The position numbers and the translations under genes are program-made. From assembly GCA_002505405.1 (NCBI GenBank), contig DAVD01000037.1:187-64186 (forward strand): a stretch of 64,000 bases of DNA. The letters run 5' to 3'. The notes under the pieces were generated by a model. That model was not told the DNA's origin, did no database searches, and worked only from the letters and a program-made list of their open reading frames with translations. The stretch is from Candidatus Poseidonia alphae (lineage in GTDB: Archaea; Thermoplasmatota; Poseidoniia; Poseidoniales; Poseidoniaceae). Shown here piece after piece: positions 1-64,000 of the stretch. Within the stretch, counting starts at the first letter, position 1. Every line of letters starts with the position of its first letter.

Positions 1-1089
1 GATCCGCTCAAAGAGAGAAACCTTTGTTTTTGCATTCCAATCGATAACATGCAAATCCTCTTCTCCGTATCTAAGAATGCCGTAGGGAGGGGCCCGTCCG
101 GTCGTGGTCTCAATGAGATGGGCATAGGCCAGTACTTGCATTGAATGAGAATCATGGGGGCGCTTAGGTACCTTTCCGGTTTTTTGCTCTACAGGAATAA
201 ATTCGCCATCAATAATGACGATTTGGTCGGGCCGGCCTCTAAGTCCAGTCTTCCCATCAACAAGCAAATCACTGGTTGATTCATCGTCAGAATATGCGAC
301 CTCGGTCCCGGTGGCGATGTTGTTTTCGTCTGCTAAGTCCAAGGATTTACTGTTGGCTACTAGGGCTCTCTGCAGTTGGATAGAGGCCATGAGCGTCCAA
401 CAGATGGCGATGAAGGCAAAAACATAGGCAGCCTGCTCTTTATCGCTTGCAAAGCGAAGTGCAATGGAGTGAAGCGCCATGACGATAGCGGCCATAAAGA
501 AGGCCACTTCAATACGCCCACCTTCGAACCATCCACCTTTGAAGTCTCTTGGTTCAAAATAAGGTTCAACCACAGCTTTATTCTCGGTACTGAAGTGGAT
601 GTTGGAATCTTGATAAATCTCCATCCCAATGAACTTCCGCCAAGGGAGGAGCAGTGCACTGATTCCTACCACAAGACAAGACAACGCCCAAGTTGCGAGC
701 AATTTAGAAAATTCATCGGTATCAAAATTTGAGCTGCTGAATCCTCGAAACAAGACAGCATCAACAACGAATAAGAGTACGATGGCGTACCACCACTGCC
801 ATATGAGCAAGTTGCGTTTTGTTTGAATTCGCAGGTGTTGGTATTCTGAGTAGATGTGGTGAATCGCTTTGTGACGTTCCTGTCCCTTGATAATTTCTTC
901 ACCTTGGCCAGCATGGCCATGTGCTGCTAGAGACCAAGACAGTGGGCAATAGGTGTAACGTTCCAGGTCGCTCGCACTGACCGGCAAACAATCTCCATTC
1001 TCCCTTTTCCAGTAGCCTTCAGCGTCAACGGTGGCGTTCGGGTCTGTGGGTTCGTGAGCCGCTGACATTTCCTTGCCCTCGTCCCCCAT
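1..1089 (-). CDS. Cas4/RecB-like PD-(D/E)XK nuclease with four inserted transmembrane helices (partial; the 3' end runs off the window)
   Basis: Absent from the supplied ORF track because no stop lies in the window. Hand translation from ATG 1089..1087 gives an uninterrupted 363-codon frame down to nt 1. The N-terminus has ERYTYCPLSW (Cas4-type leading Cys, codon 948..946). The core reads GRPDQIVIIDGEFIPVEQKTGK...HSMQVLAYAHLIE: D codon 228..226, ExK 189..181, QxxxY 138..124. Four hydrophobic segments lie between them (about nt 370-815). Confidence 0.7.
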   Translation of the reverse strand, partial: MGDEGKEMSAAHEPTDPNATVDAEGYWKRENGDCLPVSASDLERYTYCPLSWSLAAHGHAGQGEEIIKGQERHKAIHHIYSEYQHLRIQTKRNLLIWQWWYAIVLLFVVDAVLFRGFSSSNFDTDEFSKLLATWALSCLVVGISALLLPWRKFIGMEIYQDSNIHFSTENKAVVEPYFEPRDFKGGWFEGGRIEVAFFMAAIVMALHSIALRFASDKEQAAYVFAFIAICWTLMASIQLQRALVANSKSLDLADENNIATGTEVAYSDDESTSDLLVDGKTGLRGRPDQIVIIDGEFIPVEQKTGKVPKRPHDSHSMQVLAYAHLIETTTGRAPPYGILRYGEEDLHVIDWNAKTKVSLFERI

Positions 1090-1223
1090 ACGATGCCGTG
1101 CTGTGTTCTCTTTTTGATACCTTTTCCCTCCTTGATTCCTTCAAAAACCCTAAGGTCGGTGAACACTTTTGGGACGAAGCGGTTTAATACAGGGGGTCTG
1201 TGGGCGGCTTACTGTGGTCTATT

Positions 1224-1832
1224 ATGTCCGATGAAGGAAGTTTGCTAGTCTCCGCCGAAGCCTATGAGGAGAGCGCCGTCAACATCGGAACTCAACAGAA
1301 GAGTGCCGATATGGGTCGCTTCATCGACCGAGTCCGTGAAGACGGTCTTTACCTTCTTGATATTCACATCACCGACGCCCGTATCCGGTCCATTGCAGCC
1401 TTCCTCAACACCTTTGATGCCCCTTCGATTATGATTGTCAGCGCCCGCCAATACGGACAACGCCCTGCTCGTAAATTTGCAGAGGCAGTTGGCGCCCACT
1501 CAGCCGTTGGCCGTTTTATTCCAGGATCCTTGACCAACCCTGCTCTCCGCTCCTACCTTGAACCGGATGTCTTGTTCGTTACTGACCCTGCTGCAGACCA
1601 GCAAGCACTTCGTGAAGCAGTTGCTACCGGCCTTCCAATCGTCGGTATTGTTGATGCAAACAACCACCTTCGAAACGTTGATATCGCTCTTCCAGCGAAC
1701 AACAAGGGTCGTCGCTCACTCGCTTTGATTTACTGGCTCCTCGCCCGTGAAGTCCTCAAGGTTCGTGGAGAAACCACCGATGAGGCGTGGGCAGAAGCCA
1801 ACGACCTTGAAGACTGGGAATCCACCTTCTGA
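1224..1832 (+). CDS. rps2: 30S ribosomal protein uS2, archaeal/eukaryotic type
   Basis: About 200 aa. Contains VGRFIPGSLTNP and IALPANNKGRRSLALIYWLLAREV, typical of archaeal S2. The ATG at 1224 is preferred over the GTG at 1200. Confidence 0.9.
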   Translation: MSDEGSLLVSAEAYEESAVNIGTQQKSADMGRFIDRVREDGLYLLDIHITDARIRSIAAFLNTFDAPSIMIVSARQYGQRPARKFAEAVGAHSAVGRFIPGSLTNPALRSYLEPDVLFVTDPAADQQALREAVATGLPIVGIVDANNHLRNVDIALPANNKGRRSLALIYWLLAREVLKVRGETTDEAWAEANDLEDWESTF

Positions 1833-1835
1833 GTG

Positions 1836-2861
1836 TTACACTCCGTTAGCCAAGTACGTGCTTATCGCATCAGCCATTGCTTTGGGCGTATTTTGTTCGT
1901 GCATGATGTTCCTGACCTTCTTTGCATTGGGCAACCCTTTGGTGAAAGCAATCGCATGACGCTTCATCCAACGAGCTTGAATGCCGACGGTTTCCTCACA
2001 CAAATCGATGTAGCGGTCCCAGCACCATCTTCGTGATGCAAACGATTGCTGGACATCATCCAATTCATACCATCCCTCATTGGAGGCAATCCAAGGCAAA
2101 TCCTCCTCCTTCATCCATCCGAGTCCCACTTTGATGTCGGCAAATACAGACGGGCGTCCGATTGCACCTCGGCCAACCATGAGTCCTGCAGCACCCGTTT
2201 GCTCCAGGCATGCTGCAGCCGAAGCGGCATCTACAACGTCACCGTTCGCAATGACCGGGACCTCCACTGCCTCCACTGCTTGTTTGATTGAAGTCCAGTC
2301 TGCAACACCTGTATACCTCTGGCGAAGGGTTCGTCCGTGGATGCAGAGGCGCTGAGTTCCTACCTCCTCCAAACGCTTGCACAGTTCCGTCGCGTTGTTA
2401 TGACCGCTGCCGGTTCCAAGACGCATTTTAGCCGTCACCGGAGTATCTACACGTTCAACGATATTATCCACCATCCCAACCAACCGTTCTGGTTCGCCCA
2501 TGAGGGCGGCCCCCGCACAAATATTGGTCACCTTTGGAGCAGGGCAACCAAAGTTGAGGTCGATGATGTCAGCACTTGGTGCAAGCATTTCAGCCGCAGT
2601 CGCCATGTCTCCGGGGTCGCCTCCAAAGATTTGAGGAATAAAGGGGACTTCGGTATCGTGGGTTTCCATGCGACGCCATGATGTGGCGGCTTCTCGGGTG
2701 AGGGCCGTGGAATTTGTAAACTCCGTGATGGTCACGTCCGCACCGCATTCCTTTGACAGCAACCGGAACGGTAGATCTGAAACTCCTGACATCGGTGCCA
2801 GAAAAAGTGGACGAGCGTCACCTTCCCAAGGCCCAGGGGCGGGTTGGATGTGCTCGGTCAT
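1836..2861 (-). CDS. tRNA-dihydrouridine synthase (Dus family FMN oxidoreductase)
   Basis: Dus motifs: LAPMSGVSDLPFRLL, NFGCPAPKV, KMRLG, IHGRT, ANGD. Confidence 0.85.
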   Translation of the reverse strand: MTEHIQPAPGPWEGDARPLFLAPMSGVSDLPFRLLSKECGADVTITEFTNSTALTREAATSWRRMETHDTEVPFIPQIFGGDPGDMATAAEMLAPSADIIDLNFGCPAPKVTNICAGAALMGEPERLVGMVDNIVERVDTPVTAKMRLGTGSGHNNATELCKRLEEVGTQRLCIHGRTLRQRYTGVADWTSIKQAVEAVEVPVIANGDVVDAASAAACLEQTGAAGLMVGRGAIGRPSVFADIKVGLGWMKEEDLPWIASNEGWYELDDVQQSFASRRWCWDRYIDLCEETVGIQARWMKRHAIAFTKGLPNAKKVRNIMHEQNTPKAMADAISTYLANGV

Positions 2862-3988
2862 GGATTCCCCTCAACTCTTGAGGTTTCAAGGGCTTCATCG
2901 AGTAAGTTGGCGACTCGAACCATCCTCCGAAGCACCCGGTCCATCCGTTCCTGAACGCGTCGTTGTATGGCTTGGGGAGAGGGCCCTGAGAGTCGGTATC
3001 CCATCGGAAGACGACCGCCGAGTAGGTTCAGAAGAAGCATTTGGTCTCGTGCCTCCATGGTGTTTAAATGCGTTCCAACGTCATCAACATTGAGGTTTCC
3101 TTTCTTCAATGAATCCAGTAGGTTGTTCTGCTGTTTGTTGTTAAGCAAACGTTGGAATCCGCCTTTTCTCAACATCCAATCCTCTCCTCGGCGTTGATAT
3201 TGTGTGGTCATTGCCGTCCATAATGCGACGCTTAACCGGTCGGTTCGGGCAACCCTCTCTACCATGCCCGACGCTCTGAAACGGTCTAAAATCCGTCCTA
3301 TGCGTGCCTTTTGTCCTCCATGAGATTCAACGGCTTCGTCAAGTGAGAGGGGGAGGTCTCGTTCCAACAGCGTTGTCATCAAGCGAACGGATAACGAGTC
3401 CGCTACGATCTCTTGGCCTGGACGCTCACCGAGCATCCCAAAGTCACTCATCCAATGTGAAAGTACGGTTCCGTTGGAATCGTTCGGTATTGGTCGATGG
3501 TCGGTTAGGCCAAGCATGAATGAAGCATGTTCAGGTTCGGGAAGCTCCACTTCCATCGGCTCACCTGTTCGCTTCCAATACGGTTCCAAAGCGGCCATTC
3601 GTTGATGGAGGACGAGCGAACAATTTTGTTGGAAAAAGGCCACTGCATTGCTCAATGAACCACCTCTTAAGAAATAACGACGCCATCCTTTCCCTTCGTT
3701 GGTATAGCCTACGATTCCACTCTCTACAAGCCGTGTGAGGTGATGGTTGAGCGATGCCGGCATCAAGGCGAGTTCATCAGCCAACATTTGAGCGTCCCAA
3801 GCGGTGTTGGGTTGACCAAACAAATGGTCGCGCAACAGTCGGTGGACCGGCCCAGCTCTGCCGTTGTCAGCCATTGCATCGCCTCGTTTTCGGACCAGAC
3901 AAAGCGTGTCGGTAATCCATTCAACGAGCGCATCAACTTCGCGGTCGGTCGAGGGTAGGGGAAGTTCGACCATTCGTACCGAGAACAT
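2858..3988 (-). CDS. Transcriptional regulator with two winged-HTH (ArsR/MarR-like) modules
   Basis: First wHTH: MLADELALMPASLNHHLTRLVESGIVGY. Second HTH-like segment: ARIGRILDRFRASGMVERV. The 3' end overlaps the dus start by 4 nt (2858-2861). Confidence 0.55.
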   Translation of the reverse strand: MFSVRMVELPLPSTDREVDALVEWITDTLCLVRKRGDAMADNGRAGPVHRLLRDHLFGQPNTAWDAQMLADELALMPASLNHHLTRLVESGIVGYTNEGKGWRRYFLRGGSLSNAVAFFQQNCSLVLHQRMAALEPYWKRTGEPMEVELPEPEHASFMLGLTDHRPIPNDSNGTVLSHWMSDFGMLGERPGQEIVADSLSVRLMTTLLERDLPLSLDEAVESHGGQKARIGRILDRFRASGMVERVARTDRLSVALWTAMTTQYQRRGEDWMLRKGGFQRLLNNKQQNNLLDSLKKGNLNVDDVGTHLNTMEARDQMLLLNLLGGRLPMGYRLSGPSPQAIQRRVQERMDRVLRRMVRVANLLDEALETSRVEGNP

Positions 3989-4085
3989 GTAGACAACCGA
4001 AGGGAAGCCAATGGCGAGAGCCTTTGAAGTCTATGCAGTAAATGCCGCTCAAGCGATAGATTTCAAAAGGAATTCAAAGCAGCGG

Positions 4086-4754
4086 TCACGCCGTCCTTCG
4101 TTCGTCCTTCCATTCGTAATCCACGCTACCGTGCGGCTGCCAGCACATGTCAAGGTCAATATGGGGCATGAGTTCAATTTTGTCATCGCGTAAAATCCCT
4201 CGGCGTCGTAGTACCTTTACAGCGCTGTGCACGGTAGCTCGAGTTCTTCCAAGGCGCCGAGCAAGCTCGGCTTGCGACCGAGGAACGCCCTCCCGTTCGA
4301 TGTTCTCTAGGATTAAGCGTTGTACAAGGGAAAGGCCAATCGGGAGACTTTGTGCCATTCTCTCTTCCCCGATCACTGTGCTACGGAGAACTTCAATCTG
4401 ACTTGGTGCTCCTGCAAAATAGCATGTTCGTCCGTTCACTGGGAGAATCGTGACCGACTTGCGGGTTTGCAGAACATCAAGATGATGCCTCAGGGTTCCA
4501 TTGGCGGTACTCATTGCAGTTTGCAATTCACGATAGCACAAGCCGGGGTGCGCCTCCAAGGTTGACAAAATTCTTCGCCGCAAGGGGTGTTCGTGGTGGG
4601 TTGCTTTGGTTCGGATGCCCCCCATTGTCATGGCTCCAACTGCGCCGGCAGCAGCCGCTACCCCTCCAGCAAGGCCAGCAACACTGCTGGCTGCTCCGGC
4701 CAAGCCAGCAGCCAACCATGGTCGCTGCCGTACCCATTGGGAGAGAAGAGGCAT
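4086..4754 (-). CDS. Membrane-anchored regulator with a Gly/Ala-rich N-terminal hydrophobic segment and two wHTH domains
   Basis: N-terminus: WLAAGLAGAASSVAGLAGGVAAAAGAVGAM. ArsR-like: RRRILSTLEAHPGLCYRELQTAMSTANGTLRHHLDVL. MarR-like: SQAELARRLGRTRATVHSAVKVLRRRGIL. Confidence 0.6.
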   Translation of the reverse strand: MPLLSQWVRQRPWLAAGLAGAASSVAGLAGGVAAAAGAVGAMTMGGIRTKATHHEHPLRRRILSTLEAHPGLCYRELQTAMSTANGTLRHHLDVLQTRKSVTILPVNGRTCYFAGAPSQIEVLRSTVIGEERMAQSLPIGLSLVQRLILENIEREGVPRSQAELARRLGRTRATVHSAVKVLRRRGILRDDKIELMPHIDLDMCWQPHGSVDYEWKDERRTA

Positions 4755-4867
4755 GAGGTGAGGTTTGTCTTCTCCTTCCTTAAACCATCGCTGATTTGAG
4801 TCGCAATTGCAACCGACGATTAAGGTGTTAATATACTCTTGAAGGAGTGATATTATGGTGGGTTTTT

Positions 4868-5683
4868 ATGATGGATTACAAGAGGAATGAAGCGATTGAA
4901 ATGCAGTTGCAAACAGCATTGGACGATGGCGCAAACGTGTGGGTCATCGGAGATATTCATGGATTCTATCAAAGTTTTATTTCTCTCATTGACGAGTTGA
5001 ATCTTGGGGGAAACGACCGAGTGGTTTTACTCGGCGACCTTATTGACCGAGGTCCAAACTCATACGGAGTTGTCCACACTGCACGAACGAATGAACAAAT
5101 CTTCTGCGTCAAAGGAAATCATGAGGCCATGATGGCTGAAAACTTCTCTCTTGAGGGGCTCCAAGACCCGAACATAGACCTGTTGGTTTGGATCAAGAAC
5201 GGCGGAGACACAACCGTTCTTTCGTATCTTAATGCATTTAACAATGTATTAACCCAACCTGACCATCAAGCAATGAAGAAGCAAATCAAGGATGATAACG
5301 AATGGATTGAAACCCTCCCTCTCCATATTGTCCTGAAGGAATGGCGACTGGTTCATGCGGGGTATAAACCAAATCTCCCGCTTGATGAGCAAACAGAAGA
5401 TGAATATTTGTGGATACGAAAGGAATTTCATGAGGTCTCGGAACCTGTTGACCATCAGCGAACCGTGGTGTTTGGTCATACTCCAACGGCAAGTCTTCCA
5501 GGACACGGTGAGCAATCATGGGGCAAGGTTTGGCGGAGTGAAGTTTGCTTGAACAATGCCCGACCCGCAGCCATCGGCCTCGATACGTGTTTGTATCACG
5601 CAAAGCAAGGAATGCCTGCAGTCCTTACAGCGTTCAATCTTCAAGACGGGCGTGTTGTACAGCAAAGCCGTGTTGAGCCCTAA
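4868..5683 (+). CDS. PPP-family Ser/Thr protein phosphatase / metallophosphoesterase
   Basis: Motifs GDIHG, GDLIDRGP, GNHE, VHAG, GHT. ATG 4868 is preferred over the GTG at 4847. A TTAATATA box lies at 4828-4835. Confidence 0.8.
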   Translation: MMDYKRNEAIEMQLQTALDDGANVWVIGDIHGFYQSFISLIDELNLGGNDRVVLLGDLIDRGPNSYGVVHTARTNEQIFCVKGNHEAMMAENFSLEGLQDPNIDLLVWIKNGGDTTVLSYLNAFNNVLTQPDHQAMKKQIKDDNEWIETLPLHIVLKEWRLVHAGYKPNLPLDEQTEDEYLWIRKEFHEVSEPVDHQRTVVFGHTPTASLPGHGEQSWGKVWRSEVCLNNARPAAIGLDTCLYHAKQGMPAVLTAFNLQDGRVVQQSRVEP

Positions 5684-5685
5684 CG

Positions 5686-6213
5686 TCATTCAGATTGGAC
5701 AGAGCCCATCTTTACTTTCAAGTGGGCCACCATAGGTGAGAGAAGTCTGCCGCAGGTCAAGCCGTGCTGACTGAGTTCGTAATTGACTTTGACAGGCGGA
5801 CCTTCGCTGACCAGGCGCAAGACCAAGCCTTCCTCTGCAAGGAACCGCAACTTATCGGAGAGAGTTCGGCTAGAAATTCCGCTGAGCATGTTCTTCATTT
5901 CATTGAAGCGGCGAGGGCCGGTAATGTACAATGTTGCGAGAATTTCAATGGTCCAACGGGAGCCGAAGACATGGAGTGCTTCAACTGCTGCCTCCACTTC
6001 CCAGTCTGCGTTATAGGGCCCTTGGTTAGAGTAATTCGCCAGGGTTGAACGGATGATTTTACCGTTGTTGAGCGTGCCCTCAATGTTGCTTTGAAGGGCT
6101 TCAAACGCATCAGCTGGAATTTTCATTGGTGGGGTCGGCATGGGCTTCAACCGTTCGCGAGCGTCACCACTACTTGATTTCTTTTCCACACCCAATGTAC
6201 ATTCTTCTCCCAA
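5686..6213 (-). CDS. HxlR-family wHTH transcriptional regulator with an N-terminal extension
   Basis: FGSRWTIEILATLYITGPRRFNEMKNMLSGISSRTLSDKLRFLAEEGLV...VNYELSQHG. The start is uncertain (internal Met codons). Confidence 0.75.
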   Translation of the reverse strand: MGEECTLGVEKKSSSGDARERLKPMPTPPMKIPADAFEALQSNIEGTLNNGKIIRSTLANYSNQGPYNADWEVEAAVEALHVFGSRWTIEILATLYITGPRRFNEMKNMLSGISSRTLSDKLRFLAEEGLVLRLVSEGPPVKVNYELSQHGLTCGRLLSPMVAHLKVKMGSVQSE

Positions 6214-6276
6214 GAAGCAAACCCCAAGGAGCCCTCAGGGTGGTTCTTTGAAGAAGTCCAGCGCCTTCCGCAGTTC

Positions 6277-7461
6277 ATGGCTCAAGACAAGAACGCGCAC
6301 CCTCGGCGGCGCGTGTTGCTTGTTCGCGGAGGAACCCTCTCACGGTATTCCGGACTCGGAGGAGCCTTTCACGACCTGAGAACCTCGTTGGAAGCCGAAC
6401 AAATTACAGGGTGGGAAAGCGCAGGTATTGAAGAGTACACTTTGGCTGTAGGGGCTTCTGGATTGCGGCGTCTTTTGAAACGCTGGTTTGGCCATCCAAA
6501 GCAGGTGCTGCAAACAATCCGCCGCTTGCACAAAGCCAGTTCAGTCGACTTGATTCATGTCGCAGACCAAGAACAGGCGCATCTTATTCCGAAGCGATCA
6601 CCTGCGCCAGTTGTCGTTTATATCCATGATTTCTTCCATCTCTTTCCAGAGACGATTGCCCTCAATGGAGAACGTATTGAGGTGGGTGAACAACGTCCAC
6701 CCTGGTACCGCCGCTCGGATTTGAAGCGCCTGATGAAAGGAATAAGCCGAGCGAACGGCATCATCTGTAACACGCAAGCAACCGAGTCGTTGTGTCGAAA
6801 GCACTTCCCCAACATACCCCTTTACCGCATCCCCTATGGATTGGACACAGCTAAATTTGCTCCAACGCTTCCACTCCCTTCAGCCCCAAGTGGTCTTTCA
6901 TCAACAACCTGCAACCTCTTGGTTGTGGGAAGTCACGCCCCTAGAAAGCGTTTGAAATTCCTCATCAGGATGCTCAGTCAACTGCCTGAAGAACTTCTTC
7001 AATCGTTGATGATTCACCATATTGGAGGCGATTCATGCCCCTATGGGGGTGTCACCGCCAGTGAATATGCAACTCAGCACGGGGTTCCTTGGACTCATGT
7101 TGGCGGCGAGATAAGCGACGGTACCCTCAATCATTACCGATGGCATACCGAGGCTCTACTGTTTCCCTCGGGAGCTGAAGGATTTGGCTACCCTCCCGTT
7201 GAATCAATGGCGGCAGGCCAACCTGTTCTTGCATCTGACCGACCTGCACACAATGAATTGATGCCGGACGGACACTGCCTTGGTGCTGAAGACGAAGATG
7301 CTTGGCGTCAAGCAATTCAAGAGGTTCATTCAAGCTGGTCGGCTCGAAACGGGGCAGATCGGGAACCTGTCCAGGCTCTTATCAAACACGTTGAATTTCT
7401 GTCTCCAGAGCGTTTCCACAGCGATATGAGCCATGCTTGGACTGAGATTTCGTCATCGTGA
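6277..7461 (+). CDS. Glycosyltransferase, GT4-like (GT-B fold)
   Basis: C-terminal E-x7-E region: FPSGAEGFGYPPVESMAAGQPVLAS. Confidence 0.75.
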   Translation: MAQDKNAHPRRRVLLVRGGTLSRYSGLGGAFHDLRTSLEAEQITGWESAGIEEYTLAVGASGLRRLLKRWFGHPKQVLQTIRRLHKASSVDLIHVADQEQAHLIPKRSPAPVVVYIHDFFHLFPETIALNGERIEVGEQRPPWYRRSDLKRLMKGISRANGIICNTQATESLCRKHFPNIPLYRIPYGLDTAKFAPTLPLPSAPSGLSSTTCNLLVVGSHAPRKRLKFLIRMLSQLPEELLQSLMIHHIGGDSCPYGGVTASEYATQHGVPWTHVGGEISDGTLNHYRWHTEALLFPSGAEGFGYPPVESMAAGQPVLASDRPAHNELMPDGHCLGAEDEDAWRQAIQEVHSSWSARNGADREPVQALIKHVEFLSPERFHSDMSHAWTEISSS

Positions 7462-7504
7462 ACCATCCGTATGCTTCATGAGCATCGTTTGATTGCGCAG
7501 TAAC

Positions 7505-9574
7505 ATGCAACCTATTCAGCGCGTAGCCGTCGTCGGCGCAGGAAACATGGGGTCGGGAATTGCCCAGAAAAGTGCTCAAGAAGAATTTGATGTTCAAATG
7601 GTGGACCGCGAAGCACAATGGGTTGAACGGGGCCAGTCCATCATAACGAATTTCCTCTCGGAGGCGGTTGAACGAAGAATCTTCTCACCGCAACAAGTTG
7701 AAGATATTCAGGGCCGCATAACCGGTGTTATCGGAGTTGAGGAAACGGCAGCCAATACCGACTTGGTGATCGAGGCAGTGTTCGAAGATTTTGACGTGAA
7801 GACAGCAGTGTTTTCCACACTTGACGAAGTCTGCGGACCAGACACCATCCTCGCATCCAACACGTCTTCCCTATCAGTCAATGCTCTTGCACAAGCGACC
7901 GGACGCCCTGACCGCTTTGTTGGCCTTCATTTCTTCTATCACCCCGCCAAGAATCGTTTGGTTGAAGTGATCCCGGCTCAATCATCAAGCCAAGAGACCA
8001 TTGACAAAGTCGTACAGTATTGCAAAATGCTGGGCAAGGTCGTCATCGTTTGTGCAGACCGACCCGGATTCGTCGTCAACCGATTTTTCGTCCCATGGCT
8101 GAATGAAGCATGTTTGTTATTGGAAGAAGGCGCAGCAACTGCGGCTCAAATTGATGCCATCGCTTGCAAAGCATTCCGAATCGGGCTTGGCCCCTTCGGT
8201 CTGATGAACCTCACAGGCCCCCCAATTGCACTGCACTCTACGGACTATCTCGCTGAGCAACTCAAAACCCCTCGTTACACCGGTGCTCAAAACCTTCGAG
8301 ACTTGATTGAAGCAAATGCGCACTGGGACGTGTCCGGTGATGATGAACATTCGGAAGATCAATACACTGCAGTTTCAGAACGCCTGCTCGGCGTTGTATT
8401 TGGTGTCGCGGCACAAATCGTGGACGAAGATATTTGCAGCATGGAAGACGTAGACCGCGGTGCAAAGGTTGGACTCCGCTGGGCTCGTGGGCCTTTTGAA
8501 TTGATGAATAAAATCGGGGTCGCTGAAGCACATCGGATGGCCGTCAAGTACGCTGACATGGCTGGAGAGGGCTGGAGCGTTCCTGCGTTCTTCACTCAAC
8601 AAGGCGGGAACGACTGGGATTTCTCCTACGTTGATTCCATCGTTTCAGACGGTGTCGCAACCATCACCATCAACCGGCCCGAAGCCATGAACGCACTCAA
8701 TGTCACTGTTGTTGAGCAACTCACCGCCGCGGTATCTGCGGCAAACTCCGACGATTCCGTTCATACCGTTGTCCTCGATGGAGCCGGAAAGGCATTTGTT
8801 GCGGGAGCTGATGTCAAATTCTTTGTTGACAAAATCCGTGCAGGTGCAATCCCAGAAATTTACGATTTCACCGCAGATGGCCACACCATGCTTGACATGC
8901 TTGAGACCTCTCCCAAGACAACGGTAGCCCTCACGACCGGCCTCGCTCTTGGCGGAGGATTGGAACTTGCGCTTGCTTGCGATTACCGGATCGGTACACG
9001 TAGGACGCAATTCCGCTTCCCTGAAACTTCCATTGGAATCTACCCTGGACTCGGCGGTTCACAACGACCGGCACGAATCTGTGGTATCCCTGCAGCCCGC
9101 TGGGCTGTATTGGCTGGAAACTTCATGAACGCTCAAACGGCAAAAGATCTCGGCTTGATTACCCACCTCGTGGACGTTGCCAGCGTTGACTCTTGCGTAG
9201 CAACCATCGCATCGGAAGGAAAGCCAGCCAACAAATATCCCGGGCAACCGTCAAACCCTGACTCTAAGGTCGCTCAATTTGCATCTTCGTTTTACTCAGA
9301 TGCCAACATGGCTGCTCTCATGAATGGAGCTTGCCCGGAAGGGTTCGAGGCAGAAGACAAGACGGTTTTGCGTCAAATCAAGAGTTTGTCCTTTACAGCT
9401 CCCATTGGGTTGAGGATGGCCAGCGACCTCATCAATGCCACAGCATCAACCTCTCTGGGTGACGGTTTGCAGATGGAACTGGACGGGTTGGACACGATTT
9501 TCTCGACGAAAGATGCGCTAGAAGGCTTGTCTGCACTTATCGAGAACCGTAGAGCGACGTACAACAACGAGTGA
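7505..9574 (+). CDS. Fused 3-hydroxyacyl-CoA dehydrogenase (N-terminal) / enoyl-CoA hydratase (C-terminal), beta-oxidation
   Basis: NAD loop VAVVGAGNMGSGIAQ. Crotonase motif LDGAGKAFVAGADVKFF and GLALGGGLELALACD. ORF track start is 7493 (TTG); the first ATG is at 7505. Confidence 0.85.
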   Translation: MQPIQRVAVVGAGNMGSGIAQKSAQEEFDVQMVDREAQWVERGQSIITNFLSEAVERRIFSPQQVEDIQGRITGVIGVEETAANTDLVIEAVFEDFDVKTAVFSTLDEVCGPDTILASNTSSLSVNALAQATGRPDRFVGLHFFYHPAKNRLVEVIPAQSSSQETIDKVVQYCKMLGKVVIVCADRPGFVVNRFFVPWLNEACLLLEEGAATAAQIDAIACKAFRIGLGPFGLMNLTGPPIALHSTDYLAEQLKTPRYTGAQNLRDLIEANAHWDVSGDDEHSEDQYTAVSERLLGVVFGVAAQIVDEDICSMEDVDRGAKVGLRWARGPFELMNKIGVAEAHRMAVKYADMAGEGWSVPAFFTQQGGNDWDFSYVDSIVSDGVATITINRPEAMNALNVTVVEQLTAAVSAANSDDSVHTVVLDGAGKAFVAGADVKFFVDKIRAGAIPEIYDFTADGHTMLDMLETSPKTTVALTTGLALGGGLELALACDYRIGTRRTQFRFPETSIGIYPGLGGSQRPARICGIPAARWAVLAGNFMNAQTAKDLGLITHLVDVASVDSCVATIASEGKPANKYPGQPSNPDSKVAQFASSFYSDANMAALMNGACPEGFEAEDKTVLRQIKSLSFTAPIGLRMASDLINATASTSLGDGLQMELDGLDTIFSTKDALEGLSALIENRRATYNNE

Positions 9575-9576
9575 AA

Positions 9577-9813
9577 CTAAACCCACTTTGACATCAGACT
9601 GTTGAGGGACTCAACGATCGCTGCGATGTCAACGGATTCACCATTTTCCTGAGCGAGTTGCAACCGATTACGAACGGCTTCTATGGTTTCTCCGGATGGC
9701 GCAGAACCACTGATTTCTTCGATGACTTCGGCGATGCTTTTTCCTCGACCTTCCTCAATAGCAAGAAGCGCTTTTACAAATTCTTCTTCGTCTTTTGGTC
9801 GCCGAGCACTCAT
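9577..9813 (-). CDS. Small acidic, probably all-helical protein (78 aa), third gene of the E1-like/JAB cassette
   Basis: Its ATG (9813..9811) overlaps the JAB stop (9812..9810) as ATGA. Sequence MSARRPKDEEEFVKALLAIEEGRGK...SLMSKWV. No recognised domain and no C-terminal Gly-Gly. Confidence 0.5.
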   Translation of the reverse strand: MSARRPKDEEEFVKALLAIEEGRGKSIAEVIEEISGSAPSGETIEAVRNRLQLAQENGESVDIAAIVESLNSLMSKWV

Positions 9814-10361
9814 GCATCCACCTCCACCGCAATGTTGTTGCTTTGGTACCATGAATACCAGGGAGTTGGTTCTTCATTGGTCCAATTTGAAAGAGGACCT
9901 TCGGCGGAAATGAAGGGAGCCTTCAGTTGCTTATTGAAGGTAGAATTGCTTGTGAACTTAGGGCCAGGTTCACCCAATACCATGGCGGTTTCCAAAATCA
10001 TGGTGCCCAGAGAAAGGCTGTTGGTGTCGGTCGTGCTCCAATATGCGGCGAAATCAGGATGGGTGTGAACCCACAATTTGAACGGACTTTTCGCCCCAAC
10101 TGGTGGTTGAAGGGTGACTTGTCCAGCCGTTCCCCAATCGATGTATATGTTGTTTTCAGCGTCGATGAGAACGGAGGTTTCCAAGCCTGCAAGAACAGAC
10201 AAGATGTACACTCCGTCCCAACGACTGTGAGCAGCTAAGGTCTCTTGAGCCAAGAGAAGTTGAGAGTTTTCGACCTGTCGTTCACTCGCCGCGAGGCAGG
10301 CTTCATCCCATGTCGCTTCATCCAAACCCGTTTGGGCGAATTCCGGAAGTTCGACCATCAT
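9810..10361 (-). CDS. JAMM/JAB (MPN+) metalloprotease-like protein, 183 aa
   Basis: Exact H-x-H-x7-S-x2-D motif HTHPDFAAYWSTTD (nt 10067..10026). ATG 10361..10359 overlaps the E1-like stop 10360..10358 (ATGA read directly). The ORF-track extension to 10454 lies inside the E1-like gene. Confidence 0.75.
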   Translation of the reverse strand: MMVELPEFAQTGLDEATWDEACLAASERQVENSQLLLAQETLAAHSRWDGVYILSVLAGLETSVLIDAENNIYIDWGTAGQVTLQPPVGAKSPFKLWVHTHPDFAAYWSTTDTNSLSLGTMILETAMVLGEPGPKFTSNSTFNKQLKAPFISAEGPLSNWTNEEPTPWYSWYQSNNIAVEVDA

Positions 10362-10987
10362 GCCTTCACCTCCGGGAAAGAAAGAGCACCGTAAGTGATG
10401 CTGCCCATGGTTTGGGTGGGCGATGGTCTTCCTCGCAATTCTTGAATGGCCCATTGAGAACCAATGGCGGCAGCAACTGCAAATCCGAATTCAAGGTTCC
10501 CAGATTCCAATGCACCATCGACCTGGCAACTCTTTGGTTCGTGGTCCGGTGTCATTTCTTGGACCAATCCTCGTGAACTTTGGGATGTGAGAGCTACCCA
10601 TCCGTCTCCAGAACAACGCAAATCAATCCAAGGAATGTCAAGACTGTGGACCAAGCGACGAGGTTCTGGCCTGTCAACACAAACCACGACCAAATCATAA
10701 CCTTCGAGTTGCTTGGACTGCCGCAAATTCTCCGGAAGTCCGACAACGCTCACATGCTCTGAATCCAGGCGCTGAGCCAACTGAGTGACTTTATGATGAC
10801 CTACATCGGTCAAACTGTAGCGTTGATGGCCGAGGTTGGTGGGTTCTACAGTGTCTGCATCCATGACGGTCACAGAGCACGGAAGAGCGACTCTGATTAG
10901 GGCCGGAATCAAGTTTTCCAAGAGGCTTGCACCAATGCCACCGGCTCCGACAACAAGCAGCTTTTTGTCTGGGGTTTCGAGGTTCAT
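10358..10987 (-). CDS. Minimal E1-like (ThiF/MoeB/UBA family) adenylation-domain protein, 209 aa
   Basis: Gly loop LLVVGAGGIGAS (about 10931-10948). DADTVEPTNLGHQRY matches the D-x-D-x-V-x3-NL-x-RQ signature (10817-10861). C-terminal SCQVDGA...FAVAAAIGSQWAIQELRG resembles the ThiF C-terminal helix. No CxxC pairs, rhodanese or E2-like domain. Confidence 0.8.
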   Translation of the reverse strand: MNLETPDKKLLVVGAGGIGASLLENLIPALIRVALPCSVTVMDADTVEPTNLGHQRYSLTDVGHHKVTQLAQRLDSEHVSVVGLPENLRQSKQLEGYDLVVVCVDRPEPRRLVHSLDIPWIDLRCSGDGWVALTSQSSRGLVQEMTPDHEPKSCQVDGALESGNLEFGFAVAAAIGSQWAIQELRGRPSPTQTMGSITYGALSFPEVKA

Positions 10988-11020
10988 GAACTTTTAATCC
11001 CGTCACACTTTATGAATAAA

Positions 11021-11239
11021 TCACGAATCGGATAACAGACGTTCCAATGCTGTGATTTGAACGGGCAGTACAAAGTTCTCCTCCACATATAACCGTCCAG
11101 CCTTTGCGCAACGCTCGCGCAAGGTTCCATCCTCCAGTGAAGTTTTCGCACACTTCGAAGCCCCTCCATCATCTCTTCTGAAAAGCCCAACAGGTTCAAC
11201 GGGCGTCATCGTGCATTGGAAGCCATCTTCACCAACCAT
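11021..11239 (-). pseudogene. Probable C-terminal relic of a GT4 glycosyltransferase (72-codon ORF)
   Basis: VGLFRRDDGGASKCAKTSLEDGTLRERCAKAGRLYVEENF parallels the C-termini of two intact GTs in this window: GGLFNRGDPADLA...GRDRVLGKYT (38937-40205) and GRLMDEGDDW...SKAGREHIQ (11431-12666). An in-frame stop lies just upstream (11267-11269). The whole N-terminal Rossmann half is missing. Confidence 0.45.
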
Positions 11240-11430
11240 TAACGCGAGTACTCCACGGCCATGGCTTCAATTTGAGGGTTTTGACATACTTTGTGTTTGT
11301 TGTCTTGCTTGGTGGACTCATCGGTTTGAATGATGGTGTTTAAATCGTTAATGAAAGAGGAATAAAACCACTGTTGCCAGTTGTGTTGATTTACTCTGGA
11401 TTGAAGAGCATGGTTCAAAACATGTTGTGA

Positions 11431-12666
11431 TTATTCCTCTTCAAAATGCCAAGTGAAGGATTCGAATACTTTTCTTGCCTGCGTTTCAGGCGTTAGATCG
11501 ATTTTTTGAATGTGTTCTCGGCCAGCCTTAGACCATTCCTTTCTGTTTTTATGCCCTTCATCGATTGCTGCAATCCAATCATCTCCTTCATCCATTAAGC
11601 GTCCTGTTTTTCCATCAACAACAGTTTCTCTAAATCCTCCTTGATTCGAAACGATAACTGGGCAATCGACAAAATATGCCTCTGGTGGAGTTAAACCAAA
11701 CGGTTCGTTGATAGCATGACTCACCATTGCCTTAGCGTTTCTCATCAATGCTCTAATGGTCGCTTGTGATACTCTGGGCAGAGCTTTTAATTCGACGTTA
11801 TTTTTTCTAGCGTGCTCCTTGTGTTTTTCATTAACCCCACCGCCGATTTGAACAATTTGTAAATTAGAACTGCCTAGTTTTGTGATGGTTTCCCATAGGC
11901 CTTTCGCAAAAATAGCATGGCCAATGGTGATGACATACTTGTTTTTGATAAGACCAAATTCCTTTTTAACAGACCCCCAGTCTTCGTCTTTGGTTGGTTT
12001 AATCGGCCAAAGATTTGGATTTATACTGGGATAAATAAAGTTAGATTCGACATCATAAACTTGTTTGATCCGGTCGCATGTGTTTTTCGAATTACCACTA
12101 ATCTTCCCTCTCTTGGAAGCGAGTGTTACTAATTTTTCATCGATCTTTCTTTGTTTTGACAACAGGAAATTTGTCAATTTGAGATTTTGTTTGGGTGTTC
12201 CATCGACGTCAAAGTGGAGGTCGTTGCTGTGTAAACCACGGTTTGGTTCATGCATGAGTGTATGAATGGGGATGTTGTTAGGTATCAGTGGAAGGAGTTC
12301 TAATGAGGCCATTCCAGTTGTTATGTTGACTGCATCAATGTTAGAAAACAATGTATTCAAGCCAACTCCTTGTTTTGTTAAAGAAAGCATAGAGTACCAT
12401 TTTTTAGATGCATTTCGAGATGACCTTGCAAATATTTCTGAAAATATTCCGCGCGAATAAGACCAATTACTTACCGGAGAAAAGAGCGGTATGTTCAATT
12501 CATTTGATTTCTCTACGAGTTCTTTATTGGGATGTAATGTTGCAACACTCAAGTCAAAATATTTTGACCAGGCTTCGAGATTATTGATCAAATCTCTTTC
12601 CCCTCCACCGAAGTGCTCAAAAGAGCCTTTCACAAGCAAAAGGCGCTTTCTTTGAAGGTTAGCCAT
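11431..12666 (-). CDS. Glycosyltransferase, GT4-like, low-GC
   Basis: NEPFGLTPPEAYFVDCPVIVSNQGGFRETVVDGKTG (E-x7-E region). N-terminal LLLVKGSFEHFGGGE. Confidence 0.8.
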   Translation of the reverse strand: MANLQRKRLLLVKGSFEHFGGGERDLINNLEAWSKYFDLSVATLHPNKELVEKSNELNIPLFSPVSNWSYSRGIFSEIFARSSRNASKKWYSMLSLTKQGVGLNTLFSNIDAVNITTGMASLELLPLIPNNIPIHTLMHEPNRGLHSNDLHFDVDGTPKQNLKLTNFLLSKQRKIDEKLVTLASKRGKISGNSKNTCDRIKQVYDVESNFIYPSINPNLWPIKPTKDEDWGSVKKEFGLIKNKYVITIGHAIFAKGLWETITKLGSSNLQIVQIGGGVNEKHKEHARKNNVELKALPRVSQATIRALMRNAKAMVSHAINEPFGLTPPEAYFVDCPVIVSNQGGFRETVVDGKTGRLMDEGDDWIAAIDEGHKNRKEWSKAGREHIQKIDLTPETQARKVFESFTWHFEEE

Positions 12667-12723
12667 GTGTTATGTGAGAGGGGTGGTTGCTATAATGTTG
12701 AGCCGTTAGCGTAGAATTAATTT

Positions 12724-13563
12724 CTAGTTAGAAGTGAATATTATTCCATCCTCGCCGATGTTTGAATCATACATGTTCTGCAGCACTGCCTTGACTTCTG
12801 AAATGTTGTGTTCTTGGTTATGATCTGGTAATTTAAATTTGGTAAAATGACCTGGTAATACTGAGAGAAATGTTTCAACGTTGATATCTGCAACATTCTT
12901 TAGGTGATGTGGCAGAAATTCAACAACTAATGTTTTACAATGGGATAGAATGTCTTCCATACCTTTCATTGCAAAGTACTCTGACCCCTCTATATCCAGC
13001 AGAACGAGGTCATAATCATGCTCAGGCAAATAATCGTCAAGTCTGTGAGATTCCAATTCAATAATTTCTGGGTTGTCATAATCATACAGGAAACTGCTCT
13101 TTTTTGGTTTCCTCTTGCTTCCACCTGAGTTTACTGTATTGAGTAGAAATTCTACTTTTTCATGAGAATCATTAGCAAAAATGTTGTGCGGTGTTATGTT
13201 TTTAGCATTGTTAAGTTGAAGATTTATTTCCAGTAATTCAAAGGTGTTCGGATTCGCTTCAATCGCCGTTACTTCCTTACAATGTTTTGAAAGTGGAATT
13301 GCTAAAGAGCCAATGTGCGTTCCAACAATCAAAACCTTTGAATTATTGTTGATGAACTTCTTCAGTCGTTGCACTTCTTCAATACCAAATCCACCTGAAC
13401 GTAACTTTTGGCCTACTTCAAGGTCCTCTGGGTCAACTGCGAATAAACCGTTTTCACTGTTCGTGATGATGGCTTTGATATTATTGCCGAGTTTCTTTCT
13501 AAGTCGCTTTGATTTGATTTTCTTAAACCCAAGATTAAGGCGCCAATAAAACGCCTTAAGCAT
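12724..13563 (-). CDS. FkbM-family SAM-dependent methyltransferase, low-GC
   Basis: VLIVGTHIGSLAIPLSK (SAM-binding G-x-G-type loop), LLDIEGSEYFAMKG (FkbM-type D-x-E-G-x-E motif). Confidence 0.75.
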   Translation of the reverse strand: MLKAFYWRLNLGFKKIKSKRLRKKLGNNIKAIITNSENGLFAVDPEDLEVGQKLRSGGFGIEEVQRLKKFINNNSKVLIVGTHIGSLAIPLSKHCKEVTAIEANPNTFELLEINLQLNNAKNITPHNIFANDSHEKVEFLLNTVNSGGSKRKPKKSSFLYDYDNPEIIELESHRLDDYLPEHDYDLVLLDIEGSEYFAMKGMEDILSHCKTLVVEFLPHHLKNVADINVETFLSVLPGHFTKFKLPDHNQEHNISEVKAVLQNMYDSNIGEDGIIFTSN

Positions 13564-14051
13564 GTCGAATCCTCATGCACAAAAAGACACTAACGCCATC
13601 GGCTACTCCTGCGGAGTGAGATTGTTCACCAGTGAACCATCCTTCATCTCCATCATCCTTTTGTTTTTCTAAACGAGGGATATTGCGGACACTCCAATGA
13701 ACTCTCATGCAATTCTTTGTTATGGTCTGCTATTTGGAATTATGGCTAAACAGGTCATGATGGTCGTTCCCTGAGGCAAATTTTTACAAGAATACCGACT
13801 CAAACAATAACCCTCAGTTGGGTTACTACCTGTGATTGCTTTCCCTTCCAATCTTTGTGCAGAACATAAACTGGTACCGTTGTCTTTGGTTGTTGCTCCA
13901 TCGGTTCAAGAAGCCATATGAACCCGTCAAACAGATCGAACTTAAGTCCCTTACCTCCCGTTTGAAACCCTCCCACTCTTAGTGGGTTAGCCCTTGTTTC
14001 GGTCTTCCCGGGGACGCGACGATTGAAAAAGGGAGCCGCTAACGGGAGGTT

Positions 14052-15116
14052 ATGAGCGGAAAGACGGCCATGATTACAGGTCTCACAGGACAAGACGGGT
14101 CTTATCTGGCTGAATTGCTTCTTGAAAAAGGATACACCGTCCATGGTTTGGTCCGCCGAGTCTCTCAACCCACCTCCGGGCGAAGCCTCATCAATCACTT
14201 GATGGAACACGAAAACTTTCATCTGTTGAACGGAGACTTGGCCGACCAGAATTCAATTGACAACGCGGTTGCTCAAACCCAACCCGATGAATTTTACAAC
14301 CTCGGAGCCATGTCTTTCGTTCCCGAATCATGGCGCTCTCCAATGATGACCGCTGACATTACCGGTCTAGGGGCACTCCGTTGTCTTGAAGCCATTCGGA
14401 AGCATGCCCCGAATTGCCGATTTTATCAAGCAGGTTCGTCTGAACAATACGGTAAGGTCCGTGATGTACCTCAAACGGAGATGACTCCATTTCATCCACG
14501 TTCTCCGTATGGATGCGCCAAGGTATTCGCCTTTGAAATCACTCGCAACTACCGTGAATCTTACGATATGTTCGCTTGTACTGGAATCCTTTTTAATCAC
14601 GAAAGCCCACGGCGTGGACTGGAATTCGTGACTCGGAAAGTAACCATGACCGCAGCCAGAATCGCTCAAGGCTTTGATGAGTGCCTGTGGATTGGAAACG
14701 TTGATGCAAAGCGTGATTGGGGTTTCGCCGGCGATTACGTCGAGATGCAATGGCGGATGCTCCAACAGGACAAGCCAGGCGATTATGTCGTTGCCACCGG
14801 TCGTACACACAGTGTTCGTGACATGATCACGCTTGCCTTTTCACACGTCGGAATGAATCTAATATGGTCCGGAGATGGTGTTGATACCATCGCTACTGAC
14901 CAAGACGGCAATGTTCGTGTTCGAACAAATCCCAAATTCTTCCGCCCGGCTGAAGTTGATTTGTTGATCGGTGACCCTTCTCTTGCAGAAAAAGAACTCG
15001 GCTGGGTACCTGGTACTTCATTTGAAGAATTGGTTCAAATGATGGTTGATTCAGACATGACCATCGTCAAAGAAGCAGTTGCTGGTGGATATGCCCCTCC
15101 AATCCCTCCCGAGTGA
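14052..15116 (+). CDS. gmd: GDP-mannose 4,6-dehydratase
   Basis: [51 protein letters not shown] lies 5 nt upstream of the ATG. Confidence 0.9.
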
Positions 15117-15345
15117 GAGAACAACCGCCGCTTTCATTTCATCGCTTAAGATGAGACAACGGATAAGAAGTTCTAGATGTATTAATCCAGTAGAATGGAA
15201 AGGGGATTAACTCCAACCCATCATCGTGTAAATGATTGAGAAAAGCACTGAATTGTTGCTTTGTCGTTAAAAATATTATAACTCGTTGGAATCATTCCAT
15301 CTTATGGCGGAAGGTCTTGACCTGCTCGACGACATTGGATAAATT

Positions 15346-15888
15346 TTGAGCGTATTCATTCTTCTCTTCATTTCGTATTTCCATCTTCGTCCCGACCGCA
15401 AAGATGAACGAACATGGGATCGTAAAATGGGAGCGTCATTGGTCATTTGGCTGCTGTTGTATTTTATTCTCCGCAGGTTACAAGAATTGGTCCCTGCAGT
15501 GGGTATTGACAATCCGGATGTGAGCGGGGTGGTTGTTGAACTAACTGCTTATCTTTCATCGATGAACTTCTATTATGTTCACCTTTTTTTGATGCTTCTG
15601 GTTCCGATTCCATTTTTGAGAAACGGTTGGCAGATCGGAGCACTAGGACTGGTCGTCATTCTGTGCACCTACATTGACCGCTCGGCCGTCGCAGCTGGCG
15701 CCGACCCCCAATACAACTCAATGTTGCTCTTATGCATGATCTTAGCAGCGTGTTTAGTTTGTTTCAGCGTTGGATTGAGATTCCTTTTGTTTCCACCTGC
15801 CCTTGAGGACAAGAGCGAGGATTCCCTCGCTTTGCGGCGTTCTGGCTATTTCGCGCTCGGGACCATTGCGGTTGAAAACGAAGCGTGA
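15346..15888 (+). CDS. Hypothetical polytopic membrane protein
   Basis: Several hydrophobic segments. TTG start in the ORF track. No recognised motif. Confidence 0.45.
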   Translation: MSVFILLFISYFHLRPDRKDERTWDRKMGASLVIWLLLYFILRRLQELVPAVGIDNPDVSGVVVELTAYLSSMNFYYVHLFLMLLVPIPFLRNGWQIGALGLVVILCTYIDRSAVAAGADPQYNSMLLLCMILAACLVCFSVGLRFLLFPPALEDKSEDSLALRRSGYFALGTIAVENEA

Positions 15889-15950
15889 CGGCCTTCAATT
15901 TCCACGAAATGAAGTGGAGTCTTTTTAGGAGTCCGAGATAAGTTCTCACC

Positions 15951-18014
15951 ATGGCACACCCATGGAGGTTTGATGGTTTTCCAGGCCGCGTCCTTTGGGT
16001 TGATTTATCCAAAGGAACTTGCGAGGAGCGAGACATTCCATACGAATGGTGCATTTCATCAATGGGCGGTAAAGCTCTCGCCACCAAACTGCTCGTTGAA
16101 TGGGATACAACGGATTACGATTCAGCGACCGCACAACTGCACCCCGTGACGGGGAGAATGGATGCAGCATCACATCCGACGACCCCACTGTTGTTCATGA
16201 CAGGCCCCTATCAGGCTTCCAAGATCGGATCATCAGGTCGCGCCGTCGTCGTCACCCGTTCACCTCTTACAGAGTGTTTCATTGATACGTACATTGGGGG
16301 CAACATCGGACATGATCTTAGGAAAGCTGGCTGGGACGGCCTCTTTATCACGGGCGCAAGCGAGGGTTGGGTGCGTCTTGAAATCAACGACCAATGCGCG
16401 ACTCTCCATGATGCAGAACCGCTGCTAGGCCTCACCACTTGGGAGGTTGAGCAACACCTTGACGAACTCGGAGAGTGCCTTTCAATCGGCCCTGCAGGTG
16501 AAAACGGAATTCGTATTGCTTCGCCATTGACGGCTGGAAGACGGGCTGCGGGGCGGGGAGGAACGGGTGCCTCATTCGGGTTCAAGCGTCTCAAAGCAAT
16601 CACCGTCAAGGCGAGTTCGGATTCGTCGTCCATGGTCCGTTATGCAAACGAATTCTCCCTCGGTGATGCTGTCAAAAAGCAGCGGAGTGAAATGGGCTTA
16701 CGAAGGAAATCCGGGGACCCCTTCTACAGTTTTGGAACAAGTCGGGGGCCACTCTATGCTGCTGAAAACGGGCGGATGCCGACGGCAAATTACGCATCAA
16801 CAGACGCCCAGATGCCGGACCTCTCAACGCTCAAAGCAGGAGGCGGCAAGGGTGGCCAAACGGCAGAAGCAGTTCGTAAGGGAGCAACTCCTGTTCCCGT
16901 TCAAGTCAAACTTTCAACGCATGAACTTTCAGGAGAACACTGGCATGAATCTCTCCCAGACGCCAAACAGTCGGGGTGCTGTGCTCCATGCCCGATTGCA
17001 TGTGAGGCCGCTGACCGCCCGGTGATTGATGGAACGAAGACTCGCGGCCGGCCAGTTCACATGAATCGCGTTGACCGTCCTGAATACGAGACCCTCGCGA
17101 TGTTGGGGTCCAACCTTGGCATCGGCTCAAGTCTCGATGTGATGGATGGAAACGATGCATGCAACCGACTGGGAATGGATACGATTTCCTCTGGAGCTGC
17201 GCTCTCATTTGTCTGTGAAGCAGCGGAGAGAGGATGGTTGCCCGAATCTTGGTCGGACCATTTCCACGCACCCTTTGATTTCGGTTCGTTCAGGGAGGGA
17301 GATGTTGTCCCGTGGCGGTTTGGAATTCCAGAATTGCCGCCATTGGCCCTTCATCTCTTGGCCCATGCAACCCCAGGGGACGGCACGCTCTTCGGGACGC
17401 TTACGGCGGGAGCAGTCGGTATGAGTGAATGGATAGAGAACGAAACGGGACACCCGACAACACGGCTAACCGCTCACTGCAAAGGCCTTGATCTACCAGC
17501 ATGGGACCCACGTGGAAAGCGTGGAAACGCCATGGCCTACATGACGTCAAACGTTGGAGCCAACCATATGCGTGCGAACTACAAGGACCCAACAGGTCTT
17601 CCGAACCGTTCAGCAGTTGACCTCATGGGTGAACTTGTCACCAGTCAGCACAGCATCGTAATCCGCGACTCAATGATTTTGTGTGCTTTTGCAAAAGGGG
17701 CCACACCCGACCACATCATGCTCGATGCATGGAATGCAATTACCGGTGAGGGCTGTACATGGAGCGACCTCATGGAACGAGCCCAAGTTCAGTGGGACAC
17801 TGCTCGCCAATGGAATGTGGACCATTGGGTGCGACAAGGAAAAGATGCCAGGGATGAGGATCTGCTTTCGTGGCGACTACGAAACGAACCCGTCACGAGT
17901 GGCGTTGCTTCTGGAATGGTATCCTTCGTCGATGAATCCGATGAAGAAGCGTGCATGGCCGCTTATTACGAGTATCGAAACTGGAGTCCTGGGGGGTTGC
18001 CAATTGGAATCTGA
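15951..18014 (+). CDS. aor: Aldehyde:ferredoxin oxidoreductase family (tungsto/molybdopterin) enzyme
   Basis: AOR N-domain GRVLWVDLSKG. A Cys cluster CCAPCPIACE for the 4Fe-4S site. Length 687 aa. Confidence 0.85.
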   Translation: MAHPWRFDGFPGRVLWVDLSKGTCEERDIPYEWCISSMGGKALATKLLVEWDTTDYDSATAQLHPVTGRMDAASHPTTPLLFMTGPYQASKIGSSGRAVVVTRSPLTECFIDTYIGGNIGHDLRKAGWDGLFITGASEGWVRLEINDQCATLHDAEPLLGLTTWEVEQHLDELGECLSIGPAGENGIRIASPLTAGRRAAGRGGTGASFGFKRLKAITVKASSDSSSMVRYANEFSLGDAVKKQRSEMGLRRKSGDPFYSFGTSRGPLYAAENGRMPTANYASTDAQMPDLSTLKAGGGKGGQTAEAVRKGATPVPVQVKLSTHELSGEHWHESLPDAKQSGCCAPCPIACEAADRPVIDGTKTRGRPVHMNRVDRPEYETLAMLGSNLGIGSSLDVMDGNDACNRLGMDTISSGAALSFVCEAAERGWLPESWSDHFHAPFDFGSFREGDVVPWRFGIPELPPLALHLLAHATPGDGTLFGTLTAGAVGMSEWIENETGHPTTRLTAHCKGLDLPAWDPRGKRGNAMAYMTSNVGANHMRANYKDPTGLPNRSAVDLMGELVTSQHSIVIRDSMILCAFAKGATPDHIMLDAWNAITGEGCTWSDLMERAQVQWDTARQWNVDHWVRQGKDARDEDLLSWRLRNEPVTSGVASGMVSFVDESDEEACMAAYYEYRNWSPGGLPIGI

Positions 18015-18513
18015 GGAAGACGTTGAATCACCTTCAAAGATCAAACGAAATGCGTTGATTGTGTTCGCTCTACTTTCCCCTCTTCTCTTGGTGCAAGCAT
18101 GGATTTTCGGGGCTGCGCCTGATGTCCCCTTTGCAACCATGCCTTCTTGTGAATCCAACAGCCAAAATTGCGCTCATTTGGGTGGTGGAAGTACGTTTCG
18201 GATGGACCTGGAACTCAACACGACCAACGGTGTTGAACTGAATACATCTCTTGCCGCTCTCACAAATTGGGTTGTGGAAAACAACTTCCAAATACTCGTG
18301 GAAAAATCAGTTGAAGGCGAGGAGTACTACATTCACGCGGTCGCAATCACTCCGTTTTGGAGATTTCCCGACGACGTTGTTGTTCAATTACGACAATTGA
18401 GTACCGGCGGAACTGAGTTCGAACTTCACTCCCAATCACGGCTCGGTCAGAGTGACATTGGGGTTAATCCTGACCGTTTGCTTGAACTTCACTCACTTTT
18501 GGAAGACGCTTAG
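18004..18513 (+). CDS. DUF1499-like membrane-anchored protein (start uncertain)
   Basis: PFWRFPDDVVVQL and SQSRLGQSDIGVNPDR resemble DUF1499. The only plausible start after the AOR body is TTG 18004 or a later TTG/GTG. The long ORF-track extension (17683) lies inside aor. Confidence 0.5.
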   Translation: MESEEDVESPSKIKRNALIVFALLSPLLLVQAWIFGAAPDVPFATMPSCESNSQNCAHLGGGSTFRMDLELNTTNGVELNTSLAALTNWVVENNFQILVEKSVEGEEYYIHAVAITPFWRFPDDVVVQLRQLSTGGTEFELHSQSRLGQSDIGVNPDRLLELHSLLEDA

Positions 18514-18519
18514 GTGGTT

Positions 18520-19278
18520 TCACTTCTGAACGGGTTGCAATCCCTCTGCTTCCCCGTCCCAACCATAGGGCCATCCGTTTTCATCTACAAATACAATATT
18601 GACGCCATGCCCGGATTTATGAAAGCCAATCAACTGAATTTCATGGATGCTGTGACCACTTGGGGCCTTCCCTAGAACCGGAAGGCGATGGCGAGCGAAG
18701 AATGACCGCTTTCTCGGTGCGTTTTTTTCGCCTACCCCTTTCATTGAGCGACGCGTCCCCTCAACATCATCAAACCACGGTAGCGGCCCCTCGGGAGAAA
18801 ACCTCAGGCCCAAAATCATGTCAATTCCAGTGGTCTCTTGTGCAGCATCAGCATCGGGTCCACTGGGGATTGCGGGAGCGTTTGGATGTGTATGGAGCCA
18901 ATGCGTAAATCGGCCCGCTCTTGAGCCGCGCTGGCTCGAAAACATGTCATCGGTCCAATCCTCCGGGAGGTGGTGGACGGAGTAGGAATCGCCGCGATTT
19001 ACGATGTGAGCCTCACTGATGGTGTAGCCCTGGCCTTGGAACAAATTCCCATGGACTTCATCACCGGAAAAATAGGCATCAACCTGAGGTTTGTGGGGTT
19101 GCTTTGGGTCGATGTCAATCCCAACCAATATTTCGTCTGGAAGCGCCTGTAAAGCCCACCATACGAGCGACTGAAACACCGGCCCAGGCAGGTGTATCTG
19201 AGCCATGTAACCGCTACGCTGCTCGTAAGAATCGCGGTTATAGGACACCATCAATGTCTCCAACCAATCCTCCACCAT
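18520..19278 (-). CDS. JAMM/MPN+ metalloprotease-like protein (second copy in the window)
   Basis: HTHPNAPAIPSGPD is an exact H-x-H-x7-S-x2-D match (nt 18894..18853). The start is taken at Met60 of the track ORF (19278) to avoid overlap with the divergent gene; Met84 (19206) is also possible. Confidence 0.7.
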   Translation of the reverse strand: MVEDWLETLMVSYNRDSYEQRSGYMAQIHLPGPVFQSLVWWALQALPDEILVGIDIDPKQPHKPQVDAYFSGDEVHGNLFQGQGYTISEAHIVNRGDSYSVHHLPEDWTDDMFSSQRGSRAGRFTHWLHTHPNAPAIPSGPDADAAQETTGIDMILGLRFSPEGPLPWFDDVEGTRRSMKGVGEKNAPRKRSFFARHRLPVLGKAPSGHSIHEIQLIGFHKSGHGVNIVFVDENGWPYGWDGEAEGLQPVQK

Positions 19279-19356
19279 GAACCACCCAAGGAGAAGTTCA
19301 CCATCAAGGGTCCGACGAGGACAATCTTTGAAGAAGGGTAATGGCAAGGGTAAACC

Positions 19357-20091
19357 ATGGCGAAGAAGAAGGGCGGATTCGGTAGGTTTCTCGGGGCCAT
19401 CACCGGTAGCCCTTACGAAAAGATGTTGAAACAGGTTGACAAACTGGTTGACCAATACGGCGAAGAAGAAGAGGAACTCGCTTCACAACTCGAAGCGCTG
19501 GTTGACCAGGCAGGAGATTTGTTCGAGGCCGAAGACATCGATGAAGAAGAACATGACCTCCTTGTCGAAGCCATTGAAGAAGCCGACCCAGAAGGTCGTG
19601 TATTCGGTAAATTAGGGACGGAAGAAGACGCATTCTATGCAGGTGATGTTCCCAATGCGCCTGACCTTAACACGGGCAAGCGGATCAACTTAGACGACCT
19701 CATGAAATCCAAGGGTGATGAATTCACCGGAAGTTTTGGAAAAGAAGAGTTCGATGAATTCCGTGAAAAGATGACCGATGATTTCTATCAAGAGTCGGAC
19801 AATGCAATTCGTCAAGGTGACCACCAAGCAGAGATTCGAACAACAAACCGCGTCTTTGGAGGAGCCGAATCGGATGTTGACGATGCAAAGCGCCGCATTT
19901 CCGAGGAATCTGGAATGGCCAATCCCAGTGCTGCCGAAGAAGTTGAAGAAGTACTTGAAGAAGAAGAGGACGAAGGCGATGATAATTATTCCATTGATGA
20001 AAACGGTGTTGAATGGTTTGAGGACGAAGATGGCTACTGGTGGTACCGAGAGGAAGGCCAAGCCGACTGGCAACCTTACGACGAAGAGTGA
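19357..20091 (+). CDS. Highly acidic hypothetical protein with a basic N-terminus and a Trp-rich WW-like C-terminus
   Basis: MAKKKGGFGRFLG..., long D/E runs, C-terminal GVEWFEDEDGYWWYREEGQADWQPY. Confidence 0.6.
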   Translation: MAKKKGGFGRFLGAITGSPYEKMLKQVDKLVDQYGEEEEELASQLEALVDQAGDLFEAEDIDEEEHDLLVEAIEEADPEGRVFGKLGTEEDAFYAGDVPNAPDLNTGKRINLDDLMKSKGDEFTGSFGKEEFDEFREKMTDDFYQESDNAIRQGDHQAEIRTTNRVFGGAESDVDDAKRRISEESGMANPSAAEEVEEVLEEEEDEGDDNYSIDENGVEWFEDEDGYWWYREEGQADWQPYDEE

Positions 20092-20429
20092 TTGGACCAA
20101 ATGTCCAGTTCTGTCACAGTGAACTTGATCATTCCATAATCTGCTCCGAGTTCAAGCATGGCTTGGTTTTTGGACGGTTCACTTGACATTGCAACGATGG
20201 TATGAGGCCTCGGCACTTCAGATGCAAGAAGTTCTTTCAAAACATCGTATCCACTGGTTGGGGGCATGAAGTGGTCAAGCAGCAACACATCTGGGTTGAA
20301 GGATTCAATGTGTGCGAGAGCATCACTGGAATTCCATCGCTGTTGAAATGTTAAATCACTGACGTCAATGCCTGATGAAACAAGCATGGTTTCAATGTCG
20401 TACATGTCTTCAAAGGCGAGGACTCGCAT
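20076..20429 (-). CDS. Stand-alone response-regulator receiver (CheY-like) domain protein
   Basis: VLAFED..., VLLLDHFMP (phospho-acceptor Asp), IVAMSS, K near the C-terminus. The 3' end overlaps the convergent gene by 16 nt. Confidence 0.7.
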   Translation of the reverse strand: MRVLAFEDMYDIETMLVSSGIDVSDLTFQQRWNSSDALAHIESFNPDVLLLDHFMPPTSGYDVLKELLASEVPRPHTIVAMSSEPSKNQAMLELGADYGMIKFTVTELDIWSNHSSS

Positions 20430-20438
20430 GGATGACCC

Positions 20439-22355
20439 TCATTCTGGAATCGGCTGTTGTTCCCACCACGGTGGTGCAAGGAACCACCGTTCGTCACCCA
20501 CAGGTCGATCGATCAGCGGTAGGCTAAGAGTTGACGATTCGTCAAAATTGACGTTAAGGCCGATGGAAGCACACGGGCTGGGCAGGTAGTCTTCTCCGCT
20601 CTCCGTTAGAACGATTTCAATTTGTGTTCCCTCCGTCAGCATGACGTCCAGTGGATTGAATTCCATGAGCATGATATACGATTGGAACGGCAGTGCAGTT
20701 TTGGCTTCATAGCCTCCGTCACGGTAACGCACATCCATCGTTGCATGACCTAATCGAAGACCGTCCCCGTACATTGTGGCGAATATTTGGCCCCCTTGGC
20801 ACGCTAGTGTATCTACGGAGAGATGAAGCGTAGGCATACCTGAGATGTGAATCGGTTCCTCAAGGGGTTCGAGTTGGAACGAACGTTGATTGTTGGCGTT
20901 GACCGTTCCCCCTGAACCTTCGGCGGCGTCCAGCGTTACCGGCCACCATGTCATGTCTTCAGGGGGCCAGGTTTCCTCAACATGCCATTTTCCGTCGTTG
21001 GTTTGAATTTGTACCATGGGTTCAGGTTCCTCTCCGATATCCTTGAGATAGTAGTTGAACCAAGCAAAGAGTTCCACGGCCCAATCCATTCTGCTCATGT
21101 TCGGATATGCCTCTCGCCCGTAGCCGGACGACAGTTCACTGTGTCGGTCAGGTTGATCGGGGTAATTGTGTGCCCACTGGCCTGAAATTGCTCGAGCATT
21201 GATGCCTGCATCCCGAAGGAGCTGGTACGTTGGGAAGGCATGGTAAGGGTCAACGTTCCAATCTTGAAGCCCCCAAACCAAATACACACTTCCTTGATAA
21301 TTCTCGAGAACATCAGGGAGGTGGCGTCGCTCGTCCCAATAGTCGTTCCATTCTGCGCCACCAAATTCCGCTCCGGCCCAAGTAGAAAACGGGTTGAGAG
21401 GCCCGATGAGGTCGTCACTGCACATGCGCATGTCGTCGGTTGTACCGTCGGTTGTTGCACCTTCGTAGAGAGCGTCGTAAAGCATGGCTCTTGCCTCTGA
21501 AGAGCCGTTGCGGTAGAACATTTCTTGAACGCCGATTGACCCTGAAATGGGTACGATGGTCTTCAGATGTTCAGAAGGTTGCTGTGCTGCCTCCCAATTG
21601 GTCGTTCCAGCGTAGGATTTACCCATGAGGCCAACGTTACCGTTGGACCATTCCTGTTCGCCGAGCCAGTCGACAACGGCTTGAATTCCAGTCTGTTCCC
21701 CCAGCCCCTTCACGTCTTGGCAGTGTGTGGATTGACCCGTTCCAAACGTTGAGGCTTGGGCGAGCGCATACCCGTGCGGTACAAACGTATCGTAAACCCA
21801 TTTTCCAACGCCGCCATCGGGTACAGTGTTGGGGGAGGAGTCATCGCCGACCACGCCTTCTCCGCCGAAATCATAGTACGGGTGAATGGTCATGATCACT
21901 GGAATCTTCTCTCCCTCGGGGACGTCAGGCAGCCACAGGGCAACATGCATCAGTGCATCTCCAGGGAAGCCCGCGTCTTGTTCACTCGCAGGCAAGTCAA
22001 CTTCGATGAAATGTTCCTCGTAAGGGAGTGCCTCGTAGGTTCCATTCACGGGGAGTTGAGCTCGCAACGTATCCATTGGGAGGTCCATTGTGTGACGAAG
22101 TTCAAGGGGAGTCTCCCACCATTCGCCAGAGAAAGAACCGTTTTCTTTGGCCGATTGTGTGAGGTTAGTTCCAAGCGTCATTGCGAGCATGAGGACGGCG
22201 ATGGAAACGGCGATGGTCGCTCCGGCTGAGAGGTTCAACTGGCGACGCCCTTTGCCTTCCACGGGCTCAAAAGGAGCACCTTCATCGGTTGGCGCATCAA
22301 CAAGGGCAGCATCGAGTGCCAGACTGACACTTACGGTCTGCGGGACGGCGCTCAT
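20439..22355 (-). CDS. Secreted/anchored X-Pro dipeptidyl-peptidase (S15) / CocE-NonD family hydrolase
   Basis: Nucleophile elbow GLMGKSYAGT. N-terminal hydrophobic anchor AGATIAVSIAVLMLAMTLG. The start is taken at Met51 (cat at 22353-22355). Confidence 0.8.
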   Translation of the reverse strand: MSAVPQTVSVSLALDAALVDAPTDEGAPFEPVEGKGRRQLNLSAGATIAVSIAVLMLAMTLGTNLTQSAKENGSFSGEWWETPLELRHTMDLPMDTLRAQLPVNGTYEALPYEEHFIEVDLPASEQDAGFPGDALMHVALWLPDVPEGEKIPVIMTIHPYYDFGGEGVVGDDSSPNTVPDGGVGKWVYDTFVPHGYALAQASTFGTGQSTHCQDVKGLGEQTGIQAVVDWLGEQEWSNGNVGLMGKSYAGTTNWEAAQQPSEHLKTIVPISGSIGVQEMFYRNGSSEARAMLYDALYEGATTDGTTDDMRMCSDDLIGPLNPFSTWAGAEFGGAEWNDYWDERRHLPDVLENYQGSVYLVWGLQDWNVDPYHAFPTYQLLRDAGINARAISGQWAHNYPDQPDRHSELSSGYGREAYPNMSRMDWAVELFAWFNYYLKDIGEEPEPMVQIQTNDGKWHVEETWPPEDMTWWPVTLDAAEGSGGTVNANNQRSFQLEPLEEPIHISGMPTLHLSVDTLACQGGQIFATMYGDGLRLGHATMDVRYRDGGYEAKTALPFQSYIMLMEFNPLDVMLTEGTQIEIVLTESGEDYLPSPCASIGLNVNFDESSTLSLPLIDRPVGDERWFLAPPWWEQQPIPE

Positions 22356-22402
22356 ACCATGACGACCGAGTTCAGTCTCAAGAGGCTGACGCTTTGCCGT
22401 GT

Positions 22403-22858
22403 TCAGACGGCAGGCTCTGCATTGGGGCTTGGCAGTGCTCGCAGCAGCCCCATTGCGTGGAGTAAAATTCCCATGGCGATGACGCCATGGACAAGCGAGA
22501 CCCAATGCATCTTAGCAAACATTTCACCCAAGCCGTACTGCAGAACCCATGCAGACAGCAAACCGAATGACATTCCCTTGAGTTTGGAGTCGTCAGTCTT
22601 GGACATCACGACAAAGACAACCAATCCGATACAGGCAAGCAATCCGATTTGAGCGGTCCAAGCATGACTTGGTGCAGTATTGTAATCGTACAGTGATGAC
22701 AAGCCGGTTGAGGCTTGACTGAGCGTTGTTATGATGACGATGACAACCGTCCATCGAGCGTATTTGAGCATGTTTTCATTGGTCGAGTTTCCTTCCATGG
22801 TGGGGGAATAGAACCTCTGCTTTTTCTGTCTAGCGGTCATTTCTAACATCATCCGCAC
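22403..22858 (-). CDS. Hypothetical membrane protein
   Basis: Four hydrophobic segments. No recognised motif. Confidence 0.45.
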   Translation of the reverse strand: MRMMLEMTARQKKQRFYSPTMEGNSTNENMLKYARWTVVIVIITTLSQASTGLSSLYDYNTAPSHAWTAQIGLLACIGLVVFVVMSKTDDSKLKGMSFGLLSAWVLQYGLGEMFAKMHWVSLVHGVIAMGILLHAMGLLRALPSPNAEPAV

Positions 22859-22889
22859 GATTCATGGGGGAGATGCTCCTGCGACAACC

Positions 22890-23873
22890 ATGACTCGCCC
22901 GATGGTGATACGGTCGCTGCTTATGGTCGGCCTGTTTCTAACCGTCTTGCTGCCCTCAACAATTGGGGCACAACAAGCTGAACCCTTGTGGCGCAGCAAC
23001 GGTCTTGACCCGACGCTGTGGGATGACCGCCCTGAAACAGAAGATTCGCCGATGATGGAGTCGTACAAAGGAAATGCTATCATTGAAGTTCAAGTGACCT
23101 ATCAAGAAGGGCATCTTGCAGGGCAATCGGATGGTATCATCATCATTGAACTCTTTGAAGAATGGGCCCCTATTACAACGGACAACATGATCTCACACGT
23201 TGAATCAGGGTTGTATGACGGCATCTTTTTCCATCGTGTAATCAATGATTTCGTGACACAATCTGGTGACCCGACATGCAAAACTCTTGGAGTTTATCCT
23301 GCAACTGCACCATCCTGTGGAAGCGGTGGTACGGGCGAGACCATACCTCTCGAACTCAATGGCAACCTTTCGCATGTGGATGGCGCCCTTGGAATGGCCC
23401 GAGGTCAAGACCCTGACTCCGCAGACGCGCAGTGGTACATCGCTGAAACAGAAGCTCACAATTTGGACCCGGAAAACCGAGACGATGAGGGCTATGCTAC
23501 CTTTGGAATTGTTCGAGATGGAATGTCGCACATCCGTGCAATTGCCGAAACGCCAACGTCCGATGAGCCTACAGGGACCGATTTGGACAACCCGTTTGCT
23601 TCAGGGGGAAGGCCCCTTTATCAAGCGAAAATCATCTCCATGGAAATGATTGGAGTGGCGGACCCGGACGGTACAATCCGCAATCCCCCTGCCGATGTTA
23701 TTGAGAGCAGTTCATTTGGTGAGACCGTCGTGAAGATCATGACCATCTCACTTGTTCTTCTTCTGCTCGCAGCCATCCCCGTCATTGTTTATCGAGGGCG
23801 GAGTGAAGAGCCGTTGGGAATGTACAAGGAAGCCATTATAACTGATGCTGAACTTGTTGATGATGGGATGTGA
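22890..23873 (+). CDS. Extracytoplasmic cyclophilin-type peptidyl-prolyl isomerase with signal peptide and C-terminal TM anchor
   Basis: FHRVINDFVTQSGDP cyclophilin core. N-terminal LLMVGLFLTVLLPS. C-terminal IMTISLVLLLLAAIPVIVYRGR. Confidence 0.85.
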   Translation: MTRPMVIRSLLMVGLFLTVLLPSTIGAQQAEPLWRSNGLDPTLWDDRPETEDSPMMESYKGNAIIEVQVTYQEGHLAGQSDGIIIIELFEEWAPITTDNMISHVESGLYDGIFFHRVINDFVTQSGDPTCKTLGVYPATAPSCGSGGTGETIPLELNGNLSHVDGALGMARGQDPDSADAQWYIAETEAHNLDPENRDDEGYATFGIVRDGMSHIRAIAETPTSDEPTGTDLDNPFASGGRPLYQAKIISMEMIGVADPDGTIRNPPADVIESSSFGETVVKIMTISLVLLLLAAIPVIVYRGRSEEPLGMYKEAIITDAELVDDGM

Positions 23874-23877
23874 TGCT

Positions 23878-24447
23878 ATGGGATGTTCAAACCGGTTCAC
23901 AGTCTGCTTGGTACTTTGCCTGTTTCTCTCAGGTTGTATCTCCTCCGATTCAGCGATAGAGGAACCTGAAAGTGCCGTTGATGAACCCTCTGTTGTAGAA
24001 GCACAACTTGTTCCGGAATGGACCGCAATTTCCAATAACGGTACTGAATTTAACCGAACCATAATGTCCCAAGGTGCTTACATCGCTTACTTTTCAGCAC
24101 CTTGGTGTTCGCATTGTGAAACCACCCTTGATGCTTACGACAGCGTGATTCCAGAAGGTAGAATGATGGTTTTTTCCCAAGATGATAACCCTGATTTTTC
24201 CAACATGAGCACCTGGCACGAAACCACGGAATCCAACCTCAATCGTTCCATTAACCGGCCGTTCATGCTCATGCCGGAATTTTCAAGCGAATTGGGTGTG
24301 AAGTCAATTCCCCATGTCGCTTTTGTCAACGAACAAGGGTACGTGTTCCAAACAGAGGTCGGAAAACGAACCAATCAAACCACGATTGGAGAGATTTGGA
24401 ATGCGACGTTGATTGCGAGCTTCAATGAAACAACCGGATGGTCATGA
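23878..24447 (+). CDS. Thioredoxin-fold (TlpA/ResA-like) thiol-disulfide oxidoreductase, lipobox-type signal
   Basis: CLFLSGCISS lipobox-like motif; FSAPWCSHCE (CxxC). ATG 23878 lies 4 nt after the PPIase stop. Confidence 0.7.
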   Translation: MGCSNRFTVCLVLCLFLSGCISSDSAIEEPESAVDEPSVVEAQLVPEWTAISNNGTEFNRTIMSQGAYIAYFSAPWCSHCETTLDAYDSVIPEGRMMVFSQDDNPDFSNMSTWHETTESNLNRSINRPFMLMPEFSSELGVKSIPHVAFVNEQGYVFQTEVGKRTNQTTIGEIWNATLIASFNETTGWS

Positions 24448-24449
24448 CC

Positions 24450-25604
24450 CTAGGGTCGGCATTCAACGTCATAGACCACATGGCGGACATATGGGGCATA
24501 CCATTTGACCCGCTCAAGATGGTCACCTCGAATGGTAAATCCAAGTTTCATACTGTCACTCAGGGATTGAAATTGTTCAATCGTACTGCGTTTCCAATCG
24601 CTGATCTCTTCATCTTTTACATTCATGTGGACGTGCAACCAACCTCCCTGGGGTTTCAGAGCTTGTAAACACAGACCCCACACGGCTTCTGACGATGGAA
24701 GCAAGCCAAGATGGCATCGGTCAGCGATTCCTTTGAGTTGGGGAAGCGACTTCTGATTGTTTCCGCGATAAACGGTTATCCTGTCGGTAATGCCGTTTGC
24801 TTCCGCTCCACGAACAAGTCCATCAATGGATGGTTGGTTCATTTCGCACGCATGAACGTGAGCAGCCCCTGCATTGATGAGCATGGGAAACGAATAGTAG
24901 CCGACTCCAGCAAAAGCATCTACAATTGTTTCACCCCTCATGTCCATCGCCCCGATACGACGACGTTCGGTGACGTTGCCGGAGGAAAACATAACTTGAG
25001 CGGCATCAAACTCATAGTGAATACCGTGGTCAATGAACTTCACGAGCGAGGTGCCGAGAAGAACGGTGGCTTGAGATGAACGAACAGCATCGTTCGCAAT
25101 CGGTGATTGAATGCCTACACTTGTGACGTTTAGAGCGGAGGCGATGGCACGCCAAAGTTTACTTTGGTCTTCGGGAGAACATCCCGCCCAAATCTCTTGA
25201 CTGAAACTGCCAGATGGAAAGAGCACAAGTTCTCCAAGACGTTCCCACTTCTTAGGAAGTGTATCAAGGAAGGGCTGGAGGTTGGCTATCTGTTGTTTTG
25301 AGGCCAAGCGGGTTAACCACTCCTCCACCACGTTTCGAAGCCGATTGTGTGGGTCCACAGTTTCCATCACATGAGGAGTGCGCAAAATCAATTGCACGGG
25401 GCGATTGGTGATTGCAGAAATGTCGTTTTTCAACGATGCAGAGAGGTCGATAGAAAGGAGGGGGAACGCGATGAAATCATCTTCATGTTCAACCGGTGCG
25501 ATGTGTAAATGCAAGATTTTTTGGGATTTGAGCAGCGCATGGACGCGCGCTCCTTGAAGGCGATGAACTGCAAGGAAAGGGTGTACGCTTTCCTCATGGT
25601 TCAT
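24450..25604 (-). CDS. Trm5/Taw2 (Met-10+) family tRNA methyltransferase / wybutosine-pathway enzyme
   Basis: IVDAFAGVGYYSFPML SAM motif. Class I MTase C-terminal half with an N-terminal D1/D2-like extension. Confidence 0.75.
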   Translation of the reverse strand: MNHEESVHPFLAVHRLQGARVHALLKSQKILHLHIAPVEHEDDFIAFPLLSIDLSASLKNDISAITNRPVQLILRTPHVMETVDPHNRLRNVVEEWLTRLASKQQIANLQPFLDTLPKKWERLGELVLFPSGSFSQEIWAGCSPEDQSKLWRAIASALNVTSVGIQSPIANDAVRSSQATVLLGTSLVKFIDHGIHYEFDAAQVMFSSGNVTERRRIGAMDMRGETIVDAFAGVGYYSFPMLINAGAAHVHACEMNQPSIDGLVRGAEANGITDRITVYRGNNQKSLPQLKGIADRCHLGLLPSSEAVWGLCLQALKPQGGWLHVHMNVKDEEISDWKRSTIEQFQSLSDSMKLGFTIRGDHLERVKWYAPYVRHVVYDVECRP

Positions 25605-25655
25605 GGTAAGGGCATGAGGGGAACTGCTTTCAAGTTCCCGTTCATAGCCCGTACG

Positions 25656-28649
25656 ATGTCGGCACTATGTTTGAATAAGAATCGGTCCAATCCGCTCATT
25701 CCAACCCTCATTGTTGGATTCCTTTTCCTCCAGGTTTGGGCGCCTCTTGCAAGTGCTGCGGGCATGCAATCCTGCAGTTCTCTGGGAGGTGAGTGTGACG
25801 AATACGACCACGCCGAAGACATGACTCCGAATCGTCAGGATTGGGTCGAAGGAATGTACGTTTTCGACTTGGTTTCAACCTCGAGTATCGAACTTGAACT
25901 GACTTGGGCCGTTCGTGAATTCGAGCGAGATTCTCTCGGGCTTGGTTCCGGAACGATTGTAGGAAACACACTTGAAAATACCGATGGACTCGACTCTAAC
26001 GACGGAGCCCCTGCTGATTTAATCCGTCAAATGTTCAACACAGAAACCGGTGGAAGTGGAACTCCAACGGTGGGTCAAAAACTGAAAAACGAAGTGAATG
26101 ATGCTATCGAAGACGCCCTTACAAGTGGATTTGGAACGGTAACAAGCCTCAGTACAAATTATGTCAATCAATATACCAATGCAGGCACAGTCACGCAATG
26201 CTCCACCGATGAAACAACCGATTCAGCTGCAGAAGGGGCCAGTCAAGACAACGTGTTTGAACCTCCATTGTGTTTTACTGCAGTGGCTTCCGTCGAATTG
26301 ATGTCCTCAAATTTCAATCTCGCTGGAAATGAAAATTTAGACCTTGAGCGTACCTACAAGGGGCTTTTGACGATGGGCGCAGACATCAACACTGGATTTG
26401 AGTTAACGACCCAACCCGGGCACAAAGCCGACTTCGTCATCAACCCTCCAGCATACTCTACGGTCTTGTCAGTGGATGATAACGGGTCGCTCGTTGCCCG
26501 TAACGGCCCTCCAAGTTACTGGGCTGCAGAATGGTCCATGGACCACCTAACCGCTCAAGAAGTCGACACGGATCTGCTTCAAAGCGTCGACTTGAAGATG
26601 GGACACCGCAACTCATCAGGAACCCCTACGGTGTGGGTGGATGAAGGAACAAAAGCCCTTGACTTAAATCTCGTTTTGGATTTACGCGATGAAGATGCAG
26701 CCACGATTGACTTTGTTGCAGGCTTGTATTATCTGGATGAGGCTACGCTCTCAGACTGGGGAGTCAACATGTTTGAAGTCTCTTCAGATGCTAGTATTCC
26801 GCTCATTACCTCCGATGGAATACGTCTTGCATACCATAACGGCATCATTGACCTAACGCAGTTTACCGATCAATTCCCGATTGGAGATATCGTGGAAGGA
26901 ATTGGCTCTACGGTAGCAGGCGTTGGAGAGATCACCATGAGCGACTTAGAATGGGTTTCAGAATCCGACGGAACAGGGAACTTTGAACAGCCTGGAGGGC
27001 TTAATTACAGCCATTCTACAGGATGTTCCGAACCCATACTATCGGGCCAAGAATTGAATTATTGTCTTGAGGGGGCGGTTGCAATGGATGCCACATATCC
27101 GGTTTACCTCCAAACAACGAGTGCACCTATTGAAAACATGAATCTCATCAGTATTCTCAAGGAATACAATACCAATGACATGGTGGATGACTTCCTTGAT
27201 GGAGTGCAGCAAAACGATTTGGAACGGTTGATGAATTCCGGAATAACGCTTGAGACAGTGCTTGATTCAAGTTACCTTGACGACATCATTCCAAGCAATC
27301 TTCCTCCATCTGAACTCACCGTTGAAATTCTCGTTCCCTCTTGGATTACTACCCTTGATGGAAGTTCAAAAATCATCTTAACAAAGACCATTGAAGGCTC
27401 ACAAGAAACGGATATTTCCTTCACAGGAACGGGCCCTTCCTATTCATGGGAGAGCGAAATTAAGAACGAACAAGATGACGTAATCTGCTATGCAAACCAG
27501 TCCACATGCATCAACAGTCAAATTACCCTGGATTGGGAGAAGTTTAATTTGAATGAATGGAGCCAATCCGTCAGTTTCACTTTTGCTTTAGATGCGGAAC
27601 TTAGCATTTACCGAATTGGAATCCCAACAGAGGACCTTCCGCAAGACGGAGATACAAAAGTCACCATGGAAGCAATCCCTTCAGACCTCATTCGTCTCAT
27701 TATTGACTTGTCCAGCAGAATGGAAGAGCCCTTGAACCATACAGTGGATTTGGATGGGGATGAAATCGAGATGGTGGCCACGCGGCAGGGAATGAAGGAC
27801 TTTACCGTACAGTTCGGAGAAACCGTAACCAAACTCATGCATCAGGCTGGAACAGACCTTGAATCTGAAGAAGGTGTTGAAAAAATGGACCTGAGTGGTT
27901 TTGAACTTAAAACGCAGATTTCAGGCATAGATGCTCCGGATGAGACCATATCAGATGAGGAGCCCATTACGTTGAAGGTTAGCATACCAAGGGTTACCTT
28001 TACTATTGGCTTGGACCTTGACACCGAAAAAATACAGAACCAAGACCCTGCTGGACTTGGCCTTAGCGTTGTTGCAGATGCCCTTACGACCTCGTTTATT
28101 CAACCTATGGAATGGGCAGCTAATGCTCTGACCACCGGGTTGACCAATTCGATTGCAAACATGAAGGGCATTACCTATCCTTACGAATTCAGCACAGGGG
28201 ATGTGAATACAACCGTTGAAGATGATTACGACCTCAATATCGCCGGTCCGATTTCTTTTTCGCTCCCTTGGGGCGTAGAAATTCAGGATTGGGATTCAAC
28301 ATCAGGCAACCTCAGGGTCACTGAAGATGGAGGTCGACAAACCATAACTTACGTGATTCCACCAGGCGAATTCAACGATGACATTTCATTCAGTATCCAT
28401 GTCAGTTGGATGTATTTCTTGCTTCAATTCTGGATTTACCCGACCATCGTGATCCTCCTTTTGGTCCTCTTTATTCGACGCCGTCGTAGGAAGAAGAAGG
28501 CCAAGAAGGAACGTTTGAAGCGGCGGGAAAGCAACATCAACAAGGCTCAACTTGGGGACCATGAGTTCTCGGACTTGGTAGGTTTTTCAAGCCCAGGGTT
28601 ACGGCGCGGGGAGTCCATTGAAGACATGGCTTCAATCGATGATTACTGA
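25656..28649 (+). CDS. Large secreted surface protein (about 997 aa) with C-terminal TM anchor and polybasic tail; no recognised domain
   Basis: Signal-like LIVGFLFLQVWAPLASAAG. C-terminal FWIYPTIVILLLVLFIRRRRRKKKAKK. Many N-x-S/T sequons. Start is ATG 25656. Confidence 0.7.
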   Translation: MSALCLNKNRSNPLIPTLIVGFLFLQVWAPLASAAGMQSCSSLGGECDEYDHAEDMTPNRQDWVEGMYVFDLVSTSSIELELTWAVREFERDSLGLGSGTIVGNTLENTDGLDSNDGAPADLIRQMFNTETGGSGTPTVGQKLKNEVNDAIEDALTSGFGTVTSLSTNYVNQYTNAGTVTQCSTDETTDSAAEGASQDNVFEPPLCFTAVASVELMSSNFNLAGNENLDLERTYKGLLTMGADINTGFELTTQPGHKADFVINPPAYSTVLSVDDNGSLVARNGPPSYWAAEWSMDHLTAQEVDTDLLQSVDLKMGHRNSSGTPTVWVDEGTKALDLNLVLDLRDEDAATIDFVAGLYYLDEATLSDWGVNMFEVSSDASIPLITSDGIRLAYHNGIIDLTQFTDQFPIGDIVEGIGSTVAGVGEITMSDLEWVSESDGTGNFEQPGGLNYSHSTGCSEPILSGQELNYCLEGAVAMDATYPVYLQTTSAPIENMNLISILKEYNTNDMVDDFLDGVQQNDLERLMNSGITLETVLDSSYLDDIIPSNLPPSELTVEILVPSWITTLDGSSKIILTKTIEGSQETDISFTGTGPSYSWESEIKNEQDDVICYANQSTCINSQITLDWEKFNLNEWSQSVSFTFALDAELSIYRIGIPTEDLPQDGDTKVTMEAIPSDLIRLIIDLSSRMEEPLNHTVDLDGDEIEMVATRQGMKDFTVQFGETVTKLMHQAGTDLESEEGVEKMDLSGFELKTQISGIDAPDETISDEEPITLKVSIPRVTFTIGLDLDTEKIQNQDPAGLGLSVVADALTTSFIQPMEWAANALTTGLTNSIANMKGITYPYEFSTGDVNTTVEDDYDLNIAGPISFSLPWGVEIQDWDSTSGNLRVTEDGGRQTITYVIPPGEFNDDISFSIHVSWMYFLLQFWIYPTIVILLLVLFIRRRRRKKKAKKERLKRRESNINKAQLGDHEFSDLVGFSSPGLRRGESIEDMASIDDY

Positions 28650-28652
28650 CCC

Positions 28653-30434
28653 TCAGTGCATTGAATCATAGATTCGTTGGGCCAAGGATGGACCAATGCC
28701 TGGGACGGTTAACAATTCATTGACCGCAGCGTGTTCAATGCCTTTTCTTCCGCCAAAATGGCGAAGAAGTGTTTGCAGTTTTTTGGCCCCTAATCCCTCA
28801 ACGGCTTCCAGTGGATCTGCCAGGCGGTTCCGACTTCGGCGTTTGCGATGGAAGGTGTTGACAAAGCGATGGGCTTCGTCTCTTGCGTGAACCATCACCC
28901 TTCCCTGCCGGTCAAGAATCAGTGGCTCGTGACCGTCTCGATAAACGGTTTCTTCGCGTTTGGCCAAGGCAGCCAGAGGAAATCGCCCGGCCCAACCGTG
29001 CTCTTCCAATGCCGTTGTGATGGTACTGAGGTGAGTTTCTCCACCGTCGATGAGCAACAGGTCAGGCCATTCTTCTTGCCGCTTCGCCCACCTCACGACC
29101 ACCTCTTTCATCATTCGTAAATCATCGATAGCGTCTCCTTTTACCACGTATTTTCGATACTCATCCTTGGCAGGCCGTCCGTTTCTCATGACCACGCTCG
29201 CACCGACTCGTTCACTTCCAAGGAGTTGAGCCATGTCAAAACAAACCAGGTGATTCAGTTGGTCCAATCCCAAGACTGCTGCCCCGTCATCTGCGGCTCT
29301 TTGTTCAAGGGAGCCGCTTGTTTTTGTGGCCATCCGTTGCAGTTGAATCTCAGCATTTTGGCGAGCCAGCGTCGCCAAATTTTCGAGGTCGCCTCGCTGA
29401 GGTGTCCGCACTTCCACCGAACCTCCTCTTCGTTGATTTAACCACGATTGAAGTCCATCGAAAATGGGCACAGGGCTTAGAAGAAGTCGAGGTGGCCTTC
29501 GGTGAGCATAATGTTCTGAAATGAACATGGAAATGGTTTCACCAATGTCGCCTCCATAGACCACAGGCCACGCTTCTTGGCCCTGAACCATACCTTCGTC
29601 AGCATGCAATACAACAACAGCAGCCAGTTCCCCTTGAGTGGCGAGTCCTATGGCGTCACAGTCGCGGTAGACTTTGCTCGATACGACATGTTGGCTGGTC
29701 GTAGCCCGCACAGCCCGAATGGTGTCTCTGTATCTTGCCGCTTCTTCGAAGGCTTCACGAGCAGAAGCGCTTTCCATGGAAGCAACCAATTCGTCCGTGA
29801 GGGCTGCTGCGTTTCCGTTCAAAATTTGGCGGACGTTCTTGACATTCTCATTGTAGCCTTCTGGTGAGACGCAAGGGCCAGTACACAAACCAATGTGCAT
29901 GGAAAGGCATCCCTGCGGAAGCAATTCTTTACAATCACGAATCCCAAATTGCCGTCGTAGCAACTGCATGACCTGTTTTGCAGCACCAGCATTGGGGAAT
30001 GGACCCCACTGTTCGGAATGTTTAGGTGGATAACGCGTGTACATGATTCGAGGAAACTCATGGTCTGTCAAAACAAGATAGGGAAAGGATTTCCCATCCT
30101 TGAGCATTGAATTGTAGCGCGGCATGTGCTCTCGAATCAATTGCCGTTCGAGAACGAGTGCCGCTTGAGGCGTTTGGGTTACGATGCATTCGATATCATC
30201 CGCTTTTGCGACAAGTTCCGGAATCATTTGTCGATCAGGGTTGGATGCAAAATAGGAACGGATTCGCTCGTTAAGGCGCGTTGCTTTCCCCACATAGAGG
30301 ACCCGCCCCTCTCTGGTTTTGAAAAGATAAACACCCGCCTCCTTGGGGAGGTTAGCCGAACTGAGGTCGACGGGCATGAAACCCTCTTGTAGACGGTGGC
30401 TCAAAAGGGCAACCCTGTGAAGAGAAGGGTTCAT
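28653..30434 (-). CDS. uvrC: Excinuclease ABC subunit C
   Basis: GIY-YIG module GVYLFKTREGRVLYVGKATRLNERIRSYF, a UvrBC-interaction region, and a C-terminal (HhH)2 GIGPSLAQRI. The true start may be Met20 (30377). Confidence 0.9.
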   Translation of the reverse strand: MNPSLHRVALLSHRLQEGFMPVDLSSANLPKEAGVYLFKTREGRVLYVGKATRLNERIRSYFASNPDRQMIPELVAKADDIECIVTQTPQAALVLERQLIREHMPRYNSMLKDGKSFPYLVLTDHEFPRIMYTRYPPKHSEQWGPFPNAGAAKQVMQLLRRQFGIRDCKELLPQGCLSMHIGLCTGPCVSPEGYNENVKNVRQILNGNAAALTDELVASMESASAREAFEEAARYRDTIRAVRATTSQHVVSSKVYRDCDAIGLATQGELAAVVVLHADEGMVQGQEAWPVVYGGDIGETISMFISEHYAHRRPPRLLLSPVPIFDGLQSWLNQRRGGSVEVRTPQRGDLENLATLARQNAEIQLQRMATKTSGSLEQRAADDGAAVLGLDQLNHLVCFDMAQLLGSERVGASVVMRNGRPAKDEYRKYVVKGDAIDDLRMMKEVVVRWAKRQEEWPDLLLIDGGETHLSTITTALEEHGWAGRFPLAALAKREETVYRDGHEPLILDRQGRVMVHARDEAHRFVNTFHRKRRSRNRLADPLEAVEGLGAKKLQTLLRHFGGRKGIEHAAVNELLTVPGIGPSLAQRIYDSMH

Positions 30435-30453
30435 GCAACCAATGGGATGATTG

Positions 30454-32685
30454 ATGAAGGAGGAGCAAGAAGTGCATTATGGAAGAGATATGCTTAGTCG
30501 TCCACAGGAAAAGTTACTCCGATACCTCGGTACCTTTCCCGAGGCCTTGGATCAAGCCTGGGATGTTCCTCGCAACCTTTCCCTCCCCGGTCTTGCTGAA
30601 GCGATGGGTGTTGTGCGGTCTGGGTTAAATCGTCCTCTCAATTTGTTGGAGTCTGAACAATTGATCACCGTTCGTGTTGCTCATGTCATCGGAGGAGGTT
30701 CTCGTCGAAGACAGGTGTATCACGCCACCGAAAAAGGACGCCTATGGTTGTTGGAACACCCCAAAGACGCTGAGGTTGATGAGGGTCAAGATGCTCTCAA
30801 GCAGAACCATCTACAGGTGGAACTCATCGGTCGTAAGGAGGCCATTATTGAGTTGGAATCCATGTTTGGCCGTCAACAACCCGTTTTGCTTGGAGGTCTA
30901 TCAGGGATTGGAAAAACAACCGTTGCTCAAGCATTGATGAGCCGAGCCTCGCTTGAAGGTACATCCATACATTCAGCCATTGTGAACGAATTCTCAGACA
31001 TGAGGAATATCATTCAACAGTGGTTTCCAGCCATGAAACCACTTCCCCACGATACAGAGGCATTAGAATCACTTCTTGAGGCCGCTGATGAGAAGCGCAT
31101 GTTTGTGATCGATGATGTCCATTTGATACCACCGAGGCACGCAACCAACGTCAAAGCCATGATTGAAACGTTCCAATGTGACAGCACTACGACGCTTCTT
31201 CTTGTTGGCCGGACTCCGCTGCCGTTTGATGGTGAATTTGAGTACCGGCAACTGTCTGCTCTTGACCCTGAAGATGCGGCCCAACTGTTGGGGGAGCATT
31301 TGGACTTGGAGCATCGCCTTTCAATCGCAAACGCACTGGGTGGGCACCCGATGGCTCTCCAATTATACTCGGAAGGAACACCGCTTCCAGAAGCCGGAGA
31401 AGACATTCAAAATTTTGTAGAGCAAACGATTCTGCAAAACCTTGGGGATGAAGAATTGGCTGCCTTAGATCACTATGTTCTCTTCCCCCGACCGCTTGCT
31501 GCAAAAGACGTCCCGCATCAGGACGAAATCGCAGATTTGGACGTGCATGCCCTCTTGCGATGGGAACACGATAACATGAAACTCGAGATTCAACACCTTG
31601 TTCGGAACGTTCGCCGAACGATGTTCTCCAAAGACCGGCTCAAGGAACTTCATCAAACATCTTTGAACCACTGGCTTTTGTGTGAAGATACTCCTGATTC
31701 ACAAATTCTTCGATTGTACCACCAACTTGCCCTTGATGACCCCGAATTCAAATCGCAAATTGAGAGCCAAGTTGAACGCCTTCTTCCTGCTCAAGGAGCA
31801 GCAATCGCTGTAATTCTGAACCGAGCCGTTGAACAGAAACCAGAAGATGAGATGCTTCATTATTGGGCGGGCAAAGTTGCCTTGCACCGTCATGAACTCG
31901 ATCGAGTAGGGGTTCATCTTGAAGCCATCTCAAGCGAAAGTCTTCGAAGTGAATTGGCTTATCAAAAAGCGATTCTCGAGGGCAATGAGGTGGAATCTCA
32001 ACGGTTGTTGCAGTCCGTTCTTGCCCATGCAAACGATGTGGAAGCGGCTCGTACTTTACTCTCAGCAGCCGTGCAACATCTTGAAGACCGTTTGTTTGAC
32101 GAACCATCTGAAACGGCATTGTCAACGGTTCAATCCCTACTTCAAGATGTCAAACTCCCTCAACGGCAGGAATTACGCGCGGCAATGATGGTGAGTCTTT
32201 CCATGATTCAACACGCAGCAGCTCTGTTTGAAGGCGATGTTCAACGAGCTAACGAACTCCGTGATGCACTGGCATCAATCAGCGATGAGCATGACCCCTT
32301 TGTTCGTCTGCTCAAATTAAAGGCATCCTTTCGCTTCCATTCATCCGACAATCTTGAGTTGATCATCAACGAGGCTGAAGAGGTCATCCAACGCCAGCCT
32401 ACGGCCTTTCACAAAGCGGCTTTACAACTGACCCTCGCTGAATTCCTATGGGCGCATGATTCCAAGAAGGCACAAGGCGTGTTTGAAGATGTTCCATCAC
32501 CTGATGTGCTCCGTTCCAAAGGAGTTGCTCATCAGCGTTATGCAGGTAGGTGGTGGTATTTACACTCAAAAATCACGCCAAACACGTCGCTCATGTCAAT
32601 GCGGGAAGCAAGCCGCTGCTTCCGTTCAGCAGGCTGTCATTCAGCGAGCCGTACACTCGTTAAACGAATGCATCGATTGTTGTGA
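30454..32685 (+). CDS. wHTH + STAND (NB-ARC-like) NTPase + helical-repeat regulator
   Basis: N-terminal wHTH (LPGLAEAMGVVRSGLNRPLNLLESEQLI). Walker A GGLSGIGKTT, Walker B MFVIDDVH, LLVGRTP, and GGHPMALQL (GxP motif as in NB-ARC GLPLAL). Then about 400 aa of helical/TPR-like sequence. Confidence 0.7.
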   Translation: MKEEQEVHYGRDMLSRPQEKLLRYLGTFPEALDQAWDVPRNLSLPGLAEAMGVVRSGLNRPLNLLESEQLITVRVAHVIGGGSRRRQVYHATEKGRLWLLEHPKDAEVDEGQDALKQNHLQVELIGRKEAIIELESMFGRQQPVLLGGLSGIGKTTVAQALMSRASLEGTSIHSAIVNEFSDMRNIIQQWFPAMKPLPHDTEALESLLEAADEKRMFVIDDVHLIPPRHATNVKAMIETFQCDSTTTLLLVGRTPLPFDGEFEYRQLSALDPEDAAQLLGEHLDLEHRLSIANALGGHPMALQLYSEGTPLPEAGEDIQNFVEQTILQNLGDEELAALDHYVLFPRPLAAKDVPHQDEIADLDVHALLRWEHDNMKLEIQHLVRNVRRTMFSKDRLKELHQTSLNHWLLCEDTPDSQILRLYHQLALDDPEFKSQIESQVERLLPAQGAAIAVILNRAVEQKPEDEMLHYWAGKVALHRHELDRVGVHLEAISSESLRSELAYQKAILEGNEVESQRLLQSVLAHANDVEAARTLLSAAVQHLEDRLFDEPSETALSTVQSLLQDVKLPQRQELRAAMMVSLSMIQHAAALFEGDVQRANELRDALASISDEHDPFVRLLKLKASFRFHSSDNLELIINEAEEVIQRQPTAFHKAALQLTLAEFLWAHDSKKAQGVFEDVPSPDVLRSKGVAHQRYAGRWWYLHSKITPNTSLMSMREASRCFRSAGCHSASRTLVKRMHRLL

Positions 32686-32931
32686 TTAGAGTTCTGCTCC
32701 GATCAATGTTTTGGTGTCAGCAATTCCGGAAAGAGAACGAATGTCTTCTACAATGCATCGGGTAAGTGCAAACTCTTCATCAGCCTGAACGCGAGCGATG
32801 ATGTCGTATTCGCCAAATAGCATCCACCGGTTGGTCACTAAATCGATGTTATCAAGTGCATTACGGACGTTATCCTCTTCGCCAGGAAGGGTGGTAATCA
32901 ATACGAATCCAATAGCCATTTCATCACTCAT
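32686..32931 (-). CDS. Stand-alone Lrp/AsnC-type ligand-binding (RAM) domain protein
   Basis: 81 aa: FVLITTLPGEED...FGEYDIIARV...IADTKTLIG. No HTH. Confidence 0.7.
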   Translation of the reverse strand: MSDEMAIGFVLITTLPGEEDNVRNALDNIDLVTNRWMLFGEYDIIARVQADEEFALTRCIVEDIRSLSGIADTKTLIGAEL

Positions 32932-33161
32932 CCTTCAACTGCAATCAGCGTTTGTGTTTCCTTGACGCCTTTGATTTTTCGAAATGTATTCATGACGAGG
33001 TCGGAAAGACGTTTTGAATTTGAAGCGGTAATACGGACCAAGAGGTCAAATTCCCCGTAGAGTGCGTGAACTTCTGCGACGTCTTCATGTCCAGTGAGCG
33101 AGAGGTACACTTCACGTTCATGCGTGGGTTCGGTTTTGAACAGAATAAATGCCTCAGGCAT
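32928..33161 (-). CDS. Stand-alone Lrp/AsnC-type ligand-binding (RAM) domain protein
   Basis: 77 aa: FILFKTEP...YGEFDLLVRI...VKETQTLIA. An ATGA overlap joins it to the downstream paralog (32928-32931). Confidence 0.7.
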   Translation of the reverse strand: MPEAFILFKTEPTHEREVYLSLTGHEDVAEVHALYGEFDLLVRITASNSKRLSDLVMNTFRKIKGVKETQTLIAVEG

Positions 33162-33266
33162 GTATGTTGGAATGAAAGTCGGGATTTATGGCTTCCTCTT
33201 GATGCATTTCTTCTCCCGATACAAAGCAGCGAACCATTGAAAGGGTAAAGCAGGTGATTGAGGGAT

Positions 33267-36200
33267 ATGACAGTGCTCCCTCGTCCAGCCTCGCGGGTGA
33301 TATTTGTCACACTTCTCTTCCTTCTGCCGTTGTTGACAGCCATCCACCCTCTCAATGAATCAGAATCGGTTGACCCAATCGTTCAGAATACTGGGGCTCG
33401 AGCCCAAATCACGTGGTCGGGTACACAGGTTCTCACGAACACGTATACCGTACCTGTTTCGGATGAATTGGTGATTCAGGCTTGCACAGTCGTACAGATG
33501 GATGGGGGCGTGCGAATTGTTGTGGATGGACGGCTGACTGTATTGGGGACTCAAAGTTGTCCCGTAACCCTTGAAGCAAGCGGACTATCAGACCATGAGG
33601 GCATTCAATTCAATTCCTCTTCCTCAGGACGCGGCTCTCTTCTGCAAAATTTGACGATTGAGGATTCCATTTACGGGGTGACCATTTACAGTTCTAACCC
33701 AGTCATCGAGAATTTGACCGTGGTCAATGCTGACCGCGTGGGCGTTGACATGTTCAACAATGCTGCCCCAAGAATCACAGATCTATTCATCAATGAAGCT
33801 GGCCGTGATTTGGCTTTCCAAGGCGACTGGCGCTACGGTATTGGTCTATCAATCGGAGCAGGTTCAACCCCCATTGTCACCCGTGCAGTTTTCACTGATG
33901 TTTTGACACGTGGTGTGAACATTTGGGGCGCATCGGGCGGGCTCATACAGGGCATCACTGTAGACAATTGCTCAGGGTCAAGTTGGGCTACGGCTGCAGG
34001 AATTTGGGTGGAAGACAGTCAACCCCTTCTCACCAACGTTTCCATTGACAAATCAGACACGGGAATGGTCATTCGTCACATCGACGACGGTGGTTACACT
34101 CGCGCAGTCGTCCGTGATGCAACAATTACAAATTCAATGTACCGAGGCGTCTATGTTGACAAAAACAATCACACCAATTACACCAATTATGAAACGGCAG
34201 ATTTCACCAATTTGACCATCAGAGGCACCGGGACAAGCGGAGCGACAACGGCTAACATTGGATATGCTGCACTCGAAGTCAATGCAACCGGTGCATGGTT
34301 TGACAACACCCTCATTGAAGATTCAACGACCGTTGGAGTACGTTTGTACTTCGTTGACGATACGACCACCTTCCGAAACCTCACGATTCGAAATTCAGGC
34401 GACCCTGGTGAGGGGGCACATGAAGCTGGACTCGCAATCCGGTCTTCCTTTTTCGCACCGAACTTTGAGGGCATGGAAATTTCAGGCTCGGTTGGCCCGG
34501 GCATCTCCTCAACCTCTGGAGGCGCTATGCAAGGTTTTGATTGGAATTTACACAACAATACAAAGCACGGCCTGTTGATCGATAGAGCCACAGTGGTCGT
34601 TAATGGACTCCAACTTAACGACAACGAGCAGTCCGGTGCACAGGTTCTTGATTCGAGGTACGTGACCTTTGAGAACCTCACCGCGACCAATAACGGTGGC
34701 GATGCAGCAACCAATCCACTGGCTCAAAACCAAGCGGGCTTGTATTATCAAGAATCCAACGACTTGGAATCCGAATCTGGGGACGTCCGATGCAGAAACT
34801 GCATGGTTTCGGGTTCAACCGGAGCCGGTATTTTGGCTGAAAACTCAGTGGATTTGTGGCTTGAGGGAATCACGCTCTATGGAAACAGTGTGGATGTTCC
34901 AGCTCTTACCATCGATAACGAGGATACCATGCCCGCAGGCGCAACTGGGCGCGTCAACATTCTCCAAGCGAACATTACAGCGGAAAGTCCTGGCAAGCCA
35001 GCAGTTGAACTGTTGCGAACCGCTGCACACATTGAGGGGATGTCCTTTGCTGGAAACCATACCGGCTTGGAATGGAGCGGTGATAACAACGGGAATTTCC
35101 CATCCACCATTTCCGACAGTGATTTTTCAGGAACATCGTGTCTGAAGCTGACAAATCATCCAAACCTTGGTGGCCAAGGGAACACCATCACTTCCTCCTG
35201 CTCGGGCTTTGTTCAACTGGAAAACAGTCAAGTGAATTGGTCAAACCTTGAAGATGAATTAGGTACGACAATGATTCAACTTGATGATGCATCAGATCTT
35301 CATCTTCATCAACCAGTTAACATCGACCTGAACTTGGCCTCCTTTTCTGGAGCAGCGACCGTGGATGTGGCTTGGGACCTCACCATATGGGTTGTAAACA
35401 ACTTCACAAACGGTGTTCCAAACGCAAACGTTGATGCAAGTTTTACCGACCATGAACCTTCTGTGCAACAGTATACCAACGATTTAGGCTACGTGTTCCT
35501 TTCCGATTTCATCGGCCAGCAGTGGACTTCTTCAGGAGCGTCACCTCATAACTCAGTCACCGTTCAGTGCGCCTACGATAGCATCACGAATTCGACCAGC
35601 GCTACCCTTGATCAGAACAGATTTGTGAATTGTCTACTGCCCTTGGACAATCAAGCCCCGTTCTTGATGTGGGAATCACCACTTGATGAAGCAATTTACC
35701 CTTCACAAGGTGAAGTGGTGTTCAATGCCAGTGATTCTTGGGACCTTGATGATGATGAACTCACGTTCACATGGACCAGTGACCTCGATGGTGATATTGT
35801 GGCGTCATGTACCGGACAGGGGCAGGGCAACGGGCAGGGGATTACTCAACAAGATATGACCAATGGAGTTCCATTCACAGTCAATACAAATTATCTGAAT
35901 ATGGGGTGCCAATTATCCGATGGGATTCACCTCATCACACTTGAAATCTGCGATGATGCAGGTCATTGTGTATCCGAGGTTCGGACCATTGAATTGGTGA
36001 ATCTCGCTCCAATTCTTGTCGTTGACTTTGAACCCTCTTTGAATCCGTGGAGTGAACTCATCATGCCGCAAACCGGGACCGTGGTCATCAACACCACGGG
36101 CACATTTGATCCAGAAGGTGATGATTTCGCATGCGTCATCGATTTCAACGGCGAAGGCGCCGCTTGGGGCAACCAGTGGGTGTGTCCCGAGGAACTCACG

Positions 36201-38054
36201 TACACCTTCGATTATACCACCGAGGACCCGCCAGCGTCTGCCTCGTTGACGGTCATGGCTTTTGATGCCGTAGGCAACAATGCGACATATACCGTGGACG
36301 TGATTCTGTTCAATGAAATACCTGAACCAATATTTGAGGTTCAGCGTCAAGGAAACGAAAGTGAACAATTGGTCACATTGGAAGGAAGCGCGACTTCAGA
36401 CCCAGAAGGTGATGACATGGTCGTGACCTACCGTTCCAGCCTTGATGGTGTATTGGCTGAACTCACGAATGGCTCAACAACTTGGTCAGGATATCTTTCT
36501 CGGGGAGTCCACACGATCACAATGGAAGTTACTGATGACCAAGCTGAACATGTCAATCAAAGTGCATCATCATCCGTTTTGGTGACGGTTGACAACTCGT
36601 TTCCAATCGCCATGATCGCCTCACCCTCGTTGACAACGTTCGATTCCTCTGAATTAATTGAGTTCTCAGCGAACGGCTCAGGGGATTTCGATGCAGCATG
36701 CGACACCTTCCCAGAAGAAGGAATATGGCATTGTGCTCCGTTCTCACCTTATGGCGGCTCAGAGTTTTTGGTGGTTACATGGACGAGTGACCTTGATGGT
36801 CGTCTCACTCCTGAAGGTGAAGATTGGTTGATGTTTGAATCACGATTGAGTACCGGAACCCACACCATTACATTGAGTTTGGATGATGGAATCCATGACC
36901 CCGTCACCTCAACATTAACCTTGGACATCGTTCCTTCTGCTCCTGTACTTGGGCTGGTAAGTCCTGTCGATGGATCAAGCCACTCTTCTTCAACCATACT
37001 GATGTTTGATGCCTCTCAAAGTATAGATTACGACAACGATGATTTCGTCTTGACCCTCAGGACTTCCCTTGAAGACGACCCAATTCTAGTGGATGTCTCT
37101 TCAAGTGAAAGCCATGCATTGACGCTGCGGGCAGGTTCTCACGTACTCACGGTCACGCTGACAGACGATACTGGAATATCTCGGGATGAGACTTTCTCCC
37201 TTACCATCAATGAATCAGGCCCAACAATGCGCCTCATCTTGCCTGAAAATCGGCAGTCCATCGCCCCTGGAGGCGTTGTGATACTGGAAGAAGCCTCGTT
37301 TGATGCTGACAATGATTTGGTCTTCCGGGAATGGCGCCTTTGGTCGGATCAAAGCAGTATCCCACAGGTGATTTCAACGAGTTCAATCGATGAAATTACC
37401 AACTTAGCCCCCGGAGAATACCACCTCTCCCTCTATATTGAGGACTCTCAAGAAAATTGGGTTGAAGAACACGTGAACATCACGATTCAATCCAGTCTTC
37501 CGTCTTTTGACCGTGATTCCTTGACCCTATCCGAAACGACCTTTGTGGCGGGGGAACTCTCCCAACTGAACATCTCAATCCGCCTTGATGATGCCGACGG
37601 TACCACAAAGGATGTACGAGCCAATTTGACGCACAACATCCAGCAATGGGAAATCAATCTTACCGATGTTAATGGCGACGGAATCTGGGAAGGGATTCTC
37701 CAATGGCGACCTGAAGAAACGGGAAGCCCCAGTTTGAAATTGGTTGCCCGAGACGGCGAAGGGCAAAACGCCAACATTGACGTCTTCACGAGAACATTAA
37801 CTGTAGAGGCGTTTGAAGATGACCAACGAGTCCTCTTCTTCGCCCTTGGAGCCGCTGGCCTCTTTGGTGGATTCTCCCTCCTGGCATTCATCGCTATGCG
37901 CCGACGTCGGGCCTTATCAGATATTGACCTCATCGCTTCTTGGGATGCGTTTAGAGCGCCGGAAAAAACTGCTGAAGTTGAACAACGTCCCTTGGAAGAC
38001 AACATCATGGACGGTACTGAAGAAGTTCAAACCGAACTCGACGGTCTGCTTTGA
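33267..38054 (+). CDS. Giant surface protein (about 1595 aa): parallel beta-helix (PbH1-like) repeats followed by multiple PKD/Ig-like modules, with C-terminal TM anchor
   Basis: Beta-helix-like repeats: NLTIEDSIYGVTIYSSNPVIENLTVVNADRVGVDM..., NLTIRNSG. Recurrent module starts: FTWTSDLDGDI, VTYRSSLDGVL, VTWTSDLDGRL, each followed by G-x-H-x-IT(L/M). C-terminal LFGGFSLLAFIAMRRRR. Confidence 0.8.
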   Translation: MTVLPRPASRVIFVTLLFLLPLLTAIHPLNESESVDPIVQNTGARAQITWSGTQVLTNTYTVPVSDELVIQACTVVQMDGGVRIVVDGRLTVLGTQSCPVTLEASGLSDHEGIQFNSSSSGRGSLLQNLTIEDSIYGVTIYSSNPVIENLTVVNADRVGVDMFNNAAPRITDLFINEAGRDLAFQGDWRYGIGLSIGAGSTPIVTRAVFTDVLTRGVNIWGASGGLIQGITVDNCSGSSWATAAGIWVEDSQPLLTNVSIDKSDTGMVIRHIDDGGYTRAVVRDATITNSMYRGVYVDKNNHTNYTNYETADFTNLTIRGTGTSGATTANIGYAALEVNATGAWFDNTLIEDSTTVGVRLYFVDDTTTFRNLTIRNSGDPGEGAHEAGLAIRSSFFAPNFEGMEISGSVGPGISSTSGGAMQGFDWNLHNNTKHGLLIDRATVVVNGLQLNDNEQSGAQVLDSRYVTFENLTATNNGGDAATNPLAQNQAGLYYQESNDLESESGDVRCRNCMVSGSTGAGILAENSVDLWLEGITLYGNSVDVPALTIDNEDTMPAGATGRVNILQANITAESPGKPAVELLRTAAHIEGMSFAGNHTGLEWSGDNNGNFPSTISDSDFSGTSCLKLTNHPNLGGQGNTITSSCSGFVQLENSQVNWSNLEDELGTTMIQLDDASDLHLHQPVNIDLNLASFSGAATVDVAWDLTIWVVNNFTNGVPNANVDASFTDHEPSVQQYTNDLGYVFLSDFIGQQWTSSGASPHNSVTVQCAYDSITNSTSATLDQNRFVNCLLPLDNQAPFLMWESPLDEAIYPSQGEVVFNASDSWDLDDDELTFTWTSDLDGDIVASCTGQGQGNGQGITQQDMTNGVPFTVNTNYLNMGCQLSDGIHLITLEICDDAGHCVSEVRTIELVNLAPILVVDFEPSLNPWSELIMPQTGTVVINTTGTFDPEGDDFACVIDFNGEGAAWGNQWVCPEELTYTFDYTTEDPPASASLTVMAFDAVGNNATYTVDVILFNEIPEPIFEVQRQGNESEQLVTLEGSATSDPEGDDMVVTYRSSLDGVLAELTNGSTTWSGYLSRGVHTITMEVTDDQAEHVNQSASSSVLVTVDNSFPIAMIASPSLTTFDSSELIEFSANGSGDFDAACDTFPEEGIWHCAPFSPYGGSEFLVVTWTSDLDGRLTPEGEDWLMFESRLSTGTHTITLSLDDGIHDPVTSTLTLDIVPSAPVLGLVSPVDGSSHSSSTILMFDASQSIDYDNDDFVLTLRTSLEDDPILVDVSSSESHALTLRAGSHVLTVTLTDDTGISRDETFSLTINESGPTMRLILPENRQSIAPGGVVILEEASFDADNDLVFREWRLWSDQSSIPQVISTSSIDEITNLAPGEYHLSLYIEDSQENWVEEHVNITIQSSLPSFDRDSLTLSETTFVAGELSQLNISIRLDDADGTTKDVRANLTHNIQQWEINLTDVNGDGIWEGILQWRPEETGSPSLKLVARDGEGQNANIDVFTRTLTVEAFEDDQRVLFFALGAAGLFGGFSLLAFIAMRRRRALSDIDLIASWDAFRAPEKTAEVEQRPLEDNIMDGTEEVQTELDGLL

Positions 38055-38057
38055 AGT

Positions 38058-38834
38058 TCACTTCTTCTGTTCAGGAATGTCGCCTTTGGTTGAATCTGGG
38101 TTTTCATCACGGCCACCCCATGGAGTCAAGGTCTTGTTGAGACCAAATCTGCGAGAAAAGAGGAACTTCAAGTTCTTCCATCCGTCTCCCCAGGTGTGGA
38201 TTTCAGCATCACCGACACGTGGGCGGTATGGGACTGAGATTTCAACAGCTTTCTTCTTTCCAAGATGTCGGCGTGTGATGATTTTCATTTCCTCACTTAG
38301 AGGCATGCCATCATTGGTTGGGCGAAGTTTTTCATCTTCGAAAATGGATTTCTTAAAAACCCACATTCCGGATTGGGAGTCTTTAACGCCGTATCCAAAC
38401 AAGAGACGCGCAGTGAACGATAGCACCCAATTCCCAAATCCGTGAAGTCCGGACATAGAGCCGTCCTCCGCCATGGATAGCCGGTCACAGGTGATGAATT
38501 CCAACTCATCATCAATGAGTCGCTTGACCAGCTCCGGAACGAGTTCAGCAGGGTACGTACAGTCTGCGTCCATGGTGACAATGATGTCGTTTGATGCAAC
38601 ATCAAACCCAGTTCTGTAAGCGCGTCCGTATCCTTTCCGGTCTTCAAGATGAACACGGATTCCTTTTTCTAAGGCAATTTCACGTGTTCGGTCGGATGAG
38701 TTCCCATCCACGATCATGATCTCTAAATCTTTACACCATCCACGAGGGATGGCATCAATGGTAGGTCCTAGGGCTTCTTCCTCGTTACGAGTAGGTAGGA
38801 TAACCGTCACGGTCACGGGCAACACATCGGCCAT
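38058..38834 (-). CDS. GT2 family glycosyltransferase (dolichyl-phosphate mannose/glucose synthase-like)
   Basis: VTVILPTRNEEEAL, VDGNSSDRT, MDADCTYP (DxD). Confidence 0.8.
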   Translation of the reverse strand: MADVLPVTVTVILPTRNEEEALGPTIDAIPRGWCKDLEIMIVDGNSSDRTREIALEKGIRVHLEDRKGYGRAYRTGFDVASNDIIVTMDADCTYPAELVPELVKRLIDDELEFITCDRLSMAEDGSMSGLHGFGNWVLSFTARLLFGYGVKDSQSGMWVFKKSIFEDEKLRPTNDGMPLSEEMKIITRRHLGKKKAVEISVPYRPRVGDAEIHTWGDGWKNLKFLFSRRFGLNKTLTPWGGRDENPDSTKGDIPEQKK

Positions 38835-38936
38835 GACGCCTCCACCGTTTGGGTGGACTTGAAAGGTTTGGCTTTATTCTCAACAGAAGCAGGCACATCT
38901 TCAATGACATTCAAATGCCCGTTGACCTTGGTTATC

Positions 38937-40205
38937 ATGATGCACATCGCCATGATATCAGCCGAATATCCTCCTCGTTGGGGCGGTATTGGCTCGGTTG
39001 TATTTCACCTGGCGGGGCATCTCGCTGAGCGAGGTCATGACGTTACAGTCATCACGAGAACGCATCAAAAACGAACACCTCGGCAACCCGGAGTCAGTGT
39101 ACTCCATGTCCCCTGGCTCAAGGCACCCATGGCGTTTACCCGCTCATATGGAACACATGCTTTGACCTCTCTTCGCCGACTTCACCTCGAAAAGCCGGTA
39201 GATATTGTCCATGCGCTTCTTCCGTTGGTGAGTTGGAACGAACGGGAGTATGAATGGGTCGAGGAGAACATAGCTCCCGTTGTGTCAGCATTCAATAGGA
39301 GTTGGATTGGTGAGCGAGAAGGGATGAAACTTGCAGCACGTCATAACGAATCAGCAACTTGGAAGACGCTCAATGATTTGGCCATTCTTCTCACTGCGAA
39401 GCATTATGCAAAGTACGAACAGGCAGGCCTTACGGGTTCAACCGTGAGTGTGGCGATTTCGCAGTCAACCAAACATGAATTCAAACGATGGTATAAGCCT
39501 CCCCAGGATTGGAATTGTGAGACAGTTCTCTACGGTGTTGACCACAAAGTGTATCGGCCAGTCAATCATGATGATGAAGAAGATCAACTGGCCTACGAGG
39601 CTATTCGAACCACGTATGACGCTGCCGATGAAGCTGCTCTTATTGGGAAGGCAGATACAGAAACCCCTCTCTTGCTTGCAGTTGGGAGATTGGTCGCTCG
39701 CAAAGGCCACCGAACCCTTTTGCGGGCCATGCCTGAAATCCTCAAGTCCCACCCTGGTGCCAAATTGGTCATCATCGGCAGGGGCCACATGCGCAATACA
39801 TTGATTCGACAAGCCAAACGCTTGGGAATTGGCCATGCGGTATCGATTCAACCGGGCATGAACTTTGACCGTCTTGCCTTGCATTTCCGTTCAGCAGATT
39901 TGGCCATTTATCCCTCATATTACGAAGGTCAAGGCCTTATCCCCCTCGAAGCACTAGCGAGCGGAACGCCGGTGATCACGGTGAACCAAGCGCCCTTGAC
40001 GGAGATGATTGACTCGACGGTTGGAGGCCTGTTCAACCGTGGCGACCCTGCTGATTTGGCGCGAAGCGTCATTGAATCTCTCAATCAACCGGATGCCCGA
40101 ACACAACAAGCACAACTCGGACGAGACCGTGTGCTGGGGAAGTACACTTACGAGCACAACGCAGAGGCATACGAGGCCATTTACTTGCGTGCCATTGAGT
40201 ATTGA
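38937..40205 (+). CDS. Glycosyltransferase, GT4-like
   Basis: ISAEYPPRWGGIGSVVFHLAGHLAERGHDVTVIT; YYEGQGLIPLEALASGTPVITV. ATG 38937 is preferred over the upstream GTG at 38853. Confidence 0.8.
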   Translation: MMHIAMISAEYPPRWGGIGSVVFHLAGHLAERGHDVTVITRTHQKRTPRQPGVSVLHVPWLKAPMAFTRSYGTHALTSLRRLHLEKPVDIVHALLPLVSWNEREYEWVEENIAPVVSAFNRSWIGEREGMKLAARHNESATWKTLNDLAILLTAKHYAKYEQAGLTGSTVSVAISQSTKHEFKRWYKPPQDWNCETVLYGVDHKVYRPVNHDDEEDQLAYEAIRTTYDAADEAALIGKADTETPLLLAVGRLVARKGHRTLLRAMPEILKSHPGAKLVIIGRGHMRNTLIRQAKRLGIGHAVSIQPGMNFDRLALHFRSADLAIYPSYYEGQGLIPLEALASGTPVITVNQAPLTEMIDSTVGGLFNRGDPADLARSVIESLNQPDARTQQAQLGRDRVLGKYTYEHNAEAYEAIYLRAIEY

Positions 40206-40242
40206 ATCACATCTCAGCGCCTTGAATTGCCTTGACATTGAA

Positions 40243-40260
40243 GCGGAAGGTCATTATTCC
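40243..40260 (+). promoter_or_regulatory. Putative BRE/TATA promoter element GCGGAAGGTCATTATTCC, 38 nt upstream of ATG 40281
   Basis: 17 of 18 nt are identical to 41765-41782, at the same distance from the paralog ATG. The TCATTATT core is centred 26.5 nt upstream of the ATG. Confidence 0.5.
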
Positions 40261-40280
40261 CCGAGGGGTTCGCGAGGAAC

Positions 40281-41753
40281 ATGCAGGCAAAGGCAGTGTT
40301 CCTGGCTCTCATCATCGCAACGGTTTCTTTATCAGGTTGTTTTGGTGACCAAACCGATGAAGTCGTTGTTCCAGAGGTTGAACCAAACAACGACGGCACC
40401 TTCGTGACCGATAAGTCGGGAATGGCCGTTAATGAACCCCTATTGGATATGGAATTCTTCTTCAGCGATGTTGGAGAAGACGGCCCCGAACCAAGTCTTG
40501 GTATTACTTCCAGTGGCTGTATCTTCTTCATCGCTATGGAAAAACCAATGCGTTCCTGTGATGGTGGTCAGACATGGGAAAACATGGCGGATATCACACA
40601 AGCCCCGTTTACCAGTGATCCTTACGGCTGGGTTGACCCTGTAACAGATCGAGTCTTCAACATCCACATGATGGGGCTTGAATCCACTTGGATTGGATGG
40701 TCAGATAACGATGGTGAATCGTGGCTCGGTAATCCTCATGACTCAGGAACAACACCCCTTAATGACCACATTAAGTTGGCTTCCGGTCCTTGGATTGATA
40801 GTGCCTATGGAGCGATTGGCCAACTGAATCCAACCTACGAGACAGCAGTGTATTTCTGCTTCAATAAATTGGTTGGTATTTCTTGCTTTACCAGTTTTGA
40901 TGGAGGCGCTTCTTTCGAGGTAGGCGGAGATATTGTTGGTTTGGCTTCAACCAACGGCGGGTTGCATGGAGCGATTACAACATCTCCAGATGGTACGGTT
41001 TACCTCACCCCCCGGGTTCCGACTCCGACGATATTGATGTCCAAAGACAACGGTTTGAATTGGGAAGAGAGAACCATGGGAGCCGATGCAGGAACCCCCA
41101 ACCCTCGTAAGAATTCGGAAGTGGGTACTGACTCAGAATCAAATGCGTATCACGTTTGGACCGGCGAAGACCAAGGGATCTACATGTCAACAAGTGTTGA
41201 CTCAGGAGAATCTTGGGCTCAAGATAGCATGCGCATCAGTCCAATTGAAGTCATTTCAACCACCTTCCCTCAAATTGACGCTGGTGACCCAGGGCGAATC
41301 GCAGTCACCTATCTCGGCAGTGAAAATACATCGCTTCTCGGCACAACCGACATCGATGGGAACAATTGGACTGGAAATGGACATTATGCTCCAAATGGCG
41401 TCCATTACCACCTCTACATCACCTACAGCCTCAACGCTCTGGATGAAAATCCAACCTTCCACACCATGCGAGTCACTCAAGACCCCGTTCAGGTTGGGGC
41501 TATGTGCCTCAACAGCGGAGATTGCCGCAGCGATCAAGGTGGTTCTAATCGTAACCTTCTTGATTTTAACGACCTGCATATTGACCTTGAAGGTCGGGTT
41601 TATGTTGCCTTTGCAGACGGTTGTATCGCTGAATGTGCATCGATGGACACACCTACTCCAGCCGATTCACGAACCAGCATGGGTGGAATGTATTACCTCG
41701 CCAAGGGACCGAGTCTCCTCCTGGAAAAGGGTGAACTTTCGCCATTGGTTTGA
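40281..41753 (+). CDS. Secreted BNR/Asp-box repeat (sialidase-like beta-propeller) lipoprotein, paralog 1
   Basis: Signal plus lipobox MQAKAVFLALIIATVSLSGCFG. Asp-boxes: SCDGGQTW, SDNDGESW, SFDGGASF, SKDNGLNW, SVDSGESW. Confidence 0.75.
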   Translation: MQAKAVFLALIIATVSLSGCFGDQTDEVVVPEVEPNNDGTFVTDKSGMAVNEPLLDMEFFFSDVGEDGPEPSLGITSSGCIFFIAMEKPMRSCDGGQTWENMADITQAPFTSDPYGWVDPVTDRVFNIHMMGLESTWIGWSDNDGESWLGNPHDSGTTPLNDHIKLASGPWIDSAYGAIGQLNPTYETAVYFCFNKLVGISCFTSFDGGASFEVGGDIVGLASTNGGLHGAITTSPDGTVYLTPRVPTPTILMSKDNGLNWEERTMGADAGTPNPRKNSEVGTDSESNAYHVWTGEDQGIYMSTSVDSGESWAQDSMRISPIEVISTTFPQIDAGDPGRIAVTYLGSENTSLLGTTDIDGNNWTGNGHYAPNGVHYHLYITYSLNALDENPTFHTMRVTQDPVQVGAMCLNSGDCRSDQGGSNRNLLDFNDLHIDLEGRVYVAFADGCIAECASMDTPTPADSRTSMGGMYYLAKGPSLLLEKGELSPLV

Positions 41754-41764
41754 TATCAGTTCAT

Positions 41765-41782
41765 GCGGAAGGTCATTATCCC
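41765..41782 (+). promoter_or_regulatory. Putative BRE/TATA promoter element GCGGAAGGTCATTATCCC, 38 nt upstream of ATG 41803
   Basis: Duplicate of 40243-40260. Confidence 0.5.
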
Positions 41783-41802
41783 AATGACGATTCGGCTTTA
41801 CT

Positions 41803-43248
41803 ATGCAAGCAAGAGCTTTGTTTCTCTCTTTCATGGTTGTAACCCTCTCTTTATCGGGTTGCTTTGGTGAGAATGAGGCAAGTAAATCAACCGAGGAGCC
41901 TACTCCCTTTGACTCGCTTCCAAGTACAACCACCTGGTATCACTACCCCGGTGGAATTAACGCAACCAATGCATCAATTGGCTTTGAAAATTTAACCGGT
42001 AATTCGACTCCTTATCCCGCCCTAGGCACTTACTATGGAATTGGCGACACGACCTTTGAGCCAACCATTGGAGTGACTTCTACGGGGGGCATTCATTTCG
42101 CATCTTTTGGAGGTGCAGGCTCTGGGACCATGGTCTATAGTTCAATGGACCAAGGGCAAACATGGAACAATATGGGGCCCTTTAATCCAATCTTGCCGAT
42201 TGAAGTTGGGCAAGTCCCTTCATCCAACGACCCTTACATTTACGTTGACAAGTGGACCGATCGAATCGTCAAATTCGACATGCACGCGCTCACCGCTATG
42301 TTTGTAGAATACTCCGATGATGACGGCGAAACATGGTCCATTCCTTTCTCTGCAGAAGGGTACTACAGCCCACAAGACCACCAATCAATTGCTTCTATGC
42401 CCGACGTTGACGGTATAGGGCTCTACGATACGATCTTTGTGTTCTGCATCAACACTGGAAGTTCGGCTGCTGGGCCGCAATGCTCCCGCTCGCTTGACGG
42501 GGCGCATACATGGGACATTCAACGTCCAGGGTACCCGACAGGGACCGCTCAGTGTTCAGGCTTGCACGGTCACCTTGCAGGTTCCAACGATGGAGCAATT
42601 TATCGCGGCAACCCATCGTGCGATGGGCCTGCTGTGTACCGAAGTATTGACGGTGGCTATTCATGGACTGAGCACACCATTACCACCGAGGTTCCAATGC
42701 AGGACGGATGGCACAGCCACGAAGTTGCTGTTGCAACCGATGAAGCTGGAAATCTCTTCGCATCTTGGATCAGTGTAGACCAAATGCCCTGGATGGCTTA
42801 TTCAAGGGACCAAGGCGAAACCTGGTCTGAACCCATGATGGTTGCACCACCGGAAGTGACGGAAACGGGATTCCCTACGATTTTCGCCGGAGACGAAGGG
42901 CGTGTTGTTGTCGGGTACATTGGGGAGAACGTCGATAACGGCGGATGGTCCGGCTACATGTCGGTCATGACCGATGCGTTCGCAGATAATCCGCTCATTA
43001 CCTCAGTAGCGGTCAATGCCCCAGATGACCCGTTGGACTCTACAGATGATTGTGGAAACGTTCGCTGTGGCGGGTTTGGAGATTTCATCGATGTTGAATT
43101 GGACGATGAGGGCCGCCCGTGGATTGCGCTCGCCCACAACGTCAACGGCGAACTTGGAATCGTAGGGACCTATGTTTACGGGCCAGCATTGTACGGTGAC
43201 TTGATGTTGCTTCCTGAGATTACTGCCGGTGGCCCCTCAACGTTGTGA
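41803..43248 (+). CDS. Secreted BNR/Asp-box repeat (sialidase-like beta-propeller) lipoprotein, paralog 2
   Basis: MQARALFLSFMVVTLSLSGCFG. Asp-boxes: SMDQGQTW, SDDDGETW, SLDGAHTW, SIDGGYSW, SRDQGETW. Confidence 0.75.
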   Translation: MQARALFLSFMVVTLSLSGCFGENEASKSTEEPTPFDSLPSTTTWYHYPGGINATNASIGFENLTGNSTPYPALGTYYGIGDTTFEPTIGVTSTGGIHFASFGGAGSGTMVYSSMDQGQTWNNMGPFNPILPIEVGQVPSSNDPYIYVDKWTDRIVKFDMHALTAMFVEYSDDDGETWSIPFSAEGYYSPQDHQSIASMPDVDGIGLYDTIFVFCINTGSSAAGPQCSRSLDGAHTWDIQRPGYPTGTAQCSGLHGHLAGSNDGAIYRGNPSCDGPAVYRSIDGGYSWTEHTITTEVPMQDGWHSHEVAVATDEAGNLFASWISVDQMPWMAYSRDQGETWSEPMMVAPPEVTETGFPTIFAGDEGRVVVGYIGENVDNGGWSGYMSVMTDAFADNPLITSVAVNAPDDPLDSTDDCGNVRCGGFGDFIDVELDDEGRPWIALAHNVNGELGIVGTYVYGPALYGDLMLLPEITAGGPSTL

Positions 43249-43252
43249 GTGA

Positions 43253-43492
43253 ATGGCACTGCTGAACCTTTGGTCATTGTCTCATTTTGCGATATGGTCC
43301 ACTGCTGGCCGTTGGACGAACCTCAACTGGACCGTGTTTTTCGTGCTCTCCATTTCTTGGGAATGCTTTGAATGGGTCATTGACGGTCAACCGTGGGCTT
43401 CGTTCGCTGTAGAACCGCTGGAGAACAAACTATCAGACCTTGTTGTGAACACGGTTGGGTTCTGGCTGGGTAGGCGCTTGAAAATCGATTGA
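43253..43492 (+). CDS. Small hypothetical membrane protein (79 aa)
   Basis: Two or three hydrophobic, Trp-rich segments. Starts 4 nt after the preceding stop. Confidence 0.45.
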   Translation: MALLNLWSLSHFAIWSTAGRWTNLNWTVFFVLSISWECFEWVIDGQPWASFAVEPLENKLSDLVVNTVGFWLGRRLKID

Positions 43493-43544
43493 AGGACACC
43501 GAAACGTTGGTGCCCAAATTCTTCCAAACGTTGGAAGGTGTTGT

Positions 43545-44540
43545 TTACGAAGTAAACAGCCGTGCTTTGACCTTCCGCAGATTTAGTCTCGCACCGAGGA
43601 GAACCTTCCGCCAGAGTGAAAGTCGAACAGGTTGACTGAAGACATCACCGGACCGACGAACGATTTCCCCGAGTATGGATTGGTAAGCATCGGACATAAT
43701 TTCGGGCTGTACTCGGGCTCGTGCATCAAGGTATCCAAACAGGTGGTTTGCGGATTCACGATGACGTTTAATCATCTCAACATATTCAATGATGAACCCT
43801 TTCCATGAGAGAGATTTAGCAACATTAGGCCGTTGCAAGTCGTCAATCGAAATGCCATGAGATGCAAGAATGTCGAGAGGAAGGTAGACTCGGCCACGCT
43901 CCATATCTTCGTTGATGTCTCGTAAAACATTGATCAATTGCATTTGAATTCCAAGGTCAACGGCGTGGAGTTGGGCTGCTCTGTCTTCATAGCCATAGAT
44001 CTCAATCAAGATGAGGCCAACAGCTGACGCAACCTTGTAACAGTACGAGCGCAGTTCATCCCAAGTTTTGTTTTGTACTGGATAAAGGTCGTCTTCCATT
44101 CCTTCGAGGACAGTTTCAAAGTCGTGGATTTTGATTGGGAACCTTCCAAATACATCTTGTAAGGCGATAAAAATTGGATGATCGCTGGAGGTGATTTCAT
44201 TTTCTTTGGCCTTATGGATTTTGATTCGTATGTCGACCAGCGCCATCAGGCGTCGGCGGTGCTCCTCGTCAGGGAGCGTTGGTTCCTTACCGTCATGAAT
44301 CTCGCTAATGATGCGTTGACGTGCATCGGTGGCCTCACGGAGTGAATTTGTTTCCAAAATAGAAGGTTCTTCATCTCCGTCGACGATGTCATCCACCCAA
44401 CGGCAGAGTGCGTAGACGGCATGAACGGCTCTTCTCTTGTCGTACTGTAAAGCAGAAAACGATGAAAAGAAGGTTGTGGATGCTTCACGGCACACCGCCT
44501 CGCAATAGCGAAACGCATTGTCTATCAGCAACTGCCTCAT
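43545..44540 (-). CDS. crtB: Phytoene synthase
   Basis: YALCRWVDDIVD (first Asp-rich motif), LRDINEDMERGRVYLP (second). Confidence 0.85.
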   Translation of the reverse strand: MRQLLIDNAFRYCEAVCREASTTFFSSFSALQYDKRRAVHAVYALCRWVDDIVDGDEEPSILETNSLREATDARQRIISEIHDGKEPTLPDEEHRRRLMALVDIRIKIHKAKENEITSSDHPIFIALQDVFGRFPIKIHDFETVLEGMEDDLYPVQNKTWDELRSYCYKVASAVGLILIEIYGYEDRAAQLHAVDLGIQMQLINVLRDINEDMERGRVYLPLDILASHGISIDDLQRPNVAKSLSWKGFIIEYVEMIKRHRESANHLFGYLDARARVQPEIMSDAYQSILGEIVRRSGDVFSQPVRLSLWRKVLLGARLNLRKVKARLFTS

Positions 44541-44549
44541 GGTGATCCC

Positions 44550-46163
44550 TCAAGCGCTCGTTGGTGTTCCCGGAAGGTTTTCTTTTCGCTTTTGTTTGAG
44601 TGCATTCCGCCCTTGCTTGGAGCGCTTTCGGCTCTCAAACCACGTGTCAACTCCGTTCCAGTCAGGAATGATCCCTAGACTATCAAGAAGCAATTTGCTG
44701 CTGATTCGGGCCGACTCATAGATGACTGGCAGTCCACTTCCAGGATGTGTTCCGCCACCAACAAGGTACAGGTTTGCGATTTCGTCAAATTGATTCTTTG
44801 GTCGGCGCCACAGCATTTGGTCGAGGCCGTGAGCGAGGTTGAATACCGCTCCACGATAGCAGTGGTCGCCCCAATCTTCTGGAGTGATGACGAGTTCGGT
44901 TTGGATGTGCTCGCGAATGTTTTCAAAGCCGAGTTTGGCTTCAATTTGGTCAATGATTCGGTCTCGGTATGCGTCCTTTTCTTCTTCCCAGTTGATGTTT
45001 TCGTGAATGTGCGATACTGGGACGAGGGCATAGATGGTGGAACACCCTTCAGGGGCCAGACCGGGGTCGGTAACACATGCGTTCTGGACATAGACCGAGG
45101 GGTCGTCCCATGTGATTCTGTGATGTTCCTCAATGTCTTCAAGATTGGATTCGTAATTTTCTGAGGCATAGATTTGGTGATGCGGAAGGTTGTCAAATGT
45201 TTTGTTAACGCCGAGATAGAGCATGAAGGTGGAACAAGAGTACTTTTTCTTGTCCAATTTTTTATTGTTCCACTTCTTTCGAGACTTGTCAGGGAACAGT
45301 TGTGTCATTCCGTTAGCAAAGTCGGCGTTCATGATGACTCGGTCAGCGAGGAAATCGCCCTCTTTTGTGGTCACTCCCTTGATCGCTTTTCCATCCATGA
45401 TCACCTTCTCGACTTCTTCTTCCATGCGGAAGGTAACACCAAGGTCACGTGCTATGCCCGCCATGCGTTCACTAACGCTGCCGAGTCCACCCATGGGATG
45501 GAAGATTCCGTATTCGTATTCAAGATAAGCAAGCATGGTAAACAGGCTGGGGCAATTGAAGGGTGACATTCCCAAATACTTGGTTTGGAACGACATAGCA
45601 AGCATGAGGCGGTCATCATCAAAGAGTTTCATCAGGTCACCAGCCACGCTTCGTTGTGGGCGGAGCACACTCGCAACGCGGAAGGCTCGCTTTGAGAGCA
45701 GGTCGGTTGGGCCGTACCAAGGCTCTTGTAGGCATGCTTTGGACTTGTTGAGTTTGTTGCTGTTGTCCTCAACGTAGCGCTTGAATGCCTCAGCATTGCT
45801 GTCACCAGAAAGGGTTCGAATTCGCTCGGTCATCTCAGTGAGGTCGCTTGTGCAATCAAGTTGACCTCCTTGTCCGAAAATGAGGCGGTAGTTCATGTCA
45901 AGTTTGTTGAGTTTCAGTTCTTCATGGGCATCCATTCCAATGGCTTTGAAGATGTCTTCAATCACTTCGGGATAGTGGAAAAATGTTGGGCCAAGGTCGA
46001 ACTTATAGCCATCTCGCTCAAACACCTTATTCCGGCCACCAACAGCCTTAGAACGCTCAAAAACGGTAACGTCAACGCCGGATTTTGCAAGCAAGAGGGA
46101 GGATGCAAGACCTCCGGGTCCCGCCCCGATTATAGCCACTTTTGGTCGTGCAGTCGTGCTCAT
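44550..46163 (-). CDS. crtI: Phytoene desaturase (CrtI family)
   Basis: VAIIGAGPGGLASSLLLAKSGVDVTVFE FAD loop. C-terminal LYLVGGGTHPGSGLP. Confidence 0.85.
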   Translation of the reverse strand: MSTTARPKVAIIGAGPGGLASSLLLAKSGVDVTVFERSKAVGGRNKVFERDGYKFDLGPTFFHYPEVIEDIFKAIGMDAHEELKLNKLDMNYRLIFGQGGQLDCTSDLTEMTERIRTLSGDSNAEAFKRYVEDNSNKLNKSKACLQEPWYGPTDLLSKRAFRVASVLRPQRSVAGDLMKLFDDDRLMLAMSFQTKYLGMSPFNCPSLFTMLAYLEYEYGIFHPMGGLGSVSERMAGIARDLGVTFRMEEEVEKVIMDGKAIKGVTTKEGDFLADRVIMNADFANGMTQLFPDKSRKKWNNKKLDKKKYSCSTFMLYLGVNKTFDNLPHHQIYASENYESNLEDIEEHHRITWDDPSVYVQNACVTDPGLAPEGCSTIYALVPVSHIHENINWEEEKDAYRDRIIDQIEAKLGFENIREHIQTELVITPEDWGDHCYRGAVFNLAHGLDQMLWRRPKNQFDEIANLYLVGGGTHPGSGLPVIYESARISSKLLLDSLGIIPDWNGVDTWFESRKRSKQGRNALKQKRKENLPGTPTSA

Positions 46164-46185
46164 AGCTTATGTGGATTCGATTGGA

Positions 46186-46193
46186 CATATAAA
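46186..46193 (-). promoter_or_regulatory. TATA box TTTATATG (minus strand) for crtI-crtB
   Basis: Box centre is 26.5 nt upstream of the A of the crtI ATG (46163). The same octamer precedes ribA. Confidence 0.55.
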
Positions 46194-46254
46194 GGCAGGT
46201 TTTTAGCCGCAAATTTATGAAGCCGGAAAATATCATTATTGCGCGCCAAAGAGG

Positions 46255-47484
46255 TCACTTGATAATTGAATGAGGGTCAATCAAAACCGAGAATTCATCA
46301 AGATACGGCCCCATTGAGCTGATAAGGTCAACTTCAGGGTGCCCTTTGAGCACCATTCCATCCATGTACATGAGGGAACGAATAATTGGAAATGCTTCTT
46401 CGCCGAAGGAACATCCCGCCAGTACAGCAGCCTTGACCGTCTTCATCATCTGCTCGGTGAGGGAGACTTCACTCACGGAAGTACCAACAAACCCGTCGTA
46501 GAGGCTGTTCATGGAATCGTAATATGTCTGAAGTGTTTTCCCAGTGGGTTGAACGTCCGCCATCGTAAGCATGGCATCGTAAGCGTGACGCAGTTCCCCT
46601 TTGGCGAGGAAGTAGAAGAATCCAAACAAAGCATTCCGGACATGATCCGGAGCGTTGCAAATCGCTCCAGTATCAATAAAGATGAAGTTGCCTTTGTCGT
46701 CCATCATCGCGTTACCGGGATGAAGGTCGCCATGGAATGTGCCGATTCCGAACATAAACGCTCCATGGATGCGAAACAATTCAAGCATGTCGGGCCAACT
46801 GAGCGTTCCCTCCGCCAGGTGTTGCTCAAGGGTAGGGTGAACGATTTCTTCCATAACGAGTACGTGGCGGTTCGAGAGTTCATCCCACATTTTTGGGAAA
46901 CGAAGCTTAGGCATAGGGAAGTTCTTCTCGATTTCGTCCGCCTTGGAGATCAAGTCGTTCCGCCCCGATATCTCATTTGTAAGGTTTAACTCACGAAGTG
47001 TGTAATCTTCGATGTGAGCCAAAAGTCCAATCGGGTTGCCCACCTTTCTCAGTTTACGACGGAAGAACAGCCCAATCGTTATCCATCGCTTCATGCGTCG
47101 TACGTCTCGTTTGAACGAGACTTCAAAATCGGCTTTGATGATTTTGACGACGACCTTACTCCCATCGTTGAGGACACCGCGATGAATTTGCCCGATGCTA
47201 GCGGCAGCAAAGGGTTCCTTGTCCAGACTTTTGAAATGGTCCATGAACCCCGAAGGAGCGAACCGTTGGAGTAGATTTTGCGAATCTTCCGTTGGAATGG
47301 TTGCTCCTCTGCTGTACAACTGCTGGAGCTCTATGCAGCGGTCGGGGTCAATAAGGTCGGGCCGAAGGGCAAAGATTTGGCCAAGCTTGACCGCCAACAA
47401 GCCCATGGATTGTATGGCATCGACATCGATTGGTTTTTTCCCCTTCAGTTGCCGGAAGAAGCGAAGGAAGGTCAAGAGTTTCAT
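46255..47484 (-). CDS. ABC1/UbiB (aarF-domain) atypical protein kinase family protein
   Basis: KLGQIFALRPDLI, AAASIGQIHRG, HGDLHPGNAM. Confidence 0.8.
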   Translation of the reverse strand: MKLLTFLRFFRQLKGKKPIDVDAIQSMGLLAVKLGQIFALRPDLIDPDRCIELQQLYSRGATIPTEDSQNLLQRFAPSGFMDHFKSLDKEPFAAASIGQIHRGVLNDGSKVVVKIIKADFEVSFKRDVRRMKRWITIGLFFRRKLRKVGNPIGLLAHIEDYTLRELNLTNEISGRNDLISKADEIEKNFPMPKLRFPKMWDELSNRHVLVMEEIVHPTLEQHLAEGTLSWPDMLELFRIHGAFMFGIGTFHGDLHPGNAMMDDKGNFIFIDTGAICNAPDHVRNALFGFFYFLAKGELRHAYDAMLTMADVQPTGKTLQTYYDSMNSLYDGFVGTSVSEVSLTEQMMKTVKAAVLAGCSFGEEAFPIIRSLMYMDGMVLKGHPEVDLISSMGPYLDEFSVLIDPHSIIK

Positions 47485-47501
47485 GGCCGTTCACCTTTGG
47501 T

Positions 47502-48911
47502 TCAGTCAACCAATTCCATGGCTTTTGGTTCGTGACGATGAATGAGGTAGTGCCACAGGTTGTCCGATGTTCCTTTTCCTTCCGTGCGTTGAATGACGAC
47601 GTTAGCATCTTTCGTGAACCGAGTTGAGAGAGCACCTTCGATGATCCCATCGTCCATTTCCCACATGGGTAATGCATCCGGGTCAGATACAGGCGGGTGG
47701 TTGAGGCCGACAATAACATGAAACTGAGGGTCAACATCGTATTGCAACATGCCCAATCCAGCATGCTCCCACCAGTCCATCATCTCATCGAGAAATTCGA
47801 TATCATTTTCTATAGAGCGGAGGGAGAAGGCGATTTCACGGCCAACACGGTTTCCGATTTGACGAAGCATCCGCCCCAAGTCAATCCCCAACACTTTCAG
47901 GTTCGAAAGTTTTCCTTCGGTAAGTTGCTTTCGAGCTTCATTGACTTCCTGTCCGGCAGCAAAAAAGGCCTCGGGGTCAAACGGGGTGTCCCCTTCCGGA
48001 AACTCACCGTCAAAGCCAAGGGCCACTGAGACATTTTTCAAGAACGAACCTTCACCGATTGTCAGGCGTAGCGGGTCATTGATTTGGTTCTCAGTAAATC
48101 GAGCTCGGGCAGTTTCCAATGGAACTGCGGCCTCCCAAATTGCATCGATGAGATGGAGGTGTGCTTGTGAGAAGGGTGACGACTCAATGATGAGCGCAGC
48201 ATCTTCTTTTCCACGTCCGACGGGGTTGTCTTCGATGTTCAAGTATTGAATGACTTCAGACTGGTCTTGGACGAATCCAAGCGAATCCAATTCGTCAGAA
48301 TGACGCACCTCAATACTTGAGTTGAGTTGGTCAAAGAACCGGAGTGTGCGTCCATCAAGATGTGTAATGATTTGCACGACTACACCGCGTACAGCTGCTG
48401 TGTTAACTGCCTCCAAAGCATCTGGGTTGCGGCAGAGGTGAAGAATTCCAAATTGACCGAGAAGGAGAATCAATCGCTCTTCCGATTCGTTAGCCATCTT
48501 TTGAAGCCTGTTGTAGATGTGGGTGCGTTCTTTGAGCACAGCGAACCGTGGGTCGTCAATGTCACGTCGTTGCTTCTCGTACGACGCATCGCTCTCTGTA
48601 ATGCCCTGGGAAAGGTCTTCAAAACCACCAACCAATCGGTCGAGTTGCTGCTTTCGTGATTGGATGATGTGTTCCATGGCTTCATTGACACGGAGGCTGG
48701 AAAAGAGCATTGGGCGGTCAGCTGTAGCCGTAACGATCCCCATCTCTTGCAGTCGAGAGAGACTGTTGTAGGCGTCCAAGCGTGTGGTGTTGAGCTCCTT
48801 AGCAAGTTCGGATGCCTTCATTTTTGGACGAGACCCGAGGATGAGGATGGAGCGCACCTCGCGTTCATTGAGGCCTGCCTCGAGGAGGAGTTCTTCCCAC
48901 ATTTCACTCAC
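47502..48911 (-). CDS. TrmB-family transcriptional regulator with a large C-terminal domain
   Basis: N-terminal GLNEREVRSILILGSRPKMKASELAKELNTTRLDAYNSLSRLQEMGIV. Confidence 0.7.
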   Translation of the reverse strand: MSEMWEELLLEAGLNEREVRSILILGSRPKMKASELAKELNTTRLDAYNSLSRLQEMGIVTATADRPMLFSSLRVNEAMEHIIQSRKQQLDRLVGGFEDLSQGITESDASYEKQRRDIDDPRFAVLKERTHIYNRLQKMANESEERLILLLGQFGILHLCRNPDALEAVNTAAVRGVVVQIITHLDGRTLRFFDQLNSSIEVRHSDELDSLGFVQDQSEVIQYLNIEDNPVGRGKEDAALIIESSPFSQAHLHLIDAIWEAAVPLETARARFTENQINDPLRLTIGEGSFLKNVSVALGFDGEFPEGDTPFDPEAFFAAGQEVNEARKQLTEGKLSNLKVLGIDLGRMLRQIGNRVGREIAFSLRSIENDIEFLDEMMDWWEHAGLGMLQYDVDPQFHVIVGLNHPPVSDPDALPMWEMDDGIIEGALSTRFTKDANVVIQRTEGKGTSDNLWHYLIHRHEPKAMELVD

Positions 48912-49371
48912 CTCCGGCGACCGTGGATATGTCTCCGAGAATCTTTGCGACGTGGCGGCGTGGCCTGAACAACCAGTCGTACACGTATTGAATGGTATTG
49001 TCGGGCCCTATGAGGAACGATGACTTGGCGGGAAACTGGCCGAGGTGCATCGGCACATTGTACATCGTGCCCACAATTCGTTCGGGGTCAGCGAGTAAAG
49101 GGAAGGGCAAATCTCCGAGTTCAAGTTTGAACGATGCTTGTTCTTCAACCGTGCCTGGGCCGATTCCAACAATTGAGCACCCAGCGGACTGGAACAGGTC
49201 GTGTTGTTGTTTGAAGGTCAGGCACCCTCGTTTGCACGTGGGAGAGTTGTGTCTTGAGTAGAAGAAAACGACGCGCCATGTGCCGTTGAGTGAGGCGCTG
49301 TCAAAGACATCTCCTGTATCGGTTTCAAGTTTAAATTGGGGGGCCGGTTGGCCGACGAGATTTATTTTCAT
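48904..49371 (-). CDS. Peroxiredoxin-like (AhpC/TSA, Bcp-type) thioredoxin-fold protein
   Basis: GQPAPQFKLETDTGDVFDSASLNGTWRVVFFYSRHNSPTCKRGC. Confidence 0.7.
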   Translation of the reverse strand: MKINLVGQPAPQFKLETDTGDVFDSASLNGTWRVVFFYSRHNSPTCKRGCLTFKQQHDLFQSAGCSIVGIGPGTVEEQASFKLELGDLPFPLLADPERIVGTMYNVPMHLGQFPAKSSFLIGPDNTIQYVYDWLFRPRRHVAKILGDISTVAGGE

Positions 49372-49380
49372 TTGAATTCC

Positions 49381-49992
49381 TCAGACCGGTAGTATGTGGC
49401 CCATTCTATCGGCCTTGGTCTGTAGATATGAACGGTTCTGTGCGCAATGCCCTACAATGATGGGCACTCGCGACTTGACCTCGATGCCGTAGTCCATGAG
49501 TTGAGCCTTCTTGTCGGGGTTGTTGGTAATCAATTCTACAGAGGTGACGCCCATTGAATAGAGCATTTCCGCAGCGAAATCATAGGTGCGCCCGTCTGCA
49601 GGAAGGCCAAGCGCTAGGTTTGCATCCAGTGTGTCGTATCCGATGTCTTGAAGGGCGTAGGCTTGCATTTTTGAATACAGGCCAATCCCTCTCCCTTCTT
49701 GTCGCAGGTAGACAATGGCTCCGCTTCCTGCTTCTTGAACGGCTTTCATCGAGGCTTGGAGTTGCGGGCCGCAATCACAGCGGAGCGATCCAAATGCGTC
49801 TCCGGTTAGACATTCCGAGTGCATGCGAACGAGCGGTGTTCCTTGAGAGATATCTCCTACATAGAGGACGGAGTGCTCCTTGCCGTCGCTAGGGTCTCTG
49901 AACGCACGAATTCGAAATTCTCCGTGCTCGGTGGGTAGGATGGCGTCCGCCTGGGGTTTGGGTGTCACTAGTAGTGCGCTTGGTGCTTGCAT
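49381..49992 (-). CDS. ribA: GTP cyclohydrolase II (bacterial-type RibA)
   Basis: RMHSECLTGDAFGSLRCDCGPQL (Zn-binding Cys triad), IVYLRQEGRGIGL. Start is ATG 49992 (Met25 of the track ORF). Confidence 0.85.
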   Translation of the reverse strand: MQAPSALLVTPKPQADAILPTEHGEFRIRAFRDPSDGKEHSVLYVGDISQGTPLVRMHSECLTGDAFGSLRCDCGPQLQASMKAVQEAGSGAIVYLRQEGRGIGLYSKMQAYALQDIGYDTLDANLALGLPADGRTYDFAAEMLYSMGVTSVELITNNPDKKAQLMDYGIEVKSRVPIIVGHCAQNRSYLQTKADRMGHILPV

Positions 49993-50015
49993 GTTAAAAA
50001 AAATATACATTTTTA

Positions 50016-50023
50016 CATATAAA
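50016..50023 (-). promoter_or_regulatory. TATA box TTTATATG (minus strand) for the ribA operon
   Basis: Centre is 27.5 nt upstream of the ribA ATG. Lies in the AT-rich stretch 49993-50030. Confidence 0.55.
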
Positions 50024-50060
50024 CTGCTGTTCACATCCGGCCAAAGGGCTAAACGGTTCT

Positions 50061-50068
50061 TCATATAG
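50061..50068 (+). promoter_or_regulatory. TATA-like box TCATATAG for the NUDIX-photolyase operon
   Basis: Centre is 26.5 nt upstream of ATG 50091. Confidence 0.45.
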
Positions 50069-50090
50069 TGAGTGATGAAATTTTGGTGTT

Positions 50091-50594
50091 ATGGGCAGAC
50101 TGATGTGCGATTTAGGGGTTGCAGCACGGGTCGTCCAAAACAACAAAATTTTACTCGTCCAAGAAGCCAGAGGAAGGTTCTCTGGTTGCTGGGGTTTGCC
50201 GAAAGGGCACGTTGAGGCAGGTGAAAGTCCGGAACAGGCTGTACTACGAGAGTTGGTTGAAGAAACCGAACTCAGTGGTGTCGTTCTCGGCCTAGCTGCA
50301 GTCCGCACCGCTCTCAAGAGCGATGACCCAGCGGTTTTCTTGTGCTACGATGTGGCCAGTAGAACCTCTTCGATCATCGACCAATCCGACGAGATCTCTG
50401 CAGCGGGCTGGTATTCCCTCATGCAATTAAACCAACTGACTTGGGTTTCTGAGACCATGCAACAACTCGCTATTGATGGTTTGAGCCAACGACAAACAAT
50501 GGAGGCCACCAATGGTTTGACCCCACGAGACACCCCATATGCTGTTTACAGAACGAATCGAAACCTCATGACCAACACGGGGGTCTCGCTGTGA
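50091..50594 (+). CDS. NUDIX hydrolase
   Basis: Nudix box GHVEAGESPEQAVLRELVEETEL. Confidence 0.8.
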   Translation: MGRLMCDLGVAARVVQNNKILLVQEARGRFSGCWGLPKGHVEAGESPEQAVLRELVEETELSGVVLGLAAVRTALKSDDPAVFLCYDVASRTSSIIDQSDEISAAGWYSLMQLNQLTWVSETMQQLAIDGLSQRQTMEATNGLTPRDTPYAVYRTNRNLMTNTGVSL

Positions 50595-52135
50595 TTCCAC
50601 CTGGAAGACTCAACGTTCACGGAGCGCTCAATACCAAGGGCAATTTCGTTGTCTATTGGATGACATCAGCACGCCGAGCCCACTGGAATCACGCGCTAGA
50701 ACACGCAGTAGATTTGGCCAACCAACACCAACAACCGCTCGTTGTGATCGAATGTCTTGCTCTCAACCACCGGTGGGCCAACGACCGCATCTCAACGTTT
50801 GTCCTCCAAGGAATGATTGACAATCGGGCCGCCTTCGCTCAGACCGGAGTCACTTATATCCCGTATGTCGAAACTCGGCCTAAGGAGGCTTCAGGTCTCC
50901 TCGAAGTTTGGCTAAAAGAAGCAACAGCATGCGTGATTGATGACTTTCCAACGTATTATCCTCGCCATGTTCTCGACACCGCATTGCAGTTCAATACCTG
51001 CGAACTTCACGTCGTCGATTCAAACGGCTTCATGGCTATGCGGGCTCAAGGCCGTGACTTTACTACTGCCTACTCGCTTCGCCGTCACCTGCACAAAACC
51101 ATTCTCGAACACATGTATGAATTTCCGCTCGCCAACCCGCTGGACAACGCCAGAAACCTCCCTATGATCGATGCAACACTGATCGAGGACATTTTCGCAA
51201 AAAGCAACACCCCCCTTACTCCATACGAATACCTATGGCGGGTTGCCGAAGGAGGGGATGTCGGGAAAAACGCGCTCTCCAAGCTTAAAATCGACCACAT
51301 GGTCCCTCCTGTTCTCACCAAAAAAGGAGGGAGCGTTGAAGCCCGTCGGCGATGGAAAGAATTCTTGAGCAAACGACTTGTCAACTACAACGAGATGCGC
51401 AACCAACCCCAAGAAAAGGGTGCGAGTGGAATTTCACCCTGGCTTCATTTTGGCCACATTGGTATTCATCAAATCATCAACGAGATTTTTACCGCTTACA
51501 GGTGGGACGTCTCAATGGTCACTCCCCCTAACGATGGACGAAGAAGCGGTTGGTGGGGCCTTCCCGAACCCGTTGAGGCTTTCCTTGACCAAATCATCAC
51601 TTGGAGGGACATTGGATTCATTCATTGCGCGATGAACCCCGACCACACGGAATTCTCCTCGCTCCCGCAATGGGCCCAAACCACCTTGGCAGAGCATTCA
51701 AACGACGAACGCCCTTACATCTACACCTTTGAACAGTTTGAAAAGGCCCAAACCCACGACCCACTTTGGAATGCTGCTCAACAACAATTGAGGCAAGAAG
51801 GCATTATTCACAATTATTTGCGAATGCTTTGGGGCAAGAAAATACTGGAATGGTCACCCGACCCCCAAACAGCGATGGAATGGATGATTGCCCTCAATGA
51901 CCGATGGGCCCTCGACGGGCGAGATCCAAATTCATACACCGGTATCGGATGGGTATTGGGCAAGTTTGACCGTGGTTGGACTGAACGCGATGTCTTCGGA
52001 AAAATAAGGTGCATGACCAGCGCTTCAACCATGCGTAAATTCAAAACCAAAGCCTACATCGAAAAATACAGTCAAGGGCACACCCAACAAACCGTGTTGG
52101 GTTCGGGCCCTTCACTTTACACCGCTCACCAATGA
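50591..52135 (+). CDS. phr: Class II CPD deoxyribodipyrimidine photolyase
   Basis: SGISPWLHFGHIG, IHNYLRMLWGKKILEW, GRDPNSYTGIGW. A GTGA overlap joins it to the NUDIX stop (50591-50594). Confidence 0.85.
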   Translation: MIPPGRLNVHGALNTKGNFVVYWMTSARRAHWNHALEHAVDLANQHQQPLVVIECLALNHRWANDRISTFVLQGMIDNRAAFAQTGVTYIPYVETRPKEASGLLEVWLKEATACVIDDFPTYYPRHVLDTALQFNTCELHVVDSNGFMAMRAQGRDFTTAYSLRRHLHKTILEHMYEFPLANPLDNARNLPMIDATLIEDIFAKSNTPLTPYEYLWRVAEGGDVGKNALSKLKIDHMVPPVLTKKGGSVEARRRWKEFLSKRLVNYNEMRNQPQEKGASGISPWLHFGHIGIHQIINEIFTAYRWDVSMVTPPNDGRRSGWWGLPEPVEAFLDQIITWRDIGFIHCAMNPDHTEFSSLPQWAQTTLAEHSNDERPYIYTFEQFEKAQTHDPLWNAAQQQLRQEGIIHNYLRMLWGKKILEWSPDPQTAMEWMIALNDRWALDGRDPNSYTGIGWVLGKFDRGWTERDVFGKIRCMTSASTMRKFKTKAYIEKYSQGHTQQTVLGSGPSLYTAHQ

Positions 52136-52148
52136 GAGACGATTGCAG

Positions 52149-53549
52149 ATGCCGACCTACGAACACATTGGCGATTTTGAGATGCCCGTTGACCGAGTAT
52201 GGCAGTGGTACGACAGCCCGGGGGCGTTCCGAAGAATCATGCCTGAGTGGGAAGGAATCACCCCAATCCAAGCAGGGGCCCTCAAAAACGGTGAGGAAAC
52301 CAAGTTCAAGGTCAGCCTCGGTCCAATCAAGCAGAAATGGATCGCCCGTCATCACGATGTGGTTGAGGGGGAAGTCTTTCACGACAGGATGGTCAAAGGC
52401 CCCTTCGGTGCCTGGGACCATGAACATCGATTTCTTCCGGTCGACGGAACTTCTTCTAAAATTCACGATACGGTTCAGTGGAAACTTCCTTTCCACATGC
52501 TGACATGGTGGACCGCCCCGTTCACCGTTAAAGGTCGAATGGACCAAATGTTCGCCTACCGGACACAACGTGTTCAATCGGATTTGTCGCGAATCGCTAT
52601 GTTTGACCACATGCCTCGCCAAAAGGTGTTGGTCACCGGTTCAACAGGACTGATCGGAATGCAACTCTGCGCCTTTTTGGCAGCGGCTGGTCACAACATC
52701 ACACGGCTGGTACGACCAACAACTCGGCTCCCCCCAGATGCTTCCAACGATTCGGTCATTGTATGGGATGATGTCAAAGGAACCGTCCTTGAAGGGGATT
52801 TGAACGGCTTTGATACGGTAATACACCTTGCAGGAGCCGGAATTGGAGATAAGCGTTGGAACAAAAAACGCAAGGAACTTATTGAAACGAGCAGAACCGT
52901 CCCAACGAGGAATTTAGCAACCCTCCTCGCAAACTTGAATCAGCCGCCGAAGACATTCCTCTCCGGTTCTGCTATCGGGTTTTATGGGGACCGGGGCGAT
53001 GAAGTGCTCGATGAAACTTCAGAAGGTGGCGATAATTTCCTCGCAGGCACCGTGCGCCGGTGGGAAGAATCCGCACAACCAGCAGCAGATGCCGGAATAC
53101 GCACTGCATGGATGCGAACTGGAATCGTAGTCACGCCCATGGGCGGGGCGTTGAAGAAACTCCTTCTTCCTGCAAATTTGGGAGCCGGTGGCCCGGTTGG
53201 TGGCGGCAAACAATACTACTCCTGGGTTTCTCTTGACGATCAAATCTATGCCATCCATCATCTGATGATGACGCCGGAATGCGAAGGTCGATTCAATTTG
53301 ACAGCACCGAACCCCCTTACCCAGAAACAGTTTGCAAAAGCAATGGGGAAAGTCATGCGTCGCCCAGCCTTCGCACCGCTGCCCGGCTTTGTCCTCAAGA
53401 TTCTTTTAGGCGAAATGGCGCAATCTTTAGTCCTGGACGGTCAACGGGTTCTACCTAATCGCTTGGTGGAAAGCGGTTATTCGTTTCAACATCAGAACTT
53501 GGAAGCCTGTTTGCGCCAATGCCTTGGTAAACAGAAACTCACAAGGTGA
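52149..53549 (+). CDS. SRPBCC-domain fused to an SDR/epimerase-like protein (TIGR01777/DUF1731-type)
   Basis: N-terminal about 150 aa START/SRPBCC-like. Then VLVTGSTGLIGMQLCAFLAAAGHNITRLVR. C-terminal QRVLPNRLVESGYSFQH. Confidence 0.75.
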   Translation: MPTYEHIGDFEMPVDRVWQWYDSPGAFRRIMPEWEGITPIQAGALKNGEETKFKVSLGPIKQKWIARHHDVVEGEVFHDRMVKGPFGAWDHEHRFLPVDGTSSKIHDTVQWKLPFHMLTWWTAPFTVKGRMDQMFAYRTQRVQSDLSRIAMFDHMPRQKVLVTGSTGLIGMQLCAFLAAAGHNITRLVRPTTRLPPDASNDSVIVWDDVKGTVLEGDLNGFDTVIHLAGAGIGDKRWNKKRKELIETSRTVPTRNLATLLANLNQPPKTFLSGSAIGFYGDRGDEVLDETSEGGDNFLAGTVRRWEESAQPAADAGIRTAWMRTGIVVTPMGGALKKLLLPANLGAGGPVGGGKQYYSWVSLDDQIYAIHHLMMTPECEGRFNLTAPNPLTQKQFAKAMGKVMRRPAFAPLPGFVLKILLGEMAQSLVLDGQRVLPNRLVESGYSFQHQNLEACLRQCLGKQKLTR

Positions 53550-54012
53550 ACATGTGAGCGCAGCGACTTCTTGGGTTGGCCAGCCTTTTCCAACGTTCAA
53601 TATGCGAGCGGATGACGGCCAGCAATGGGATAACGAACGGCTTCATGGATCATGGAGCGTGTTTTTTTTCTATCCAAAAGACAGATCGCCTGGCTGCAGT
53701 GTCCAAGCTCAAACCTTTGCTAAGGAAGAAGAACAATTCGCAGCTTATGGGGCTCGTCTGTTCGGTGTCTCGAGTGACTCCATTCAATCCCATGCAGAGT
53801 TCAAGTGCGATATTGGTGGGAACCTTGTTTTATTGAGCGATGAAAAATCCCAACTTCGCAAAAAATTGCGATTGGGCCGTACCCTTGGAATCATTCCTCA
53901 AAGAGTGACGTTTGTGGTCGACCCACATGGTACGGTGAAATGGGTTCTCAATTCACAACTTGGTGTAAAAAAGCACGTTTACGGGTCGCTGAGGTATCTT
54001 TCAGCCCTCTAA
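53524..54012 (+). CDS. bcp: Peroxiredoxin Bcp (1-Cys type)
   Basis: GQPFPTFNMRADDGQQW...WSVFFFYPKDRSPGCSVQAQTF. The true start may be GTG 53554, just after the upstream stop. Confidence 0.75.
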   Translation: MVNRNSQGEHVSAATSWVGQPFPTFNMRADDGQQWDNERLHGSWSVFFFYPKDRSPGCSVQAQTFAKEEEQFAAYGARLFGVSSDSIQSHAEFKCDIGGNLVLLSDEKSQLRKKLRLGRTLGIIPQRVTFVVDPHGTVKWVLNSQLGVKKHVYGSLRYLSAL

Positions 54013-54023
54013 GTCGCTGAAAT

Positions 54024-56597
54024 GTGCGCATGCCTCGCAGGAGAGGTTTTGATAATCCAATTCTACATCCCCCTATCATGCGCGGCAAAGCTGTGATGGC
54101 GATTTTCGTCTGCGTCGCGCTGCTTCAACTCCCGTTTGCTTCAGCAGATGACAGTGCTGCAAGCGCAAATGGACTCACCGATGGAGTGAGTTCAAGCGGG
54201 TATGTTTGTTCAAATGACGGATGCTCTCCGCAAGATGCAAAAGACTACTGGAAAATCCAAGGGAAAAAGGGAGACATCGTCCAAGTTACCTTCTCCGGAA
54301 GCATGAGCAATCCGTACTGGTTGTGTTTCAATGATGGGTGGGAAGGGACCTTTACGATGGGTTCTACGTCTGCAAATGTTGACGACGGCAATCCAAGCCG
54401 TTCGCTTTCAACAACCCTCTCCACTGCAGGCGAAATAAGCCTCAAGGTTGAAGGAAAGGATTCCTTGTGCAATGACGGCTTTGATTATACCCTGACTCCA
54501 AGCATCGACAAGACCAACCGAGACTCGGATGAGGATGGATTTGTTGATACCGACGACGACTGTGTTGACCTGGTTGGTTCGTCAACCAACGACCGCAACG
54601 GCTGTACAGATTCTGATGGTGACGGATGGTCAGACCCCGATTCCGGCTGGGGCGCTCAGAACGGAGCGGATGCCTTTCCAAGTGAAGTCACGCAATGGCT
54701 GGACTCGGATAACGACGGTTACGGCGATAACCGAGAAGGATACATGGGTGACCATTGTCAGTTCAGTCGTGGATACTCTTCTTCCGACCGATTCGGTTGC
54801 ATTGACTCCGATGGTGATTCCTATTCTGACCCTGACCCCGGTGGGCTCAATGGCTACGAGCCATGGTTTTCTCACCCTACCGGGACTGCCGACGCCTTCT
54901 TGAATGACGGTTCTCAATGGAACGATACGGATTTCGATGGTTACGGAGACAACTGGGCAGATGGGGCATTGAACAGCACAAGAGCCGTTTGGGAGATCGG
55001 ACAATATTTCTTCAACGCAACTCAACCGGATGCGTGCCCGTTTGTAACAGGCACTTCCTCATCGGACCGGTATGGATGTCCCGACGGAGACGGTGATTCG
55101 TTTTCAGATGGTGATGAAAATTGGACTCTAGACAACGGCTCAGACGCTTTCCCAGCAGAACCAACCCAATGGGAAGATACCGACCGTGATGGTTGGGGCG
55201 ATAACCAATCTGAGGGAGCGCTCTTCATCGATGATTTCCCTTTCAACCCGAGTCAATGGCGTGATACGGATGGAGACGGGTGGGGTGATAACCAAACCTA
55301 CGGCGCCACTCAAGTCGACGCCTTCCCATTTGTTCCGACTCAATATCAAGATACAGACGGCGATGGTTACGGTGACAACCTTGCTGGATTCGAGGGTGAT
55401 GTTTGCGTATCTTCCACCCCCGAAGAGGTTGATTCGGGATGGATTTCACGCTTTGACCGTCTCGGTTGCCGAGATGTTGACCGTGACGGTTACTCTGACC
55501 CGACAGAAGGTTGGATCGCCCATCCGTCTGGCTTTGCCGATGCGTTCCCCAACGATGCGAGTCAATGGCACGATACCGATGATGACGGCTATGGTGACAA
55601 CCTCGAATTCTTTGACGGGCAAGCTTGGCGTCCTTCTTACCGGCCCGATGGCTGCCGAACGACATTGGGCGATTCTACTTTTGACCGGTGGGGCTGTCCA
55701 GACCAGGATGGTGATGGATGGTCAGACGCAACGTCCTACTGGTTGGCAAGTCCGGGTGGAATGGGCGATGCTTGGCCAGAAGATCCCACTCAATGGCACG
55801 ATATTGACGGTGATGGCAGAGGCGATAATCCAATGGGCACTACCGCAGATGTTTGTCCAGACGTTGCTGGAACTTCCGTCGGGCCTTCTTCCGGTGGAGA
55901 CCGTTGGGGTTGCCAGGACACTGACGGTGATGGATGGTCAGACCTTGGGGACGCTTTTATTCACGAACCGACCCAATGGCGAGACAGTGATGGTGACGCA
56001 TTTGGAGACCGAATTGACGGCCATCAAGGAGATGCTTGCCCCGAAACCCGAGGAACATCGATTCTTGACCGGCTCGGGTGCAGGGATACCGATGGAGACG
56101 GATGGTCGGACCCGAGTGATTCATGGCCTGCTCATCCATTCGGGACAGGAGATGCATTCCCTACGGAATCCTTGCAATGGAAAGATTCTGATCAAGACGG
56201 TTTCGGAGACCTCCCCCTTGGGGCACTACGAGACGACTGCCCCGAAGAATTTGGTACTTCTAAGCGAGATTTACAAGGCTGTGTTGACAACAACGGTGAC
56301 GGTTGGTCCAACGATTACGGTGGATTTGCCGCAGCCATCGCCATCATGGGAGAAGACCCTGCGGCCTCTTGGCTGACCTATCTTGTCGTCGGCCTCGGAT
56401 TCATCTTTGGTGCGGTTGCAGCTCTTATCGTACGTACTTCGAGAGAACGTTCGATCTTGATGGAGCAATTGGCCTTTGATAAGGAATTGGAGACCGACCA
56501 GACCGATTTGCTTCAAGCCCCCGTTGAACCACGGATTATCCCGATCGATGAACTCCCTCCTCTCCCCATGGCCCCCGGAGGTGAGCAACATGAATGA
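54024..56597 (+). CDS. Surface protein built from thrombospondin type-3-like Ca-binding repeats, with C-terminal TM anchor
   Basis: More than 20 D-x-D-x-DG-x-x-D-type units (DTDGDGWSD, DSDNDGYGDN, DTDRDGWGDN ...), interleaved with C-x(n)-G-x-S-x3-R-x-GC pairs. The likely start is ATG 54078 (MRGKAVMAIFVCVALLQLPFASA). TM segment LTYLVVGLGFIFGAVAALIV. Confidence 0.8.
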   Translation: MRMPRRRGFDNPILHPPIMRGKAVMAIFVCVALLQLPFASADDSAASANGLTDGVSSSGYVCSNDGCSPQDAKDYWKIQGKKGDIVQVTFSGSMSNPYWLCFNDGWEGTFTMGSTSANVDDGNPSRSLSTTLSTAGEISLKVEGKDSLCNDGFDYTLTPSIDKTNRDSDEDGFVDTDDDCVDLVGSSTNDRNGCTDSDGDGWSDPDSGWGAQNGADAFPSEVTQWLDSDNDGYGDNREGYMGDHCQFSRGYSSSDRFGCIDSDGDSYSDPDPGGLNGYEPWFSHPTGTADAFLNDGSQWNDTDFDGYGDNWADGALNSTRAVWEIGQYFFNATQPDACPFVTGTSSSDRYGCPDGDGDSFSDGDENWTLDNGSDAFPAEPTQWEDTDRDGWGDNQSEGALFIDDFPFNPSQWRDTDGDGWGDNQTYGATQVDAFPFVPTQYQDTDGDGYGDNLAGFEGDVCVSSTPEEVDSGWISRFDRLGCRDVDRDGYSDPTEGWIAHPSGFADAFPNDASQWHDTDDDGYGDNLEFFDGQAWRPSYRPDGCRTTLGDSTFDRWGCPDQDGDGWSDATSYWLASPGGMGDAWPEDPTQWHDIDGDGRGDNPMGTTADVCPDVAGTSVGPSSGGDRWGCQDTDGDGWSDLGDAFIHEPTQWRDSDGDAFGDRIDGHQGDACPETRGTSILDRLGCRDTDGDGWSDPSDSWPAHPFGTGDAFPTESLQWKDSDQDGFGDLPLGALRDDCPEEFGTSKRDLQGCVDNNGDGWSNDYGGFAAAIAIMGEDPAASWLTYLVVGLGFIFGAVAALIVRTSRERSILMEQLAFDKELETDQTDLLQAPVEPRIIPIDELPPLPMAPGGEQHE
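54523..56320 (+). repeat. Coding tandem array of TSP3-like Asp/Gly-rich repeat units
   Basis: Periodic GAY-GGN-GAY codon runs. They produce long stop-free alternative frames (for example ORF 55186-56376). Confidence 0.8.
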
Positions 56598-57891
56598 GGC
56601 CTCCAAAACCACGGCTGTTGCATTCACGGTGCTTCTGTTCCTTTGCTGCATCCCCACAATGAACGGGTCGGCTGAACTTACGCCTGACGAGCGTCTTGCA
56701 GAACAAGGTTTGACTCTGCTTGCCTTGCGTAATGACACGATCGATACCAATCAAGATGGAGACATTGACGCCGTCAGAGTTGTGGTTGTTCTCAATTCGA
56801 CGCAATCTCAGAACGAGATGATCATCAAGTTACGCGGGTTGCACAAAGAACGCGAGGTCATGGTGATTCAAGAATTAGCATTTGAATCTCAAACCAACAT
56901 CAGTCTAGTGTACGATTCATGGTCCGCCGGAGAACATGATTTACGGCTGGACTTCTTTGACCGTGACGGTGATTTCATCGCAACTTATCCTCTTCCAACG
57001 TTCCTCCTTAGGCCTGCTCTGCAAGTCCCACTTGTTCGTCTTGACCTTGATGCTGGACAAAGCATCCAAACGGGAGAAGTCTGCACCGTCAACAGAGACT
57101 TTTCCGATGAAACCGGACCGCGCTACGGTGAAACTGGAGTGCGTACCTTCACGGGTGCGCCGTTCAGTGTTCTTGAAACCCAGCAATCTCTTGATTGTTC
57201 ATCTTGGCCTGCAGGCGATTACGAACTGAAAGAAACCTATCGCAACGGGCTGGGTCAAACAACAGAATCAACATTAAACTTCACCATTTTCAATCGCCCC
57301 CCTCCTGATTTCACACTGAGGGTAATGGGCCATCAAAATACAACGGATACGCCGTGTTCTGTAATGATCGAATCCGAGCAAACCATGGACTATTCCTCTA
57401 TGGCCAAGGTATGGTCGGTCCAGGGCACGGTTGTTTCAGGCATCAACAGCACCACTCTGGATTGTTCATATTTGGGCCCAGGAGCCCATCTTGTGACGCT
57501 AGAAATCATCACTGGAAAAATGATCTCATCAACTCAAGGGACCAATATGATCCGTCTTCCCTCGTTGGAACTGATGGAAAATGAGAGTGCATCTCTCCCG
57601 TCAACCTCACTCGGCCCTGAAACAAAAACAACGTCGGTGGGCTGGGTTTCAATGGGCATCTTGGCTCTTGTCGTGACGGTTCTTGTCTTCCTGATGCTGG
57701 TTAGGGTTCGTGAACCCGAACCTCTTGAACTGCCCAACTTAGGGCCTGAGCCTCAAATTTTAGCCGACGGCTCTCCAGATTCACAGGGACTCCCCACAAC
57801 GGTCGACGACCAAGGCATGTTGTGGCGGCAACATCCCGATGGCTCTGTAGATTGGTGGGACCAAGACTGGAGGATCTGGCATAAGTGGTGA
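56590..57891 (+). CDS. Secreted, TM-anchored hypothetical protein with a Trp-rich cytoplasmic tail
   Basis: ATG 56590 overlaps the upstream gene end by 8 nt. Signal AVAFTVLLFLCCIPTMNGSA. TM WVSMGILALVVTVLVFLMLV. Tail MLWRQHPDGSVDWWDQDWRIWHKW. Confidence 0.65.
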   Translation: MNEASKTTAVAFTVLLFLCCIPTMNGSAELTPDERLAEQGLTLLALRNDTIDTNQDGDIDAVRVVVVLNSTQSQNEMIIKLRGLHKEREVMVIQELAFESQTNISLVYDSWSAGEHDLRLDFFDRDGDFIATYPLPTFLLRPALQVPLVRLDLDAGQSIQTGEVCTVNRDFSDETGPRYGETGVRTFTGAPFSVLETQQSLDCSSWPAGDYELKETYRNGLGQTTESTLNFTIFNRPPPDFTLRVMGHQNTTDTPCSVMIESEQTMDYSSMAKVWSVQGTVVSGINSTTLDCSYLGPGAHLVTLEIITGKMISSTQGTNMIRLPSLELMENESASLPSTSLGPETKTTSVGWVSMGILALVVTVLVFLMLVRVREPEPLELPNLGPEPQILADGSPDSQGLPTTVDDQGMLWRQHPDGSVDWWDQDWRIWHKW

Positions 57892-57895
57892 TTGT

Positions 57896-58771
57896 ATGGA
57901 TGTTTCAGAAGCAATATGGGCGGTCGTGTTAAGCCTCGCAGGATTATTTGTTCTACGCCTCGCCTATGTTTGGTGGACTCGCGTCCGCCCACTTCGCCCA
58001 AAATTGGACCTCATATGGGCTGCTGATTGTGAACACCTCACTACCGCTGAAGTCGATGGAAACGATATCACGTTCAAAATGGTTCGAGACTTTCACTGGC
58101 GAACCACTCGAGACCGCGACGAGCGCTGGGAAGAAGAGGTCAAGGTCCGTTTAGATGAACTCAAGGATGTTTGGTTTATGGTGGACCATTTTCATGCGAT
58201 AAAAGGAATGGCTCATACCTATCTCACCTTTGAATTTGAATGCGGAACATGCCTCTCCTTTTCTTTTGAAACCCGCCGAGAAAAAGGTGAGCGTTACCAT
58301 CCTTGGGACGGCCTATGGCGTGCGTATGAACTCTATCTCTTGGTTGGCTTTGAACGCGACGTGACGGGGCTACGAACCCATGCTCGCAACAATAAGGATT
58401 ACATGTTCAGGGCAATCACGCCTCCTGGGAAAGACAAGATGCTTCTTCTTGGTATGATTCAAAAATTAAATCAGCTTTCAGTGAGCCCAGAGTGGTACCA
58501 TTCTTTGCTGACGACCTGCAATACCTCCATCGTTCAAATCGTTAATCGCGTCACTCCCGGAAGAATTCCGTTCTTATGGAGGAATTTCCTGCCAGGCCAC
58601 ACACCTCGGGCCGCATTTAAACTCAAACTGATCGAAGATTGGGGTGGTTACGAGCCTACACTCGAGCGAGCCCGGATTGATGAGGTGGCCCAACAGTGGG
58701 ATGGTGTCGAGGATTATTCGGCCATGCTGAGAAACCATCTGCCTAAAGGTCCAATCACAGAAGAGATTTGA
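57896..58771 (+). CDS. Membrane-anchored hypothetical protein, tentatively DUF4105-like
   Basis: N-terminal TM AIWAVVLSLAGLFVLRLAYVWW. HTYLTFEF and YHSLLTTCNTSIV resemble DUF4105 signatures, recalled from memory only. Confidence 0.45.
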   Translation: MDVSEAIWAVVLSLAGLFVLRLAYVWWTRVRPLRPKLDLIWAADCEHLTTAEVDGNDITFKMVRDFHWRTTRDRDERWEEEVKVRLDELKDVWFMVDHFHAIKGMAHTYLTFEFECGTCLSFSFETRREKGERYHPWDGLWRAYELYLLVGFERDVTGLRTHARNNKDYMFRAITPPGKDKMLLLGMIQKLNQLSVSPEWYHSLLTTCNTSIVQIVNRVTPGRIPFLWRNFLPGHTPRAAFKLKLIEDWGGYEPTLERARIDEVAQQWDGVEDYSAMLRNHLPKGPITEEI

Positions 58772-59420
58772 TGATCACAAGAGCACCTTCTTCAAATGAA
58801 AGTTGAATGCGATTGTTCTTGGCGATATTATGGACGCCCTGGCTTCCCATCTCCAATCGGTGTTGATGCAATTCATAGGCGCAGCCGGTGAGGTTAAGGC
58901 CGTCGCAAAAGGGAATCGCAAACAATGAAAACTCACCCTCAGGGCCAACTTCTATAGAATAGTTTTTGCCTTTGATAAGGGTCTGTATACTCTTCTTTTC
59001 ATGGATCATTTCAATCTGAAGTTGGGAGGCCACACTTGTCAGGATGTTTCCCCACTCATGGCCAAGGTCATGACCTAATCCACCAAAGACCACCAACCTT
59101 GTGTGTCCTTTTTCGGCACAATAGGTGACGGCCTTTGAAAAATCGTTCGATTCTTGGTCGTTGTTTTCAACAACCTCACCACCTTGTTTGTTAAATCGCA
59201 TCAACGTCCTTTCGAGAACACTGTCCATGTCTCCAATAACGGTGTTGACCACCAGGTCAACTTCCAGTGCTCGGTCAAGGGCGCCATCACAAGCAATGAC
59301 GTGAACAGCTTGTTCGCACTGAGCCTGAAGAACAGCAATACTCGGCCACGGGCCGTTTGCTAAAATGAGACTGTAGGCTTCCTCCACGATGCGACGAATC
59401 GGTTTCCCCTTCTCAACCAA
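58755..59420 (-). CDS. Thiamine pyrophosphokinase
   Basis: LILANGPWP, VIACDGA, VIGDMDSV (GDxDS motif). TTG start. The 3' end overlaps the convergent gene by 17 nt. Confidence 0.75.
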   Translation of the reverse strand: MVEKGKPIRRIVEEAYSLILANGPWPSIAVLQAQCEQAVHVIACDGALDRALEVDLVVNTVIGDMDSVLERTLMRFNKQGGEVVENNDQESNDFSKAVTYCAEKGHTRLVVFGGLGHDLGHEWGNILTSVASQLQIEMIHEKKSIQTLIKGKNYSIEVGPEGEFSLFAIPFCDGLNLTGCAYELHQHRLEMGSQGVHNIAKNNRIQLSFEEGALVIIKSLL

Positions 59421-59448
59421 ACGGTCCTCATCATTGACCTTTTCTCAA

Positions 59449-59470
59449 TTGACCCCCTATGGGGGGTCAA
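59449..59470. promoter_or_regulatory. Perfect 9-bp inverted repeat TTGACCCCC-tatg-GGGGGTCAA in a divergent intergenic region
   Basis: Read directly: arms at 59449-59457 and 59462-59470. It lies between the TPK start (59420, minus) and the FG-GAP gene start (59518, plus). Confidence 0.5.
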
Positions 59471-59517
59471 GAAATAAGTGAACAATGATTTTCAAGGTCG
59501 GGGTGTGTGAGTGTAAC

Positions 59518-62500
59518 ATGTCGGGCGCTCGTTTTGGAACTCCAATGCAAAAAAGCGTGATGATTTTCCTGCTTTTTTTACTCACTTCTTTTTCCCCGAT
59601 GGTGAATTACAAGGGGGTGGAAATCTTTGATGAGTCCACAGAAAACCCTCAATCCACGTCTCCATTCACCCTCTCAAGTGGTGATGGACATGACTTTGCG
59701 GGTACTGTAATTTCATTCGATGGCCTTGAAAGCGGTACTGTTCGGGAGGAATCGGCTTTGGATTTTTGGTCAAATGTTGAATTAAACAATTCCTCAGTTG
59801 AACATCACGGCACGCCTGATATGAAACTCACCCGCTCCGACAACGAACATTTCTGCTGGAGTACAGAAGAAGGCCCGGTCCGAACCGCCATTCATCGTCC
59901 CAGTGGTTCATGGACTTCGATGCTCGTGGATAACGTGTCTTCATCCAATTCAACAGCACTTGTTGACTGTGCTATTTCGGTGACGGAGAACGAACGCCCA
60001 CGTGTTCTTTACGCCGACGGACCGGATTTGAAAATGGGCCGTTACGCCGCTTTGAGTCAAAATTACTGGGATCGTGCAAGATGGCATACACGCACAATTT
60101 TTGAAGACGTCAACCCCACTCATTTGGAAATGGACATTACCCCTGAAGGACTGGAATGGGGGCTCATGAGGACACAAGATGGCGCCTTGCATCAGGTGAA
60201 CTTCAGCGGTAACTATTGGACAAAATTCCTCCTGGATGCCGGGCCTGTCGGAACCGACCTTGAGTTAGAGGTTGATTCAACCGGTGTTGCCCATATTCTC
60301 TACACTCGCAATACTACGGGTTCAGTTGTCTTGCTACGCATTGACGGTTGGGAGCATGAAACTCAGATCCTTTCCCAAGATACGGCCACAAGTTCAGCAC
60401 TCGGGATGGGGCTGGACAACAATAACGTTGAGCAAGTAGCAACGGTCGTACAAGGGCCGTCCAGTTTTTCCATCCAGTTGATTCGTTCCCTTGATGGACA
60501 AGATTCAGGAAGAATTAACCCGACGCCGTCCTACACTGTTTCCGGACAAGATGACGCCTCGGAAGGCTCCATGGCGATGGGGGACTTGAACGCTGATGGC
60601 TTCGTGGATTTGATTATTGCAACCCCAACAGCAAACCTGCTCGGCCACACTCATAACGGTAGGGTCAATGTCTATCACGGTTCAACCGCAGGCCTTTCAT
60701 CGGTTCCAGATGTCATCCTTGCCGGTGAAGATGATGATTTCCACTTTGGGATGGGCATTGATCTTGGTGACTTTAACGGAGATGGGATTCAAGACCTTGC
60801 TGTTGGCGTTCCAGGCTGGCACAATCTTACTCAAAGCGAAGGTCAGCAAGGACAGGTTCAAATTTTTGCTGGTCACACCGATGGACTGACCTCCCAACCC
60901 ATGTACTCGATGTCAGGATCAGGAAATGAGCGCCTTGGAAATCTTGTGAACTCGCTTGAACAGAACGATGGTTCTCCCGCATTGGCGGTCTCTGCACAGG
61001 GGTGGAGTAACGGTCTTGAAGGCGTGGAGAATAAATCTGGAAAAGTCCTTCTCTTTGATTTTGAAAACGGGAGCATGACGTTACAACGTAATTTGACTCA
61101 AACCTCATTCGGGAAAATGTTTGGACGAACGATGGAAGCCTGTGACATTAACGGAGATGGTTTTGATGAATTGGTCATTGCGAACACGGGGACTTTCTCT
61201 AATGCTTTGTCGTATTCATCTGTTGAATACTTTGAAGGTTCTTCAAACGGATACGATGGCTCTCCAATCCACGTTATTGAGTCCAACCAACAAGGAAGGT
61301 TATTTGGGCATAATCTCGCCTGTTTGGGCGATGTTACCGGTGATGGTCTTGAGGATCACATCATTACAGAACCGTTTAACAGTTCAGGAGGCGGCTTTAG
61401 TGCAGGAAAACTATGGTTGTACAATGGAACGACAGGTTCCATGTCTGTTGAACCGGATTGGGTCCTCCTCTCGTCCGAGGCAAACGCTCGAATTGGCGCA
61501 GCAGTTGAATCGGTCGGGGACCTCAACGACGATGGTTTTGATGATGTCCTCATCAGTAAAGTCGGAGGAGATAGCGGGGGCAGTATCGAGATTTTCCTGG
61601 GCTCATCAAGCGGATTACAGACGGAATCTCAATTGCTTGCTCAAGGACTTAGCGGTGAATCTCTTGGCGCTATCATCGCAGGATACGGGGACATTGATGG
61701 AGATGGACTGAATGAAATCGTCTATTCAATGAGGAACACATCAGGTGGGACCGATTTCAGTTTGAATTATCCCGTTCTTACCGAACGCGATTGGGAATCA
61801 CTCACGTTTACCTACAACGGTGTGCTCACCGGCTTGGACCTCGGTACGGCTACACGTGGAGAAACTTCAATCGTCTTCACGCTGGCCAATAACGACGGAC
61901 ATCAACTGATGAAACTTGAACACATGAAGGACGGAACTCCAATCGGGCAATGGTTAGAGCAATGCATTGTTTCCTCGATTGACCCATCAACCCAATTCAT
62001 TTTCGACGTTCGCTCATCGGGAATGCCGATTATCGTTACCGAAGACAATGTGCATATGGTTCTCCATACAGTGTCGTCAATGACGGCAGTCGAAATGGAA
62101 GTGGCAACCACTGGAACCATGGGGCAATACCTTGGAGCGTCATTGGATGCTGACGGTCAACAAGTGCTTGCGTATACTTCAGGGACGGGTCAACAAATTT
62201 TCCTTAGCCAAGAATCAACATCAGGTTGGACCCACGAAATGGTACGTTCTGCTGCAGTTCTTGGCGGATCGATCTCAGTTTCAGTTGACGGGGCAGGGGC
62301 GCCACATCTGGTCTACAGGCTCACAAACAACCAACTTGAACTCGCACAACGACCGAGCGGATGGGCTCTTACTTCTCTTGGAAACGAAGGTGAAGCCGTC
62401 TCAACGCAGCATCCATCCCTCATCATGCCGGATGGAAACCTTGCGGTTGCACTGGTTACCTCAGATGGTAACGCAACAAACCTCTCTCTTTGGACGTATG

Positions 62501-64000
62501 ACGGCCAGCAATTGGAATCCTCATGGATTGCGAATCAATCTGATTTGGACGTCCAGATCTCAACTGCTTTGCTCTCCAACGGTTCCTTGTTGGTCGCTAC
62601 CCTCACTTCAACAGGTGAATTGTCTTTGTTTGAACAATACCCTGGTTCAAGCGTATGGGAGAATCATTCCATCGCTCAACCAAGCGGTACTGACAATGAA
62701 TACCGCTTGGACCTCTATGGCGGTCAGAATCCGGTTTTAGCTGTCCGTGCAAATTCCATTTCCGCTCTTTACAGTGTGAATGGAGATGGAAACTGGACCT
62801 CGATTGCAGAACGACCTGCAGCAGCGGTTGATGGTGCCTGGGATGTTGTGCATATGGGCAGCCACTTGCTCCTCTTGACAAGTGAACCTTCTACTCAGCG
62901 CGTAACGGTCAACACACTTGACCTCAACAGCATTGCGAATGCTTCTCCTTCCTGGATCAGCGTTGCTTTTGGTGACATCGAATCATCTGGTCCACTGAAC
63001 GCAATGGTTGACACGAACGGCACCGTACACCTTTCTTATTGGGATACGTCGTCCGATGACGTCGTGGTCTTGAGGTTGTACGCCGACCAAGATAGAGACC
63101 TCGTGTTTGACCTCGTTGATGCTTTGCCGACGGTTGGAAATCAATGGATGAACAGCGACTCTGATGGTTACGGGGACAATCCACTTGGTCCATTGGGTGA
63201 CGATTGTCCGAACACAACAGGCTCCTCCGGATATGTACTTCATGGATGCCCGGACTTTGATGTCGACGGGTTTGCAGACCAAATTGACGCCTGTCCTGAT
63301 GACGGCGGTACATCTTGGATTGACCGCTTTGGATGTGAAGATGCCGATCAAGACGGCTGGTCTGACAACGGACAAGGTTACATCGACGGTGACCGATATC
63401 CTGACAATTGGAAAATTTCCCTTGACAGCGATGGGGATACCTACGGGGATAACCACGGTCCTGATTGCTGCGATAGTGAATTTGATCCTGCCGTTGGCGA
63501 TGAATTCCCCTACATATCAAGTCAATACAAAGACAGGGATGGAGACGGGTACGGCGACAACGATTCCGATTCGGTATACGGAGATTTTTGCCCCTTTGAT
63601 TGGGGCAGCTCTTACCTTGACCGAAATGGATGTCTTGACACGGATGGAGATGGTGCAAGCGACCCTTCCGATACAGGCACCTCATTGGAATGGAATGAAT
63701 CCATGGGGGCCGACATGTGGCCTACTGACCCAACACAATGGGCGGACAGTGACGGTGACGGCTTCGGCGATAACGGTTCAATGAATGCAACCAACCCCGA
63801 CAGCTTCCCGAACAACATCGCTGTTGCAAACGATTCGGACCAAGACGGATATCCCGACACGTGGACGGAATTTTACAATGCCACCATGGATGATGACGAT
63901 GATGGAATTGAGAACGCTTTCGATTGGTGCGGAGGGTCCATTACAAATTCTACAGAACAGGTCGACGCAGAAGGGTGCAATGATTTTGATTCAAGACCCA
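59518..64000 (+). CDS. Giant surface protein (over 1494 aa; the 3' end runs off the window): FG-GAP/integrin-alpha-like propeller repeats followed by TSP3-like Ca-binding repeats
   Basis: Absent from the ORF track because no stop lies in the window. Hand translation from ATG 59518 is stop-free to nt 64000. Signal MIFLLFLLTSFSP. FG-GAP units: GDLNADGFVDLII, GDFNGDGIQDLAVG, CDINGDGFDELVIA, GDVTGDGLEDHII, GDLNDDGFDDVLIS, GDIDGDGLNEIVY. TSP3-like units from about 63140: DSDGYGDN, DRDGDGYGDN, DSDGDGFGDN. Confidence 0.8.
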   Translation, partial: MSGARFGTPMQKSVMIFLLFLLTSFSPMVNYKGVEIFDESTENPQSTSPFTLSSGDGHDFAGTVISFDGLESGTVREESALDFWSNVELNNSSVEHHGTPDMKLTRSDNEHFCWSTEEGPVRTAIHRPSGSWTSMLVDNVSSSNSTALVDCAISVTENERPRVLYADGPDLKMGRYAALSQNYWDRARWHTRTIFEDVNPTHLEMDITPEGLEWGLMRTQDGALHQVNFSGNYWTKFLLDAGPVGTDLELEVDSTGVAHILYTRNTTGSVVLLRIDGWEHETQILSQDTATSSALGMGLDNNNVEQVATVVQGPSSFSIQLIRSLDGQDSGRINPTPSYTVSGQDDASEGSMAMGDLNADGFVDLIIATPTANLLGHTHNGRVNVYHGSTAGLSSVPDVILAGEDDDFHFGMGIDLGDFNGDGIQDLAVGVPGWHNLTQSEGQQGQVQIFAGHTDGLTSQPMYSMSGSGNERLGNLVNSLEQNDGSPALAVSAQGWSNGLEGVENKSGKVLLFDFENGSMTLQRNLTQTSFGKMFGRTMEACDINGDGFDELVIANTGTFSNALSYSSVEYFEGSSNGYDGSPIHVIESNQQGRLFGHNLACLGDVTGDGLEDHIITEPFNSSGGGFSAGKLWLYNGTTGSMSVEPDWVLLSSEANARIGAAVESVGDLNDDGFDDVLISKVGGDSGGSIEIFLGSSSGLQTESQLLAQGLSGESLGAIIAGYGDIDGDGLNEIVYSMRNTSGGTDFSLNYPVLTERDWESLTFTYNGVLTGLDLGTATRGETSIVFTLANNDGHQLMKLEHMKDGTPIGQWLEQCIVSSIDPSTQFIFDVRSSGMPIIVTEDNVHMVLHTVSSMTAVEMEVATTGTMGQYLGASLDADGQQVLAYTSGTGQQIFLSQESTSGWTHEMVRSAAVLGGSISVSVDGAGAPHLVYRLTNNQLELAQRPSGWALTSLGNEGEAVSTQHPSLIMPDGNLAVALVTSDGNATNLSLWTYDGQQLESSWIANQSDLDVQISTALLSNGSLLVATLTSTGELSLFEQYPGSSVWENHSIAQPSGTDNEYRLDLYGGQNPVLAVRANSISALYSVNGDGNWTSIAERPAAAVDGAWDVVHMGSHLLLLTSEPSTQRVTVNTLDLNSIANASPSWISVAFGDIESSGPLNAMVDTNGTVHLSYWDTSSDDVVVLRLYADQDRDLVFDLVDALPTVGNQWMNSDSDGYGDNPLGPLGDDCPNTTGSSGYVLHGCPDFDVDGFADQIDACPDDGGTSWIDRFGCEDADQDGWSDNGQGYIDGDRYPDNWKISLDSDGDTYGDNHGPDCCDSEFDPAVGDEFPYISSQYKDRDGDGYGDNDSDSVYGDFCPFDWGSSYLDRNGCLDTDGDGASDPSDTGTSLEWNESMGADMWPTDPTQWADSDGDGFGDNGSMNATNPDSFPNNIAVANDSDQDGYPDTWTEFYNATMDDDDDGIENAFDWCGGSITNSTEQVDAEGCNDFDSRP
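60570..61740 (+). repeat. FG-GAP repeat region (six clear D-x-(N/D)-x-DG-x-x-(D/E) Ca-loop units)
   Basis: See the units listed for CDS 59518-64000. Confidence 0.7.
63140..64000 (+). repeat. TSP3-like repeat array, the same module type as 54523-56320
   Basis: Units W-x-(D/N)-(S/T)-D-x-DG-(Y/F/W)-GDN and C-P-x(n)-G-C-x-D-x-D-x-DG. Confidence 0.75.

Follow-up and report, generated by a model that had tools for sequence, protein, structure and literature searches.

Three adjoining genes in the genome of Candidatus Poseidonia alphae raise the question of what role a minimal pair of E1-like and JAB enzymes can play where neither a ubiquitin-like (Ubl) protein nor an E2 is linked to it. To our knowledge, little has been established about protein modification or virus-host interactions in the most abundant planktonic archaea. 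The genes lie in a 64-kb window, by which is meant the whole stretch of 64,000 nucleotides that was analysed, and all are encoded on the minus strand. They are an E1-like (ThiF-family) adenylating enzyme of 209 aa (10358-10987), assigned from Pfam ThiF and a family alignment; a JAMM/JAB (MPN+) metalloprotease-like protein of 183 aa (9810-10361), assigned from its invariant motif and an AF2 model; and a small acidic protein of 78 aa (9577-9813), probably all-helical and conserved 3' of the JAB gene. As had been described in an earlier note on this DNA, the three are chained by ATGA overlaps, which can be read directly on the minus strand at 10358-10361 (E1 stop/JAB start), consistent with translational coupling, and at 9810-9813 (JAB stop/small-protein start). 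Two sequences on the same strand, GGAGGTGA at 10366-10373 and GGAGGTG at 9819-9825, lie 4 nt 5' of the JAB ATG and 5 nt 5' of the small-protein ATG respectively and were also read directly; they would act as Shine-Dalgarno-like motifs. A program-made list of open reading frames gave longer frames of 214 and 91 aa, whereas the coupled starts are backed by homologues and by the two motifs just named, both of them strong (GGAGGTG(A)) and 4-5 nt from the ATG.

The trio forms a syntenic core operon in the genomes of ~80 species of the Poseidoniaceae (MGIIa), with 4-nt overlaps in almost all of them. Where both gene ends were readable, the E1-to-JAB overlap was present at 85 of 86 loci and the JAB-to-small-protein overlap at 81 of 84. 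Identity to the Poseidoniaceae homologues is 47-96% for the window JAB and, for the small protein and its homologues, 36-96%. Synteny of the three genes in related genomes had been set beforehand as a test, and its retention in ~80 Poseidoniaceae species, together with the overlaps, indicates that the proposed E1-like/JAMM/small-protein combination is a real, conserved, minimal module. The surrounding backbone also keeps its order, namely an epimerase, a GT1 glycosyltransferase, the trio, a FadB-like gene, a GT4 glycosyltransferase, an HxlR gene and a metallophosphatase. The earlier note had placed the trio at the edge of a variable locus, in a setting suited to defence; what was found instead is this conserved syntenic backbone across the Poseidoniaceae. 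A mobile cassette or defence island was rejected because the synteny of the neighbourhood is conserved. An AFOR gene of the tungsten/molybdopterin type lies a few genes off in relatives. In locus L096, as in most Poseidoniaceae, the gene directly 5' of the trio is GT1. In the window it has decayed to a C-terminal relic (11030-11254, minus strand), for which tblastn with the GT1 of locus L001 gave 56% identity over 75 aa, and the trio is intact. The gene immediately upstream is thus indeed the glycosyltransferase relic that had been described, and serves here as context, probably outside the module.

The 209-aa protein was matched by Pfam ThiF (PF00899) over residues 8-191 (63.7 bits, cut-off 28.1, E 1.8e-17), which, with its GAGGIG loop, agrees with the ThiF/MoeB/E1 signature first recognised in it. 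Other key residues are D43, N51-L-G-H54-Q55, K66, D105, C125 and C154-Q155. The sequence contains no CxxC, rhodanese or extra domain, as had been noted, and the PADLOC E1-E2 models of Cap2 match only residues 6-103, their E1 part. The ATP-loop glycines (G14/G16/G17), the ribose-binding Asp (D43), the Lys (K66) and the Mg-binding Asp (D105) are all present, with no variation among 154 distinct members of the family; the roles of these residues are those which we take from general knowledge and from alignment to Cap2, MccB and Uba1. D45, N51 and Q55 are likewise invariant across the Ubl-less MGIIa E1s and the Ubl-linked E1s described below, and since the invariant residues are equal in the two groups the chemistry should match. 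The canonical Arg finger (NLxRQ) is absent, and in HMMER alignments His54 falls on the residue that is Arg in Cap2, MccB and Uba1. This position is His in cellular members of the family and Tyr in viral members, a swap that is of interest for E1 mechanism. Judged by its residues, the window E1 is a competent-looking adenylating enzyme; adenylation is put forward as a prediction because the canonical finger is replaced by His/Tyr.

The earlier note had seen no catalytic-Cys domain in this protein. It does lack such a domain, but C154, within the motif SCQ, is 100% conserved in the 154 distinct family members and occupies the position expected for the active-site Cys of ThiF/MoeB/UbaA. This placement is by register, with no significant alignment spanning the Cys, the HMMER alignments ending near residue 151 (that with ThiF stops at query 151/ThiF 177). 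In ThiF and UbaA the active-site Cys (C184 and C188 respectively) follows the crossover loop. The family E1s are very small (180-250 aa) and are often fused to a divergent JAB. Among NCBIfam models the best match was PRTRC_ThiF, to the N-terminal half only and below cut-off, and the scores against MoeB, ThiF, UbaA and MoeZ were 18-42 bits with cut-offs of 152-647. A position outside the housekeeping MoeB/ThiF/TcdA/UbaA families had been set as a test, and all NCBIfam scores fell far below cut-off. The best single-sequence PDB match of the E1 is Cap2 (3.4e-7) and that of the family profile is MccB (4.6e-10). Membership of the PRTRC, Cap2, UbaA, MoeB, ThiF and TcdA families was considered and rejected, every NCBIfam and PADLOC score lying below cut-off.

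The JAMM motif reported for the second gene holds: E61...H99-T-H101-x7-S109-x2-D112 (E...HxHx7Sx2D) is invariant in 35-38 homologues, and its residues do not vary in either the Ubl-less MGIIa or the Ubl-linked group. An AF2 model (pLDDT 92.8) has three N-terminal helices followed by a minimal JAB core. In Foldseek searches of the PDB, Rpn11/CSN5 were the best matches (E 4e-3, with a TM of only ~0.33) and others, including Cap3, were weaker. Searches of BFVD returned two uncharacterised viral proteins (E 2e-9 and 3e-8), and the matches there include proteins named JAB, MPN or deubiquitinase with a probability of 0.95-1.0. Pfam Prok-JAB gave 14.6 bits, below its cut-off of 25, and covered only 22 residues around the motif. 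By the model and these matches, the protein has a JAB/MPN fold.

Further evidence on the substrate came from contigs of the Thalassarchaeaceae (MGIIb), which carry the same E1, the same JAB, often fused to the E1, and the small helical protein. A gene for a putative Ubl of 70-80 aa lies 5' of this cassette, directly 5' of E1 in loci L090, L094 and L098, and was present in 38 of the 43 MGIIb-type loci whose upstream sequence was long enough. The Ubl terminates in ...VPGLVGG followed by 0-2 residues, or by 22 in L090, and the GG is invariant. PDB matches of the Ubl profile are almost only to ubiquitin, in register to the terminal GG, with single-ubiquitin E-values that are weak (0.3-1.3), and hhalign against ubiquitin gave P 0.004 compared with 0.33-0.66 for reversed controls. 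That the upstream gene encodes a ubiquitin-like modifier is suggested by its size and position, by the terminal GG and by a weak similarity of profile. The E1s of these cassettes are ~46-49% identical to those of the Poseidoniaceae (one comparison), and E1-JAB fusions of the Rosetta-stone kind occur in P0260 and P0268 and at 42 of 74 MGIIb-type loci. The view that the trio is composed differently from any Ubl system has to be given up, homologous cassettes carrying a GG-terminated Ubl directly upstream. It had also been proposed that a GG-terminated Ubl plus an E2 in relatives would reduce the trio to a known system; the former was found in the homologous cassettes and a canonical E2 was not.

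In the Poseidoniaceae themselves, a six-frame HMM search of the 64-kb window and 89 loci gave no Ubl below E = 1. An ORF scan of the window found no GG-terminal small protein, and neither the window nor the ~12 kb around the trio in ~80 species contained a recognisable E2 in cis, so that the absence of a linked Ubl and E2 first noticed in the window extends to these neighbourhoods. The MGIIa lineage is therefore a natural experiment in which the enzymes are strictly constrained and no tag gene adjoins them. With a probability of roughly 0.55, we read the trio as the MGIIa version, Ubl-less in cis, of a Ubl activation and processing system specific to Poseidoniales and their viruses, because the cassettes of relatives pair the same E1 and JAB with a GG-terminated Ubl. 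As the Ubl gene is outside the MGIIa operon, the substrate would have to come in trans. This supply in trans is probable and is an assumption bounded by a Ubl search of the 64-kb window and 89 loci; a substrate encoded elsewhere, one of the earlier suggestions, is still the best reading, with no Ubl in the window or the Poseidoniaceae neighbourhoods.

The position 5' of E1 also bears on a different substrate, a non-protein carboxylate. The E1 might adenylate a glycan, lipid or nucleoside and the JAB fold might act as an amidase, both tied to the neighbouring glycosyltransferases. E1-like enzymes can use such carboxylates, TcdA acting on t6A, and GT1 is indeed the usual 5' neighbour in the Poseidoniaceae and in L096. 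In MGIIb and in viruses, however, that site is occupied by the Ubl and not by a glycosyltransferase, the trio of the window is intact although its GT1 is a relic, and the TcdA model gave the E1 only 14.9 bits. We consider this reading most unlikely.

The 78-aa protein is the sole small protein encoded in cis. That it is acidic and probably helical, and ends in SKWV and not GG, was borne out. Conserved features among its homologues are an N-terminal R-x-P-K-D-x-E-E, G22/G24 and N49-R50. Its C-terminus is variable (W-A/V) with no conserved Gly-Gly; the last residue is always small (A/V in MGIIa and C/A/S/T in other cellular loci) and the positions next to it hold bulky residues (W, H, N) with little conservation. 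Searches of Pfam, NCBIfam and PDB sequences gave no relative, the last yielding designed helical repeats only. Other lineages (L096, L103, L187) have clear homologues 3' of the JAB gene, and a protein of the same pattern follows JAB at 85 of 95 other loci. It could be argued that the cassette is self-contained, with the E1 adenylating the C-terminus of the 78-aa protein and attaching it to targets and the JAB reversing the attachment or maturing the protein. The translational coupling and the constant small last residue would fit, as would the match of the E1 to Cap2. Cap2/Cap3 illustrate that E1 and JAB pairs can act on C-termini that are not beta-grasp, those of CD-NTases in the case of Cap2. 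Against this, the residues near the terminus are bulky and poorly conserved, and the MGIIb cassettes contain both a homologue of the small protein and a dedicated GG-terminated Ubl. Because of that coexistence the protein is unlikely to stand in the place of the Ubl as substrate, as had once been suggested, and a self-contained cassette is in our view decidedly improbable.

The same Ubl, E1 and JAB are carried by viral contigs of Magrovirus-like and T7-RNAP-type. Relatives in IMG/VR were recovered only with a viral-type alignment; a scan of IMG/VR with MGIIa-type JAB patterns gave none, and tblastn of the GenBank phage collection, for which the queries were the JABs of the window and of L185 and the E1 of L090, gave no match. 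Ubl, E1, JAB and a protein termed p319C occur in that order at 29 of 80 IMG/VR loci, with E1, JAB and p319C at a further 24. In one case the contig, 92 kb long, also encodes a chaperonin, an RFC clamp loader and a class II RNR, all hallmarks of magroviruses (PMC5434244), and the same gene set recurs in an element of T7-RNAP type that was binned with a Poseidoniaceae MAG. Large proteins that contain Cys accompany the viral module, as does one that is TFIIB-like. The linked p319C is a protein family or domain of alpha-beta(5)-alpha topology whose Cys is invariant, and a likeness to the UBC active site is seen in its motif ICIDIL...LPxGD...VLALxND. In hhalign comparisons with UBE2D2, UBC9 and UBE2N the Cys was aligned at P 0.14-0.38. 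The AF2 model of a 316-aa p319C protein was poor (pLDDT 46.9; C-domain 66-82), and Foldseek on this low-confidence model gave no E2 match. p319C may be an E2, but these comparisons do not support that identity. When the JAB, small protein, Ubl, p319C and Zn-ribbon protein were compared with NCBIfam, Pfam and PADLOC, the only match was a TFIIB-type zinc ribbon.

These viral sets, found even in an element binned with a Poseidoniaceae MAG where MGIIa hosts have no Ubl in cis, would suit a host trio that acts on a GG-tailed Ubl brought by Poseidoniales viruses, either in defence, by mis-activating the viral tag or stripping it, or as a host factor exploited by the virus. The viruses, however, have an E1 and a JAB of their own and so need none from the host. 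The proteins of host and virus are also distant (a host-built JAB profile matches viral JABs at about 1e-13 to 1e-23), and the neighbourhood of the trio is stable and housekeeping, unlike typical defence islands. A virus-directed module accordingly appears to us quite unlikely. A broader alternative is a private Ubl system common to Poseidoniales and their viruses, made up of a GG-tailed Ubl, a minimal E1 with a His or Tyr finger, a divergent JAB, a helical adaptor and large invariant-Cys proteins. The MGIIa host would have retained the enzymes alone, and these would act on a virus-delivered tag or work Ubl-independently with the 78-aa protein. This alternative we rate as unlikely. If it were true that a tag is shared in this way, a host-virus conflict would be fought over a ubiquitin-like modifier.

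For the preferred reading, a Ubl system whose MGIIa version lacks a Ubl in cis, the following mechanism may be envisaged. The JAB would trim a Ubl precursor back to its di-glycine, or strip the Ubl from its targets. The E1 with ATP would adenylate the exposed Gly carboxylate, the invariant Cys154 would accept the Ubl as a thioester, and, by analogy with archaeal sampylation, the Ubl might then be passed to target lysines without a canonical E2. The 78-aa protein would not be the tag but would belong to the E1/JAB complex as a stoichiometric subunit, accessory or adaptor, and the MGIIa tag would be supplied from elsewhere in the chromosome or by an infecting element. No description of such a system was found in literature on Poseidoniales or magroviruses combined with ThiF, ubiquitin or JAB, and the magrovirus literature searched makes no mention of Ubl/E1/JAB/p319C genes. 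A family of E1, JAB, Ubl, helical and Cys proteins is thus absent from the curated libraries and the literature searched.

Among known systems, sampylation in Haloferax volcanii (SAMP1-3/UbaA/HvJAMM1) is similar in being archaeal, in having a JAMM/MPN+ protease that removes or processes the Ubl, and in combining a GG-ended Ubl (here in relatives) with an E1 that has a single active-site Cys, for which C154 is the candidate here, and with no E2. UbaA differs in its size (~270 aa) and its CxxC zinc motifs, and the window E1 scored 28.4 bits against a cut-off of 450 (NF047750). The SAMP genes are unlinked and SAMP1/2 have no tails; sampylation has no counterpart of the 78-aa helical or p319C proteins, and here the Arg finger is His. 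A GG-terminated beta-grasp protein of the SAMP kind is absent from the window and the Poseidoniaceae loci, being found in relatives only.

In CysO-MoeZ-Mec+ and QbsC/D/E, as in the Ubl of the relatives (0-2 or 22 residues after the GG), the GG carrier has extra C-terminal residues, and there a JAMM enzyme must remove the tail before activation by the E1. CysO/Mec+ and QbsE/QbsD combine an E1, a JAMM enzyme and a GG-tailed carrier. By the same logic the trio E1 might activate a ThiS/MoaD/SAMP-like sulfur carrier matured by the JAB, with molybdopterin/tungstopterin, thiamine or tRNA thiolation as the outlet, and the AFOR gene near the trio in relatives would be in keeping with this. The E1s of CysO/Qbs differ, though, in having a rhodanese domain and in lying in sulfur-metabolism operons, whereas the trio E1 has neither rhodanese nor CxxC zinc site and no sulfurtransferase or other sulfur gene as a neighbour. 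Its low scores against MoeB/ThiF/UbaA/MoeZ, the greater closeness of the linked Ubl to ubiquitin than to ThiS/MoaD, and the occurrence in viruses beside large proteins that contain Cys and one that is TFIIB-like, ill-suited to cofactor synthesis, all argue against a sulfur carrier, which we regard as very improbable.

Type II CBASS (Cap2/Cap3) shares with the trio the E1 sub-type (best PDB and PADLOC matches), a JAB partner and the lack of rhodanese, and its substrate need not be a classic encoded Ubl. Cap2 differs in its fused E2 and in the adjacent CD-NTase and effector, all absent here, where the neighbours are GT1, FadB-like and epimerase genes. The similarity to Cap2 is limited to E1 residues ~6-104, that of the JAB to Cap3 is weak (Foldseek E 0.26), and CBASS is a defence-island system whereas the operon of the Poseidoniaceae belongs to the chromosomal core. 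The PRTRC ThiF (TIGR03736) is the best NCBIfam match of the E1 (E 4e-18) but with 65.6 bits against 144.75 and over the N-terminal half only; no ParB or PRTRC A-F proteins were found near the trio, and its partners have no PRTRC family matches. MccB, the microcin C7 synthetase, is the best PDB match of the family profile and adenylates a peptide C-terminus without an E2, but it lacks a JAB partner and carries a peptide-clamp domain at its N-terminus, and the match covers the Rossmann half only.

Bacterial operons of E1-like and JAB proteins, types 6a-6e, were described by Iyer, Burroughs & Aravind in 2006, with a small Ubl that has a conserved C-terminal Gly and an E1-like protein without rhodanese, fused or adjacent to the JAB (PMC1779556). 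Those are bacterial, whereas the present cassettes are archaeal and archaeal-virus-like, and no sequence-level membership was found in NCBIfam, PADLOC or Pfam. Bil and Bub later arose from operons of this type; they and types 6b-6e include an E2 that is UBC-like and has a catalytic Cys, and none was found in the window. Type 6d combines a mostly alpha-helical protein with a Cys-containing E2-like protein (PMC1779556), and it is this set that the combination of Ubl, E1, JAB, small helical protein and p319C described here resembles.

The three genes lie on the minus strand of the window and are translationally coupled. The gene for the E1-like protein (10358-10987, 209 aa) overlaps that for the JAB protein (9810-10361, 183 aa) through an ATGA stop/start at 10358-10361, and the JAB gene overlaps that for the small protein (9577-9813, 78 aa) through a second ATGA on the same strand at 9810-9813. 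Both internal starts are preceded at 4-5 nt by Shine-Dalgarno-like GGAGGTG(A) motifs; longer versions of the JAB and small protein ORFs exist in a mechanical ORF list, and homologues conserve the coupled starts. The small protein is acidic and ends in SKWV. Just upstream is a decayed 75-aa C-terminal relic (11030-11254, minus strand) of the GT1 glycosyltransferase that otherwise usually precedes the trio. The earlier note had read the three ORFs, their overlaps, the ThiF match, the JAMM motif, the SKWV end and the glycosyltransferase relic correctly. A further GT1 of 411 aa lies farther upstream (11431-12666, minus strand), with 36% identity to the syntenic GT1 and a weak 'GT4-conflict' Pfam match.

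A search of a 90%-identity database gave 274 relatives of the E1-like protein at E <= 0.001; among the 120 of these listed, identity ranges from 100% to ~56%, nearly all are 201-246 aa long and the few with a source name come from Poseidoniales, Poseidoniaceae or Euryarchaeota MAGs. When one genome per GTDB species was scanned, 117 stretches were seen to encode relatives, and the 80 retained as loci are all titled as Poseidoniaceae (the group usually called MGIIa), Poseidoniales or unclassified euryarchaeal MAGs. When overlaps were counted in these 80 loci and nine metagenome loci, wherever both gene ends were readable, a 4-nt overlap joined E1 to JAB in 85 of 86 loci and JAB to the small gene in 81 of 84. 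The neighbourhood runs in conserved order from an epimerase and GT1 through the trio to a convergent FadB-like 3-hydroxyacyl-CoA dehydrogenase/enoyl-CoA hydratase, a GT4, HxlR and a metallophosphatase. In Poseidoniaceae the trio forms a core operon of the chromosome; a reading as a mobile cassette is ruled out by the conserved gene order and neighbourhood. The proximity of GT1 could also suggest that the substrate is a non-protein carboxylate connected with that glycosyltransferase; this is very unlikely, the gene being a relic in the window and relatives of the trio lying beside a protein with a C-terminal Gly-Gly.

The E1-like protein scores 63.7 bits against Pfam ThiF (cut-off 28.1). Its best curated matches, to the PRTRC-system ThiF (4e-18) and the CBASS Cap2 E1-E2 models (4e-11), cover only residues ~6-115 and are far under the family cut-offs. 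The models for MoeB, ThiF, UbaA, MoeZ and TcdA give 15-42 bits against cut-offs of 152-647, which places the protein outside the housekeeping families, MoeB and TcdA being those named in the earlier note. Against PDB sequences the single sequence matches Cap2 best (3.4e-7) and the family profile matches MccB, Uba1, Uba6, Uba4, Cap2, MoeB, ThiF, TcdA and PaaA via the Rossmann half. Across 80 distinct MGIIa sequences and 74 distinct relatives the Gly loop, D43, D45, N51, Q55, K66, D105, C125, D128, C154 and Q155 are conserved, C154 in 100% of them. This cysteine appears to be in register with the active-site Cys of ThiF/MoeB/UbaA, the ThiF alignment stopping four residues earlier. Where NLxRQ has its Arg finger, all cellular members have His54 (window ~10826-10828) and the viral E1s (loci L185-L267) have Tyr, which is unusual among presumably active adenylating E1-like enzymes. 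In some Poseidoniaceae without the syntenic GT1, the E1 is called with a 150-aa N-terminal extension (L007:6001-7083; protein P0119, 360 aa) that could reflect a wrongly called start or be a remnant.

The JAB protein carries the motif residues E61...H99-x-H101-x7-S109-x2-D112 and has no significant match in Pfam, NCBIfam or PADLOC. Its AF2 model is confident (pLDDT 92.8), and the best PDB structure matches are Rpn11, CSN5, cytidine deaminases and Cap3, all weak (E >= 4e-3, TM ~0.3). Cytidine deaminases share the fold class of JAB. In a viral structure library two uncharacterised proteins match strongly (E 2e-9 and 3e-8), and several proteins named as JAB, MPN or deubiquitinase also match. The family is small, since its profile has only 153 matches at E <= 0.001 among 1.84 billion representatives, including two ~405-aa E1-JAB fusion proteins. 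No relatives of the small protein were detectable in Pfam, NCBIfam or PDB sequences; its profile matched designed helical repeat proteins in the PDB, which fits a predicted all-helical protein.

Outside Poseidoniaceae the E1 and JAB genes occur in several arrangements. Scanning metagenomes with the sister JAB clade gave 80 loci, annotated by HMM, of which 42 have E1 and JAB as a fusion and 32 have them as separate genes. Of the 43 loci having at least 1.3 kb upstream, 38 contain the gene for a small ubiquitin-like protein (Ubl) with a C-terminal Gly-Gly. Genes with a domain termed p319C, usually two large convergent ones, occur in 55 loci. Those cluster members that carry names are Candidatus Thalassarchaeum or Thalassarchaeaceae (MGIIb). 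In 85 of 95 relatives outside the Poseidoniaceae set (L090-L184), the gene after JAB encodes a helical protein of 76-86 aa. In two loci (L094, L098) a small ORF ending ...RPLVGG-SC or ...PSLQGG-H precedes an E1-JAB fusion and an 85-86-aa helical protein, followed in L098 by a TFIIB-like zinc ribbon protein. Elsewhere the order is GT1, E1, JAB and a 95-aa protein that is an evident homologue of the window's 78-aa protein (L095-L096), or p319C-domain protein, E1, JAB and a 79-aa protein, adjoined by HisRS and FtsZ (L101-L103). In MGIIb and viral modules the E1/JAB genes repeatedly neighbour a gene (L116:6970-8010, L098:2998-3978, L185:6706-7326) whose product carries a TFIIB-type zinc ribbon at its N-terminus (Pfam PF08271 5e-6; NCBIfam TFIIB 2e-6); this protein is possibly a regulator or target.

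Viruses encode the most distant relatives of JAB. On one Tara contig (L185, GC 33%) dozens of small genes run in the same direction, and it has a class II ribonucleotide reductase (RNR) and a PD-(D/E)XK protein. One row of genes on it comprises those for a p319C-domain protein (415 aa), a TFIIB-zinc-ribbon protein (206 aa) and a ThiF protein (180 aa), then a 40-aa ORF and the gene for a JAB (249 aa). Scanning IMG/VR yielded 327 stretches with relatives, on marine viral contigs and with a minimal ThiF of ~180-200 aa. Among the 80 kept as loci (L188-L267) the order Ubl, p319C protein, E1, JAB is present in 29 and E1, JAB and p319C in 24 more, contig ends cutting many of the remainder; the viral Ubl ends ...LTPAIVGG plus 0-2 residues. 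Several module-bearing contigs are 88-96 kb long, and on one of 92 kb there are in addition genes for a class II RNR, a chaperonin and an RFC-type clamp loader. These genes match the set described for magroviruses, which are viruses of MGII, with RNR and GroEL occurring in group B (Philosof et al., 2017; PMC5434244), and contigs of the 92-kb type are magrovirus-like by gene content only. No mention of ThiF, ubiquitin or JAB was found in the magrovirus or Poseidoniales-virus literature searched (including PMC5434244). A second kind of virus-like contig has a T7-like single-subunit RNA polymerase and the order two p319C-domain proteins, a 105-aa ORF ending ...LPGLVGG plus 22 residues, E1 and JAB (L090-L093). 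This tail is unusually long; the element (L090-L093, L268-L270; GC 38%) also encodes an AAA ATPase, a PTP, a metallophosphatase and three paralogues of a 135-141-aa family. It has been binned with a Poseidoniaceae MAG and also with a 'Saprospiraceae' MAG, probably wrongly in the second case. That the Poseidoniaceae trio acts on a virus-encoded Ubl is conceivable from these data and is considered unlikely, the viral Ubl genes having E1 and JAB genes beside them.

The Ubl family (61 ORFs) ends ...VGTVRIVPGLVGG then 0-2 residues. Its profile matched almost only ubiquitin in the PDB, in register across the last 40 residues up to the terminal GG, with weak per-domain significance (E 0.3-1.3 for mono-ubiquitin; the very low poly-ubiquitin E-values are repeat sums). 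By hhalign, P was 0.004 for ubiquitin, 0.05 for MoaD and SAMP2 and 0.11 for ThiS (reversed controls 0.33-0.66). The assignment is well supported by context (size, GG, place beside E1, tail) and only suggestively by sequence. A sulfur-carrier role for the trio is highly improbable, ubiquitin giving the lowest P. No Ubl-like ORF was found within the 64-kb window, and the Ubl HMM gave no match below E = 1 when the window and 89 Poseidoniaceae loci were translated in six frames; the earlier note was right that no Gly-Gly Ubl is in sight in the window. Beyond the window and loci searched, a Ubl or a second complete cassette may lie elsewhere in the MGIIa chromosome.

The p319C domain, common to MGIIb, viral and some Poseidoniaceae proteins, has an invariant Cys in a motif that recalls the UBC active site and a predicted alpha-beta(5)-alpha topology. 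It is found in only 11 loci among the window and 89 Poseidoniaceae loci; in this sub-clade a coupled fourth gene directly after the small gene (e.g. L063:7430-8389) encodes a 313-320-aa protein with an N-terminal C-x4-C-x2-C-x-W motif and a C-terminal p319C domain (invariant Cys246, N271-D272). The domain is absent from the window, where the earlier statement that there is no E2 stands. Comparison with E2s by hhalign fell short of significance (P 0.14-0.38), and the poor AF2 model of the protein gave frataxin-like proteins as best weak Foldseek matches, with E2 absent. E2-like proteins without the canonical His are known from comparable bacterial operons (Iyer et al., 2006; PMC1779556). Two MAGs contain two different trio copies each, L025 and L060 in CASIAW01 and L043 and L071 in XS_MAG49, either true paralogues or mixed bins; in CASIAW01 the fourth gene adjoins one copy and is absent beside the other.

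A mechanism can be proposed in which E1 would adenylate the Gly carboxylate of the Ubl and then form a thioester on C154, with transfer to targets occurring without a canonical E2 in a sampylation-like manner, while JAB would trim the tail after the GG and/or de-conjugate. The small helical protein would be an accessory subunit, a reading suggested by its coexistence with the Ubl elsewhere. The same coexistence, together with the SKWV end, speaks against the alternative that the 78-aa protein is itself the substrate, which its coupling to the JAB gene might favour and which is unlikely. The E1 and JAB residues are equally invariant in MGIIa and in Ubl-linked cassettes, and the same chemistry may therefore be expected in the window organism with a substrate provided in trans, at slightly better than even odds (roughly 0.55).

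Because relatives carry a GG-Ubl, the trio is more ordinary than the earlier note had proposed. The context is more interesting, since an archaeal order of global abundance shares the system with its viruses and the literature searched does not mention it. The system resembles SAMP/UbaA/HvJAMM1 as an E2-less Ubl system and CysO/Mec+ or QbsE/QbsD in the proposed trimming of a Ubl tail. Cap2/Cap3 is the best-studied member of the rhodanese-less operons of E1-like and JAB genes. The trio system falls in this same broad class (Iyer et al.; PMC1779556), and every test run for membership at the family level was negative. Several features set it apart: the E1 is very small and its finger residue is His or Tyr, the JAB has diverged too far for Pfam, a helical partner is conserved, and Cys-domain proteins and a TFIIB-like protein are linked; its distribution, limited to Poseidoniales and virus-like contigs, and the MGIIa operon without a Ubl are both distinctive.
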